Shown here piece after piece: positions 1 through 64,000 of a DNA stretch of 64,000 nt (positions within the stretch are counted from its first letter, which is position 1; every line of letters starts with the position of its first letter). The position numbers and the translations under genes were made by a program. The notes under the pieces were generated by a model. That model was not told the origin of the DNA, ran no database searches, and saw nothing but the letters and a program-made list of their open reading frames with translations. Origin of the DNA: Eledone cirrhosa (Eukaryota); the NCBI GenBank assembly GCA_964016885.1, contig OZ024752.1:2976001-3040000 (forward strand). The letters run 5' to 3'.

Positions 1-1
1 A

Positions 2-700
2 GTTATCGGGAGATGAAAGTGAATAAACAACATGGTAGTAACGCAACGTAAAGAGAGGAAAAGAGAGACGAGTCAATGAATCTCGTGGGCTTAAGTCCGA
101 CAAATCAAATGACGAAAAGAAAACAGACACGTCCGAGCCTCGAAAAAATTGAGATAGGAAAGAATTAACGCAGGTCAGAGGGGAGGAAGTGAGAGAGGAG
201 GAGTAGCAGAGAGTGAGTGAGTGAAAGTGTGAAGAAGGGGCCAGCTGAGAGTGTGTGACCAGCAGCGGGGATGGAGGAAAGTAAGTGGTAAGGGGGAGTG
301 AGAAAGAGGAAAGCAGTAAGGTAACAGAAAAAGTACGAACCACAGCGAAGGGAAAATATGTGAATGAAAAATGGCGTTCTGCGTTGCTGCGAATATGAAC
401 ATATGAATAAAAATAGACTAAGAAACAGGAAAAGTCCGTCATCAGTAGTCTGATGATTCTCATTGGTATTTATTCGTATTAAAGACTAGATAACTAAAAT
501 CAGTGCGAGCGATAACTAAATTACGTTATCGGGACAGAGGAAAGTGAACAAACAAAATGGTAGTAACGCAACGTAAAGAGGGGAAAAGAGAGACAACTCA
601 ATGTCCGACAAATCAAATGACAAATCAAATGATGAGAAGAAAATAAACACGTCGGTGCCACGAAAAAATTGAGAGAGGAAAGAATTAACGCAGGTCAGAC
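2..700. repeat. Diverged direct duplication of a ~175-bp unit (2-178 and ~525-700)
   Basis: Both units share gttatcggga...aaagtgaa(t/c)aaacaa...ggtagtaacgcaacgtaaagag...tccgacaaatcaaatgac...cgaaaaaattgaga.aggaaagaattaacgcaggtcaga. Confidence 0.8.
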
Positions 701-1020
701 AGGAGGAAGTGAGAGGAGAGGAGTACGCCGTTCGTTTACTGCGGTATTCCATTTTGTATTATCGGCTCTACTGTTAGTTTCGTTAATGATATGCGGTGTT
801 GTTGTCCGGGCTATATCATTGCTACTGGTCCGTGTGTTTCCTCTACCGGGTTCCACGGCTGTACTTGTCCTTACCTGTCCCTTGTTCTAGTTTCTGCGAC
901 GCATCTGGTGCGCGTGCCGGGCTTCTGTCTACATGTACTGGGTATTCTTGCGCCCGTGTGTGTCTTCGTCTATCTTATTGTCGGTCTTGTGTCCTTGTGG
1001 TGATCTATGCTGCTACGCGT

Positions 1021-1157
1021 GTTCCTGGAAGCTACCTTTTGAAATGGCCGGAGCTTCGCCGTGAGGATCCTGAATGTGTTCATATTATCCGCACTACTAC
1101 CACATGAACGAGTACTCTGTTGAGTATGCTCTAACTTGATTTTACCACCTCTAATTG

Positions 1158-1202
<45 letters not shown>

Positions 1203-1224
1203 TCATATTATATATACATACACA

Positions 1225-1298
<74 letters not shown>

Positions 1299-1500
1299 TG
1301 TATATGTGTATATAATATGAGTGTATCTGGAAGCAGAGACATCCGAACATTCAGTTCGAACTAGCAGTCGAAACGGCCGGAGCGCATCCGTTGGGGTCCT
1401 GACACATTTTCCTATTATCCACTCTACTACCCTAAGTATCGAGTACTGTGGTGCGTGTATATACAACTCTGCAGCGATAAAGAAGGAGAGAGTGACTTCT
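1021..1500 (+). repeat. Two diverged fragments of interspersed repeat family C (~1021-1157 and ~1340-1500) separated by a (TA)n tract
   Basis: Shared gaaa(t/c)ggccggagc...gg(a/g)tcctga...attatcc.c.ctactacc...gagtact; the same 3' motif recurs at ~2676-2720. Confidence 0.6.
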
Positions 1501-2267
1501 ACGAATCATTAAGGAATGTTCTGCATTCAGATGCACCTGTTGGAAAGCATTAGACGACGGGTAATTTACGGAGTTTGGAAATCTAAAAACACCTGTCATG
1601 AGAAACTCCAGTGTAAAAACTCTCATTATTTATCTTTAATAGAATGAACATTTAAACTCAACTCGGTAATCAGTACCCTTTCATCTCAGCAATCGAATCA
1701 TACGGATACGCACACACCTACACACACATACCCCTACACACACACAAATACACACACATATATATATATTACTAAAACAGAGAATGTATGTTTGTCTATC
1801 TGTCTGTCTGTCCAATCACTAAAACTCGAGAACCACCCAACAGAGCTGTTTCAAATTTTACACATGTAATACTTATGGTCCCCTCCGTTTTTTGAGCAAA
1901 AACGATTTCAAATTTTCAATGCCCTAGGGACTGCATTAGGCGATTTAGCTATATCTGTCTATAATTCTTAGTCTTTCTCTTTTCTTCTTCTTTTCGTATC
2001 TTCGATGCATGTGCTTATATGACAGTTTCCCATTTCTTTACACAGTCCTTTGCATTATTATTAAATTCTGCAAGATCTTTTAAGCTGTACTGGTTGGGTA
2101 GTAGAGGGCAAATAAGGTAATCATTCTCTTTTTAGATAGATACATAGATATAACGTCGCGCCTTTATACTATCTGATGTCTGCATTACGTCATTATGACA
2201 CGATCAATGTGTGTGTGTATATATGTATATACAGTGTATATATATATATATATATATTATTATTATG

Positions 2268-2440
2268 CCAGGGAACGTCTTCACGAACCAACGTATCGTC
2301 TTCCTGTTTTGCTTCGTTTGCAAACTTTTTTCGAAATATTTACATCTGCGTTCACAGAATGATTTTTTTAGTTTCAGAACATCCCGTTAAGTGTTAAAGC
2401 ATCGATTCGTGTCTTAAACTTTAATCTGTTATTTTAATAT
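2268..2440 (+). mobile_element. Family A PLE-terminus-like fragment with decayed HHR-like fold
   Basis: Matches 59630-59800 (gccagggaacgtct...gcgttcacaga...gtttcagaa.atccc.ttaag...cttaaact.taatctgttattt). Confidence 0.7.
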
Positions 2441-2447
2441 ATATATA

Positions 2448-2557
2448 TTTCGTTTCTGAATTCGTTTAGCAAGATTCTTTATCTGAAAACGTGCGTTGAA
2501 ACCGATATTGTTATACTTTGGGAGGGTCATGTGGCCAATAAGAAACACTCGCACCAG

Positions 2558-2558
<1 letters not shown>
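2448..2558 (-). mobile_element. Terminal fragment of the Penelope-like family at 19711-20380
   Basis: cgtttctgaattcgtttagcaagattctttatctgaaaacgtg matches 19711-19770 and 28690-28715; tttgggagggtcatg.gccaataagaaa is the reverse complement of 20350-20380. Confidence 0.7.
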
Positions 2559-2589
<31 letters not shown>

Positions 2590-2593
<4 letters not shown>

Positions 2594-2757
2594 AACGAGT
2601 AGGACCCCGACGGCTGAACTCAAGCCGTATCGACGGCTAATTCTGAGCTCAGCAGTCGGGGTCCTAGTCGTTCCTATTACCCACTCTACTACCCTAAGTA
2701 TTGAGTACTGTGGTGCGTTATGGTCCACCTGGTTCCTTACCACATTTCCTTCGTTAT
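2590..2757 (+). repeat. Family C fragment with foldback (33-bp arms, 2590-2622 / 2644-2676)
   Basis: taggaacgagtaggaccccgacggctgaactca versus tgagctcagcagtcggggtcctagtcgttccta (3 mismatches); inner hairpin agccgt-atcg-acggct. Confidence 0.8.
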
Positions 2758-2923
2758 AAATATATATATATATAATTATATATTCATGTAAAGATATTTT
2801 TGCATACACAATAACAAAATATAAACAAACGTATTTATTTCATGAGGCTCGATAAGGATAAATATATATCAAGTATATAAGAACCTTAGAGATAATCCCG
2901 AGCAACGCCGGGCCACTCTGCTA

Positions 2924-3016
<93 letters not shown>

Positions 3017-3329
3017 CTTATGAATATCCATGACCCCATGCGAACATAGATACCTGGATATCGCTGGTGCCTATAAGTACAATGATACGCATCATAGTTG
3101 CTGTCTCCTGGATTCAAACAGTAAGAATTAGTCAAATTGCCGGACAGCTGAAACAAACAATGAATAAAATTGTTGGAAAACGATCTCCATATCTATGCAG
3201 CCATATCTATGACGATATATTGTTTCTCTGCTCAATCATACTGTATTATTATTGTAAGATGTATTGCGTTTATAGTGAATCACATTGTGTGTAAGAGACT
3301 ATGAGAAAAACAAAGAACATGAGTAAATT

Positions 3330-3625
3330 ATACCTGAGAATTCTTAGAGGTTAGAAATTATTTAAAGAATGTCCAACTTTTCTTGTGTTGGGCAGAAACT
3401 GTATAATAATCATGCTCGTTTTAGAATTGTAGCATTGCAAAATTTTCTTGACATTGCTAGTGTGATATGCTTCAGTGCATAAGCAGTATGTTTCTACGTC
3501 ATAAACTGGCTCAGTGAAGCTAAATTTTCTTGCAGCAATATCTTCATGGTCAGATGTCAGTTTATTCTAGCAGTTAAATCACTCTCACATGAAATGTGAT
3601 TAATGTCAATTCCAGCTTCCTATGA
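3330..3625 (-). pseudogene. Possible degenerate PHD-finger coding remnant, probably transposon-derived
   Basis: Minus-strand translation with a frameshift: EAGIDINHISCESDLTAR / KLTSDHEDIAARKFSFTEPVYDVETYCLCTEAYHTSNVKKILQCYNS. YCLC..Y....LQC resembles the start of a PHD finger, but later Cys/His residues are lost. Confidence 0.3.
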
Positions 3626-3936
3626 GAATGAAGCAAGTAAATTAATTTGTATCCATGTGTAAGGATACAGAATCGTTGCATGCCACGCTACGTCCTATCA
3701 CGACTCACCATTCTAGTAGTGAATTTTGATCTGCTGGTGTGCTATAACTGTGCATTAAACATTTTATTTATCACTATTTCACTTAAGAAGCCGCCTGGAA
3801 ATTAGTAATTGCGGACACAGAATAACATTTTTCTTGATGTTGTTTTTATATAACCCCACGTCTGCTGTAACCGCAGAGACACATAGGACGTAGGTAGTTC
3901 CACCGGGAGTCTTCCCAATGCACTTGTCCGAGTAGT

Positions 3937-4228
3937 GGAGACGCATGCCTAGTGGTAATGGTGTTGGACTTACGATCATAATGTTGTGGGTTCGATTCTA
4001 AGTTGGGTTGCGTGTTGTGTTCTTGAGCAAAACATTTCATTTCATGTCGCTCCAGTATACTCAGCTGAAAATGAGTACCCGCAATAGCTGGGTTTTAACC
4101 CTGCGATCGATTCGCGTTCATTCACGGGGAAATCTTGTACCCTCAGCCGCTTCACGCCATGAACACGGGATGAGCACCGGCCTCACGAGACATCTGCCTT
4201 AAGACAGACTTTAGACTTATACTTTTAC
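3937..4228 (+). mobile_element. tRNA-derived SINE with CORE-like central domain
   Basis: A-box-like tgcctagtgg (3946-3955), B-box ggttcgattc (3989-3998), then tgtgttcttgagcaaaacatttcatttca...ctcagctgaaaatgagtac and a short repeat tail (gacttt/acttt). Confidence 0.75.
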
Positions 4229-5272
4229 AGATAGGATATTGTATACTTGTCATAGCTGATGTCTTCTTGCATACGCTGACATTGTGGAGGATTCTGTATA
4301 GATTTGGTAAACATCCTTAATAATTATATTTGTATTTTCGTTAAAAATAACTTCAATGTACTCAAACAAGTTAATCTGGGTATAACATTTCCAATATCTC
4401 CAACATAATCAAGGTTCATTTCAGAACCATCCAGGATATGACATAGCGTTCAGGGTCTAATCTAGACAGGTGATAACCTAGCTAAGGCTGATTTCAGTAT
4501 AGTGACTGTATAGCAACCAAACTATTCCCATACTTACAAATAATCCTGACGTTTCTACGCTATCTGCCTCTGAAGCAACCATACATGAAATTGGTTCAAT
4601 ATTCTAATCAAATAATCTGTCGACATACATTGAACCATCTAGTTATGCTGGAATATAAAACTATATTGAATGATATAGTTTCATTAAAATGTTTTCTATA
4701 ATATTAAACACACTTAAAAATAGTGAAATTTGAGATATATTTTTATCATAATAATATACCGAAGAATAATAGCTGTTAGAAATTGTAATATTTTTCAGTC
4801 AATAACGGTGTATAATAATAACAATCCCCACAAGACGCCACAACCACTATCTTGTATAGCTGTCATAACTACGCTTGTAAACTGCTATCCCTATCGTCTG
4901 CCATTTGTTAAAAGTAGAAAGTTTATTGAATTAATATCTGGTTCGTATTGACTTTAACTTTAGGTTAATTAAATCTCAATAATGGAATTATTTTTTATGG
5001 GCATAGCAGAATTGTTAAAAACAGTAACTCTATCTATATACACACACATACACTAACACACACACGCATACACACAAGCGCGCGCGCACACATACACTTA
5101 CACATACACACACGCACAAATATATATATATATATATATGTAAATAGCTTAGTGTTTAGACTCAGAGAGGTCATTTACAATCATTTCAGCTCTGTATATG
5201 TATATATTCTTTCTATATACTGTACAGATTTAGTTGTTATTTCTGTTTACCTTTTATATATATATATATATA

Positions 5273-5362
5273 TAGTAAAAATAATAAATTTGAAGACTAA
5301 AATCCGAAGAGGGCTGGATAAGGATAAATATATATCAGATATATAAGAAGCGTAGAGCAAAT
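5273..5362 (-). mobile_element. Family A 3'-terminal fragment between (TA)n tracts
   Basis: tgaagactaaaatccgaagagggctggataaggataaatatatatc is reverse-complementary to 23290-23370; also seen at 2843-2895, 42262-42330 and 58422-58512. Confidence 0.7.
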
Positions 5363-5417
5363 ATATATATATATAAAGATGAAAATGCGAAGTTGAAGGT
5401 GTTAAAATCCTTTATTA

Positions 5418-5477
5418 TTTGAGCCGTTATATATATTTCATTGACGATAAACATCGTGATCTCTTCAGACACCAAAC
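5418..5477 (-). ncRNA. Type I hammerhead ribozyme motif (slightly decayed)
   Basis: Minus strand: tttggtgt-CTGAAGA-gatc-acgat-gttt-atcgt-caat-GAAA-tatatata-acggctcaaa. Stem II acgat/atcgt, short stem I tgt/acg, palindromic stem III. Confidence 0.6.
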
Positions 5478-5908
5478 ATTGTTTCAAAGTTAACATTTCT
5501 GGAGCAATTTTATTTAGAAGGGTGCGGACTAAAAAAAATGGGATTTTGCTTTGGTTTTCCGTCCACTTCGAGTTTCAGGCCATCCAGTCATCTATGCGCA
5601 TGTCGCAGGGGTGTGCCGGTGGCTGACCTCTTCATCTACACCCAGAATACTACCAACCTTGTGTGTTCTCGCTATCCACTGACCTCCCATCAGCTCGGCT
5701 GGAAACATGATATGCTCAGTGGGAATTCAAGCCATCCAAAATGTACTGCTTGTTTTGGCAACCAGTAGGATTCCGGTGCATTTGTACAGTTCATACGTAT
5801 ATGGCGGGATAATCACACCGAAGCAAGAAAGTTCCTTTCTGTTATGGTTAATATGACTTATCATAGACAATATTTAAAATTTCACGACCCGATATATATA
5901 TCTATATT

Positions 5909-6003
<95 letters not shown>

Positions 6004-6025
6004 GATATTAAACAAATGGAAACTA

Positions 6026-6134
6026 TATTTATAAAACCATATTTATTTCGTTATATATATTTCTGGGATATCATATTAAAAATATGGTATGCCTTCCTCA
6101 GACAAAATACAATACATAAGCTGTTTTATAAATA
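6026..6134 (-). ncRNA. Type I hammerhead ribozyme (inverted copy of 7562-7670)
   Basis: tcctcag at 6095-6101 (CTGAGGA on the minus strand); reverse complement of 7562-7670. Confidence 0.8.
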
Positions 6135-7561
6135 ATTAGTGACATACCTTGTAATAATGCAACTTCCTTTTAACAAGTTGATTTGGTAGTGAAACTGTTA
6201 TGATAGTTATATAGAAAGAAAACGAGGATGAGAAGAAGAAGATGAAGAGATGTATGTAAAGAAAAAAGAGATGTATGTAAAGAAAAACAACGGAGCGAGA
6301 TAGAGAGACAAGGAGAGAGAGAAATACATTGATGGTGAAAAACATAGTAGGCTGCTTTTTGACGCATATGTGAGAGGTTAAGGGAAGGGATACAGTTAAT
6401 TCCTTCAATTTTTTTTAAAACCTTTCTGCATGAATATATAATTAATGAGATTAAATAATCTACCCTAAAATTGGCGTTGTTCCCAATCTTTTGAATAAAT
6501 GTTTAAGCTGGATAAACTTCTATAATAAATATAAGAGCATTTGTAGAATAAGTTTTGAATGATTTCTGCTAAATAAGGCTTGGTGAACAATTTTGGTTTT
6601 GTTTGCTTTTGACTCTGATTCTATGACCGATATGCGTGGCATACTATGTTCTCTTGCGTCCCTAGATACTCTGTGGAGTGACGAAGATATTCTTGGCGTT
6701 TTTAATTTTAATATTGATATCTGTTGTCTACTCTATGCTTGATCGATGATCATGCAAGTGAGGCTGGAATGTTATTTTAGATGTTAATGTATATATTATA
6801 TGTTTTGTGTCTATATATATGTATATATGTATGTAAATGTATGTAGGGTGGAATCTTTTCTAACGCATTGAAGTTTTTCTTTTCTAACGCATTGAAGTTT
6901 TTCATGAAATATAAGAATCAGTGCAGCGTATCACGTAGGTTCACATGTGCGTCTATATTTATCAACTTGAATTTGAGATAACCTTCTCTTTTCTCTTTTT
7001 TCACGAGAATGCATATATACTTATGTTTGAAGTTTTATCTCAGATTTTGCTTATAGACCTAAACATTTTTAAACTGAGCATGTGGTCATTTTTTCACACA
7101 TTATAGATATGTGTCTCATTCATGAATACTGATATTTACATTATAATACCTAATTCATAAAAATTGATAATTCAAATGGATGAGACATAATATATTTTTA
7201 ATATATTTTAAATATATCATCTTTCTTTCTTTTTCTCCTATACACTAATTTAACTGTATCCCTTCCCTTAACCTCTCACATATACGATGTTCATCTGTCA
7301 AAAAGCAGCCTACTATGTTTTTCACCATCAATGTATTTCTCTCTCTCCTTGTCTCTCTATCTCGCTCCGTTGTTTTTCTTTACATACATCTCTTTTTTCT
7401 TTACATACATCTCTTCATCTTCTTCTTTTTTTTTTATTTACATACATCTCTTCATCTTCTTCTTCTCATCTTCGTTTTCTTTCTATATAACTACATAACA
7501 GTTTCACTACCAAATCAACTTTTTAAAAGGAAGTTGCATTATTACAAGGTATGTTACTAAT

Positions 7562-7670
7562 TATTTATAAAACAGCTTATGTATTGTATTTTGTCTGAGG
7601 AAGGCATACCATATTTTTAATATGATATCCCAGAAATATATATAACGAAATAAATATGGTTTTATAAATA
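7562..7670 (+). ncRNA. Type I hammerhead ribozyme, intact core
   Basis: tattttgt-CTGAGGA(7595-7601)-agg..catatt-ttt-aatatg..cca-GAAA-tatatata-acgaaata. Extended stem I tatttataaaac/gttttataaata. Predicted cleavage after AUA at 7644. Confidence 0.8.
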
Positions 7671-7840
7671 TAGTTTCCATTTGTTTAATATCGTAAACCT
7701 ACTCCAGAAACTGTTGAGTACTTTTATATCAGTTATAAAATATTTACTCGTTGTAACCCAACAATCTTAAATAAAACTTTTGCATATATATATATATTTA
7801 TCAATATATATATATATTTATATACATATATATATATGTA

Positions 7841-8015
<175 letters not shown>

Positions 8016-8041
8016 CATTATTAATATTTATATATATATCA

Positions 8042-8075
<34 letters not shown>

Positions 8076-8490
8076 AGCAATATATGTGTGTGTGTGTGTA
8101 TGTATTCAATAAATGCACAAAAACGATATGATTCGAAGGTACCGCGATACTGAGAAACTTTTGATTACACAATGTTGCAAAATAAATAGAATATACACAC
8201 ATACATGACTTATGCATAGCAGCACACACACGCACTCACATGTGTGTTTTTGTGTATGCGTCTGAGCACCTATGCTCATAAGTGGTTATATATATACATA
8301 CAACACATATATATATATGTGTGTGTCTGTGTGTTTATGTTTGTGTGTGCGTGGGTGTGTATGTTTGTGTGCGTGTGTGTGTTTGCGTGTTTGTGTGTGC
8401 ATGTAGGCATATATGAATTAATGTATTTATCATTTTCTCTTTCCCTCTTTTTCTTTCCCATTTTCTCACTCTCTACGCACAGACATGTTC

Positions 8491-8528
<38 letters not shown>

Positions 8529-10630
8529 CTATATACTTACATATATACATTTCCGTGTGTGTGTATTTGTATTTGAGTGTGAGAGATTCATTCTATGAGC
8601 ATGTATGTGTATGCGAGTGTTTATATCTAGATTCAAAGACAACCTCATTCAGGTACCATTACGCACGCATATATAAATAGTAGTCATAAAATAGCATAAG
8701 AAAATATTTATACATAAACACTGACATAAATTTGGTTGAAGGCTCACAATTATCTATATATGGCTGTCTCCCAAGCAGGCTATCTTGAAAATTGTGATTT
8801 ATATAGGATATAAAACACTGAAGCATGCTGGGACATACAAACATAAAATTATTTATCAATAATGCATACCTTCACATAAGCAATCTTCCATTAGAAGCGA
8901 AAGTATGTGTGTATGTCAACTTGTGCATGTATATGAGTAAGTGTTTATTTATATCTTTGAATGTGTACGTAGTATATTTGAGGCAATGGAAGATATATTG
9001 TTTTCGTAATAAAATAAAAGAAAGCCGAATATATTTTAGAAAAAGTTTTGAGAAGCTCTATCTTACCTTGTAAACACTCACAAAAATATATAAATTCATG
9101 TACCAACACTCTCGCATGTCGATACACATATATCTCTATATATTTATGCACATTCTTTCACAGAAACAATCTTTCGCAAAATAAATCTCACAAGCACATT
9201 CACATGCACACAAAACTATGTGCGTACATAAACAATAACAAGTTCAAATTGGAACGAAAACTTTCATTGTTTTTTTCAAGAAAAAAATAATTAGAAAAGC
9301 GTTTTCTTCATTAAATTTGTTGATTCTATTTTACCCTATTTTCTGATTTACTTCTTATTCAGTTCCTTTCTCCATGTTCCATTCTCATAAATAGCATTGA
9401 CTTCATTTCTTTTATTTAACTTAAATTAGAAAACAGTAGTGGTCCAGCCATTTGAAATCATTACCCACGTATTATAAACCAGAGGAGACTCACGCTAGTT
9501 ATTTGCCAGAATATGTGCAATAAGCAACGTATTAAAACATGCAATCACAGTAATATTTTTATTCTGCTATGGAACATTTTATATTCCCACGTTATTTATG
9601 CCTTTTCTTTTAATCCAACACATAAAAATAATTACAAACCTAATGTATATGTTATTTATACAAATTTTCAAAAGTGCTGTAATATTAAATGTAGTATTTT
9701 AAAAATAGTTAAAGGAATATTCTAGCTAGACACTAAAAGTTAAAAGAAACTTATTATCATATGTCAAAAAGTTAAAAGGGAAAAGTACTGTTGTTCTACG
9801 GTACGAATAGTTATAATGTGTTAAAAAAAGGAGAATTAATGTGATAAAGGGAAAAAGAAAAATAGTTAATGTGTTGGGCATAAAGCTTATTGGAGAGTGT
9901 TAGTGGATAAATAGAATGTGACTAATGAAAGTTTCATCCATCACAGACGAATTATTCAACGGAAAATATATTTTATAAATGCATTATCGCGTTTCAACAA
10001 CATATATAGTATGAAAGATTCTGTTGAAATGAACTTAGTAAGAACTTGATTGTTAGTAGGGAATTGTTGATTACCTGCAAACAACCTAGATTTGGCAAGG
10101 CTCTCATGACTGAGAGAAACAAACGTTTAACCTTCCATGAAATATCAGCTTGTATAAAGAATGTCCCTAATATTAACATCGGGGAGTGTATGTTGATGTT
10201 TACACATGAATTCACACTGATATGGCAGCCCGACGTCAAACGACATTTCTGAATCACATTAGTCTCTTATTCAAATAGGTATCTAAGAAAAAAGAAAAAA
10301 AAAAATGTCGGTGTATCTTGCAATTTGAGTATGTTATGGAAAGGTTTGATGGATAATAATTCGCTGCAATTTCTACCCAGTAGATCCTACACGATGCGCA
10401 CGTTAGGTTAATAAAATTTAAGATAAATGTCTGTGTGGTATGAATCTGTAAATGGAAAGCAAAACGATGCTGACAAATAGAAATGCATTAATCTACGCAC
10501 TTTTATGCATAATATACATAGTGAGAATATATATACTTGGATACATTTATACATGAAAACAATATATATATCATTACATACATACAACCACTTGCATACA
10601 CAATATACATAAATGTCTGTGTGTATGTGT

Positions 10631-10751
<121 letters not shown>

Positions 10752-10827
10752 ACATGTAAATGAATGCATGTGTGTTTCAGTTCGTATGTGTGAGAATATT
10801 TGTGTATATGTATGTATATATATATAC

Positions 10828-10964
<137 letters not shown>

Positions 10965-11464
10965 CATTACTAATGGAAGATTTAAAAAAAACTGAAAATC
11001 TGTGCTTGTATTTCCATCACATAGCTCACTCTCGTTGGGATATATCTTCTCCAACATGCATAAGATTACAAACTCACTGACTACAGATGGGCTATAGAAT
11101 ACAAATAAGATTACATATGAACATTTCTACATAAACATTATATATTTTTCGCATACAAATAAGCCAACCGTCACTTCAGTGATATCTTTACACGTGCTAC
11201 ACGATAGCTAAGATTTTACCTTCATATGTAAATCTGAAAACCTGTTTAATGGAAATATTTTTTTTTCAAACGGGAAAATATTTCAACATAACTTGTCGGT
11301 GTCAAAAGCGTTACAACCCACCTTAGTAAATTGGTCCTCAGCACCGGCGCGGTCTCTATAGCATGGATGACCGAGACTAATGTCGATGGTGATTTCTGAT
11401 TACAAGTGAAAGTCTTCTCCTTCGTCGTCGCCCAGTTATTCCCGAGAGGATCATTCATTCATAG

Positions 11465-11950
11465 TACTGAAACATTCCGTTCTGACAGAAGCAACCGTCT
11501 CGAAATGAACTGCCGCGATCCCCAAGCGTGATCAGCCAAGTTCATGGATGTTATCCAACCATCTTATTCGAGGTCTACCCGTGGGTCGCTTGCCTGCTGG
11601 TTTTGCCCATGAAATTATGTCCAGCAATTCTTCCCTGACACGTTCTAAGCGCATACCCATAATTTCGGAGAAGTGATCTATCAATCTGGTGAAGTAGCGG
11701 CACTTCTTTGAGTGATTCTCTGACCTCCTAGTTACGCAATTTATCGAGTAACATTACTCCAAGGACCTTTCGGAGGAATCCCATTTCGCCCGCTTGTATT
11801 CACGATCGTATGCTTTCGGTCATTACCCTCCTTCTCATTACTGAATGCTGAAGCTGGGGCATTGCTGCAACGGTTTTTGTAATTATGTTACTTAACTCAG
11901 CCTCCTGTCTTCCATCACTCGTGACACGGTCCCCACATACTTGCACTTCC
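11465..11950 (-). mobile_element. RTE-clade (Expander-like) LINE 3' fragment, degenerate
   Basis: Minus translation VMTESIRS*IQAGEMGFLRKVLGVMLLDKLRN*EVRESL...GKRPTGRPRIRWLDNIHELG*SRLG, typical of an RTE ORF C-terminus. Confidence 0.8.
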
Positions 11951-11969
11951 TATCTGCTTTCTAGTTGAG

Positions 11970-12660
11970 ATGCAGTATTTTAAAAAGCAGTTCTGACTAG
12001 TTACTCAAATCTCCTGCAGTAAAATAGGCGTTAGAAATATTTGACCGGTTGTCAAATATATTGCAAATCAGGGAATGAAATATAATAATCACAATGCAAT
12101 CCAACCAAATCCGCTGATTTGCTTACGGGTAGTCAAATATTGACTTCTATATTTCTTAGCGGATTTTGGCAGCATTGCTACTGTATTGATGTGAATCACG
12201 ATAGGTTATGGAGGTAGGCACTGATGATCATTTTGCAATGCTGGCCGCCATCAATCATGCGATCGGGCCGACCCCACGTACCAAACAGCTGAGCAAGATG
12301 CCGATGGAATCTCACTCAATTCTGCTTAGAATCGTGTAGAAAAGATCAAATTTGGGCTTTGACATAAAGGTTTTCTTTCGCCACTCAGGTGGACAGCTTT
12401 AATATATTCGTGTTGCAGGGCATGAGCCCCTGGCTCCGAAAATACAGGCTTCATTTTCCACGTTGAAATATTTATCGAAGGTCAGCTTACACTCAGCAAG
12501 CTTGTCGAGGGTGCCTTTCCTAACTGTTTCTTCTAGTTTATTGACTAGGTATACATCTTGTATTGTTTCCTCTACTGCTAATCCTTTACTAAACAATATC
12601 GATTCCAATTTATTTGCCTTCTTCAAGAAGAACAACTATGTATTGCTGACAATTGCCTCT
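11970..12660 (-). pseudogene. Possible hAT-like transposase C-terminal remnant
   Basis: ORF 12399-12635 (ANKLESILFSKGLAVEETIQDVYLV...) followed across frameshifts by AELSE(R)F and SFPDLQYI..IFLTPI..TAG, loosely resembling the hAT dimerisation region. Recognised by eye only. Confidence 0.3.
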
Positions 12661-13139
12661 GTAAAGACAAATTTAATTCGCTATATCGGTCTCTGTAATT
12701 CTGCGCGCAAGGCACATCACATTCATCTTACACTAACGGTGTCACGACCAAAGGTGCCTTCCTTTCTATCATTTAAACGTACCATACATATTGGCTGCTC
12801 TTGTGTACAACACGATGATAAGCAATGCAAAAGCTGTAGTCTGGGATCGATCTATGTGGAGCTTAGCAGCCCTATAAATTGTGTAATCATAAATGATCTT
12901 TTATCAATGATGTTTGCGTGTGTATTTATATACGAATTGCACGCAACATTAGCGCACGTGTTCGTAGTATATTAAGATATACATTGCTGGGCCAAATTAA
13001 GATAGTGGAAACGCAGTCGTAGACGCCGAGGAAGTTGCTTGAATAAACTCCATGGGCTCTCCTAGTCTCACTTGGGAATCAAATCGAATCAATTAACGTT
13101 GATATGGTGTCACACACACCAGTATTTTTTTATCGAGAA

Positions 13140-15177
13140 AAGCAGCAAGGGAGGTGCTAATGGTTTCCCACCTGGCCACCACAAGGAAATGCTATCCACC
13201 CTCTCCGCCGAGGCCGGGCGCCACCTTCTGAGTGCAATTGTGGCACTCGCCAATAGGCTCATCCATGGCGCCCTGGACCCTAAACGACCGAGTCCTCTCA
13301 TTTTTGGCTAGCCTGACCGCTCGCAGGAAGAAATAGCGTGGCATACGCCACATCGCTGTGGGCAATGTTCCGGAGGCTGGCTGCTAAGGTTGTTCTCAGG
13401 TCCATAGCAACTGAACTGGGTGAGGAGTTCAGTCCGGCGCAACTGGGTGTCGGCGTGTCCGGTGGCAGTGAGGGGGCCGCACATGCAACCGGGCAGTTCT
13501 TCAACAGCTTCCCACGGTCCTGTTGTCAAGCTTGATATGAGGAATGCCTTCAACAGCATACGCGGGGATCATCTGCTCGAAGCCTGCCTCAGCCGAGTCC
13601 GCTCTGCCTACCTGCTACCTACCTGTCATATGGAGACCCGATAATGCTCCTTGCTGCTGATACGGTCTTAACTTCGGCCACTGGGCTCTAACAGGGGGAC
13701 CCCTTGGGCTCTCTCCTGTTTTTACTTGGTATGGACCACATATCCCGGAGTATCACGCCTCTTCTCAACGTTTGTTACCCGCATGATGCTACGTTGAGAG
13801 TGTCTGTCAGGAATTAAAATTGGTGGTTCCTGTCTGCCGGGAATCGGCCTGAAGTCAACTCACCCAAGTCGGAGGGGTTAAATGTCAGCCACGATGCTGA
13901 GAGATTTGCAGCCCCCATTCGTACGTGTGGTCCATTCACCCACCAGGTACAGGTGACCCCCAAATAGCATGTTCTCATCCTCGGGTCCCCGATCCACACG
14001 CCGGCCATCCGCTCTACCCTCAGGTCCAAGTTCCAGCAACTTAAGACCCTCACGAGCCGACTGTGCTTGATTGACAGCAACCCAGCACTTTTCCGGTTGA
14101 GGAACTGCTTCGCAATCACGAAGCTCATGTATGCCCTACGCAGCGCTCCATGCTACAAGCACGCATCTCTCCACACTGACCTCGACACTTGTATCCAAGT
14201 AGCAGCCGGGGAATTATGCAACGACATGTTTGACGACATTGGATGGAAACAGGCCACTTTAACTGTCAGATATGGTGGCCTTGGCCTCCGGTCCCCGATC
14301 TCGCTAGTTTTGACGGAGTTTCTTTCATCGATAACCTCATGTGACTGGGGAACGCGAAGCCCCATGTGTGACGTGGGAGCGGCTGGGGATTAGCCCAGTA
14401 GACGTCACTCCACCTCCCCCTGCTGACTTCAAGTCCCCCAAAAGCGTTTAGGATGTCATCCAGTGAAGTCTGACCTCAGACAGGCCCACGCGCCACCTCG
14501 ACCAGCACCACGTTACCCGATTTTGTGCGGCCCCCAAACCCCAAATTAATGCCTGGCTCCATGGCTTGCCATCCTTCACGCAGTTGGATAACGACAGCCT
14601 GTGCATTGGCGTTTCCCTGAGGCTTAGATTCCGGATCTGCGAGCCACATAAATGTCGCTGTGGATCCACCATGGACTCTTTCAACATCCACCCGCTTTCC
14701 TGTCTCCACAGTGCCGCCCGACTTCCACGCCATGCTGCCATCCACGCTAGGACGCTGCAGGCTTCCCCCTCCAAGCTCGAGCCGGTGGGGCTGCACCAAG
14801 GGGACGGGAAAAGGCCAGACGGTATGACCATCTTCCCATTCCGTGGTGACAAACCCTTCGTCTGGGATTCCACTTTCTCCTGCTACAACATGGTGCAGTC
14901 TGTGAGTAACCCAGGTTCTATTACACGTTGGGCTGAGGAGGCCCAACTCTCCAGGTACCTGTCGCTCTCCGACAGGTTTGTTGTCGTGCCTTTGGCAGTG
15001 GAGACTGCTGGTGTCATTTGCCCAAGGGCAACCTTCCTACTCACCAGCCACAGGTGTGAGCCTCATGATTTTGAATGGCTCTTCCAGCGCATCTCCCTTG
15101 CCATCGTCTGGGGACACCCCTTCTCAATTATGCCCTCCGAGGGTGTGGGGAGGCCGGCACGCATTTGCTCACCATAC
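13140..15177 (+). mobile_element. CRE-like non-LTR retrotransposon (RT + CCHC + restriction-like endonuclease), 5'-truncated and frameshifted
   Basis: QLGVGVSGGSEGAAHA, VVKLDMRNAFNSIR, QGDPLG, LRNCFAITKLMYALR, GGLGLR, CRCG..HPLSC..RHAA and KRPDGMTIFPF..KPFVWD (PD..D nuclease). Confidence 0.85.
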
Positions 15178-15355
15178 ATAGAGATGGGGAGGGCGAGAGA
15201 GATGGAGGCGTGACGGTGGTAGTCAGGCTCTTCCACGTTCGGACCATATCCTTGTGCTTGTGTTCATTAAGCAGTTAATGAGTATGTGTATGGGTATATA
15301 TATAAGCAAAGCTGTTATAACACCACTAAATATATCATCTCTTATATATCTACGT

Positions 15356-15526
15356 TTGGCACAAGGCCAACAATTAATCCAGTGCATTACTGTTACTTTA
15401 TTTTATCGACCCCGTAAGGATGAAAGGCAAAGTTAACCTCGGTGGGTTTTGAACTCAGACCGTAAAGGAGCGTAACTATACTGTAAAGCATGGCATCCGA
15501 CCCTCTACAGATATTGCCAATCCACT
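15356..15526 (-). mobile_element. tRNA-derived SINE with Nin/Deu-like domain
   Basis: Minus strand reads gagttcaaaacccaccgaggttaactttgcctttcatccttacggggtcgataaaataaagtaacag; homologous to 20681-20856 and 55465-55636. Confidence 0.8.
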
Positions 15527-16099
15527 AATAAATGGAAATTAAATTACTATAGCATCATATTTATTTCATTATATATATTTCAAGGATACTAAATTATAGT
15601 TTGCTTTCATCAGATAAAATCTATGTATTTAGATCGATATATATACACATATCTCCTATATTCTAATGTTACGAAGTATAGTTATGTTGGTCATATACAA
15701 GATCGTTAGAGGGTAACCATTCTCGTATATATGGTAAAATATATGGATATATACCTATGTATATACCTTATAATCTAATGTTATGGAGACATAAAGAACA
15801 TGTATGTATATTTTTTTTTTGTTAACATAAGTAAACATCATCAACAGAAAAGTAACTCTTATTAATTATAATGTTTTAAAAAAAATTATACTATGTTCTA
15901 AAGGTGATCTTGATATAAATGATATAATATGTTAAGGAATATAGATAAAGGTACTTGTTATGTTGATAGTATATATATATATATGCTAATATCTAAAGGA
16001 ACACATAATTATATTGTTATATATATGCTAAATAAGTGAATCATATATATAGTATAGACAACTATTAATTTATCCATATATATATATTATGAAAATAGT

Positions 16100-17760
16100 T
16101 GGAGATTTTCTGTAAACAAGAGATAAATAACTCATACATATTATTAATAATATATCATGTGTTAGTAATAATATTAAGAATCTCTTCATTTCAAAAATTA
16201 CAAATTTTAGAGATAGAGGAAATAACATATGGTGAGGCGTTTTGGATCTTCTTCCAAGATAGTGAATAATCTATGTTTTTGCTTTTTAGACACCATGTTA
16301 TTTGCGATAGAGAAGTTAAGAATGTTTTATCTATTCGTTTAAATGTATATTTATGGTTATACCAACGTTCCATAAATTTAGATGAAGTCACCCGTATGTA
16401 ATTATACAATTTATCATTAGTTTTAACACTAAATTTCGGTCGAGGCATTTATTATCTAACAGGCAAGAGCGACTGTTCGTACAATTACAACTTCTTATGT
16501 TATTATTTATAATATAGTTCTATTATTAAGGTGTAAATTATTACTATTGCTAATGCTATTATCAATAATAGTATTGTTAGTGCTGGGTGTCATTCCTATT
16601 TGGTTTAATTTCAGATGCCTATTATTAATGTTTTGCTTTTTGGGGGGCTATATTCATAGTTGTTGAGTATGACAGCTTAATAGTGTGTCTATTAAAAAAT
16701 CAGGTAATATGTATGAGTTCTAGGAAAACAGTTATCGAGAGCTCTAAAGAACTGTTGTGATAAACAGGATTTAATTCCTATAGATATTGGTGGAGAGTAC
16801 CAGATTATAGAGCGGGCTCTGGCTTTTCTATTCTCTGTGTTATTTTTGTTTATATTAAGGTTATGCTGGTTTATTTATGTTATTATATGAATTATTTCCT
16901 TTATCATATGGGGCATAATGATCCTTATCTGTGTAATTAATGTTATTATTGTATCCTGATCTGTGTACGGTCTCATTATAGTATTCTGCCTCATTCTGAA
17001 ATATATATTTACTAACGGAGAGTTGGACACTATTAACTATAGCTTTCTGGACGTTTTTGGGTGGTTAGAGTAGAAGCTAACATAGTTTAGGTCTTCATTT
17101 AACTAACAGAATGGATAGTATAGGCCAGAAATATAGATTTAAGGTAACGTCTAGGAAATTAACTATTTTATTATGGTTTTCTCTTTCTAGTTTAAGATCG
17201 TAATTATTAAAGAAGTCAATTATGATGTTCTTTTTTCTTTGTAGTAAGGGCACTATTCCTATGGTTATTTACTATACATCGTCACGATATAAACCTCCGG
17301 AAGTTTTCTATGTATAGAGTTAGGGATGAAAATACCAACAAGGTCTGAAACCTCAGCCCAGTCCGAAGATCACATGATAATATCAACATTTCCAGGTCTA
17401 TCAGCTCTGTACGCCTTCAAACTCTATAGGGGTTTTTTCTCGCCGTTAATATTATGTTTATTTCATTACTTGATATATCTCTATATGTTGGTGCAAAAAT
17501 TAATATTTTGTTAAAAGCATACTGTAATTTAGTACCCTTGAAATATATATAATGAAATAACTATGGAGATATAGTAATATATTTTCCATTTATTACTATT
17601 ATCATTGTTATTATAAGTACTCCAGATAACATTTAACTGTAGAGTGCTTCATATATGTTATGAACATAATTCTGTTGAATACTTATTAATGTATCTTGAC
17701 CAGAATTAATGTGTTTCCGAATCAAATCAGATGGAATATAATTAATTAGTTAATAACACA
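16100..17760 (-). mobile_element. Penelope-like retroelement remnant (RT + GIY-YIG)
   Basis: Minus strand GGLYRDD (17278-17298), KLSYS, CNCTNSRSCL, and ORF 16191-16448 (FMERWYNHKYTF..TSLSQITW.LK..YSLSWK...ASPY...CN), typical of the PLE endonuclease region. Confidence 0.8.
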
Positions 17761-18860
17761 AACTTTAAATCTTCAAATACTTGTTTATCCTTTCATACCT
17801 AGAGTGCTTCCTTGCTATGATGATTAAACCAGTGTTTCTGAATGTACACATACTTATGAAATGTCACATATGTACTTAGACTCACACTCCTTTGAAGACA
17901 GCTTACAAATAAGCTTATTATATCATGACTGAAAAATAGACCTTCTCTTCCTTGATTTCTATATTGAAGGTATCAGTCAAATCCCTCTACAATATTAACC
18001 TACCCTTAATCATGGGATGAATAGATTGGGTAATGCACATTTATATATTAACTGCAGTATTCATTTTACAATTAATTACTCAGAAAACGGCAACACCCGT
18101 ATACAATGTTTTAGATAATCCGAGAGAGTTTGGATGGGTGAAAGTCTTACGGAAAACGGAAACTCTTTTGGAAAGTTATCAGTAGTAATGTGACAACTAG
18201 AGGAACCAAGCGCAAGAGGAATCAAATTTAAACTAACCAGGTGTTAGATTAAGTAAACAATTCCTTATAATTTAACAATGAAATTGTAGGGACACTGGTA
18301 ATATTTCTTTCATCATAGGTCGAGTCGATCGAGGACGGATTGAGTCTCAAGAAAAACGAATTAACTACGTCAGAGATTCATTTTAAAAAGTATATCAACA
18401 AATAAGTAAAGAAAGAAGATATGTGTGAAGTAAAGATTTTTTATCAGAATATTTCTTTTAAAAACTAAATCTTGACATCATTTAGAGGTATACGAAAATA
18501 TTTATCGATTTGTGAGTGTACGTAAAGGTTACAGGAGAGCAGGAAAAACTTTTTTCTCATCAATTTGTTCCAACCTGACAAGCAAGTAAACCTCAATTCT
18601 TAATATAAAGTATGTTTGTCTATTATATAGTTAATTCACGTCAATATTTACTTTTTAACTAAAGTTCATTTGATGGCATTTTTCCAGTCTTTGAAGGAGG
18701 TACGTACATTAAAAAAATACTTACCAAACCCCTCAAAAAAGAACTACAATTTATTTACTCATCCTGACATTTAAGTGATGTTAGTGTATGGCCTTACACA
18801 TAATATACACACATACATAGCCACACACGTATATGTAAATATGTACGTATATATGTATGA

Positions 18861-18960
<100 letters not shown>

Positions 18961-18985
18961 CTCTCTCTCTCTCTCTCTCACTCTG

Positions 18986-19017
<32 letters not shown>

Positions 19018-19710
19018 CGTGTGTGTGCGTGTTTGTGCATATATATATGAAGGTCTACACGGTATATATAAGAATAATAAATATACAATAGTTTTATGTA
19101 TGCTTGAAATAGTGATATGTAACACCTATCTCAGGTACCTTGATATTGGCTTGTACATATTAACCCATCATCAGTGAAATTCAGTTACCCGATATTAAGA
19201 AATGTATTCGCTAAAGTTTTTATGCTTTTTCAGGTCAGAAATATAAACTAGCAATATTCATATGTTTCTTCGGTGTTTATTAAACATACTCAAAACTTAT
19301 ATGTTTACATAGACATAGCTATATATGAACCATAATCTTTTCTTATTAATGCTTAGTAATCCTAGCCAGTTAAGTTCTGTCTATATAGAAAAATATTTAT
19401 CCAGTTAATATATTATATTCAATTGTGAAAATATGCATTTCTAACCGACGTTTCATTCAAGAAATATCATATAAAATTCAACTCCCTCTTTTAAAAAACC
19501 GATAACGGATAAGAATAGAGAAACAAATGTCTTGCAATCAGACTGACTACTGAGATAGCCGTGGCGTGAACAGAACTTAAATAATTATAGTGAGTGTCAC
19601 TTGTATGTACATGAGACATAACTCTATCGTAAATACCTTTAATAAGAACATTATTGTGAACTACTCTTAGATGACATTATGGCTACTGATATATATATAT
19701 ATATATATAT

Positions 19711-20377
19711 CGTTTCTGAATTTGTTTAGCAATATTCTTTATCTGAAAACGTGTGCTGAAACCGATATTGAACACTGGCGAGAGCTTCAAGATAGTAAAG
19801 AATCATCTGTACTCTACCAACATGCTAAAATAGAACATAAGGGTAAATTAAAGAACATAGATATAAAAATAGAATCTACACACAGAAAATACGCAATCTT
19901 TAGACAACTCACAGAGGCAATAGACATAAATGAACTCCAACCAAAATTAAATAGAAAACCTGAATGGAACAGCAACATCACAACTTACAATTAAGGACAA
20001 AATGAAAACACACACACATAGAACAAAGAACCAACCAGTAACATGTAAATGATCAAATAAATAAACAAATATAAACACACACGGACACCTGGATGTAACA
20101 CATGCGCAAACTAAGCACACGACACACACAAAAACAAGATAGCGTAGGTCAGAACAAAGGAGAGGCGCAAAAACAAAGAAAAAAATCACCAGTCACTGAA
20201 GAGGTCACAGAATGTGTGACGAAAGAACTTTGACAATATATGAACAATCGTCTGGTTGTGGAACCAACCAACCAACCGGAAATTTATAAATTCCTAAATT
20301 TATGAATTTAATCTATAATAAATTGAAGTGAAAGCAACTGGTGCGTGTTTTTCTTATTGGCAACATGACCCTCCCAA

Positions 20378-20380
<3 letters not shown>
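19711..20380 (+). mobile_element. Penelope-like 3' fragment with inverted terminal piece at its 5' junction
   Basis: SSVLYQHAKIEH...RQLTEAIDINELQPKLNRKPEWN (GIY-YIG C-terminus), then UTR with HHR. 19711-19770 is the inverted continuation of the element end (compare 2448-2558). (TA)n on both sides. Confidence 0.8.
20192..20234 (+). ncRNA. Minimal type I hammerhead ribozyme
   Basis: gtca-CTGAAGA-g-gtcaca-gaatg-tgtgac-GAAA-gaactt-tgac. Stem I gtca/tgac, 6-bp stem II, CUU triplet. Confidence 0.7.
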
Positions 20381-20442
<62 letters not shown>

Positions 20443-20680
20443 GTGTGTGCGTGTAAAGAGCGGGAATAGGAGGGAGAATTGTTCCTAAGCTGCCCAAAAT
20501 TCTCTCATGAAATGACAGAATGGATTTTATTTTTCAAGCTAGATATTGGAAAGAAGCAAGAGATGAAGATTCGAAATGAATGCATGCAAGAATTCACAGC
20601 ACTAGCATCATTCCTTCATAGTCAGCATATAAACAGTTAAATAGAGAAGTAGATATATACAGATATTATTATACCCCATA

Positions 20681-20856
20681 GGGTGGTGGATTGGCAGTAT
20701 GGGTAGAGAGTCGGACGCCATGATTTCCAGCAAAGAGTTACGTCCCTTTACGATGTGAGTCCAAATCCCGCCGAGGTTAACTATGCCTTTCATCCTTACG
20801 GGGTCGATAAAATTTAGTACCAGTAATGTACTGGGTATTTGCTGGCCTTGTGCCAA
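20681..20856 (+). mobile_element. tRNA-derived SINE with Nin/Deu-like domain
   Basis: ggtggattggcag...gagtccaaatcccgccgaggttaactatgcctttcatccttacggggtcgataaaatttagtaccag. Confidence 0.8.
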
Positions 20857-20893
20857 ATATAGAAACAATTATTATATACCCGCCTGGTCTAAA

Positions 20894-20944
<51 letters not shown>

Positions 20945-20954
20945 GTGTGTATGT

Positions 20955-21235
20955 GTTGGCTTCACATCTTGAGGATGTGAGTTCAAATCCCTTACTGGGC
21001 GATGCGTCGTGTTCTTGAACAAGTCATTTTATTTCCCGCAGCTCGAGCTTACACAGTTGTAGAAATACATTGCAAAAACAGTGATGTCAGGCTCAGCCCA
21101 TGTTTATCCATTAGATGCCATTGAGCACGGAAAGGGGAAACTAGTTTACATTGGCGGCATTCTACCATGGCTTGTGCCTCGAAGGAGATCATCCTAGGTA
21201 CAAATCCCATGGCCTTCGTGAACACAGGTGGTCCT
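20955..21235 (+). mobile_element. Truncated CORE-like SINE (related to 3937-4228)
   Basis: B-box gagttcaaatcc followed by gtgttcttgaacaagtcattttatttc. Confidence 0.55.
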
Positions 21236-21363
21236 CTATACAAATATATATATGCATATATATATATATATATATATGCATATATATATATATATATATA
21301 TATAACTTTGATAACTTTGATAGGTTTCGGACAGTATTGGCCAGGCCATGTCTAACATAATAG

Positions 21364-21416
<53 letters not shown>

Positions 21417-21444
21417 AGAGAACTGACATACGAATTGATATATA

Positions 21445-21691
21445 TAATTGTAAAAAAGAATAAAAATATACAGTAGAAAATGCTCAATGGATTTTCTCTC
21501 AGAATAACAGCAAAGCATTTATTTCCAAAATAGGAATTTCCGTTTCATTCGACCCGGTTTGAGCGTATAGGCTTCTTCGTGTAACGAAAGTGTATAATGA
21601 AATTAAATTGCTTATTAATATGGGGAAAAAATAACAGGTTTTATATACATATATATATATAAAGAGAAAAGTTTCATATTTTTGTTTGTCG

Positions 21692-21771
<80 letters not shown>

Positions 21772-21921
21772 TTGTGCTGACCATAGCTGTGTCACTATTG
21801 CTAGTGGAAGTAACAGGGAATATTTAGTTGATTCTGTTTAAGCCGTTGTCCTGGACTGTTGTGGAAGTAGTAGGGGGAGAAGGGGAAGGAGAAGCAGAAG
21901 AAGAAGAAGAAGAAGAAGAAG

Positions 21922-21953
<32 letters not shown>

Positions 21954-22665
21954 GAGGAGGAGGACGGGAGAGAAGGGGAAGTGGGTGGGAAGAAACAGAA
22001 GAAGAAGGTGAGGAAGAGGGGAGGAGAGGAGAATAAGAAGTGGGGTAGAAAGAGGAAGTAGAAGACGGACATCTCCCTTTACTATTAATAATATTATTAC
22101 TACAACTCCACCCCTTCGTACCCTTCTGCTTCCCCCACCCCTTCTCCGTCTTCCTCTTCCTCCCTTGCCATAGCCCTGGTATTACCAAGTTTTCGTCGTT
22201 TTCTTCTCCTTCGTCTTCTTCTTCCTCTTCCCCCATTCTTTTTCTTCTTCTGCTTCTCCTTCCCTTCTCCCCCCCCCCCCCCCCCCACTACTTCCACTAC
22301 AGTCCAGGTCAACAGAATCACTAAACAGAATCACTAAACAGAATCACTAAATCTTCCCTGTTACTTCCACTAGTAATAGTGACACAGCTATGGTCAACAC
22401 CAAGAGACAAAGACAAAAAACGACAGAGAAAATCATGAAATATTCTTTATATATATATCTATGTAAACCATGTTAATTTTTTCTCCGTATTCTTATTAAT
22501 ACGCAATTTAATTTCATTATATACTTCCGTCACATGAAGAAGCCTATAAGCTGAAACTGGTACGATTAATACGGAAATTACTGTTTCGTAAATAATCGCT
22601 TTGCTGTTATTCTGAGAGAAAATCCATTTAGCATTTCTTCTGTTTTTTTCTTCTTTTACTATTTT
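21445..22665. repeat. Large diverged inverted duplication (~21445-21925 / ~22240-22665), each arm with a decayed HHR-like motif
   Basis: ccatagctgtgtcactatt.ctagtggaagtaacaggga versus tccctgttacttccactagtaatagtgacacagctatgg; ggattttctctcagaataacagcaaagc versus gctttgctgttattctgagagaaaatcc; ATGAAGA-agc-ctataa-gct-GAAA-ctggta at 22534-22562. Confidence 0.85.
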
Positions 22666-23037
22666 ATATAAAAAGAAGGATTTGTCATGTCTTCATTAGG
22701 TTTACTTAAACATACCGTGTCTTGTTGATGCTCGGAGAGAAAGAGAGCAGCATCAACCATAATGAAATATATTATCTCAATCCTATCACTCTCCCGCCGA
22801 CCAGACTGACGCTAATGCCAGTTTTGCGCCCGTGAGAATTTACACATAATGCAGAAACATGAGATAACAATGAAGAGAATAACAGACATAAAAGTTGTCG
22901 TCACCTGAGTTGATTCAGTCCAGGTGCCCCTGACTATGTTGTTCGTTTCCATTCATTCCTCACCCGATTTTCTCAACCATTAATTATAGTTAACAACTGT
23001 TATCATTAGGGTCAATTTGCTTGGGACCCGGATATTT

Positions 23038-23120
<83 letters not shown>

Positions 23121-23138
23121 GTATATATATATATATAT

Positions 23139-23368
23139 ATATTTATTAAAATAACAGATTAAAGTTTAAGCAAAGAATCGCTGCTTTCACCCTTAACGGG
23201 ATCTTCTGAAGAATTTCAGAAGATCCCGTTAAGGGTGAAAGCAGCGATTCTTTGCTTAAACTTTAATCTGTTATTTTAATAAATATTTGCTCTACGGTTC
23301 TTATATATTTGATATATATTTTCCTTATCGAGCCCTCTTTGGATTTTAGTCTACAATTTTATTATTAT

Positions 23369-23372
<4 letters not shown>
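23139..23372. mobile_element. Family A fragment with a perfect 72-bp foldback (23139-23210 / 23215-23286)
   Basis: The arms are exact reverse complements with a 4-nt spacer (gaat); each contains CAGAAGA-tccc-gttaa-gggt-GAAA. Flanked by (TA)n. Confidence 0.9.
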
Positions 23373-23433
<61 letters not shown>

Positions 23434-24439
23434 ATCATAAGCATACGAAGATGATGATGAGTAATGTTTTCGTTGTGTTGTTACAAGTGTTGTTGTTGTT
23501 GGAATGAATACTTACATAAATAATTGTAGTGATGATTTCTAACACATGTAATAATAATGTTGATTTCTAACATGTACTGCATTAATAATAATTATTTCTT
23601 CCTTACTTCCAGTAGCAGACAGCAAAGAGTCTGGCTAGTTAGATAATTGAAGTCCAATTGTAAATCTGCAACATCGAATAGTCAACTGTTATATATGTAT
23701 ATTACCAACGACTGCGAAGTCATAACAAGACTAGGAATGTAAATTTCCTGTTGAGGAAATTAAGTTTGCCAAATAAAGTCAGAGAGATTATAATAATGTA
23801 ATGGTTGATTTAATGGCTTTCTTTCATTCATTGTTTTTCTTTCCTTAACACCTACGCCAAGGAAATCTCAAAAACAAGAATGATAACAATAACATTTGCT
23901 ACTAAGAAATTACTTCAAAGTATGGATTTGATCTGTAATGCACTAGTGGAGAAACGGATGCAATAATTAGTAGATAGTAAAAAACAGAAAACAATAAAAA
24001 GCTGTCGATTTCATCGATTCCAATACTTATTTTATTGAACCCAGAGGGATAAAATCCCAAATGACCCCTACCGAAATTGTTTGTAATAGGAAAGTGAAAC
24101 AATGTAGTAAAACACTTGAAGACATTTAATCCGACATTAAACAGAGATCCGTTTTTGCTTTTAGTAATACTATTTGTATTAAATAAGCTAAATGTTTTCA
24201 ATTTTAAAAGAAAGACAGGATTCAACGATTATTATCATGAAAGTAGTAATCGAGGTTTTAGTCACAGAAATGAGCCTTTGATGGCGAATATTTTAGTCAT
24301 ATATGATACCTATGAATATACTGTTTCAAGTGCTGCTTTGGTGATGATGTGTTTGTAGAAGTAGTTGTGACCATGCTTCTTATAATAGGTTCATTAAAAC
24401 CTGAATAGAATTACTTCGACTGTAAAATAATACCTGAAA

Positions 24440-25000
24440 TCTTTCAAACACTATCGAGTTTTGACGTCAACATTCCTTCTTCTCAGCTCAATAATAAAAC
24501 AAAACACTTGATTAATTTGGCAATTATTGTGTGGAATAAACACTTTTTTCTTTATTTGGGAGCCTTCTATATATAGAGGACACTCGTTATTTGTCATGGG
24601 ATTTATCAAATCAAACTTACCTTTAATTACTCCTTTGTATTGTAAAATTAAAATATTTCACTACCTCACTATTGCTGACTGCACATAAGTTAATACGAAT
24701 TATTAATAAGTTGAAGTCACATGCTCGGGCTGAAGGCCTGAATACTACATACTGGAAATACTTTCCTTTTTTGCTGCTATGAAAAAGTCAGCAAATGTTG
24801 CTTCACAGCCGGGTTTCTTTTTCTTTTTATTGTTGCTCAATACAACTGATTCGTCACAGTTCATAGATATTACACATATATGAGCCATGAATCTCCATTT
24901 TTGCATTCTGGTTTTATTTTTTTGTTTTAATTTTACATTGTTTCTCCATTCACCTTTTGTTAGCCTTTATCACAATATCTATGTTTTGACCCCAGATACA
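24440..25000 (-). mobile_element. Highly decayed Penelope-like GIY-YIG remnant with downstream HHR-like relic
   Basis: Minus strand ICVISMNCD...AVKQHLL...KVFP resembles the PLE endonuclease tail at 50145-50285; ctgagaagaagg...gtcaaaactcg relic near 24460-24490. Confidence 0.3.
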
Positions 25001-25999
25001 TTCCGCTCCTTTAAAATTGTTCGACTAATGACTAAGTCAGAAACAATTATTATTTGTGGTGCATTTCATCTATTTTTAGTCTTGTTATGGTTGTTGTTGT
25101 GGTTTTTTGTTTGTATTCTAGATGTTACTGCTGTAACCAGGTTTCAAGTGTAAGCTGCTAGTATGTCGTAAACCACATGACAAAGTCATCTATCTAACAT
25201 GTTCAAACTGTATTTATTAAACGTCTGAGTGTGGAGATGCAGGGTTCTTGTGAAAACTATTGCGTTATATCCATATATACAACCGTCCATAATTATATGG
25301 CAAACCAACACTGCAAATATTAAATAGGTTCAAATATGTTGCCGTAATTATTGATACCTCATGTCCACTAGTTAGATAATTGCGCTTATGTTAGTATTTA
25401 GGATGCGATAATGATAATTATAAAGTTGCTGTAGATTTAATGCGATAAAACACAACTGTAAACACTGACAATTAGGTATTCCGTTTAAAAAGAGTTTGTC
25501 AGCTTTTTATTCCTTGTGTACTTTGAAATTTGAAATTTTATATAAATTGAAAGAAAGTAAATAAAAATACACGAAATATATATTATTGTATTACACAACA
25601 AATGTAACCACTTGAAAACAAAGCATTTGTCCTACATATTGCCCACGTACATTTTCACATGTGTGAATACAGAAACCCATAAAACAAACTGCTGTTTTTC
25701 CATTTTACTTTTACTGCTGGGAATCTTTCGTTCGTATAGAACACAATGGAAATAAAAATAGCAGTAGATCTCAATGTGTGAAACTGAACAGGTATTACAC
25801 ATGAATAAATACATGTAAAACACATGTGCACATACTAATTCAGGCGAGTTTTGTATGAGGGTAAGCACGCTTAGCTTATTGTTGGTGAGGCATAAACGAG
25901 ATGGCATTGTTCATGTGAATACCGATACATATAGTAATTTTATTTTCAGAGTTACTAGCGTGTACTTGTACGTATAAAAAGACGCATACACACGCAAGC

Positions 26000-26044
<45 letters not shown>

Positions 26045-26046
26045 TG

Positions 26047-26083
<37 letters not shown>

Positions 26084-28727
26084 GTATATTTATATGTGTG
26101 TGTGTGTGTGTGTCTGTGTGTGTACATGTGTCTGTGTGTAATTGTGAGTGTGGACCTCTATATTTCTATTTGTTAATGTGTGTGTGTGCGTGTGCCTATA
26201 CAATGATGACTGGGTCGATTATATACAAGGAAAATCTATTTGCAATAAGAAGTGAAAATATAAGTGTGCTGACCAGTGGTAGATTACCACACTAGGAAGG
26301 ATTCAACACTTCGTAAAATTAGTATCAATCGTAATGAATGAGCTGAAACGCGGGTTGCCACGCTGAATATTTGTAGGGGAACCAGGCTTATTTTGAAGAA
26401 TGCTACTAATTTCCCTTCAGCAGGAATGTTCTGATGTATTTACTGCTCAAATTTACTTTGGAAATTGTTAACTGAAAGACTGTGTGAGAGAACAAGCCTT
26501 CATCTATATATTAACAATATTCTTCATGTAAAAGTGTGATGGTGGTGGTATTGATGGTGGTGACGTTGTTGATGTTGCTGCCGCAGTTGTTGTTTTAAAA
26601 TTCATATAATTTTTTTCTCTCATTTTTTTAGGAATTAAATTCCACCTGGCTTTAATGGAATATGAAATTGGACAGTGATTTAATACATTATATTCACAAT
26701 TGTAAAAACATCTTTTGTTCGCATTCTGTATTTTGATTAACATTCATCCATTTTTCAGAAGAAACACGCTAAAACGATGAAATTATATTTCTCGGTTGGA
26801 GATACCAGAACATCATATGACAATATATTATTTTTTATAAGAAATGTTCGTACCGATTCAACCTAAAGAAATATTTTGAATTACTTCTGATTATGGTATA
26901 TTCTGAACATTGCAAAAGCTAGATTGATAACGTCATGAGCACTGGTTATGTTTCTTAGATAAAGATAAACGTTATTTAACGATTGTGTGTCCAATCACGA
27001 CAACGTTTCAAAACTGACTTCAGTTACTTTATGTAGAATTGGAGATGCTCGAAGATGTATATTTTTCAAACTGTGTATGGTATACAGGTTTGAGATCTAA
27101 GAATCTACGCAACGGCTCACTGTCTTGCAGGTTCTCACGCTCTGATAGAATTGAGGCTATTGGTGACCAGTTTGTACACATGAATGTGAATGTCTACTAC
27201 AGAAATTAACATAAATGTTAATTCCAAATTGAAGTTGAACAGTTCTATTGTAAGGAGATATTGATATTGCTTAGTGCAGTATCTGAGACGTTGCAAATAT
27301 GCAGATAGATGAGAGATTGGACAATAACTGTCATTAGTGAGACTATTTAGTCCTAGTTCACATGGTTTGGATTTGGACTTGTCTACGAGTTTCAAGCTAA
27401 CTCACTGTACATCACATATAATATACCTAGGATTTATATGCCCTTCCATTTTTAAATACCATAGGGTTTGGTTTGAAGGGGATTTGTGAGGCAATTTTGC
27501 GGTCAAGTATATGCCAACAATCTTTTGGCGGTCAAGTAGAGGCCAACAATTTTCTCATAACTTTGTACTCTATAATATACTCTGTATATAACAACAGCCT
27601 AATTCTACAGCAGCTGTTTAAACTTATTCGTGGAAAATGTGAGATTTAATAGAATGGCCATGCTGTTAATGTCGTAGTTGCATCCCCGCAATGCAATTGT
27701 AAACGTACATTCCCACCAGAAGATGTTGGAAAGATTGCCACTTATCATTATTTGCATATACATCAACTGCTTTAGATATTTATATATGGATGTAACTGCC
27801 TCATCAGAGACTGATACATATGAGTATATTACTCAAGGCTATGATGAGGATGATCATATTCATCATGATTATAATGATCATGATAAGGATGATGATGTTT
27901 ATCATCGTATCGTTGAGTTGATTCTGATGAGATTCTGAATTCTAAGAGATACTCCAAGAAGCGCGTAACACCTTTTATGGATATGATTCCTTAAATCCAT
28001 AAAAAATCATGAATATTTACTTCCAGAGATAGAATATTCTGAAAATCATTTTCTAAAATTCATGTTTCAAATAACACTTAAATGTAATAATGTAAAAAAT
28101 TGGTAATCAGATGTTTAAAGCTTGCAAAAAATTGCATCCATTCAGTTATATACATATGAGATTGGGCCGGGATATTGGAAAATGTAAAAAAATATATCAA
28201 CTTCAAAAATATTGCTTCAGATTGAAACATTTTTTATCATCCCTAGATTTTGGTTAATCTAAAGTGAAAACATAGAAGCGAAAATAAATAAATAAATATT
28301 ACACATTCTATAAAATCATAGATACATCCTGTATTCATAAAGTGAAATCACGTGAAACTATAAGATGTATAGGGATGCATGCAAATCTGTGAGTTCAAGA
28401 AAGTTCTGATTCAAATGATTGATTAATGTTTGGTTGCATTCTTTGATACATTAGACAGGTCGCTTCTACTATGGCCTTGGCTCCCATATATACGTGCTCT
28501 ACGGAAACTGTACAGCTATTACGTTACAAATTCTCTACTACAAATGCGACTTAGATGTGTAATTATTTGGAAAGCATGCCAGGTTCGATGCATAATATAA
28601 AAATACATTTTGTTACATGGATCCGACTTACATATACAGCTTATTTCATCCAAATCTACTTTAATATATATATATATATATATATGTTTCGTTTCTGAAT
28701 TCGTTTAGCAAGATTATTTAAAAGCAT

Positions 28728-28854
<127 letters not shown>

Positions 28855-28899
28855 AAGAATATGCCAAGTAGTTTCAGATGTTAAAGAGCTTTATTGATA

Positions 28900-28978
28900 A
28901 AGCTGTGATACATATTTCAATGACGACAGTGACCACGCAATTCCGCCTAACCAATGCCATGATCTCATCAGACAGCTT
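28900..28978 (-). ncRNA. Type I hammerhead ribozyme, intact core
   Basis: Minus strand: aagctgt-CTGATGA-gatcatggca...tgtcgtcatt-GAAA-tatgtatc-acagctt. Perfect 7-bp stem I, long stem II, AUC triplet. Confidence 0.8.
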
Positions 28979-29483
28979 CTTTTATAGTAAGGTTACATTC
29001 TCGAGGCCATCAAATTAAAGCAACAAGGGGAAATATACTCCGTCATTCATAAAATACGTTGAGTGCTTGAATTGAATTGCATCAATATTTACCACAATAA
29101 TTTAGCTCCTGAATGTTGAGCGCTTTATGGGGTAACAAATATATATATAGAAATACAGGCACCAGTTATCAACTACACGAGAAAAAATTTCCTCTACCGT
29201 GGGGATTGATTACAGATATTAGATATCCACACAAGTGAACGGACTTAAAATGATGAACAAACTTTCGACCCTATATCAAGAGGACCAAAAGCACCGTAAA
29301 ACCGTTAACAATCTACGTTTCTCACAGAAGCCAGGAATCGAGGGCCCTACCTATCTTTATCCGATAATGGACCGAAAATGAATTTGATGTGCACTTTACA
29401 TGGACAATATTGACTACTATTACCACACCATTGTGAATGTAATTCAATTGACTATTTTCGTCAATTCTACACTCTTTTGCATC

Positions 29484-29535
<52 letters not shown>

Positions 29536-30036
29536 CATACATATATATGTGTGTGTTTGTGTGTGTGTCGGTGTGTTTCTCTGTATGTGTGTGTGTAGTG
29601 GGGGCCGTGAATGAATGCGTTTATTCTCACAGTTATAGATACATATATTTCAGCAGAGCTAGAAATGAATACGTACATATATATACACAACACTCTATGA
29701 TGTCCCCCTCAGTGTGATGGATAAACAACAAGCCTTGAAAAACATGATCATTTCCCTTTTATATTTCTTTAACCCTTCCCAGATATTGTTTACTATATGT
29801 CTTGCATATCTTCGTTCACGAGCAAACTGAAATGTACATCAGAGGTCACTAGACCTGCTAGAAATTGCAGCTATACGTCTTCAAGATGTGAGGTCTTAAG
29901 AAATAAGAGCCCTCAGATAAACACTCAAACACGTACACATATATGTTTGTATGTACGTACTATGTATTTATGTATGTTTATATGTGTGTGTGTTTATGCA
30001 TGTATGCATGCGTATATGTGTATATTTATGTATGTG

Positions 30037-30099
<63 letters not shown>

Positions 30100-30334
30100 A
30101 TGCATATATATATGTATGTAATTCTGGTCATATTATTCTATACATTTGCACCGATAGAGAACCGGTTTCCAACAAGGATTCCATACATTTTCATTTGAAT
30201 TTAGACAGTATTGAACAGGTTAATACGTATGTATGTCTGTATATGTTTGTGTGTTTTTGCATGATAGGTATGGACGTTAGAGCTTGAGTGGATCTCAGGT
30301 TTTTAAGTTATATGTATATATCTGCATATGTTTA

Positions 30335-31600
30335 CATAGGCCCAAGAAGTTAATATGTCTCATTAATGGACTGTACTTTCAAATTTCTAACTAGCCATGC
30401 TCTTTTCTTCAGTGGAGTCCAGATTCTCAGTATGTGCCCTGAGATAACTAGTTACATACCCAAGTGCCCCAAAGATCACAGGTACATTTTTAAATGTATA
30501 GTTATGATGGAGTATATATGTTCTTCATTTAATGTACTCCGCTAAACTTTAATATTAAATTAACGTCTTTTATCTGTTTATGTGTTGGGTCGATTCGGTC
30601 GAGGTGATCTATGTCACTCTTAATATTCCCGGTGCCGGTTAGAAATTTTCGGATTTTAACATCAATTTCTCGGACCTCATCTAGCTTCGTAACTAAATGT
30701 AGAAATGTTGACTTCAGCACAGTCACAGAAAACACATTGTGTATCACTAATTTATGGAGCGTAGAGTTTTCCGAAAAAAAATTCCATCTTATGATATATT
30801 TTCATCTAGCCCTATGTATCTGAAGCAGTCTTCATCAGATGCCATTGAAGCAGTCTCTCCATTGAGTTTCAAAGCTGTTTTATCATACTAGAGAGACTGT
30901 CATCGTTATATACTACTGCGATAATCTATTTTAACAGTGACCGTGTAGTCCTCCGTCTTTATATTTCAAATAGAATAGTAGTCCAGAATTAAAATAGGTT
31001 CCCTAAGGCACCCATTACTTTGTCTTCAAATTTAGCAGGTCGTATATCCTCTAGCCTTTAAATAGTGATGAAGGGAATTGAATGCTTTCCTGCAAACCGA
31101 CCAGAATATACCCACGTTCATCCTATGTCACAGCACCGGTGACATCGGGATTTTTCTATTGCTGTTTGATATATTGAGATACGTTGTGGGATCTTGGACA
31201 GGACTTCTTGGCATATATTTCTCAAATCAGGTTATTCAAGTAAGGTGCCAATATAAAATTAATTTGGATAGAAATTCAGTTTTTGTTTTGTCTTTCTTTA
31301 TTCTAATGACACTACGGATTTGGAAATGTATTTTTATTTACTTCTACTTCAAACCTAATAATACAGGCATCCATTGGCTCTTTTCTAGGTGTAACTCTCC
31401 CTTCGTCCAATGGCATCTGAGGCCACATTTTGCAATAATTGATACTTTTACTTTTGTAATATTTGAGAAAGATTTGGCTGCGTATTTTATCCAGTTCTAT
31501 GATTACAAGTAGATGTTACAAAACTCCTCATAAGAGAGCAAAAGTTTACTGGAAAATATTTTTGCCATCTAAAGTATTTCTACCAAACCAACAAGAAATC
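30335..31600 (-). mobile_element. R4/Dong-like RLE non-LTR retrotransposon remnant, internally deleted
   Basis: Minus strand WSVCRKAFNSLHH (RT motif), LDEVREIDVKIRKFLT...KSDIDHL and VPVIFGALGYV. Confidence 0.6.
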
Positions 31601-33841
31601 TATTATTTTTTTCATGAAACGTAATAAAAATAAATCACATCAGACCAAGATACCATTCTCAGACAGTCCATTTTTTGTTCTGTTCCATAAACAATTTTAT
31701 TTATATTTATACATTTAGAATATTCTTGCACACTAGGATTCATATACATAGATTTATATCATTTCTTCCTTTTCTATAAACGTAGTTATACGTTTTCGTA
31801 TTTGTATTCCTGATATAATAATAATACAAATATTTTCTGGTTGTTTTCTGTTTCTATGTTACGGTACAATGGTTGATTATATATTTCAGTGTAATCCTAT
31901 ACAGAATAGATCATATTTTTTTTTTTGTTTTGTTTTTTCATATTTTGTTTTTCTCTTAATCTAATACTGGTTCAAGGATAGGTTTCCTAGATATATGGAA
32001 AAATATAACAATGTAATCAAGCTGAAAAGTAAACTTCAAAGTGTTCATTCGATCTGCTAGAAATTGCAGCCATTCACTCTAAAATCTCCTTTTCCAATAA
32101 GAAAAAAGAAAACATGTTGCAGATTGTAGATTTGGATACGCATAATATGGTTGAAAAAAAAGGTTTTAAAATGACGAGATGAATAGGAATGGAACACGTT
32201 TGATCATAAGTCTGATCGATATAGCCTTTCCCGAGGCGAGACACAACGAGCATCAAATAGACTGATTGTAGGGTGGTAAGAAGTATCATTTTACTTAAAT
32301 GGAAGCTAGGGTTAAAATTGTTCTAAGTGCACACTAGCTCAGTGATTGAGGAGGTTTTAAAAAGATACAGTTATCAATAAACTGGAATATTAATATTCGT
32401 CTTACAGATATTAAAATCTCCTGCAGGAAAAAACCCATAACGTTTACACTCACATAAAAATGTGCACACACACAATGGAACAATCTTCCTTTAATTTTAA
32501 AACCTGATTTGAGGGCAAATTACCTACATTCCCAAGCCCCTCGAACAACATATTAATGTATGCAGGCAATATTCACCGAGGGCTACAATAACGCCCATGA
32601 ATCATTAATATTATACATACTTATATTCTCTAACTTGACAAATACAAGAGGAATAGAAAATACATTAATAAAAATCGACATTAACGCATTGTAAACTTAT
32701 GGTATATTCAACATGTGTTATGTTCAAAACATGGGGTATGTCTTTTTTTTTTCATGTTTATGTATATCCAGTTTAGTGAAATAATAGATAAATTCAAAAT
32801 ATTTGTTTTGAAACGACGTAGAATAATGTTTTACATAAAGAGCTGAAAATGTTGGTAAAACTATAATTCTTTCCTCTGTAAACCAACAATATTTCTTATG
32901 TTTTATCATTTTCTGAATGTTTACTGATATTTTTACTGCGTAATATTAGTTTATAAACCTAAATAATAACAAACTATATAAAAGAAGAAAAATTCTTTAA
33001 ATATATTTCCTTGCTAGATATCAAGAAACCTTTTCCATAGCAACATGCTGGGAGAAAATGTGATATTTAGTCAACATACAATATTCGTAAGACTGGATTT
33101 CAAAATTTTGGTTTTGAGCCAAATATAAGATATTGATTTTATGAATACACACGCGCACAAATACAAAGACACACACACACATATACATATACACATGTGT
33201 GGGTGGGTGTGTGTGTGTGCGGACGTACGTGTACATACACACACACATATATTTATATATATATATATATATGTATATACATGTATATATGTATATACAT
33301 GTATATACATGTATATATGTGTATACATGTATATATATGTATATATATGTATATATGTATATATATATATGTATATATGTTTATTATTTAAAGCATTTTT
33401 CTATCTCCTGTTAACGTTATGGGACCGAGTATTATATGGATCTAATATTCAACAAGCTGATATCCACACTACGATCCGAAAGACTGAATAGTTAAATGTA
33501 GTAGAAATGATTAGAAATATAAAGAAAACAGTGAATTACAAGAATAATTACCGACGTATTTTCCCATCTAAACATAAAGACATATAACTCTTATAAATAC
33601 TTCAACATGTGTACATCACAACATACTAGTGTAGGCATTATTTTGATACATGTGCTCAATATAGAAACATCTGTTACAAATATTGGTGGGGTCTTCACCA
33701 ATAATTAAGATCTAATTTTCTGCGAGCTGCGTGTAAAAAGCCACCGTTTTAAACAAAATATTACGAGTTGTTATTTACACTAGTAAATATCTATCGCTAG
33801 CGTTGGTTCTTCTGAATTTGTTTTGCTAACTTCTCTTCTTA

Positions 33842-33904
<63 letters not shown>

Positions 33905-33907
33905 TCT

Positions 33908-33939
<32 letters not shown>

Positions 33940-35212
33940 AGTGTGTGTTTGTGTGTGCGTGTATCTGTGTGTGTGATGTAAATATAACCAGCCTTCTTGA
34001 ATTAGTGATCGTTCCTCTGAAAAATGATGAAGTGTATATTAATTATATAAGTAATGTATCCAAGAGCAAGAGTATGTCCGTCCAGAAAATGTTGTGTGAA
34101 CATTTCGGATAATTTCTATATTCCTTATGACATATAGACCGTTGCTATATATCGGTATTCACGCATAAACACAATTATAATTGTAGATATTCTCCGATGT
34201 GGACCTAATCTATAAGGATTAGCTGATTCGATTTCCTGCATCCCAAGGTATAGCTGAATGTCTTTATATTTCAAACATATATCCGAAGACAATTTATTTC
34301 CCATTTGTGCATAACATTGTAAACTCCCTGGCTATTCTACACGATAGAACTACTACACTCACATCAGTGGTGTCCCATTCTAAGCTATCCCGTTTTCCCC
34401 CTAAAACGAATGAAAATTTTGAATCATCATATAGACTCTATATGAGGATTCAAAATGTATACTCTATATTATAGAGTATAATATCATTGGTAATATCAGT
34501 TTGAACTGAACTGATTTGGGCTTAAACACCGATGTCTAAGGTTTTGAAGATATCTTCATTATACTTTATCCCAGAAGAATGTGTAAGGTCTGATATATCT
34601 TATTGTATGATTTCATTATGTGATAGTTTAGGGCTGTAATTATCCCTCTTAGGATACTAGCCATTCGAGATAACTGTTTATTGATCAACTGTCATTCCTC
34701 TTCTCTGAGACTGCACAAGACATTCTCCCCTGCTGAACATCATAGAGGAAACACTAAGAATGGACATGAGAACGTTTAACGCTGTATGATGATGAAAGGA
34801 TATTGTTGTGATTACTGGCATAACATGTCACACTTTGGAGCAGGTCTCAATGTAACAACTTCCTTTATCGGACATCCTAACTGTAATGTGACATTGATGC
34901 TCACATGGGACATAATAATTAGGAAAATAATGAAAGTAGAATTTAAAATATTATTTATGATGGTAACATTAAAAACAACGTAGCACATAGTGTGCTTAAT
35001 GTGGTAATTATGTTGATAACTTTAATGATGATGATAATGATAATGATGATGATGATGATATAGATGACCATGAAGATGATGTTGATGGTGATGGTGTTGT
35101 GGTATCGGTGGTGGTGGTGGTGGTTGTGGTGGTGGTGGTGGTGAGGATGAGAAATATGAGTCAATGAATTCCATTACGCCGCCAGACAAAGACGGCCAAT
35201 ACAAAATATGAA

Positions 35213-35340
<128 letters not shown>

Positions 35341-35802
35341 TATATATATATATATATGTATATATTTATTTGCAGATTCTTAGTGACTAACCTAATATAT
35401 AACATATAAAAGTACTTCAATTGCACAAGTAATAAAGGTAAACAGATTTATGAAGTGGCATTTTGAAGCGCTGGAATGAATATATTTACTCCCGACTTTT
35501 TCTTCTTTTAGCCATTTCTGTGTATATATTCAGAATCTCCATGTAGTCAGTTCAACACTGTGATTGATATCGGTATACAAACATTACCATAAGTGCATGG
35601 TATACAGATTGTAGTTTGCTTTATTCAATATATAAAATATATATCTCAGTGAAGGCTTACATTTACATGATTTCCGCCATTTAAGTATCAAGATAGTTTT
35701 CAGATACTTTTTAGGATTTACGACTAGTCTCTCCATATAGTCTGCTCCCCCTAACAACCCCCCAGTCACCTGCCACTATCACACTCCTCACACTCACACA
35801 CA

Positions 35803-35846
<44 letters not shown>

Positions 35847-36368
35847 TATACCCACACATACATCGACACAGACACACACACATATATATATATCTACACA
35901 TAATGCATATATGTATTTATATATATATACATATTCATGTGTGTGTGTGTGTGTTTGTGTATGTGTATCTGTGGGAATGTGAGCATATGTGTAAGTGTAT
36001 ATATACTTATATGTATAATTGTGTGTAAGAAGGAGTGTTATTAGATGTGTCTAAAAACGTGTTTCAGTGTAAAGTGTGAATAATAATATATACCTATTCC
36101 AATGTATATAGCAACATGCATAAAAATAGATTAGATAGAGTGATAAAATACCGAGATATACATATACAGAGCGTATCTCTATATATACACACTCACATAC
36201 ATACACACAAAGCCACACATACAATAGCAGACAGTAACTGATATACATACGTTTTATAAGAATACATATTTAATATTTCTCTCAAACAATCTTTCTTTTT
36301 ACATATGTACATACATGGAACGCACACACACGAACACACTCTGAAGCAGACACCTAAATACACCCCCA

Positions 36369-36413
<45 letters not shown>

Positions 36414-36418
36414 ATATA

Positions 36419-36485
<67 letters not shown>

Positions 36486-36494
36486 CATATATAT

Positions 36495-36683
36495 TATTAG
36501 AAAGTGAGATATTTTTTACAGAATGAAAAATAACCGAGGTGTCCTACACGAGTGAAAGTATAAAGAAAAAAAGATGAAATCGAAAATGCAACTGAAGTCT
36601 TATTTAAAAAAAAATATATATATTTATTTAGTTCCGTACCGGTTTCGCAGTTCTTCTGCTTTTCAAAAGTAGAATTGAGATGG

Positions 36684-36686
<3 letters not shown>
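36495..36686 (-). mobile_element. Family D PLE terminal fragment with U3-A8 hammerhead variant (36633-36672)
   Basis: Homologous to 49134-49325. Minus strand ctactt-TTGAAAA-gcag-aagaa-ctgc-GAAA-ccggta. (TA)n on both sides. Confidence 0.75.
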
Positions 36687-36768
<82 letters not shown>

Positions 36769-37188
36769 ATATGTTAATATGTATTCAATGAAAGGCAAAG
36801 AAAACTAAATATTGAATTACTGTATTGAACGAAACACTATATGTTATTTAAAAAGTGTTGTTATAGATGGTGTGTGTATGCAATACACCCATATACACAG
36901 ACACCTGAAAGTTTAGCTTTCTAACGTTATATCAAATATGTTTTTTTACAGTGCGGCCTATACGTATGTATATATGTATGTATGTATCTATGCATGTATG
37001 TATTTATGTATATATGTATGTATATATCTTTTGGATGGTATTTCATTCTCTTTGGCCGTCTATTAGTCTCACTCTATGTCTATCTATGTCCCTCTTCGTC
37101 TCGTATATCCATTCCACCATCGACACATTTCAAGCTTGTCCCTTGCATTTACATTAACTAAATGAAATATACACGATGATACACACAT

Positions 37189-37219
<31 letters not shown>

Positions 37220-37464
37220 TATTTATTTATGTTATATATATATAAAAGCTGGGATGTGTGTGTGTCTGTGGACAACTTTGGACAACCGAATTTGAGCAAA
37301 TTTGCTGTGCACGTTCCACCTTTCGCGAGGATGGTCACATCACAAACATTTTTCAAATCTACCCACGTTGAGCAATAAGAAATCGATAGCAAAATTATCT
37401 ATATATATAAAAGCGAAGATGTGTATGCACAGAGTATGAAAAACCACGGGGATTAGAATCAGTG

Positions 37465-38100
37465 GTAGAGGAAACACTGAGAGAGTGAGAGAGCGAACGA
37501 GAGAGAGAGAAGATATGGTAGAGAAGGAGAGGTGGGAGATATAGTACAGACGGAGAGAGAGGAGATATGTTACAGAGAGAGTGAGAGAGAGGATATATGG
37601 TACAGGGAGAGAGGGAGAGAGGGAGAGAGAAGATATGGGACAGAGGGAGAGAGAGAGACAGAGGAAATATGATATAAAGTGAGAGAGAGGAGATATGGTA
37701 TAAAGAGAGCGAGAGAGGGGGATATATGATACGAAGAGGGAGAGAGAGAGAACGAGAGAGCGCGAGAGCGAGAGAGAATGAAGGAGCACGTGAGCGAGAG
37801 AAGAGATATGATATAAAAAGTGACAGAGAGGGAGATGAGATACAAAGAGAGAGAAAGAAGGATATATGATACAAAGAGAGAAAGAAAGAGAGGAGTGATA
37901 CAAAAGAGTGAGAGTGAAAAGACATAGTTAATAGATGGGGGGAGGGAGATGAAATATAAAGAGAGGGAAAAAGAGACAGAGAGAGAGAGAGAGGGAAATA
38001 GAGAAAGAGAGGAGAAATGACACAAACAGAGAGATGGGGAAAACAAGATATAAAAAGAGAGAAAGCGAGAGAGAAAATAACAGAAAGAAAGAGACGGAGT
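37465..38100 (+). repeat. GA-rich minisatellite inside the Helitron
   Basis: Repeated variants of gagagagaggagatat(g/a)gta(c/t)a(g/a)agag. Confidence 0.8.
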
Positions 38101-38809
38101 AAGTAAGAGTGGTGGAAAGAGGTAGGAAGATACGTTGAAGGGCAGGAGAAAAAAGTAGAGGAGTGAGGAGATGAAAAAATTATGGAAGCCAGTTAGGACA
38201 AGTAATTGTGTATTGTATACAAATCTAAGATGGTCACATCACAAACATTTTTCAAAATCGACCCATGTTGAGCAATAAAAAAATCGATAGCAATAACATT
38301 AAGGGCTGTATTCGTATACATCAAACTTTATTGACAATGAAGGAACATATTGAACAGGATCTAGTTATTCAAAGTATTTTTTAAGTTTTGCCACTATATT
38401 TTTAATTTTAATGTAACGCTTCAATTCACATATTTTGACTTTACAATTTAAATTGAACGATTTAATTAACAACTTAATTTCTGGTGATCATGAGCAAATT
38501 ATTTTATGAAAAATGCATACTATAAGGGAGATAACAATGAAGACAAAATCCTCATGGGATTTTCCATGCAAATTAAAAGTTGCAATTACTTTTACATTTT
38601 TCGAGCTTTTTTTACCAAATGTGAGGCAGGCATTGCCTATGTCGTCGAGGTAATACAAGAACGTAATTTGTTCTAAAGTGTATGCTGTAAGGGAGAAATC
38701 AATCTATAAACAATCCTTATGGGACTTTCCATTCAAATCGCTTAGGCCTACAACTTCTATATATTTAAATTAATTTCGTCCACATTTGACGCCGGCATTA
38801 TATATGCTT

Positions 38810-40420
38810 CCAGCTGTATTCGTGATCATCTGTCCTTGTGGATGAAACATAGTGTTGAACTAACAGACGACTACAGACACCAAACACAATTGCTGCTTCC
38901 AGAAATAGAGGTCGGCTTAGTAAGGAATTATACAACAGAGCTCTCATTGATATTGAGGACAAGTTAGCTCTGATTGGAGGAAAGGTTTTACGTGACTACG
39001 GGATACCAGAAACTCATCGCACGGACTCAAATAAACTTCCCACAAATATCATACAGGAGACTTCTTACGACATCCATGATCTCGGCCTCTACGTCACAGA
39101 TAATTAGCCTACATTTCTAGCTGATCAGCGACTGGCTTATACCACCATTACTAAATCGGTATCTCAAAGAAGAGGTGACATATTTTTCCTCGATGCTCCA
39201 GTGGGGAAAGGAAAAACTTTGGTTACTAAACGTCTTGCAAAGGTTAGACAGATAAGGACATAGCAATAGCAGTTGCGTCCTCTGGAATGGAAGGACGGCA
39301 CATTCAATTTTTAAATTGCTCCTTGATTTTGAAAAATTGGAAACCTCTACTTGTCATATCACAAAAGACTCCGAAAGGGCGCATCTACTGCGAAGGTGTC
39401 ACCTTATTGTTTTGGAGGAGTGCACAATGGCACACAAAAGTGCTATTGTGGCACTAGACAGGTCTTCGCAAGTCATACGGGATTTCAGTGATGTTATGGG
39501 GGCTGTCACCCTTCTGATATCAGGAGACTTCAGACAGACTCTTCCTATAATACCGAAAGGAACAAGAGCAGATGCGGTAAATGCATGTCTTACGTCTTCA
39601 CCATTGTGGTGACAAGTGACATCATTAAGACTAACTACCAACATGCGTGCAAGATTGCATGGGGACCATCTGTCATCAACATTTTCTGGAGACATTCTTA
39701 CAATAGGAGATGGTAATCTACCTCCGGATACAGATGGACACATAGCAATTGATCACATCTGCAATGTAGTTGAAACTGTCGATGATCTCAAGGCGAGTGT
39801 ATTCCCGAACTTGCGTAATAACTATACGAATCTTGATTAGCTATGGGAAAGTACCATTCTAGCACCCAAAAATATCACGGTTAACTGTATTAACGATCAG
39901 CTTCTTCAGCCTATTCCTGGATGTCCACAGATATATAAATCTATTGATACGGGTATGTGATCCACAGCATGCGGTCAATTATCCAGTTGAATTTCTAAAT
40001 TCTTTAAATCCTCCCGGTTTACCTCCTAATACATTGCTTCGGAAAGAGGAATCGTCAGTTATTTTGCTGAGAAATACCACTCCTCCAAAACTATGCATGG
40101 TGCACGCCTTGTGGTTAAAAAAACTGTCTCTGCTTAGTATTGATGCTACCATTCTATCCGGATGTGGAAAAGGCGAGTATGTGATAATAACAAAAAATTA
40201 GCTTGACTACATTAGGCGTGGATACACATTCTCCTTTCGCTGAACCCAATTTCCCCTTCGCTTTGCCTTTGCGAGGTCCATAAACAAGTCGCAAGGTCAA
40301 ACTCTGTCCGTCGCTGGAATTCACTTGGATGAACCTTGCTTTTCGCACGTTGCCTGATCACGAGTTGGCAGTAGAGATATTCTCTTTGCGTTTGTTCCGA
40401 AAAGAAAAACACAGAATATC
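38810..40420 (+). pseudogene. Helitron PIF1-family helicase pseudogene
   Basis: FFLDAPVGKGKT (Walker A), AVASSG, LIVLEECTMAHK, SGDFRQTLPIIPKGTRAD, LTTNMR, ILAPKN and NYPVEFLNSLNPPGLPP, with multiple stops and frameshifts. Confidence 0.9.
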
Positions 40421-40915
40421 GTCTGTCCTGAAGTGCTTTAGTGTTAACAAAAACACGTATTACAGCTCTGCCTTGACATCACCTTACTCATTACAAAACA
40501 TACCAATGAATATGTCATGCGGGATATTTTGGATTATAAGTTCAAAATGTAACCGCACACAGCAAAGGATGCTCTCAACGAATACAATTTCTCTTATTCT
40601 ACTCTCATTGTTTTTTTTGTTTGTAGACAACACTGCTTTCATTACAACTTGTTTGTACTTTAGCAAAACTGCCTGTTTTTTACAGATTTGACGTGTCTTT
40701 ATGCATTTGTATAACTACATCCTGTTCAGTGTTTTCATTCATTATCAGCGTAGTTTTATGTGTACAAATATTGCACTAAATATTCGTTTGCACTAATTAT
40801 TGAAGACTTCTGCTTATTTTGACAAGTTGGAGACAAATAATGTTCTTCTTTTACTTCCTATCTGTATATTCTTAGCATAATTTCAAACACCGGGCAACGC
40901 CGGGTAAATCTACTA

Positions 40916-40968
<53 letters not shown>

Positions 40969-41883
40969 CATATATATATATATATATATACGCCAGTTAA
41001 ATCATGCGTATGTTCAATCACGGGATACTTTTAATCATTAACTACGTCACCACTCCGTGCGTTTGAATGGAAATGTGATAGAATTGTGATGTTAGCATGT
41101 ATCTTCAATCCACATGAATGCTTAAGTGTGAGACATGTAAATATTAAAGAAACAGACCCTCTTTTTCCCATAAACAATGTTGGCTGGTGTCAATACAAAA
41201 ATAAAGAAGCTATGTTCATGTTAATTGCAAATATTTTCCTTTGATAACCTTTATAATTACAATTATAAATCTCAAAGACTGTCTTTTAACAGTATCTGGC
41301 AGTGCAGGCGATTATTTATGGTAAGCTCTAGGTAGATGTTAATAGGATAGACAATACAAGGGCACCCGTCATAACAAGTCTAACTTCATAAGAAGCAAAC
41401 TGATCGTCTTTACACAAACAATGTAAACGTGGCTTAACTTTATATATATCAGCAAGATAAATCTAATCTTCTTATCTATGGTATAATCTCTAAGATCATT
41501 TAGGAATCAATAAACAAATCTCCCATGATGTACGAAGGCGGTGAAGCAGAGTACAAAGCCAATAATTCACAAATAAGAAAGAGCAAAATTAAGATTTGTT
41601 ATTCATCGAAGAGGTTTCTATGCATCAATCAGAATATATACGAAATACCAAACAAATTTGTTCATAAATTGCTCAAGCTTGCTTTTTCGTACACAGATAC
41701 CTGTATGTTTTCTAATTTAGGCATTGACTCCAGCACTCTAGAAAAATGTACAAGGTCTAACTGTCATAAGGAGGTAGGTTCGCAATAGCACGTTGCTGGT
41801 ATTTACTTTATAGACCCCGACATTTTCAAATGTAAACTCGGTGAGATTTGGAATCATTCAGACTACTGATAACATGAACAATT

Positions 41884-41920
41884 AAAATATACAAAAAATT
41901 GGTGATGAAGTCAAATCCTC

Positions 41921-41986
<66 letters not shown>

Positions 41987-42013
41987 GAGGATTTGACTAA
42001 TCCTCTGATTATA

Positions 42014-42073
<60 letters not shown>

Positions 42074-42124
42074 CATATATATAATCAGAGGATTTGACTT
42101 AATCGACAATTTTTTGTATATTTT
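41884..42124. repeat. Double foldback built from one ~40-bp motif around two (TA)n tracts
   Basis: aaaatatacaaaaaattg..gat.aagtcaaatcctctga-(TA)n-ttcagaggatttgact-aatcctctga-(TA)n-tcagaggatttgacttaatc..caatttttttgtatatttt. Confidence 0.85.
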
Positions 42125-42219
42125 TATTATATATATATTTATATATAATTTAATTATATATACATATATATATATGTACGTATGTATACATATATATATA
42201 TGTACGTATACATACTTAT

Positions 42220-42263
<44 letters not shown>

Positions 42264-42324
42264 TATTAAAATAACAGATTAAATCGAGCCGTCTTTGAAT
42301 TTTAGTCTTCAATTTTATTAGTAT

Positions 42325-42361
<37 letters not shown>

Positions 42362-42389
42362 AGTAGAACACTGGAGGGTTATATCCGTA

Positions 42390-44259
42390 GGCTGAGGAGT
42401 TCAGTCCGGTGCAACTGGGTGTCTGCGTGTCCGATGGCTGTGAGGCACATGAACGAAGGCAGTCCTTCAACAGCGGTCCACCGGAACCGGTATCCAGGGA
42501 CTCCAGGCATCGCATTGTCAAGATTGACATGAGGAATGCTTTTACCTGCATACACCAGGACCATGTACACATGTCTTCCTCAGCCGAGCCCCCTCTGCCT
42601 ACCTGTCGTATGGAGCCACGAGCAAGCTCCTTGTTGCTGATACGGTCATACCCTTGGTCAATGGGGTCCAAAAGGCGAATCTTTGTGCCCCCATCATGTT
42701 TGTCCTTGGTATAGACCACATTTCCCGGAGTATAAACCCGTCTCAACGTTTGGTACTTGGAAGGTGCTACGCTGGGAGGGCCTGTAGAGACTGTCTGCCA
42801 TGACCGTCAATCGGTTATTCCTGCCCTGGCGGGAATCGGCCTGCTGGTCAACTCGCCCAAGCCGTAGGTGGTGAATGTCAGCCATGATGCTGATAGCTTT
42901 GCGGCCTCCGTCTCTGACGTGCGGTCCGTTTTCCACTGGGTAAAGGTGACCCCCAAAGAGAATGTCCTCATATTCGTGTCACCGATCCACCCACCAGCCA
43001 TCCACTACACCATCAGGTCTAGGCTCCATCAACTTCAGACTCTCATGAGCCAACTGGACTTGATCGAAGGCCACCCAGCTCTCTTCCCGTTGAGGAACTG
43101 CTTCGCCAAGCCGAAGCCCTTCTACACCCTTCGCAGCGCTCGTTGTTACAGCCACGCTTCTCTCCACGCTGACCTCGATCCGTGTATCCGAGCGGCAGCT
43201 GAGGAGATATGCAACGTCAGGTTTGACGACTTTGTATTTGCAACAGGCCACTTTACATGTCAGACATTGTGGCCTTGGCCTTGGGTCCTCGATCTCTCTG
43301 TCTTTGCCGGCGTTTCTTTCATCGGTAACATCATGCCACGTCCTCCTCAGCAGGGTTCTCCAAAACATAATGGAACCCTTTGTGATCAGCGAACGTGAAG
43401 CCTTCTGAGACATGGGACAGATTGCGATTTAGCCCAGTAGATACCCCTCCCTATCCCCCTACTGACATCAAGTCCCCAGAAGTATTTGTGATGCCATCCA
43501 GTGCAGTCTGACCCTAGACAAGCTCACGTGCCAGCTCGCCCAGCACCGCCTTGCCTGTTTTCGTGCGATCTCCAAACCCCACAGTGGTGCCTGGCTCCCT
43601 GCCTTGCCCTGTTTATCCACTGGCACGCAGCTGGATAACGATAGCCTGCTGATGCGCGTTTCCTTGAGGCTTGGACTCCGGATCTGCGAGCCTCATAAAT
43701 ATCGTTGTGGATCCATCGCGGAATATTTCGGCCTCCACCCGCTTCCCTGCCGCCACATTGCCGGCCGCCTTCTACCGCATGCTGCCCTCAACGAGTTTAT
43801 AAATTATTGCGTAGACGCTGCAGGCTTCCCCTCCCAGCTCGAGCCGGTAGGGCTGGACCGAGGAGACGGCAAAAGGCCAGACGGTATGACCATCTTCCCG
43901 CTCTGCGTTGGCAAACACCTCGTCTGGGATGCCACTTGCAGCGACACTTTCTCCAGCCGCAACCAGGTGCAGTATGCGACTAAGCCAGGTACTGCTGCAC
44001 ATCGGGCTGAGGAGGCCAAACTATCCAATTACCGGTCACTCTCCGAAAGGTTCGTGGCCCTGCCCTTGGCAGTGAAGAATTCTGGTGCCTTTCGCCCTAG
44101 GTCTGCCTCCCTATTCATCAGCTGAACGTCTAAGCCTTGCGAGTTGGAGTGGCTCTTCCAGTACATCTCCCTTATCATATTCCCGTGAAACGCCTTCTCT
44201 ATTCTCTCCGCCGGGGCTGTGGGGAGACCAGCACATGAGACCCAATTTGCTCACCATAC
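42390..44259 (+). mobile_element. Second CRE-like non-LTR retrotransposon copy, 5'-truncated and degenerate
   Basis: QLGVCVSDGCEAH, IVKIDMRNAF, VWYLEGATLGG, LRNCFAKPK, CEPHKYRCG..HPLPC..HAALN and KRPDGMTIFPLCVGKHLVWDATCSDTFS. Shares the 3' end tttgctcaccatac with the 13140-15177 copy. Confidence 0.85.
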
Positions 44260-44394
44260 GGATTAACGCAAATAAACCAACTTTTTTGTGTAAAAAAAAA
44301 TTGTACATTTATACCATTAGATGTATATGTATATATGTCATTCACAATTTCGTAATGATTAAATGCACGGATTTATTCCTTGAAAAACAAAATC

Positions 44395-44508
44395 ACAACA
44401 GTTAGTTCACCATAGCGAGAATAAATGTTTCACCTTTCGGTTCTTCAGACCGAGCTGAAGTGACGCAAGGTGAAACATTTGTTTTCAATGTAGTGAACTA
44501 ACTGTTGT
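44395..44508. ncRNA. Back-to-back inverted pair of small hammerhead-like motifs
   Basis: Minus arm: CTGAAGA-acc-gaaa-ggt-GAAA-catttatt-ctcg. Plus arm: cgag-CTGAAGT-gacgcaaggt-GAAA-catttgtt-ttc. Arms acaacagttagttcac / gtgaactaactgttgt. Confidence 0.65.
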
Positions 44509-44525
44509 AATACTACCTCTCTCTC

Positions 44526-44618
<93 letters not shown>

Positions 44619-44694
44619 TGAAAAAGAACAAAGGAACTATTATGACGCGATTCACATACGACCTACCATACATCTTACTTATATATATATATAT

Positions 44695-45130
44695 AGAAAG
44701 GATGAATATAAAATGAAAGTGTTATGGTATTCACATATGGTATTCTCATTAGAAACCCATTATATACTTGTTTAGCAGTAAATAGATTTACCATCTGTCA
44801 TATACTATCCCCTCTTTTTCTTCCTCTATTACTAATATAAATACTTAAATTTTTCTGATTTTATCCAATTTATCCAAAATCTCTGAAGAAGTGACAACTG
44901 ATTATACATTTGCTATCGAATACTTGCTAACATTATATGATTACGCAAGCAGCGATACATAGGTATTCCGTCTGTTACAGAAACATATGTCAATACCTAA
45001 TAAATTCCTTTTAAAAAAAAGCACTTTCATTTTATATTCATCCTTTCTACATTTTCTCCGGAATATAATTTATACTCGTTGAGCAAACGTTCACGAACGC
45101 TGTTCATCTCTAACGTAACGATATATTATC
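44695..45130 (+). mobile_element. PLE-terminus-like fragment with inverted 5' piece and long-stem-II hammerhead (44879-44996)
   Basis: tagaaaggatgaatataaaatgaaagtg (44695-44721) is inverted to cactttcattttatattcatcctttcta (45022-45049). CTGAAGA(44883)-a-gtgaca...tgttac-a-GAAA-catatg-tc. Confidence 0.7.
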
Positions 45131-45836
45131 ACTACATTATTGATAACCTGAAATGTTATATATATATACACGTGTGTATGTGTATGCGTGCGTGTGCGTG
45201 TGTATTTCTCCCTCTCTCTATCTCTCTTTCTATATATATATATCTTTCTACATATATATATATATATATTAACATACAAATATTAATAAAATAGATGTTC
45301 TTTTTATCAATTACATTTTATTATACATATTTCAGATGTACAACAGTACGTTCTCATCAGGCAAAATATAATGATACATGACATACCTTGAGATGTTAAA
45401 TGGTTAAGATTTAATAAAGGTAGTGATTAACTCTGTAGAATGGAGACCCTGTTGATTATTAATAACTATGAGACCCTAATTGACAAAAAAAGTTAGTTAT
45501 TCTCTAGTTGCCTCCACTAAACTACGTCCACATTCTTAGCCTCCCACAAGAAAAACAGAGAGAGAAACACTTAACCATTAAACACTTGGTCGTCAGAGGT
45601 ATATAATCAACAGGGGAAAACATTAATGGCCTTTAATATTACATTATCTTATAATCTATCTATAGAAGAAATAAGGCTTGAATAAAAAACACTTGTTCAA
45701 TAACATGCCGGAAAATTGATATACATAACATTTTGTATTTTAATATTAATAACTCTGGAAAATTATTTTTCATAGAGTGCTTCCAATCTACTGTAAAACT
45801 CATTCTTTGATATACTCATTGAATATTGTTTAACTC

Positions 45837-45971
<135 letters not shown>

Positions 45972-46939
45972 GAGAGAGGGGGGGGGGGAGAGATAGCGAA
46001 CAGAAAGACAGTCCGACAGACTGACAGACAGAGAGAGGGAGAAAGAAAGAAAGAAATACATTATGAAAGTAGTAATGTGATAGGTGTCTCTTCAGATAAT
46101 CCAAGCACTATTCATATATTTTGTGAAGTATTCAATGAACTTCTGATTTTAACATTCTACATATTTATTCTTTATTCAAATTTGCAAAATTGAATTCATA
46201 TCAAAAATGTAAATACAATACATGAATTAAATGGATTAAAACTAGTTTACGAAATAATAACTGCTGCTTAATAATAATTTTTATGATGTTGCATGTCATA
46301 AAACTATTAGACTGAAATTAATTATCCCACATAAACTGATTGTATCAGCAATTTAAATTTGACTCTGAGATGTTTTAGTAAAATGTAACCACATCAAAAA
46401 TGACATGAATGATAAAACAACTGTAGTACCATATTGGTGAACACGTCTAGGATTTCGAATCTATATTCATTCGAGAATGCTATACCATTTAAAAGATTCA
46501 AGTACTGAAACATGTCTGAATTTAACATTTGTATAAATCTGTTCTCTTCTTCTATTATCAGATTCTTAGTGGATTATTATAATTGTATTGTAAACAGTAT
46601 TAATCTATGTAGCCATTTATAATTAAACATAATATAGATGATGTGGTTACCTACAGCTGTAGAGTGAAAACTATTGGGTACAATCTTTTGGTAGCAAGTT
46701 TAATAGAAATATATAAATGCAACAGTCGTGTTATCCGATAAATATTTTAATCCCTCAAATTAATATTCATCGCATTTTTCTTCAAACTCGATGGATGGAG
46801 AGATGGTACCGCATCTCCTGAGTGTGGCATCGTATTGTCATCCGACGCTTCTAGGACATTTTTAAACCTGGTTGTCAACGTCTAAATATAGCAGATTCCT
46901 GTCAGAGAAGAATATAGAGTGAAAGAAAGAGGATGAATT

Positions 46940-47085
46940 AACCCTAGTACTAAACTGGTACTTTTTTTATCGGCCTGGAATGGATGAAACGCAAAATTAA
47001 CCTAGAAGGGAATTTAAAATCAGAGAGCCGAAATAAATACCCCCAAAAGATTTATTCGACATTCTAATAACTACTCCAATTTCCC
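46940..47085 (-). mobile_element. Diverged Nin/Deu-like SINE
   Basis: ctggtacttttttttatcggcctggaatggatgaaacgcaaaattaacct...atttaaaatcaga resembles 15356-15526; a smaller relic lies at ~41795-41850. Confidence 0.55.
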
Positions 47086-47859
47086 GACTATATTAACTCG
47101 ATACACTACCTTATATATAATTAATTTGTTTCATATACAATTATTTGATAATCAACATCATGATTGCTATTCATATTATGAATTCATTTTCATATATGTA
47201 TATTAATGTTTTCCTCTAATTTTGAAACTTAGCATTCAATACATTATTGTGTATAAGCACCATGGAATTTTTGAAAACAAATATAATTATTGTACCAATG
47301 CAACATTACTTCATGCTACTCACCGTTGCAAACGTTTGTCCCAGCATTACTCCTGATATGACGGATAGCATTCTAGCTTTCCATATTTCCTGATGCGTAT
47401 TTATAATACTATTGTTTATCATATTTAAAATGTCACAGCTATCTGACATTTTTAGCCAACACAAGTACATGAAATATCACGCAACACTTTAACTAATAAC
47501 ATACTTTAAGGAAACGTATCTATTGAGGGATTAAGAAGTAAAAGTAAATATAGAAATAAATCAATGACTTGTTTCTGGACCTTTCCTTTCTTCTGTTATT
47601 GTTATTCCTACTGTGTTCTCTTCAGTGATGAGAACTATGATTCACTTCATGTAAATCCCACACTGAGTTGTTTTTGTCATCGTGTTGCCCCGAAAGTCTT
47701 GAGAGCTTCTGGCTAATAAAACTAAATATTATTTACTTTTAATATTATTTGACAAATTAAAACGACCAGCCTTGTTGATGCTTTCGCTTCGTTACCATAG
47801 AGAATAATGGAATACAATTACGAATCTAGGGTAACTCAAATATTTCCATGTCCTTCCTT

Positions 47860-48260
47860 GTGCTTTTACTACTACTGGTATTCCAGATCCTTATGTTCAA
47901 GCTGTTCCCAGTAGGCATGTCTTCTGGAGGCGTTGAATCCTCGGTGCAATGTGTACCCTCAATGCTTTGTCACTTTATTATGTATATTTCGTTGATTCTG
48001 GTGACTTTCATCTTGTGCTGCAATTAGAAACCGATCATTCAGGAATTTTAACCGGTTTTATCAATTTTGTTTCTCCAACTCCTACGCAGCTTTTTGGATA
48101 TTGACCAGGTCGGAGTAATCTTGCCATCACTTTAGCATAGTATTCTTCAGAACTATTTTCATTTCAGATGTTATCGATTTCGCAGTTTCTGTTGCTGTTT
48201 CGTTTGTGTTTTCAATTTCTTGAGAATTATCTGTCAATTCAACTTTGTTTGCATTTAGTT
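47860..48260 (-). mobile_element. R4/Dong-like LINE 3' remnant
   Basis: Minus strand FLIAAQD and IQRLQKTCLLGTA motifs. Confidence 0.6.
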
Positions 48261-48767
48261 GATGCTTTTAAAACAGAAACTAATATTGTTTCTTCATGTT
48301 TCCTTGCTATTTATATTATATCTTAATTGTGTTACAATAAATATTTGTTGTCTAGATATGTAAGTCAGTTTATTGTTATAAATTCATAGACAAGTCATAT
48401 ATGATCTCATACAATTATAATATATATTTAGTTCGCCTCAATATTTTTAGCAAAATAACGCAATGTTAGTTATATTGTATACTGATTCTTGTCGGTCGAG
48501 CTTTAACAAAGAGTAAATAACATTTCTGCAAGAACATTTCTGTAAGATGGTATGATATACAGACTCGGTTACTGGATATAAGTAAGCAAGCGCTTACGAA
48601 ATGTAACAATAATGAAATGCATGACACACCATTATTAAAAGAATTTGTGGTACCCTATGGACGACACAATTCTTCATAATATTCGAGCAGATGTGTCTCA
48701 GTTGGGTCTGTTCAGAGTGGTCACTCAGTTTGAGCTGTTATCCATTCATATATATATATATTTAGAC

Positions 48768-48906
<139 letters not shown>

Positions 48907-49133
48907 TATGTGTATGTGTGTGTGTGTATCATCAGAATATATACAAAGAGGAATGGAAAAGGGTTTTATATATAAAGATATATATAAACTCGTATAGTAT
49001 ATTTATTATTAGTACAGACTAATATTTTAAGCAACGAATTTCTGCTCTTACCCTTAACAGTTTCAGATGGTCCTGCTTTGGGTGAAATACACATACACGC
49101 ACCCCAAAACACACATGAATATATATATATATA

Positions 49134-50470
49134 TTAGAAACTGAGGTTTTTTTACAAAATGAAAAATAACCGATGTGTCCTACACGAGTGAAAGTATAAA
49201 GAAAAACAAGATGAATTCGAAAATGCTACTGGAGTCTTATTTAAAAATATATATATATATTTATTTGGTTCCTTTACGGTTTCGCAGTTCTTCTGCTTTT
49301 CAAAAGTAGAGTTGAGATGGAGAGTCTGTGGTTTTTCTCACATCTGGTTGGTCTCTGAATGTTACTTGTTTTATATGGAAAAAAGTGGCTCGAAACGCCA
49401 GGTTTTTAGAGAAGTAATTTGATTGGTTGGTCAATATGTATAATACATTTCGCGCCAGTTCGCGTTACAAAGTATATCAAACAAGGGGCGGGGTCTCAGG
49501 TTGTTTTTTTCATATATGAGTGTTCGAATTTCTTTTTACTTAAAAAAAGGGGCTCACGAAGGCTTTTTTTTTTATAAATGTAATTTGATTGGTTATAAAT
49601 GAAATTATTTCTGTCTCGTGAACAAGTTCATTAAATTTAGCGCCCGTATTTGGGAATTTATTTTGTAGCCTTTTAGAGAATTTTATGACAAGCAAAAGAT
49701 AATGGTCAAGAGATGGGAAAATTGTTCTTATTCAGTGAATATGGTTGATTCGCTGGGGTGCCAGAATTCAAATTTTCTATTGAAATAACGAAAGTAAAGA
49801 TATGTATGTTTATTTGTGTGGTTGTGGGTGTGTGTGTGTGTAGGAAGATGTTTCTATTAGTAGAAATACGGGAGGGAGATGTGTGTGTGAGGGGTGTTAT
49901 GTGGGTGTTATGTGTGTGTGTGGAAGTATGTTAAGATGGAGAGAATATGCATATTTTGTGTATGTGTATATGTGTGTAGGAAAATGATTCTATTAGATTA
50001 AATGGGGGAGGGAGTTGTGTGTGTGGGGGGGAGGCGTTATATGTGTGTATGGATGTGATGTGTGTGTGGGAGTATGGTTAGCATGTTAAGATGAAGAGAA
50101 TATATATTGTGTGTGTGTGTGTGTAGGAAAATGATTCCGTTTCTATGAATATTTGTGAATGAACATATTTTCCTTACTTATTCGTATTTGTTCTGTTGTA
50201 TTGTCAGCGCAAAGGTAACATGGGAAGACTTGGAATTTGGGTGTCTTATTACTTGCGCATATGTCTAGATGTGCGCTAGATGTGCGTTTCGAGCCACTTT
50301 TTTTTCATATAAAACACGTAACATTCAAAGACCAACCAGATGTGAGAAAAACCACAGACCCTCCATCTCAACACTACTTTTGAAAAGCAGAAGGACTGCG
50401 AAACCGGTAAAGGAACCAAATAAATATATATATATTTTTTAAAATATAGTTGCATTTTCGATTTCATCTT
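49134..50470 (-). mobile_element. Penelope-like family D element: GIY-YIG tail, UTR and terminal region on minus, with an inverted terminal copy at 50285-50470
   Basis: Minus translation of 50145-50285 is HLDICASNKTPKFQVFPCY...RISKENMFIHKY. 49200-49400 is inverted relative to 50285-50470. HHR variants at 49271-49309 (-) and 50377-50412 (+). Confidence 0.8.
50377..50412 (+). ncRNA. Minimal hammerhead ribozyme with U3-A8 compensatory core
   Basis: ctt-TTGAAAA-gcag-aagga-ctgc-GAAA-ccggta-aag; palindromic accggt stem III, GUA triplet. Confidence 0.7.
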
Positions 50471-52136
50471 TTATGTCACAGTATATATGTGTGTGCATTT
50501 GTGTGTGTCTGTGTGTGTCTGTATATACAAGAAATGTTGAAGTCAAATATGTGAGCAGGCACATGCCTAAGATTCCATCCATTGTCACCGGAGTATGAAC
50601 GACAAGGTTGCTAATCAAAAAATACAGCCTGTCTCATAACTTCAATTATTATATCAGCAAATAACAGCATTGTAATAATGGCTGGAATGTATTTGATCAT
50701 TTATTTTCTGGATCAGGTCTGTTCTCGGATGAACCAATAACTAAATTCATGTGCATCACAATTATTCGTATTAAAACAGATTTGAAGTGTAATAAGGTAG
50801 AATGCCTTGCTTCAACGATATGAAAAAATAATTAACTTGATCGTCACGGTTGGGAAGCCTTTTATTATAATTTTTCTGAATCTGGGATGAACTGGAATAA
50901 AACAAACAATAGCTTTAAAGTCCCTATGTATTTAAACTGAAAAAGAAAATATGCATTATTTCATGTAAAGTTTTCTTTGATACATTCTACGTTGTAAATG
51001 TATTAGACCAGGAAAATGGAATGTTTGAGATCATATTTTTGTTTCATGTGTTTTTAATTATATTTTATATTTTTGAAAGAAATAAGTTATTTTTTTCTTC
51101 TTCATCTATCTGCCAGCTTGCACTAACAAGAGAATAAAACTTCAGAAATCTATAAAGGATTTTCTTTTGAAAGCTATTTGTCTCCGTACACAATCTGAGG
51201 CCACTAAATATCTAATTAATAAATTGAATTTTAGATAACGTTGCTTATTTTTCATAAACAAAATAGAACAATAAAAACATTCGAAGAGAGAAAGAAATAC
51301 AAAGAAAGATTCGATTCCAAAAGCTTTATGAAAGTGGAAAACGAAGAAGGGTACTTTATTGTTGTTTTTAATTTTGTTTCCTTTATTTGTTTGGCACCGG
51401 TTAGGTCCATAGTCATAAGATTCTATCCCAAGATTTCCATGTTTTTCTGTTCATTCATTTTATTTTAGTAATGCATTCTTTCTTGTAAATGTTTTATAAC
51501 AATTTCTGATATTTTTATTTATTTGCTTTTAGGATGAAACTTCTCGGGTTATTAAAGTGTATTGTTAGATTTAGAAGTGGGCAACTTCCAGATAAGTTTT
51601 ATAGGAATATATTGTTGCGTTTCCATTTATTTTTAGTAGTATATGTCCAGGAAATATCCACTTAGTATAGAAACAGGTTGCTCTCCTGTTCAGTTTTGAT
51701 TTTCTGAGAATTGATATTTACAGCTCGGTATGTTATCATTTGTCGTGTACTGGATTATTTGATATGGATTTGTACGCTCAGATGCCTGTATTTTCTATGC
51801 TTCAAATTCGTTTTACGAATCGTCGTACCACCATTATATTTGCGCTGAATGTTTTCATATCTGTTTGAATCAGTTCTCAGTTTTGTTTATCACACTGATA
51901 ACTGGATGTGGATGATTATAGTCCATAATATGACACTTTCTTCATACGAGGTATGAGATGGCGAAACATAATTGTTTATACTTTTGGCACAAGGCCAGCA
52001 ATTATCCAGTGCATTACTAGTACAAACATAATGAACACTTGAAATAATCAACATATTTTATAAGATCATTACCTATTTTCTTCGATAATATTTTATATAA
52101 ATATCTGACCGTGCCTCAGTATTTCAGCTGTTGTTG

Positions 52137-52137
52137 T

Positions 52138-52186
<49 letters not shown>

Positions 52187-52310
52187 GCTCTGCTCCTGCT
52201 GCTGCTGCTGCTGCTACTACTAGTAGAACTACAGCTACTACAACGAAAATAACAACGACAACAACTACTACTACTACTACTACTACTGATGATGATGATG
52301 ATGATAATGA
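52137..52310. repeat. Compound (TAC)n/(TGC)n/(GAT)n microsatellite; related (TAG)n/(CAG)n array at 53368-53487
   Basis: Direct reading of the trinucleotide arrays. Confidence 0.95.
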
Positions 52311-52744
52311 TTTAGATGTATATGAAGCTTATTTAGTCGATATTCTGTTCTTTAGAGGTTTATTGTTTTAGCGAATAAAATTTCAACTGTAGACGAACAT
52401 ATTTTGAATAGATTTCCAAACACTTGACGAAATAGGGCCGCCCTGTCCCAGTTGGTGCGCAGACTACCATGAGTCTATAAGTATCACCTACTCCATCACC
52501 TCCAAAACTACTGGATTACCATCCTGTTGCAATAAATCATCATTATATCGCGATCCAGGTCTCTCTTAACAGTACTGCCTGTGTCAAAATCATTGTCTCG
52601 CAGACAACATTCATAGCTATTGATGTGAAGCCAATGAGCGCGCGATGTAGCTTCCAGTACAACCACAGCCCTTGTACATTTATACACAATATTCTGAGAA
52701 GTGATATATATTCTGTATTGAGTTAGACGACAAAGAAAGAAGGC

Positions 52745-53330
52745 TACCTACTTCCATGGTGCTGTTGGAGAACGAATTGTACGATTTCCATTTCTGAAAG
52801 GAATTTCTTTGGAAACCCATTTAAAATCCCGAACGCCGCTTTTACACTAGGCTTTTGCACCTCGTTGGAGAAACTCTGTGTAATGTATTTGTGGGTTGGG
52901 AAGAACATGCTCACACTCATTTTAGTGTTTGGCACTTTAACATTTGTGGTGCCGAAAACCCTGTTTCTATCGAGTTATTTCGGATTAAAAAGAAAATCAA
53001 TATTTCGTTAGCATTCATGAGTAGCAGGAATTTGGTGTCTGAGCGGCAGGGAGTTTCTCTCTATCTGCTGGCTGTATTGAAATAGGCTGTGTGGTGCAGG
53101 CGGCTATAAAAACTGAAGACACTCACATTCCTCTTCGGCCATGCCGTCGTCGACTTGTTAAATTTCCACTTGGAATGCAATGTGCGGGTGCAGAGGGATT
53201 TGCTTCCCCCGGTCCATTTATTTAAAGCTTGGTGAAAGTAGCAATCATGGCCAGAGTACATGTGCATGTAGGCCTGAGAGTATGGAGGTAAGAGGCCACC
53301 TTCTGATGGTGCTCTTGGTTATAAGAATGG
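52745..53330 (-). pseudogene. Possible Mutator-like (MULE) transposase remnant
   Basis: Minus ORF 53061-53267 contains GHDCYFHQALNKW, resembling the MULE CxFH..QA motif; the rest is unrecognisable. Confidence 0.3.
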
Positions 53331-53408
53331 ATTAGGATATGTGGAGTCAATATCATTTGACATAAATGTAGTAGTAGTATGCGTAGGAGCAGCAGCAGCA
53401 GTAGCAGC

Positions 53409-53476
<68 letters not shown>

Positions 53477-54669
53477 CAGCAGCAGCATAGCCTAAGAAAA
53501 TAAAGTCATGATTTATTGTCTGTCCAACCTTGATGTTATGGATGAAGAAAAGAAATTTATTTTTTTCCATCATAAAATTATTTCTGTTCAATAAAGTTTT
53601 TGTTACATAGCTTTTTCCTATTTCTTTACATTTTGGTGCATTTGGCTTTGTTGTAGTTATGTGTAGTTTATATATCGACAAGTTTGATTTAATGATTAAA
53701 AATTTAATTTCCAGAAGACGGACAGACTGATACATTAGTAAACAAATAAAAACTATAACAACTAATATGCAATAGCAATAACAACAATAATGACTACAAC
53801 TACAACAGCAAACATTAACATCGACAACAAATTAGTAACGATTATAACATTGGAAAAACAACGCTAAGAACCGCAGAAGCAGTAATAAAAAAACTAGAAG
53901 CAAGGAATATCGAGCCAGCTAATGCGTCTGTATAGAATTACTCGGTATTCAAGAAAGAGCTGCCAGATCATATTAAAATGATAGCTTCGTCGCTTAAATG
54001 AGAGAATCACGTTAGATAATGTAGTGATGGAAATAAGACGCAACGTGTCTGCACTCTCAGAGCCGTGTTGAGACTCAACAACAAAAACATCAAAGAGGCA
54101 ACACTCAACTCTAAGGAAAATGAACAACAAATTTCTATAATATACGTTGACCTGCTAAACCTAGTAATGAAGACAACCTCAAACACCAAACTATTAAAAA
54201 CACATTAAGCACACTGGATAATTTAGTCTACTGTACAATGTATATGAGAATAAATGCATGACAGGCATGGATGGAATGCCTTTAATCGTATGTTTTCTTG
54301 ATAAAAACGTAGTTGTTAAATAATAAAAATAACATTAAAACAAACAGCTTAACTGTAACTAAGTGCCAACAATACAAACGTATCTTGAAATTAATTATGA
54401 TTCAATAACACAGCTACTGAAAATGATTGTTCAACCAAGATGATTGTGGTGACTGATTATGGTTTAATAATTCTCAAAAAATGTATAGTTTAAAAAGTGT
54501 TTTCATAAAATATCAAAAGAGACTTATAGAATTCATATTGAAAGTTCATGTTTGATATTTATTTTTATAGTTTTTTTTTAACAATGTACAGATCTTAATG
54601 GACACATTGGTTGTTTAGCGCCATATTGATATAGCTAAAGCAGACGTGTAATGACATATATGCTAACTT

Positions 54670-54829
<160 letters not shown>

Positions 54830-55074
54830 AATATTTATAAATGTAATCTGAATTTTTCAAATAAATATTCGATTCGTTTGCAATTATGCTAACAGCCTCG
54901 TTTAAGCCATGACAGTAGAATGACCCCCTCCCATTCTTGCTCTTATGTTGGTATGCAAAGAGACTGTTTGCATAATTGTAAACGAATCGAATATTATTAT
55001 TAACATTTGAAAAACATTCACTTTATACAATTATTGTATTCAGTCATGCAGAGCGATAACTATTTGTATATATA

Positions 55075-55120
<46 letters not shown>

Positions 55121-55126
55121 TATATG

Positions 55127-55211
<85 letters not shown>

Positions 55212-55464
55212 CTGTATATATATATATATGTATGTGTGTGTATATGTGTGTGTGATTGTGTGCGTGTCTCTGTATTTGTGTGTTTATGTGTGTCTGTCTG
55301 TGTGTCTGTGTAAGTAAATCGGTTTACGATGCAGATGTTCTGAAACATTTAGGCTCAAATCAACCAACAATATTGTCTAACATGATGGAGTTAAATGGAT
55401 AATTCATGGGAATCTTAACATGTCAGACACCATTCTTGACCTGTTCTCAACATATTATTTCAAC

Positions 55465-55636
55465 AGTGGATAGGCAGTATCGGTAGATGGTCGGACGCCA
55501 TGCTTTGACGCATAGAGTTACGGCCCTTGCCATTATAAGTTCAAATCCTGCCGAGGTTAACTTTGCCTTTCATCTTTACGGGGTCGATAAAATAAAGTGC
55601 CAGTAATACACTGGAATAATTGCTGGCCATGTGCCT
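55465..55636 (+). mobile_element. tRNA-derived SINE with Nin/Deu-like domain
   Basis: agtggataggcag...aagttcaaatcctgccgaggttaactttgcctttcatctttacggggtcgataaaataaagtgccag. Confidence 0.8.
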
Positions 55637-56354
55637 GAAGTAGAAACAAGTATTTCAAAGAAATACATATAGAGTGAGAAAGAGAGAGAAAGTGAAAGAG
55701 CAGAAGCAATCATAGTCGAACAATAACCACTACTTATGTATGCAAGTAATAAGTTGCAAATCATTTATCGATACCAGAATCAAATAGACGGGATTTTGTA
55801 CTAAATTAATTTAGCTGTGCCCTGTAATCGCAATGTTCCCTCTAGTCTCTATATTAGAAATTGTGTAGGTAGTAGATTGGCAAAATATTTTATCACTATA
55901 CATAAATTACCTATATACAAAAATGCTTAGATGTGTACGTACATAATTCAAACTTGCATAAGTACATACCCACGAACATACGTACATAGAAACACACATA
56001 CATATTGCCAGACTGACAGACAGACAACAGAAGAATACATACACCCACAGAGAGAGGCACAACCAAGTAAAATATGTGAAATGCCTTCATCATGAAATGT
56101 TATTAAAGTTGGGGCTAGCACACCTGATGTATTAAGCAGTAAAAAGAAACACAAGAAGAAAATCTGGGACGATATACATATATAAACCTATGTATGTTTA
56201 GCTTTAAATATGTGTATATACTATCGGCTGTATATCATATATTTTCTCTCAAAACCACATGCATTGACACATGAAAATATTTGAACAAAACGTGGTCTTT
56301 TAAATTTTCATTATATGATATATTTCTCTTTTATTCTTATTTTTGGCCACTTAA

Positions 56355-56620
56355 GTTTGAGAGGGTCGTAGGAGTAGAATCCTCAAACGCTTCTTCCGGC
56401 AGGTCCTGTCAGAAGCAAACGTCTCAAACCGATCCTGGATCCCCAAGCGAGACCATCCAAGCTTATGGATTTTATCCAATCAAGTTCCTCGGGGTCTACA
56501 CTTGGGTTTCGTACCGGTTTGTTTGCCCGTAAAATATATCCAGCGATTCATTGCTCAGACATTCGAACCACATGCATTGGCGCTGTGATCTCTTGATGAG
56601 TATAAGTAACGGCTCTACCA
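56355..56620 (-). mobile_element. RTE-clade LINE 3' fragment (same family as 11465-11950)
   Basis: Minus strand GTKPKCRPRGT*LDKIHKLGWSRLGI; nucleotide match cagaagcaa.cgtctc...gatccccaagcg. Confidence 0.7.
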
Positions 56621-58374
56621 GGATATTATTAGTAAAATTTAGTATTTGACTTTTGTCTACAAAATGGGTCATCAGAGAAAATAAATTACTTAAACAATCC
56701 TTTATTCATACATAGGTATCTGTCCTAACTACTGCGATTACAAAGGTTTGCTGTCTATTATTTATAAAATTTCTATTCATTTAAGTATTTTTTTTATTTA
56801 TTTCTTCACCCAAATTTCTTTGATATCTTTTCAGCATTGACAATCAATTGATTTGCTTCAGTTGAATCTTGTACTATATCATAGACCGACCGAATATAAT
56901 ACTGCCGCCTTCCTCTAATGTTATTTTAAAAATAGGAAATCCCCTATCTACACCCCTGACATGCAATAATAAAAAAAAGTAACATTAAGAAAACGAAAAA
57001 TTCAAATTGTCTTCAACTATTTTGTTTTTTGTTTCTAAAATAAAACAAAGGATTAAATGAAACCTATATTGAATTGCTTTGACTGTTAGCAAATTGTCTA
57101 TGCCAAATGCCAAAAAAAATCGATGTCAAAACATCTAAAATGAAGAAAAAAGCGAAAATAAAAGCAAAACAAGAAAGATCTAATTTAATGAATTGAATGC
57201 TGAGTCCAATTTAGGGATTTGATTTTTACTTTTAATTAGATTTTTTATTTATTTAACAAACACCTAATGTACTAGACATTTTCTGTTTGATTTAAATTAT
57301 CTGGCTATGATCTTTTGAAGAAATTTCATTGGTGTGTAATTTCTCATTTTGATTTTAGGTATTTTACAATATTAAGAATGTTAATAATTGAAACGTTTCT
57401 ATTGCCCCAGTCCTTTCTTTGAAACTATGTGTACATTAATTGTGGAAAATCTATGGCTTCAATTGAATTGTAAATACATAGAAAAGAAAAAAGAAACGTT
57501 GTTTTTATTTATGTAGAAAAGGGAATAGTTTTTTTTTTATTTATATAATATAATCAGTTTGAAAGAACAGATTTAGCTCAAACTTCATTTCTTATTTTAC
57601 ATTCCAATGAGAAAATCCTAACATTGAATTAAATAAATATAATTCACCACCCCTTGATAAGAAAACGTTTACATGTAGCATGTAATTTTGCATTACGTTT
57701 GAATAATTTGGTTTTCATTTAACCATTCGAAATCTTCTCAGCATCTGCAAATTAAAACAATAATTTAACATTTATAATAGAAACCTGATAACTCTTGGAA
57801 TTAACACATTTGAAATGAAATGAACGTGTTATGTTTTCAAATTTGCTATATAGCCTTAATCAAACAGTGTATGACCGGAGACATTCCAAAGATAGCCAAC
57901 CTGTCATGTTTTTTCAGACATAATACATTTCGATATGTATTATCAAATGTGGTTTTTAAGTTAGTATGTCATATCAGTTGCTGAATAGCCTACATATCTA
58001 GGCAAAGCAACTCATCAATCCCCCCCCCCATCCCTATTTACCTTCTCTGACTATTTTCCTTGTGTGCAGGAAGTCTTTTCAGGGTGTCATACTCCTTCGT
58101 AGAGTCGTTCTGTACACGAAATCCGAAACCGCGTGTTGCGGCTGTCGAGAATTCACCTCTCCATATTGCCCTGTGCATGAGCCCATCCATTGAGTAATCG
58201 TATGTTTATTGGCCTCCCCAGACGCTCACTCTCTCTCACTCTCTCTATTTCTCTCTATATCTCTCTCTCTCTCGCTCTCTCTCTGTATATATATATATAT
58301 TTGAATAAATATATATGTAAAAAGATACGCTCATACACAGATAAGCACAGAAGCACACATCAGATCCACCCACG

Positions 58375-58421
<47 letters not shown>

Positions 58422-58424
<3 letters not shown>

Positions 58425-58680
58425 AATAATAATAAGTTTGAAGACTAAAATGCAAAGAGGGCTCGATAAGGATAAATACATATCAAATATATAGGAACCC
58501 TAGAGCAAATAATTATATATAGCCCTCAGTCTTCAAATTACTTATTATTACGCCGCTGAAGCCCTGGAAATACTCTACGCCAATGGCCACATCTTAAACA
58601 AAAAATCTGAGGCAATTTCGGCTTGTGAACATAAATTGCACAAACATTTCCTGCACCTACAACCCCACATTATACCCTAA
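58422..58680. mobile_element. Family A 3' fragment (minus, 58422-58512) next to a PLE GIY-YIG tail (plus, ~58550-58680)
   Basis: gaagactaaaatgcaaagagggctcgataaggataaata; plus-strand AEALEILYANGHILNKKSEAISACEH resembles the PLE LNKRSE..S.C.H motif. Confidence 0.6.
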
Positions 58681-59088
58681 CGGATAGTACGAACTACACG
58701 CGGATAATTTACGTCTTTATGTGGTAGATAAGTATATGTTATGTTCATACCATTACTTATTTGTATAGTTAAGTATATATTTCCTCTGTTTTGTGAAGGT
58801 ACGTATATTTTCTCGTACGTATATTTACTTGTATTTGTTATAGGCGTATATATTATATTATATATACTGCTACATATGTATATGGTTATGTGTATACGTA
58901 AGTTTTGCGTTTGTGTGTGTTTGCGGGTTTGCAAGTATGTAGGGTGTGTGTATATGTGTAATTTGTGTTTTGGTTGACGTGGTTAAGCGAACATATGTGT
59001 ATTTACATGAATGTATGTGTGTGCGCGCGTTATATGCGTATTTATGTGTATATATTTATATACGTTTATATAACTATATGTATACCCG

Positions 59089-59152
<64 letters not shown>

Positions 59153-59380
59153 ATATATGTTTTATGTGTATTTGGTGTATACGTTCGTATGTGTGCGGGT
59201 ACAGGCGTTGCGAGGGATTTTGTATGTGTGCGTACCTATGGCGGGTGTTTTCGTGTATGCTTGTGTATGTACGTATACGGTTGTGTGCATGTATATATTT
59301 AATTATTGTTGATTTCAATAACCTCTGTAATTTATTTACATTATTCTTAACTCTGAAGCCGAGAATCATTCGGTTTCCTC

Positions 59381-59800
59381 AATAGAATTTCAGTCTACGG
59401 TTTCAGTTATACCATTTACGTGGTTTTGTCTTTGCGTGTAATTGGTCTCAACGAAGATAATACCGACATATTATCTTCATTGCTTCCGTTCATTGCCAGG
59501 GAACGTCTCTATGAACCACCTAATAGAATATTAGTCTACGGCTTCATTTATACCATACACGTGGTTTTGTCTTTGCTTGTTCTTACCTATCCAAATAATT
59601 ACGTATTATCTTCGGCTGTTTTCCGTTCTTTGCCAGGGAACGTCTCCACGAACGAAAGCCTCGACTTCCTGTCTTCCTTCTATTGCAACGTTTTTTTAAA
59701 TATATACTTCTGCGTTCACAGATTGATTTTTTTAGTTTCAGAAGATCCTGTTAAGGGTGAAAGCAGCGATTCTTTGCTTAAACTGTAATCTGTTATTTCA
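59381..59800 (+). mobile_element. Longest family A fragment: two ~140-bp tandem units followed by a variant hammerhead
   Basis: aatagaat..agtctacgg.ttca.ttataccat..acgtggttttgtctttgc...ttgccagggaacgtctc occurs twice (59381-59515, 59522-59655), followed by the CAGAAGA fold. Confidence 0.8.
59718..59793 (+). ncRNA. Type I hammerhead-like fold with non-canonical CAGAAGA (U4A) core
   Basis: acagatt..agttt-CAGAAGA-t-cct-gttaa-ggg-t-GAAA-gcag-cgattct-ttgc-t-t-aaact..aatctgt. Stems I, II and III all pair; CUU triplet. Confidence 0.6.
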
Positions 59801-60010
59801 ATATATATATATATGTAAAAAGGAAAAGAAAATGCTGACATTTTTTACCCAGTGAAAAATACTTTAATTAGGAATCAGTATAAATTAGTAATAAGTTTTA
59901 GATTTAAGTTTTTACCAGTTGCGCATTTCTAATGCTTTCAAAAATGATTTTGAGATAGAGCGCTCGTGATGTTTGCTCCAATATGTATATATACATACAT
60001 ATATACTTAC

Positions 60011-60071
<61 letters not shown>

Positions 60072-60075
<4 letters not shown>

Positions 60076-60305
60076 CTTGACTGACCAGTCTGTTGGGCGT
60101 CCATTCGGTGCCGCTGGTCACAGCACGTCGTCCATTCCTCTCTGGATCGTGCTTTACTCATCCATGTAGTCCCAATCGTATTCTTAATATCGTAACTCCA
60201 CCCTCGTGGAGGCCTTCCAAGTGGTCGTTCCGCTCGCGCGAGTTCCACTCGGCAACTGCGCGGGTCCACAGATTATCGGTGAATCGCGCGACGTGTCTAG
60301 CCTAT
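60072..60305 (-). mobile_element. RTE-clade LINE 3' end
   Basis: Minus strand HVARFTDNLWTRAVAEW / ERPLGRPPRGWSYDI...W...ARSREEW. Confidence 0.8.
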
Positions 60306-60361
60306 CTGCCAATACTGGAATTGATCCATCAAGACAGTTGTGGTATGTCATATATCAATTG

Positions 60362-60431
60362 ATGTATTTTATCTGACGAGGACGTACTGAAAAAACACCA
60401 CAGTACCTTCGAAATATATATAATAAAACAT
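60362..60431 (+). ncRNA. Type I hammerhead ribozyme, intact core
   Basis: ttttat-CTGACGA-gga-c-gtactg-(11 nt)-cagtac-c-ttc-GAAA-tatatata-ataaaa. Perfect 6-bp stem I; predicted cleavage after AUA at 60422. Confidence 0.8.
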
Positions 60432-60569
60432 ATTTTGATTATGTGAATGTCTTCATGTATTAATATTCTGAATAAGTTTAATAACTCCAGAAAACTTCAT
60501 TGTAGAGTGCTTTTAATCTATTGTAAAACTATATTCATTGAGCAATCAATGAACCATATTAATCTTTGG

Positions 60570-60619
<50 letters not shown>

Positions 60620-60627
60620 GTATAGAA

Positions 60628-60658
<31 letters not shown>

Positions 60659-61950
60659 AGAGAGAAAAAGAGGGAGTGACAGAGAGAATATTTGTGAAAT
60701 GATTATTGAAAAAATGATGTAGCATTTATAGCAATTGATAACACTACACTTTAATATGTTTGTCACTTAAAGCCAAGTATATGTGAAGGTTAGATTTCCA
60801 ATCTAAATTTTTTTTATTGTAGATATTATTGATTTGGATTCATTTGCACCATCCCCAAACATCTTTATTTCTTCCAAATCTTTCTTCGGAACATTTATTT
60901 TTTGTGAAAGTTTGGCACTATTTAATGACACTGCCAAATTCTTATGCATAATCTTGTATATGTCAACGAACTTCCTAACCTGTTAAAGAAATCGCTATTA
61001 GCCCTTGAGATAAATATGGCATTGAATATGTAATGTTGTACATCTATGCTAATTATACTGTTCTTTTTTCATTCTTATCCATGTGTAAATTCGCTGCATG
61101 ATATTCTCATTGGGATTGGCTATTAAACGGAAGAGATGTGCTGAGACTTTAGATGAAACAGCGCGCACATATTTTTCCTAAAAGCGATGATGAATGAGTG
61201 AGAACATCTGACAATTTACAAACCCCTTTAACCAATCGTTTAATGAAATACACGACACATATGTGAAATTAATGTTGAATATGTTCAGGATTTGAAGTAT
61301 TTAGTAATATACCTAAGTTGATCTTTATTAAGATGGCATTTTCTCTGATGGTTTTAATTTAGCTACGACTACTTTAAAACAAGAGGTTTTGTATAATTCA
61401 ACCGGAGGTGATTTTATCTGGATTACATTCACTAGGTTAAATTAAGGTTTGCGGATAGGAAACAAATAATTAAAATTACTACAAATATTTCTTTGGATTT
61501 TTCTTTATTTTTTTTTTCAGCGGAAATAAGATTTTGAAATATTTAATTTGAAGTGTTTCATTTTGAGTGCTTTGATCAAATATTTATAAAAAGTTAGCCT
61601 TCCAGAGTGAGAAAAAAAGAAGCATAATCTAATACAAGCAAAATTTAAAATTGTATATTGCTTTTGGTCTGTTTTACATGGGAAATATTTTTAGAGTTAA
61701 TTTTAATATTTTTCATAAAATGTTTCTCAAAATCTAAGAATGATATGAGAAGAAAATATGAGGTGAGATTCTAAATATTCAACCTTTCACAAGTTATTAA
61801 TCAGTCATAATGGCATAGCCATGGCTGCGTAGTTAAGGACTTCGGTGTGCAAGCATGTGAATTCCTATATATACCCATTCCGTGGGAACTTGTATAAATG
61901 ATTGTACACCTCAAATATAAACTCAAGTACTCAAATAATTTGTTGGTGTA

Positions 61951-62510
<560 letters not shown>

Positions 62511-62533
62511 ATATATATATATATATATAGTTA

Positions 62534-62685
62534 CTAGCTGAGGTACCCTGCTGCACCCGGGAGAAAAGTTAAGTAAAGACGGATAAAAGAAAAAAACGAA
62601 TGTATTGGATGTATTGTCTGGTTTACAGTATCAGGTGAGACCAGAATTTGTGTGCGTGTACGTGTGTGTGTATGTGTGTGTGATT

Positions 62686-62761
<76 letters not shown>

Positions 62762-63358
62762 AAAATCCTTATTAGGCTAATGGAGTAAACTGCCGATTAA
62801 ATGGTAGCGTTGGCCTTGGATTTTAAATGTTCTGAAATAATCATAGTCCGTATGATATTTTTTTTAGCTCCAAAGGACGTCTGAAAAGCAGCAATATATT
62901 GCATAACATTGCTTCTAAAGTGTATGGAAACAGTACATGGATAAAAGCTGGATGGTCATCTATCAGTGGAAGTCTGACCTTTCCTCTTAAGAAACACATG
63001 CCAAGTGTAATATCCATGCTACCAATCGCGACTTAAGGATCATTTCTCTAATTATTCGATTGATCATATGGAAACCCTTGCTATTAGCCAGTAAATGCTA
63101 CGTTGCAGATTCATTTCTGTTCGTCGGATTTGCATCGCAACTGTCATTGCCTCTTCGTGCTTTTCATATTGAACCTCTGTTTATTACGATAGTCTTTCTC
63201 CTTGTCTTAGTCATAGGTGAATTTCAACTAGTAACAAGTTTTACTATGTTCTGCAAATTCAAAGACTCGTGTAAGACGACTTTATAAAAGCTAACGCAAA
63301 ATTGTTAAACATTTACTGATACTTAGTAGTTTAAGCCGATACCAGACTTTAGCGGCGC

Positions 63359-63440
<82 letters not shown>

Positions 63441-63898
63441 CTATCTGTCTCACTCTATCTCTATCTCTATCTATCTATCTCTCTCTCTCTCTCTTTCTCT
63501 CTCTCTATCCGCCTCTCTCTCTCTATCTATATATCTCTGTCTCTCTCTGTCACTTTCTCTCTCTATCTCTCTAAGTATCTAACACTTTAATTGTATCCCT
63601 GTTTGTATAACGGAATTTCTCTCTCGCTGCTTCTCCCTCACTCCCTCTCTGTCTTTAGATGTATGTATGTGTGTGTATGTATGTGTGTTCGTTATGTCAG
63701 TCGTCATGGAAACGTATGTATACTCACACACACATACACTCTCATATACACTCACACACATATGTATATGTATTTGTAGATGTATATGCGTGTTTAATTA
63801 TCTGTGAAGTCTATTAGATTAAATATTTACGTGAAGATAATATGTATGCAACTTATTAACGTCTAACGCATGTAACGAACGTTTTATATATAGAGAGA
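62534..63898 (-). mobile_element. Internally deleted Helitron with Rep N-terminal remnant
   Basis: Minus 5' end (A|TCTC)TCTATATATAAAACG near 63894-63898. Translation of ~62865-63090 is GFPYD...VAIGSMD..GMCFLRGKVRLP...FRSNVMQYIAAFQTSFG. 3' hairpin cccgggtgcagcaggg then CTAG|T at 62534. Confidence 0.8.
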
Positions 63899-64000
63899 TA
63901 TATAAAACGCAAATAACAAAACACAAGGCTAAAAAATGAATACATTATTTATTTGATTTACATACAGAAAACATCGGAATCAGTCTTATACAAAATATCA

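Follow-up and report, generated by a model that had tools for sequence, protein, structure and literature searches.

A family of type I hammerhead motifs in the genome of Eledone cirrhosa, carried by what its motifs and structure identify as a Penelope-like retrotransposon, has adenine in place of the uridine at position 4 of the CUGA turn. Since published changes to CUGA lower activity, the best reading of this family, which we hold at roughly even chances from sequence comparison, is that A4 became fixed in the lineage at an early date with no change to the remainder of the fold; the motif would then encode a self-cleaving RNA that is attenuated, either slow or dependent on protein, and not a dead relic. 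Hammerhead descriptor searches require U4, which is regarded as invariant.

Adenine at position 4 of the hammerhead

The motif occupies positions 59734-59784 on the plus strand of the window (the whole 64,000-nt stretch of DNA that was analysed) and has the same layout as the published Hydra-clade hammerheads (PMC8557442). Stem I is formed by AGTTT (59734-59738) and AAACT (59780-59784), the core CAGAAGA lies at 59739-59745 (C3 is 59739), stem II pairs CCT with GGG around a GTTAA loop, and GAAA (59759-59762) is followed by a 5-bp stem III with a 7-nt, non-palindromic loop and a G15.2-C16.2 pair. The predicted scissile bond (59779..59780, plus strand) follows U17 of CUU (U59779). Stems I-III meet in a three-way junction whose stem I is open, as expected of type I, and C3-G8, G5, A6, A9, G12-A14, A15.1-U16.1 and NUH are all present; A at 59740, where CUGA has U4, is the one departure from the hammerhead sequence. 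The initial annotation had described a complete type I topology, and the layout agrees with it, but stem II has only 3 bp because 10.1-11.1 is a U.U mismatch. The outer helix between ACAGATT (59718-59724) and AATCTGT (59787-59793), spanning 59718..59793 on the plus strand, had been read as extending stem I; the pairing sequence is there, but its 5' arm lies upstream of the inferred transcription start, and in a long transcript the extension would be possible in the 3' repeat copy alone.

In searches of the 3.0 Gb assembly, an exact 30-nt pattern gave 17,599 matches with A4, 64 with U4 and 105 with C or G at position 4 (reversed-pattern control, 0), and the same pattern with stem II left free gave 27,309 with A4 and 145 with U4 (controls, 1 and 1); U4 was no commoner than other point changes. 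When copies were picked blind to the ribozyme, using either an upstream anchor or similarity to the ORF, A4 was present in 98 of 98, and in an earlier version of this set in 113 of 114, the lone U4 copy being a locus preselected for U4. From four copies in the window (at 2375, 23217, the inverted 23202-23208 and 59739) A4 had been proposed to be a family trait and not a one-off mutation; the window sequence has A4 in all four, and the genome-wide counts confirm the proposal, with A rather than U as the consensus. A position-4-free descriptor applied to ~570 kb of loci identified other repeated hammerhead families, which have U4; the exceptions were a C4 copy with a U4 sibling and a lone A4 match that resembles chance.

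Searches requiring CUGANGA would miss this family, as anticipated, but A4 is not the sole reason that it was overlooked, since the Rfam hammerhead models had no match at E<=10 for either an A4 copy or a natural U4 copy. The Rfam miss is therefore not diagnostic.

A U4 subfamily, suggested by 794 CUGAAGA-type sites from a looser search, was rejected because 28 of the 30 sites examined were inversion junctions centred on position 4 (21 called by rule, 7 by eye), the remaining two being in-element changes. These junctions centre on a TTC-N-GAA micro-palindrome, the central base of which reads T on one strand. About 700 fold-back palindrome insertions centred on position 4 mimic canonical CUGAAGA in this way (e.g., L206, L211, L212 and window positions 23134-23370); they likely arose when run-off cDNA folded onto itself or when two cDNAs became linked at the 5' end of the RNA.

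The carrier element and the ends of its RNA

The suggestion that the motif spread with a retroelement was borne out: in loci fetched from the genome, the DNA between spaced copies holds a reverse transcriptase (RT)-endonuclease ORF, and the motif sits in both pseudo-LTRs (pLTRs) flanking it. L098, for example, is a pLTR-ORF-pLTR copy with hammerheads at 1024 and 4283 and a single 709-aa ORF containing YRDDG and an endonuclease-like C-terminus. A Pfam scan of the 709-aa protein returned no match, and its assignment as the RT and C-terminal GIY-YIG-type endonuclease of a Penelope-like element is a prediction from motifs and architecture. Penelope-type structure is present in the direct repeats of L098, in inverted pairs and in two 3' ends. 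Features of the Hydra clade are an RWK-like motif, DKT, a CxCx5C linker, CxxC and CxH, the absence of CCHH, and (TA)n insertion (PMC8557442). The 709-aa protein has RWR at 37, DKT at 115, CNCRNRADC at 564, CDLC at 662 and CKH at 690 and lacks CCHH (judged by eye), and copies end in (TA)n and are inserted in TA repeats, as in that clade; by these motifs and the (TA)n insertion the carrier is assigned to the Hydra clade. Stop-free frames of at least 713 codons were found in at least 21 of 71 scored protein matches; the A4 family is therefore young and recently active. The closest protein homologues, P0001 and P0002, were at 57% and 47%, and a metagenome scan for relatives found none. Fragments of other Hydra-like families, at 43-59% protein identity, occur at L227:2607-3017, L478:1-465 and L517:47-163; their hammerheads were not located.

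The 5' ends of copies point to where the RNA begins. The motif opens within TTAGTT (59732..59737, plus strand; TCAGTT in older subfamilies), which we take to match the initiator (Inr) consensus and in which A59734 is both the first base of stem I and the inferred transcription start. Breaks at -2 to +6 were found in 23 of 98 stem-III-anchored copies, seven exactly at A(-2); the tail-anchored set was weaker, with none of 96 breaking exactly at -2 and nine at -1 to +3. Genome-wide, thousands of copies start with the opening base of stem I, mostly with an additional G in front: 2,791 have a base other than T before A(-2), and in the first 100, scored by eye, it was G in 53, A in 26 and C in 21 (p=3e-5 against one third). 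G likewise precedes 19 of 27 true junctions (p=8e-5; 30 loci, from which 3 point mutants were dropped), and no leader upstream is shared by the 27 junctions, which argues against trans-splicing. An extra untemplated 5' G has been ascribed to the cap being reverse-transcribed in L1 and SVA insertions (PMC3287187), and Drosophila Penelope has an Inr and an internal promoter within its pLTR (PMC2377424). By analogy, the extra G likely marks a capped transcription start, which we infer to be the base that opens stem I, with the ATG lying 202 nt downstream. This suggests that the transcription starts of Penelope-like elements can be mapped from DNA alone, through the cap-derived G found where copies join their flanks.

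A similar pile-up of 5' ends was found at the ACAGTT of a second, unrelated Penelope-type family with U4 (38 of 78). This family is abundant (~8,000-9,600 matches; L205-L234 and L461-L530, e.g., L208:1460-1620); its hammerhead has a canonical CUGAAGA core and lies ~40 nt behind the initiator-like pile-up, and its endonuclease CxxC motifs are unlike those of Hydra.

The 3' ends of copies fell at ~+72 in 36 of 67 and at ~+154 in 21 of 67. Both lie downstream of the cut site, indicating that the templates were uncut at that ribozyme. There was no excess of A4 copies starting at the scissile site (174, against 141 and 484 at control positions), but such starts were likewise not enriched in the U4 control family (32, against 25 and 11), so this comparison says nothing on activity.

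Two other roles for A4 were considered and rejected. As a new CAG splice acceptor it gave 276 junction-pattern matches, but each of the 14 loci looked at proved to be a microhomology inversion or a repeat join, and in none of these 14 was the predicted upstream exon present. As a second start site it would account for 1,046 copies without C3, yet a preceding G was seen in only 12 of the first 100. The 3' UTR of L098 contains two perfect GTAAGT donor-like sites (3432-3441 and 3792-3801); for the hammerhead-side acceptors tested, no spliced copies were found.

Conservation of the fold and readings of A4

Older subfamilies are ~75-84% identical to L098 around the motif (~20-25% DNA divergence), and their protein pieces are ~69-85% identical. 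In the first 100 of 162 matches, scored by eye, position 4 was A in 94, G in 4, C in 2 and T in none, and N7 was A in 59, U in 37 and another base in 4. In another old set, for which stem III was the anchor and positions 3-9 were free, 10 of 11 in-element cores had A4 and one had C4 (by eye). The element was also found in part in 18 runs labelled as 15 organisms, coded labels that may include close kin or contamination; organisms B, G and K gave no letter but A at position 4, and N was marginally covered (4 runs examined; run X17, which covered the site near a contig edge only, was left out of the tally). A4 is thus old, being common to diverged subfamilies and at least three other organisms. 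The direction of the change, from U to A, rests on the published Hydra hammerheads. One contig of run X14 (organism K) is ~99% identical over L098:870-1151, yet the run shares 0.12 of the element's words, and this likeness may reflect close kinship, transfer or contamination.

For every column not fixed by the search pattern, we compared the commonest letter in the U7 group (11 copies) with that in 98 young copies. Core and stem columns differed in 0 of 26 cases, loop and N7 columns in 6 of 13 (Fisher p=0.0005) and flank columns in 19 of 103 (p=0.013); the old-subfamily sets comprise few copies (11 and 19), and the pick pattern fixed positions -9 to 10 except 4 and 7. Among young copies alone, variants numbered 0 of 50 against 54 of 562 at an 8% threshold (p=0.016), a deficit that was not significant at 12% or 20% (p=0.064 and 0.39). 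Across subfamilies the stems had no compensatory double changes and were either invariant or varied between C-G and U-G wobble.

Since loops and N7 diverged but core and stems did not, the fold appears to be under selection despite A4, and simple neutral decay is disfavored. In the neutral case, A4 would have hitchhiked in one master copy and the motif would now be decaying freely; fixation would need a single event because copies share ancestry, and no U4 ancestor is left to show the timing. The column comparison argues against this, as does the persistence of A4 through several successive subfamilies, and we consider it very improbable.

It is rather unlikely, though a more serious contender, that the predicted ribozyme is catalytically dead and that its sequence is kept as an internal promoter behind the initiator, as folded RNA bound by the RT, or as both. 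The motif begins at the inferred +1, where Penelope has its internal promoter (PMC2377424), and its bases probably also serve as the promoter and the RT-recognized end, which could explain conservation without catalysis. Single CUGA mutants had low activity in published mutational scanning, where pairwise mutagenesis found no second-site rescue except a C3-G8 swap (PMC9901934), cleavage-dead hammerhead mutants of an anole Penelope-like element insert normally in vitro (PMC11167929), and Naiads spread without canonical hammerheads (PMC8557442). Nevertheless, within the core only N7, the one position free to vary in active hammerheads, differs between subfamilies, and GAAA, U16.1 and H17 are fixed; neither a promoter nor a binding site would have to show this pattern.

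By ViennaRNA, the hammerhead fold is not the minimum free energy structure (-5.5 vs -8.8 kcal/mol), and it is so in neither the A4 nor the U4 version. A4 adds one pair to an alternative UUUCA/UGAAA helix, whose predicted pairing in 51 nt is 0.53 with A4 and 0.05 with U4, shrinking in 70 nt to 0.09 and 0.01. A purine at hammerhead position 4 should, moreover, disrupt the U-turn. This structural background, the in silico stabilization of the off-fold and the lack of rescue in pairwise mutagenesis (PMC9901934) all weigh against the idea that A4 is a natural variant with full activity, in which tertiary contacts or the protein of the element make up for the loss. Such full compensation would accord with conservation of the catalytic pattern across ~25-30% protein divergence, with the anole hammerhead, which cleaves only with protein (PMC11167929), and with the argument of Perreault et al. 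that outside contacts offset core variants (PMC3088659); we regard it as improbable.

An attenuated ribozyme, our preferred reading, would fit the following scheme. The capped RNA would open with the ribozyme, starting at the first base of stem I, and cleavage would strip the template of its cap and internal promoter sequence, while new copies would be made from RNA uncut at the copied ribozyme. A4 is predicted to break the CUGA U-turn and to favor the UUUCA/UGAAA helix, hiding the core, and because copies derive from uncut RNA, a slower ribozyme would leave more usable template. We tentatively suggest, at less than even confidence, that the purine-4 hammerhead still cleaves and was selected as a damped switch on the first 51 nt of the capped RNA, setting how much RNA is left whole for translation and copying. 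In that case the family would be the first U4A ribozyme lineage from nature, and would offer a natural test of the reason for hammerheads in Penelope elements.

The closest known systems are the Hydra-clade hammerheads (PMC8557442), which share type I topology, a pLTR site, TA-repeat insertion and a short stem II. All 26 Hydra hammerhead rows listed in File S2 of Craig et al. 2021 have CUGA, and the descriptor used there required CUGANGA (PMC8557442); the A4 family differs in having CAGA, the 7-nt non-palindromic loop III and G15.2-C16.2. Many of those families, e.g., Hydra-1_aJap, have T/T flanking stem II, as here, so the U.U mismatch at 10.1/11.1 is ordinary and A4 is the departure. The motif strings of the A4 family are absent from that supplement (PMC8557442). 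The min-HHRs of metazoan Penelope-like elements (Cervera & de la Pena 2014, PMC4209133) likewise occur in both flanking repeats with many solo and inverted copies, and are often weak in vitro. The core variant described there is U3-A8, whereas position 4 is changed here, and the A4 family has the full 5-bp stem III hairpin, unlike min-HHRs, so that dimerization is not obviously needed.

A natural change at position 4 together with a U10.1-U11.1 mismatch is shared with a viroid hammerhead (Perreault et al. 2011, PMC3088659), in which U4C keeps the viroid infectious and the U.U mismatch is tolerated; function is lowered there, not necessarily abolished. That change is to a pyrimidine, whereas A is a purine and, unlike U4C, has become fixed across genomic copies numbering tens of thousands. 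The text of that paper does not mention U4A (PMC3088659). PAc Poseidon of Anolis (Frangieh et al. 2024, PMC11167929), for which cleavage is dispensable for insertion in vitro, resembles the A4 family in having two internal RT start points that give the tail and an uncut RNA template, but its hammerhead has a canonical core and overlaps the ORF start, whereas that of the A4 family lies 150-200 nt upstream, at the inferred +1. We found no report of a natural U4A hammerhead in the searchable literature on core variants, Penelope-like elements and cephalopods, although an earlier report is possible; in the accessible portions of PMC11014351, PMC4176186, PMC6765202, PMC6155905 and bioRxiv 10.64898/2026.07.22.740005, position 4 is not addressed. 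The A4 lineage at this copy number is a natural experiment on whether cleavage is needed for Penelope-type retrotransposition, for which natural U4 back-mutant copies, e.g., L035, exist as controls, and it suggests that elements scored as lacking hammerheads may hide position-4 variants.

Copies and neighboring repeats in the window

The four window copies had been taken together as one family. The hammerhead at 59739 belongs to a 5'-truncated 1.3-kb element copy (58551..59813, plus strand; 81-83% to L098, 74% identity by tblastn) comprising the last 42 ORF codons (58552-58677), a 3' UTR/pLTR split by a (TA)n tract, the hammerhead and a terminal (TA)n. At its 5' end lies an inverted 3'-tail fragment (58424..58516, minus strand), a typical Penelope inverted segment. 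The twins at 23202 and 23217 form an inverted pair of short copies joined at the hammerhead start (23134..23370; minus arm 23134-23210, plus arm 23214-23370 with a long tail); they begin at T0/T1 and lack most of the 5' strand of stem I. The copy at 2375 (2267..2448, plus strand) retains A4 but is decayed, with CAGAACA (G8C) and GUUAAA (G12U). By sequence comparison, a fragment of an older subfamily, with a stem III loop of the AAATTC type, lies at 48941..49058 on the minus strand.

Other repeats also occur in the window. A canonical CUGAUGA hammerhead of another repeat family (15560-15621, minus strand) has stem I TTTTAT/ATGAAA and a short palindromic stem III, and a decayed, distant Penelope-like ORF (16092-17384, minus strand) is 27-34% identical to the family protein. 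Two non-LTR retrotransposon fragments (13418-15177 and 42390-44259), 72% identical to each other, contain a GDGKRPDG motif, similar to a restriction-like endonuclease.
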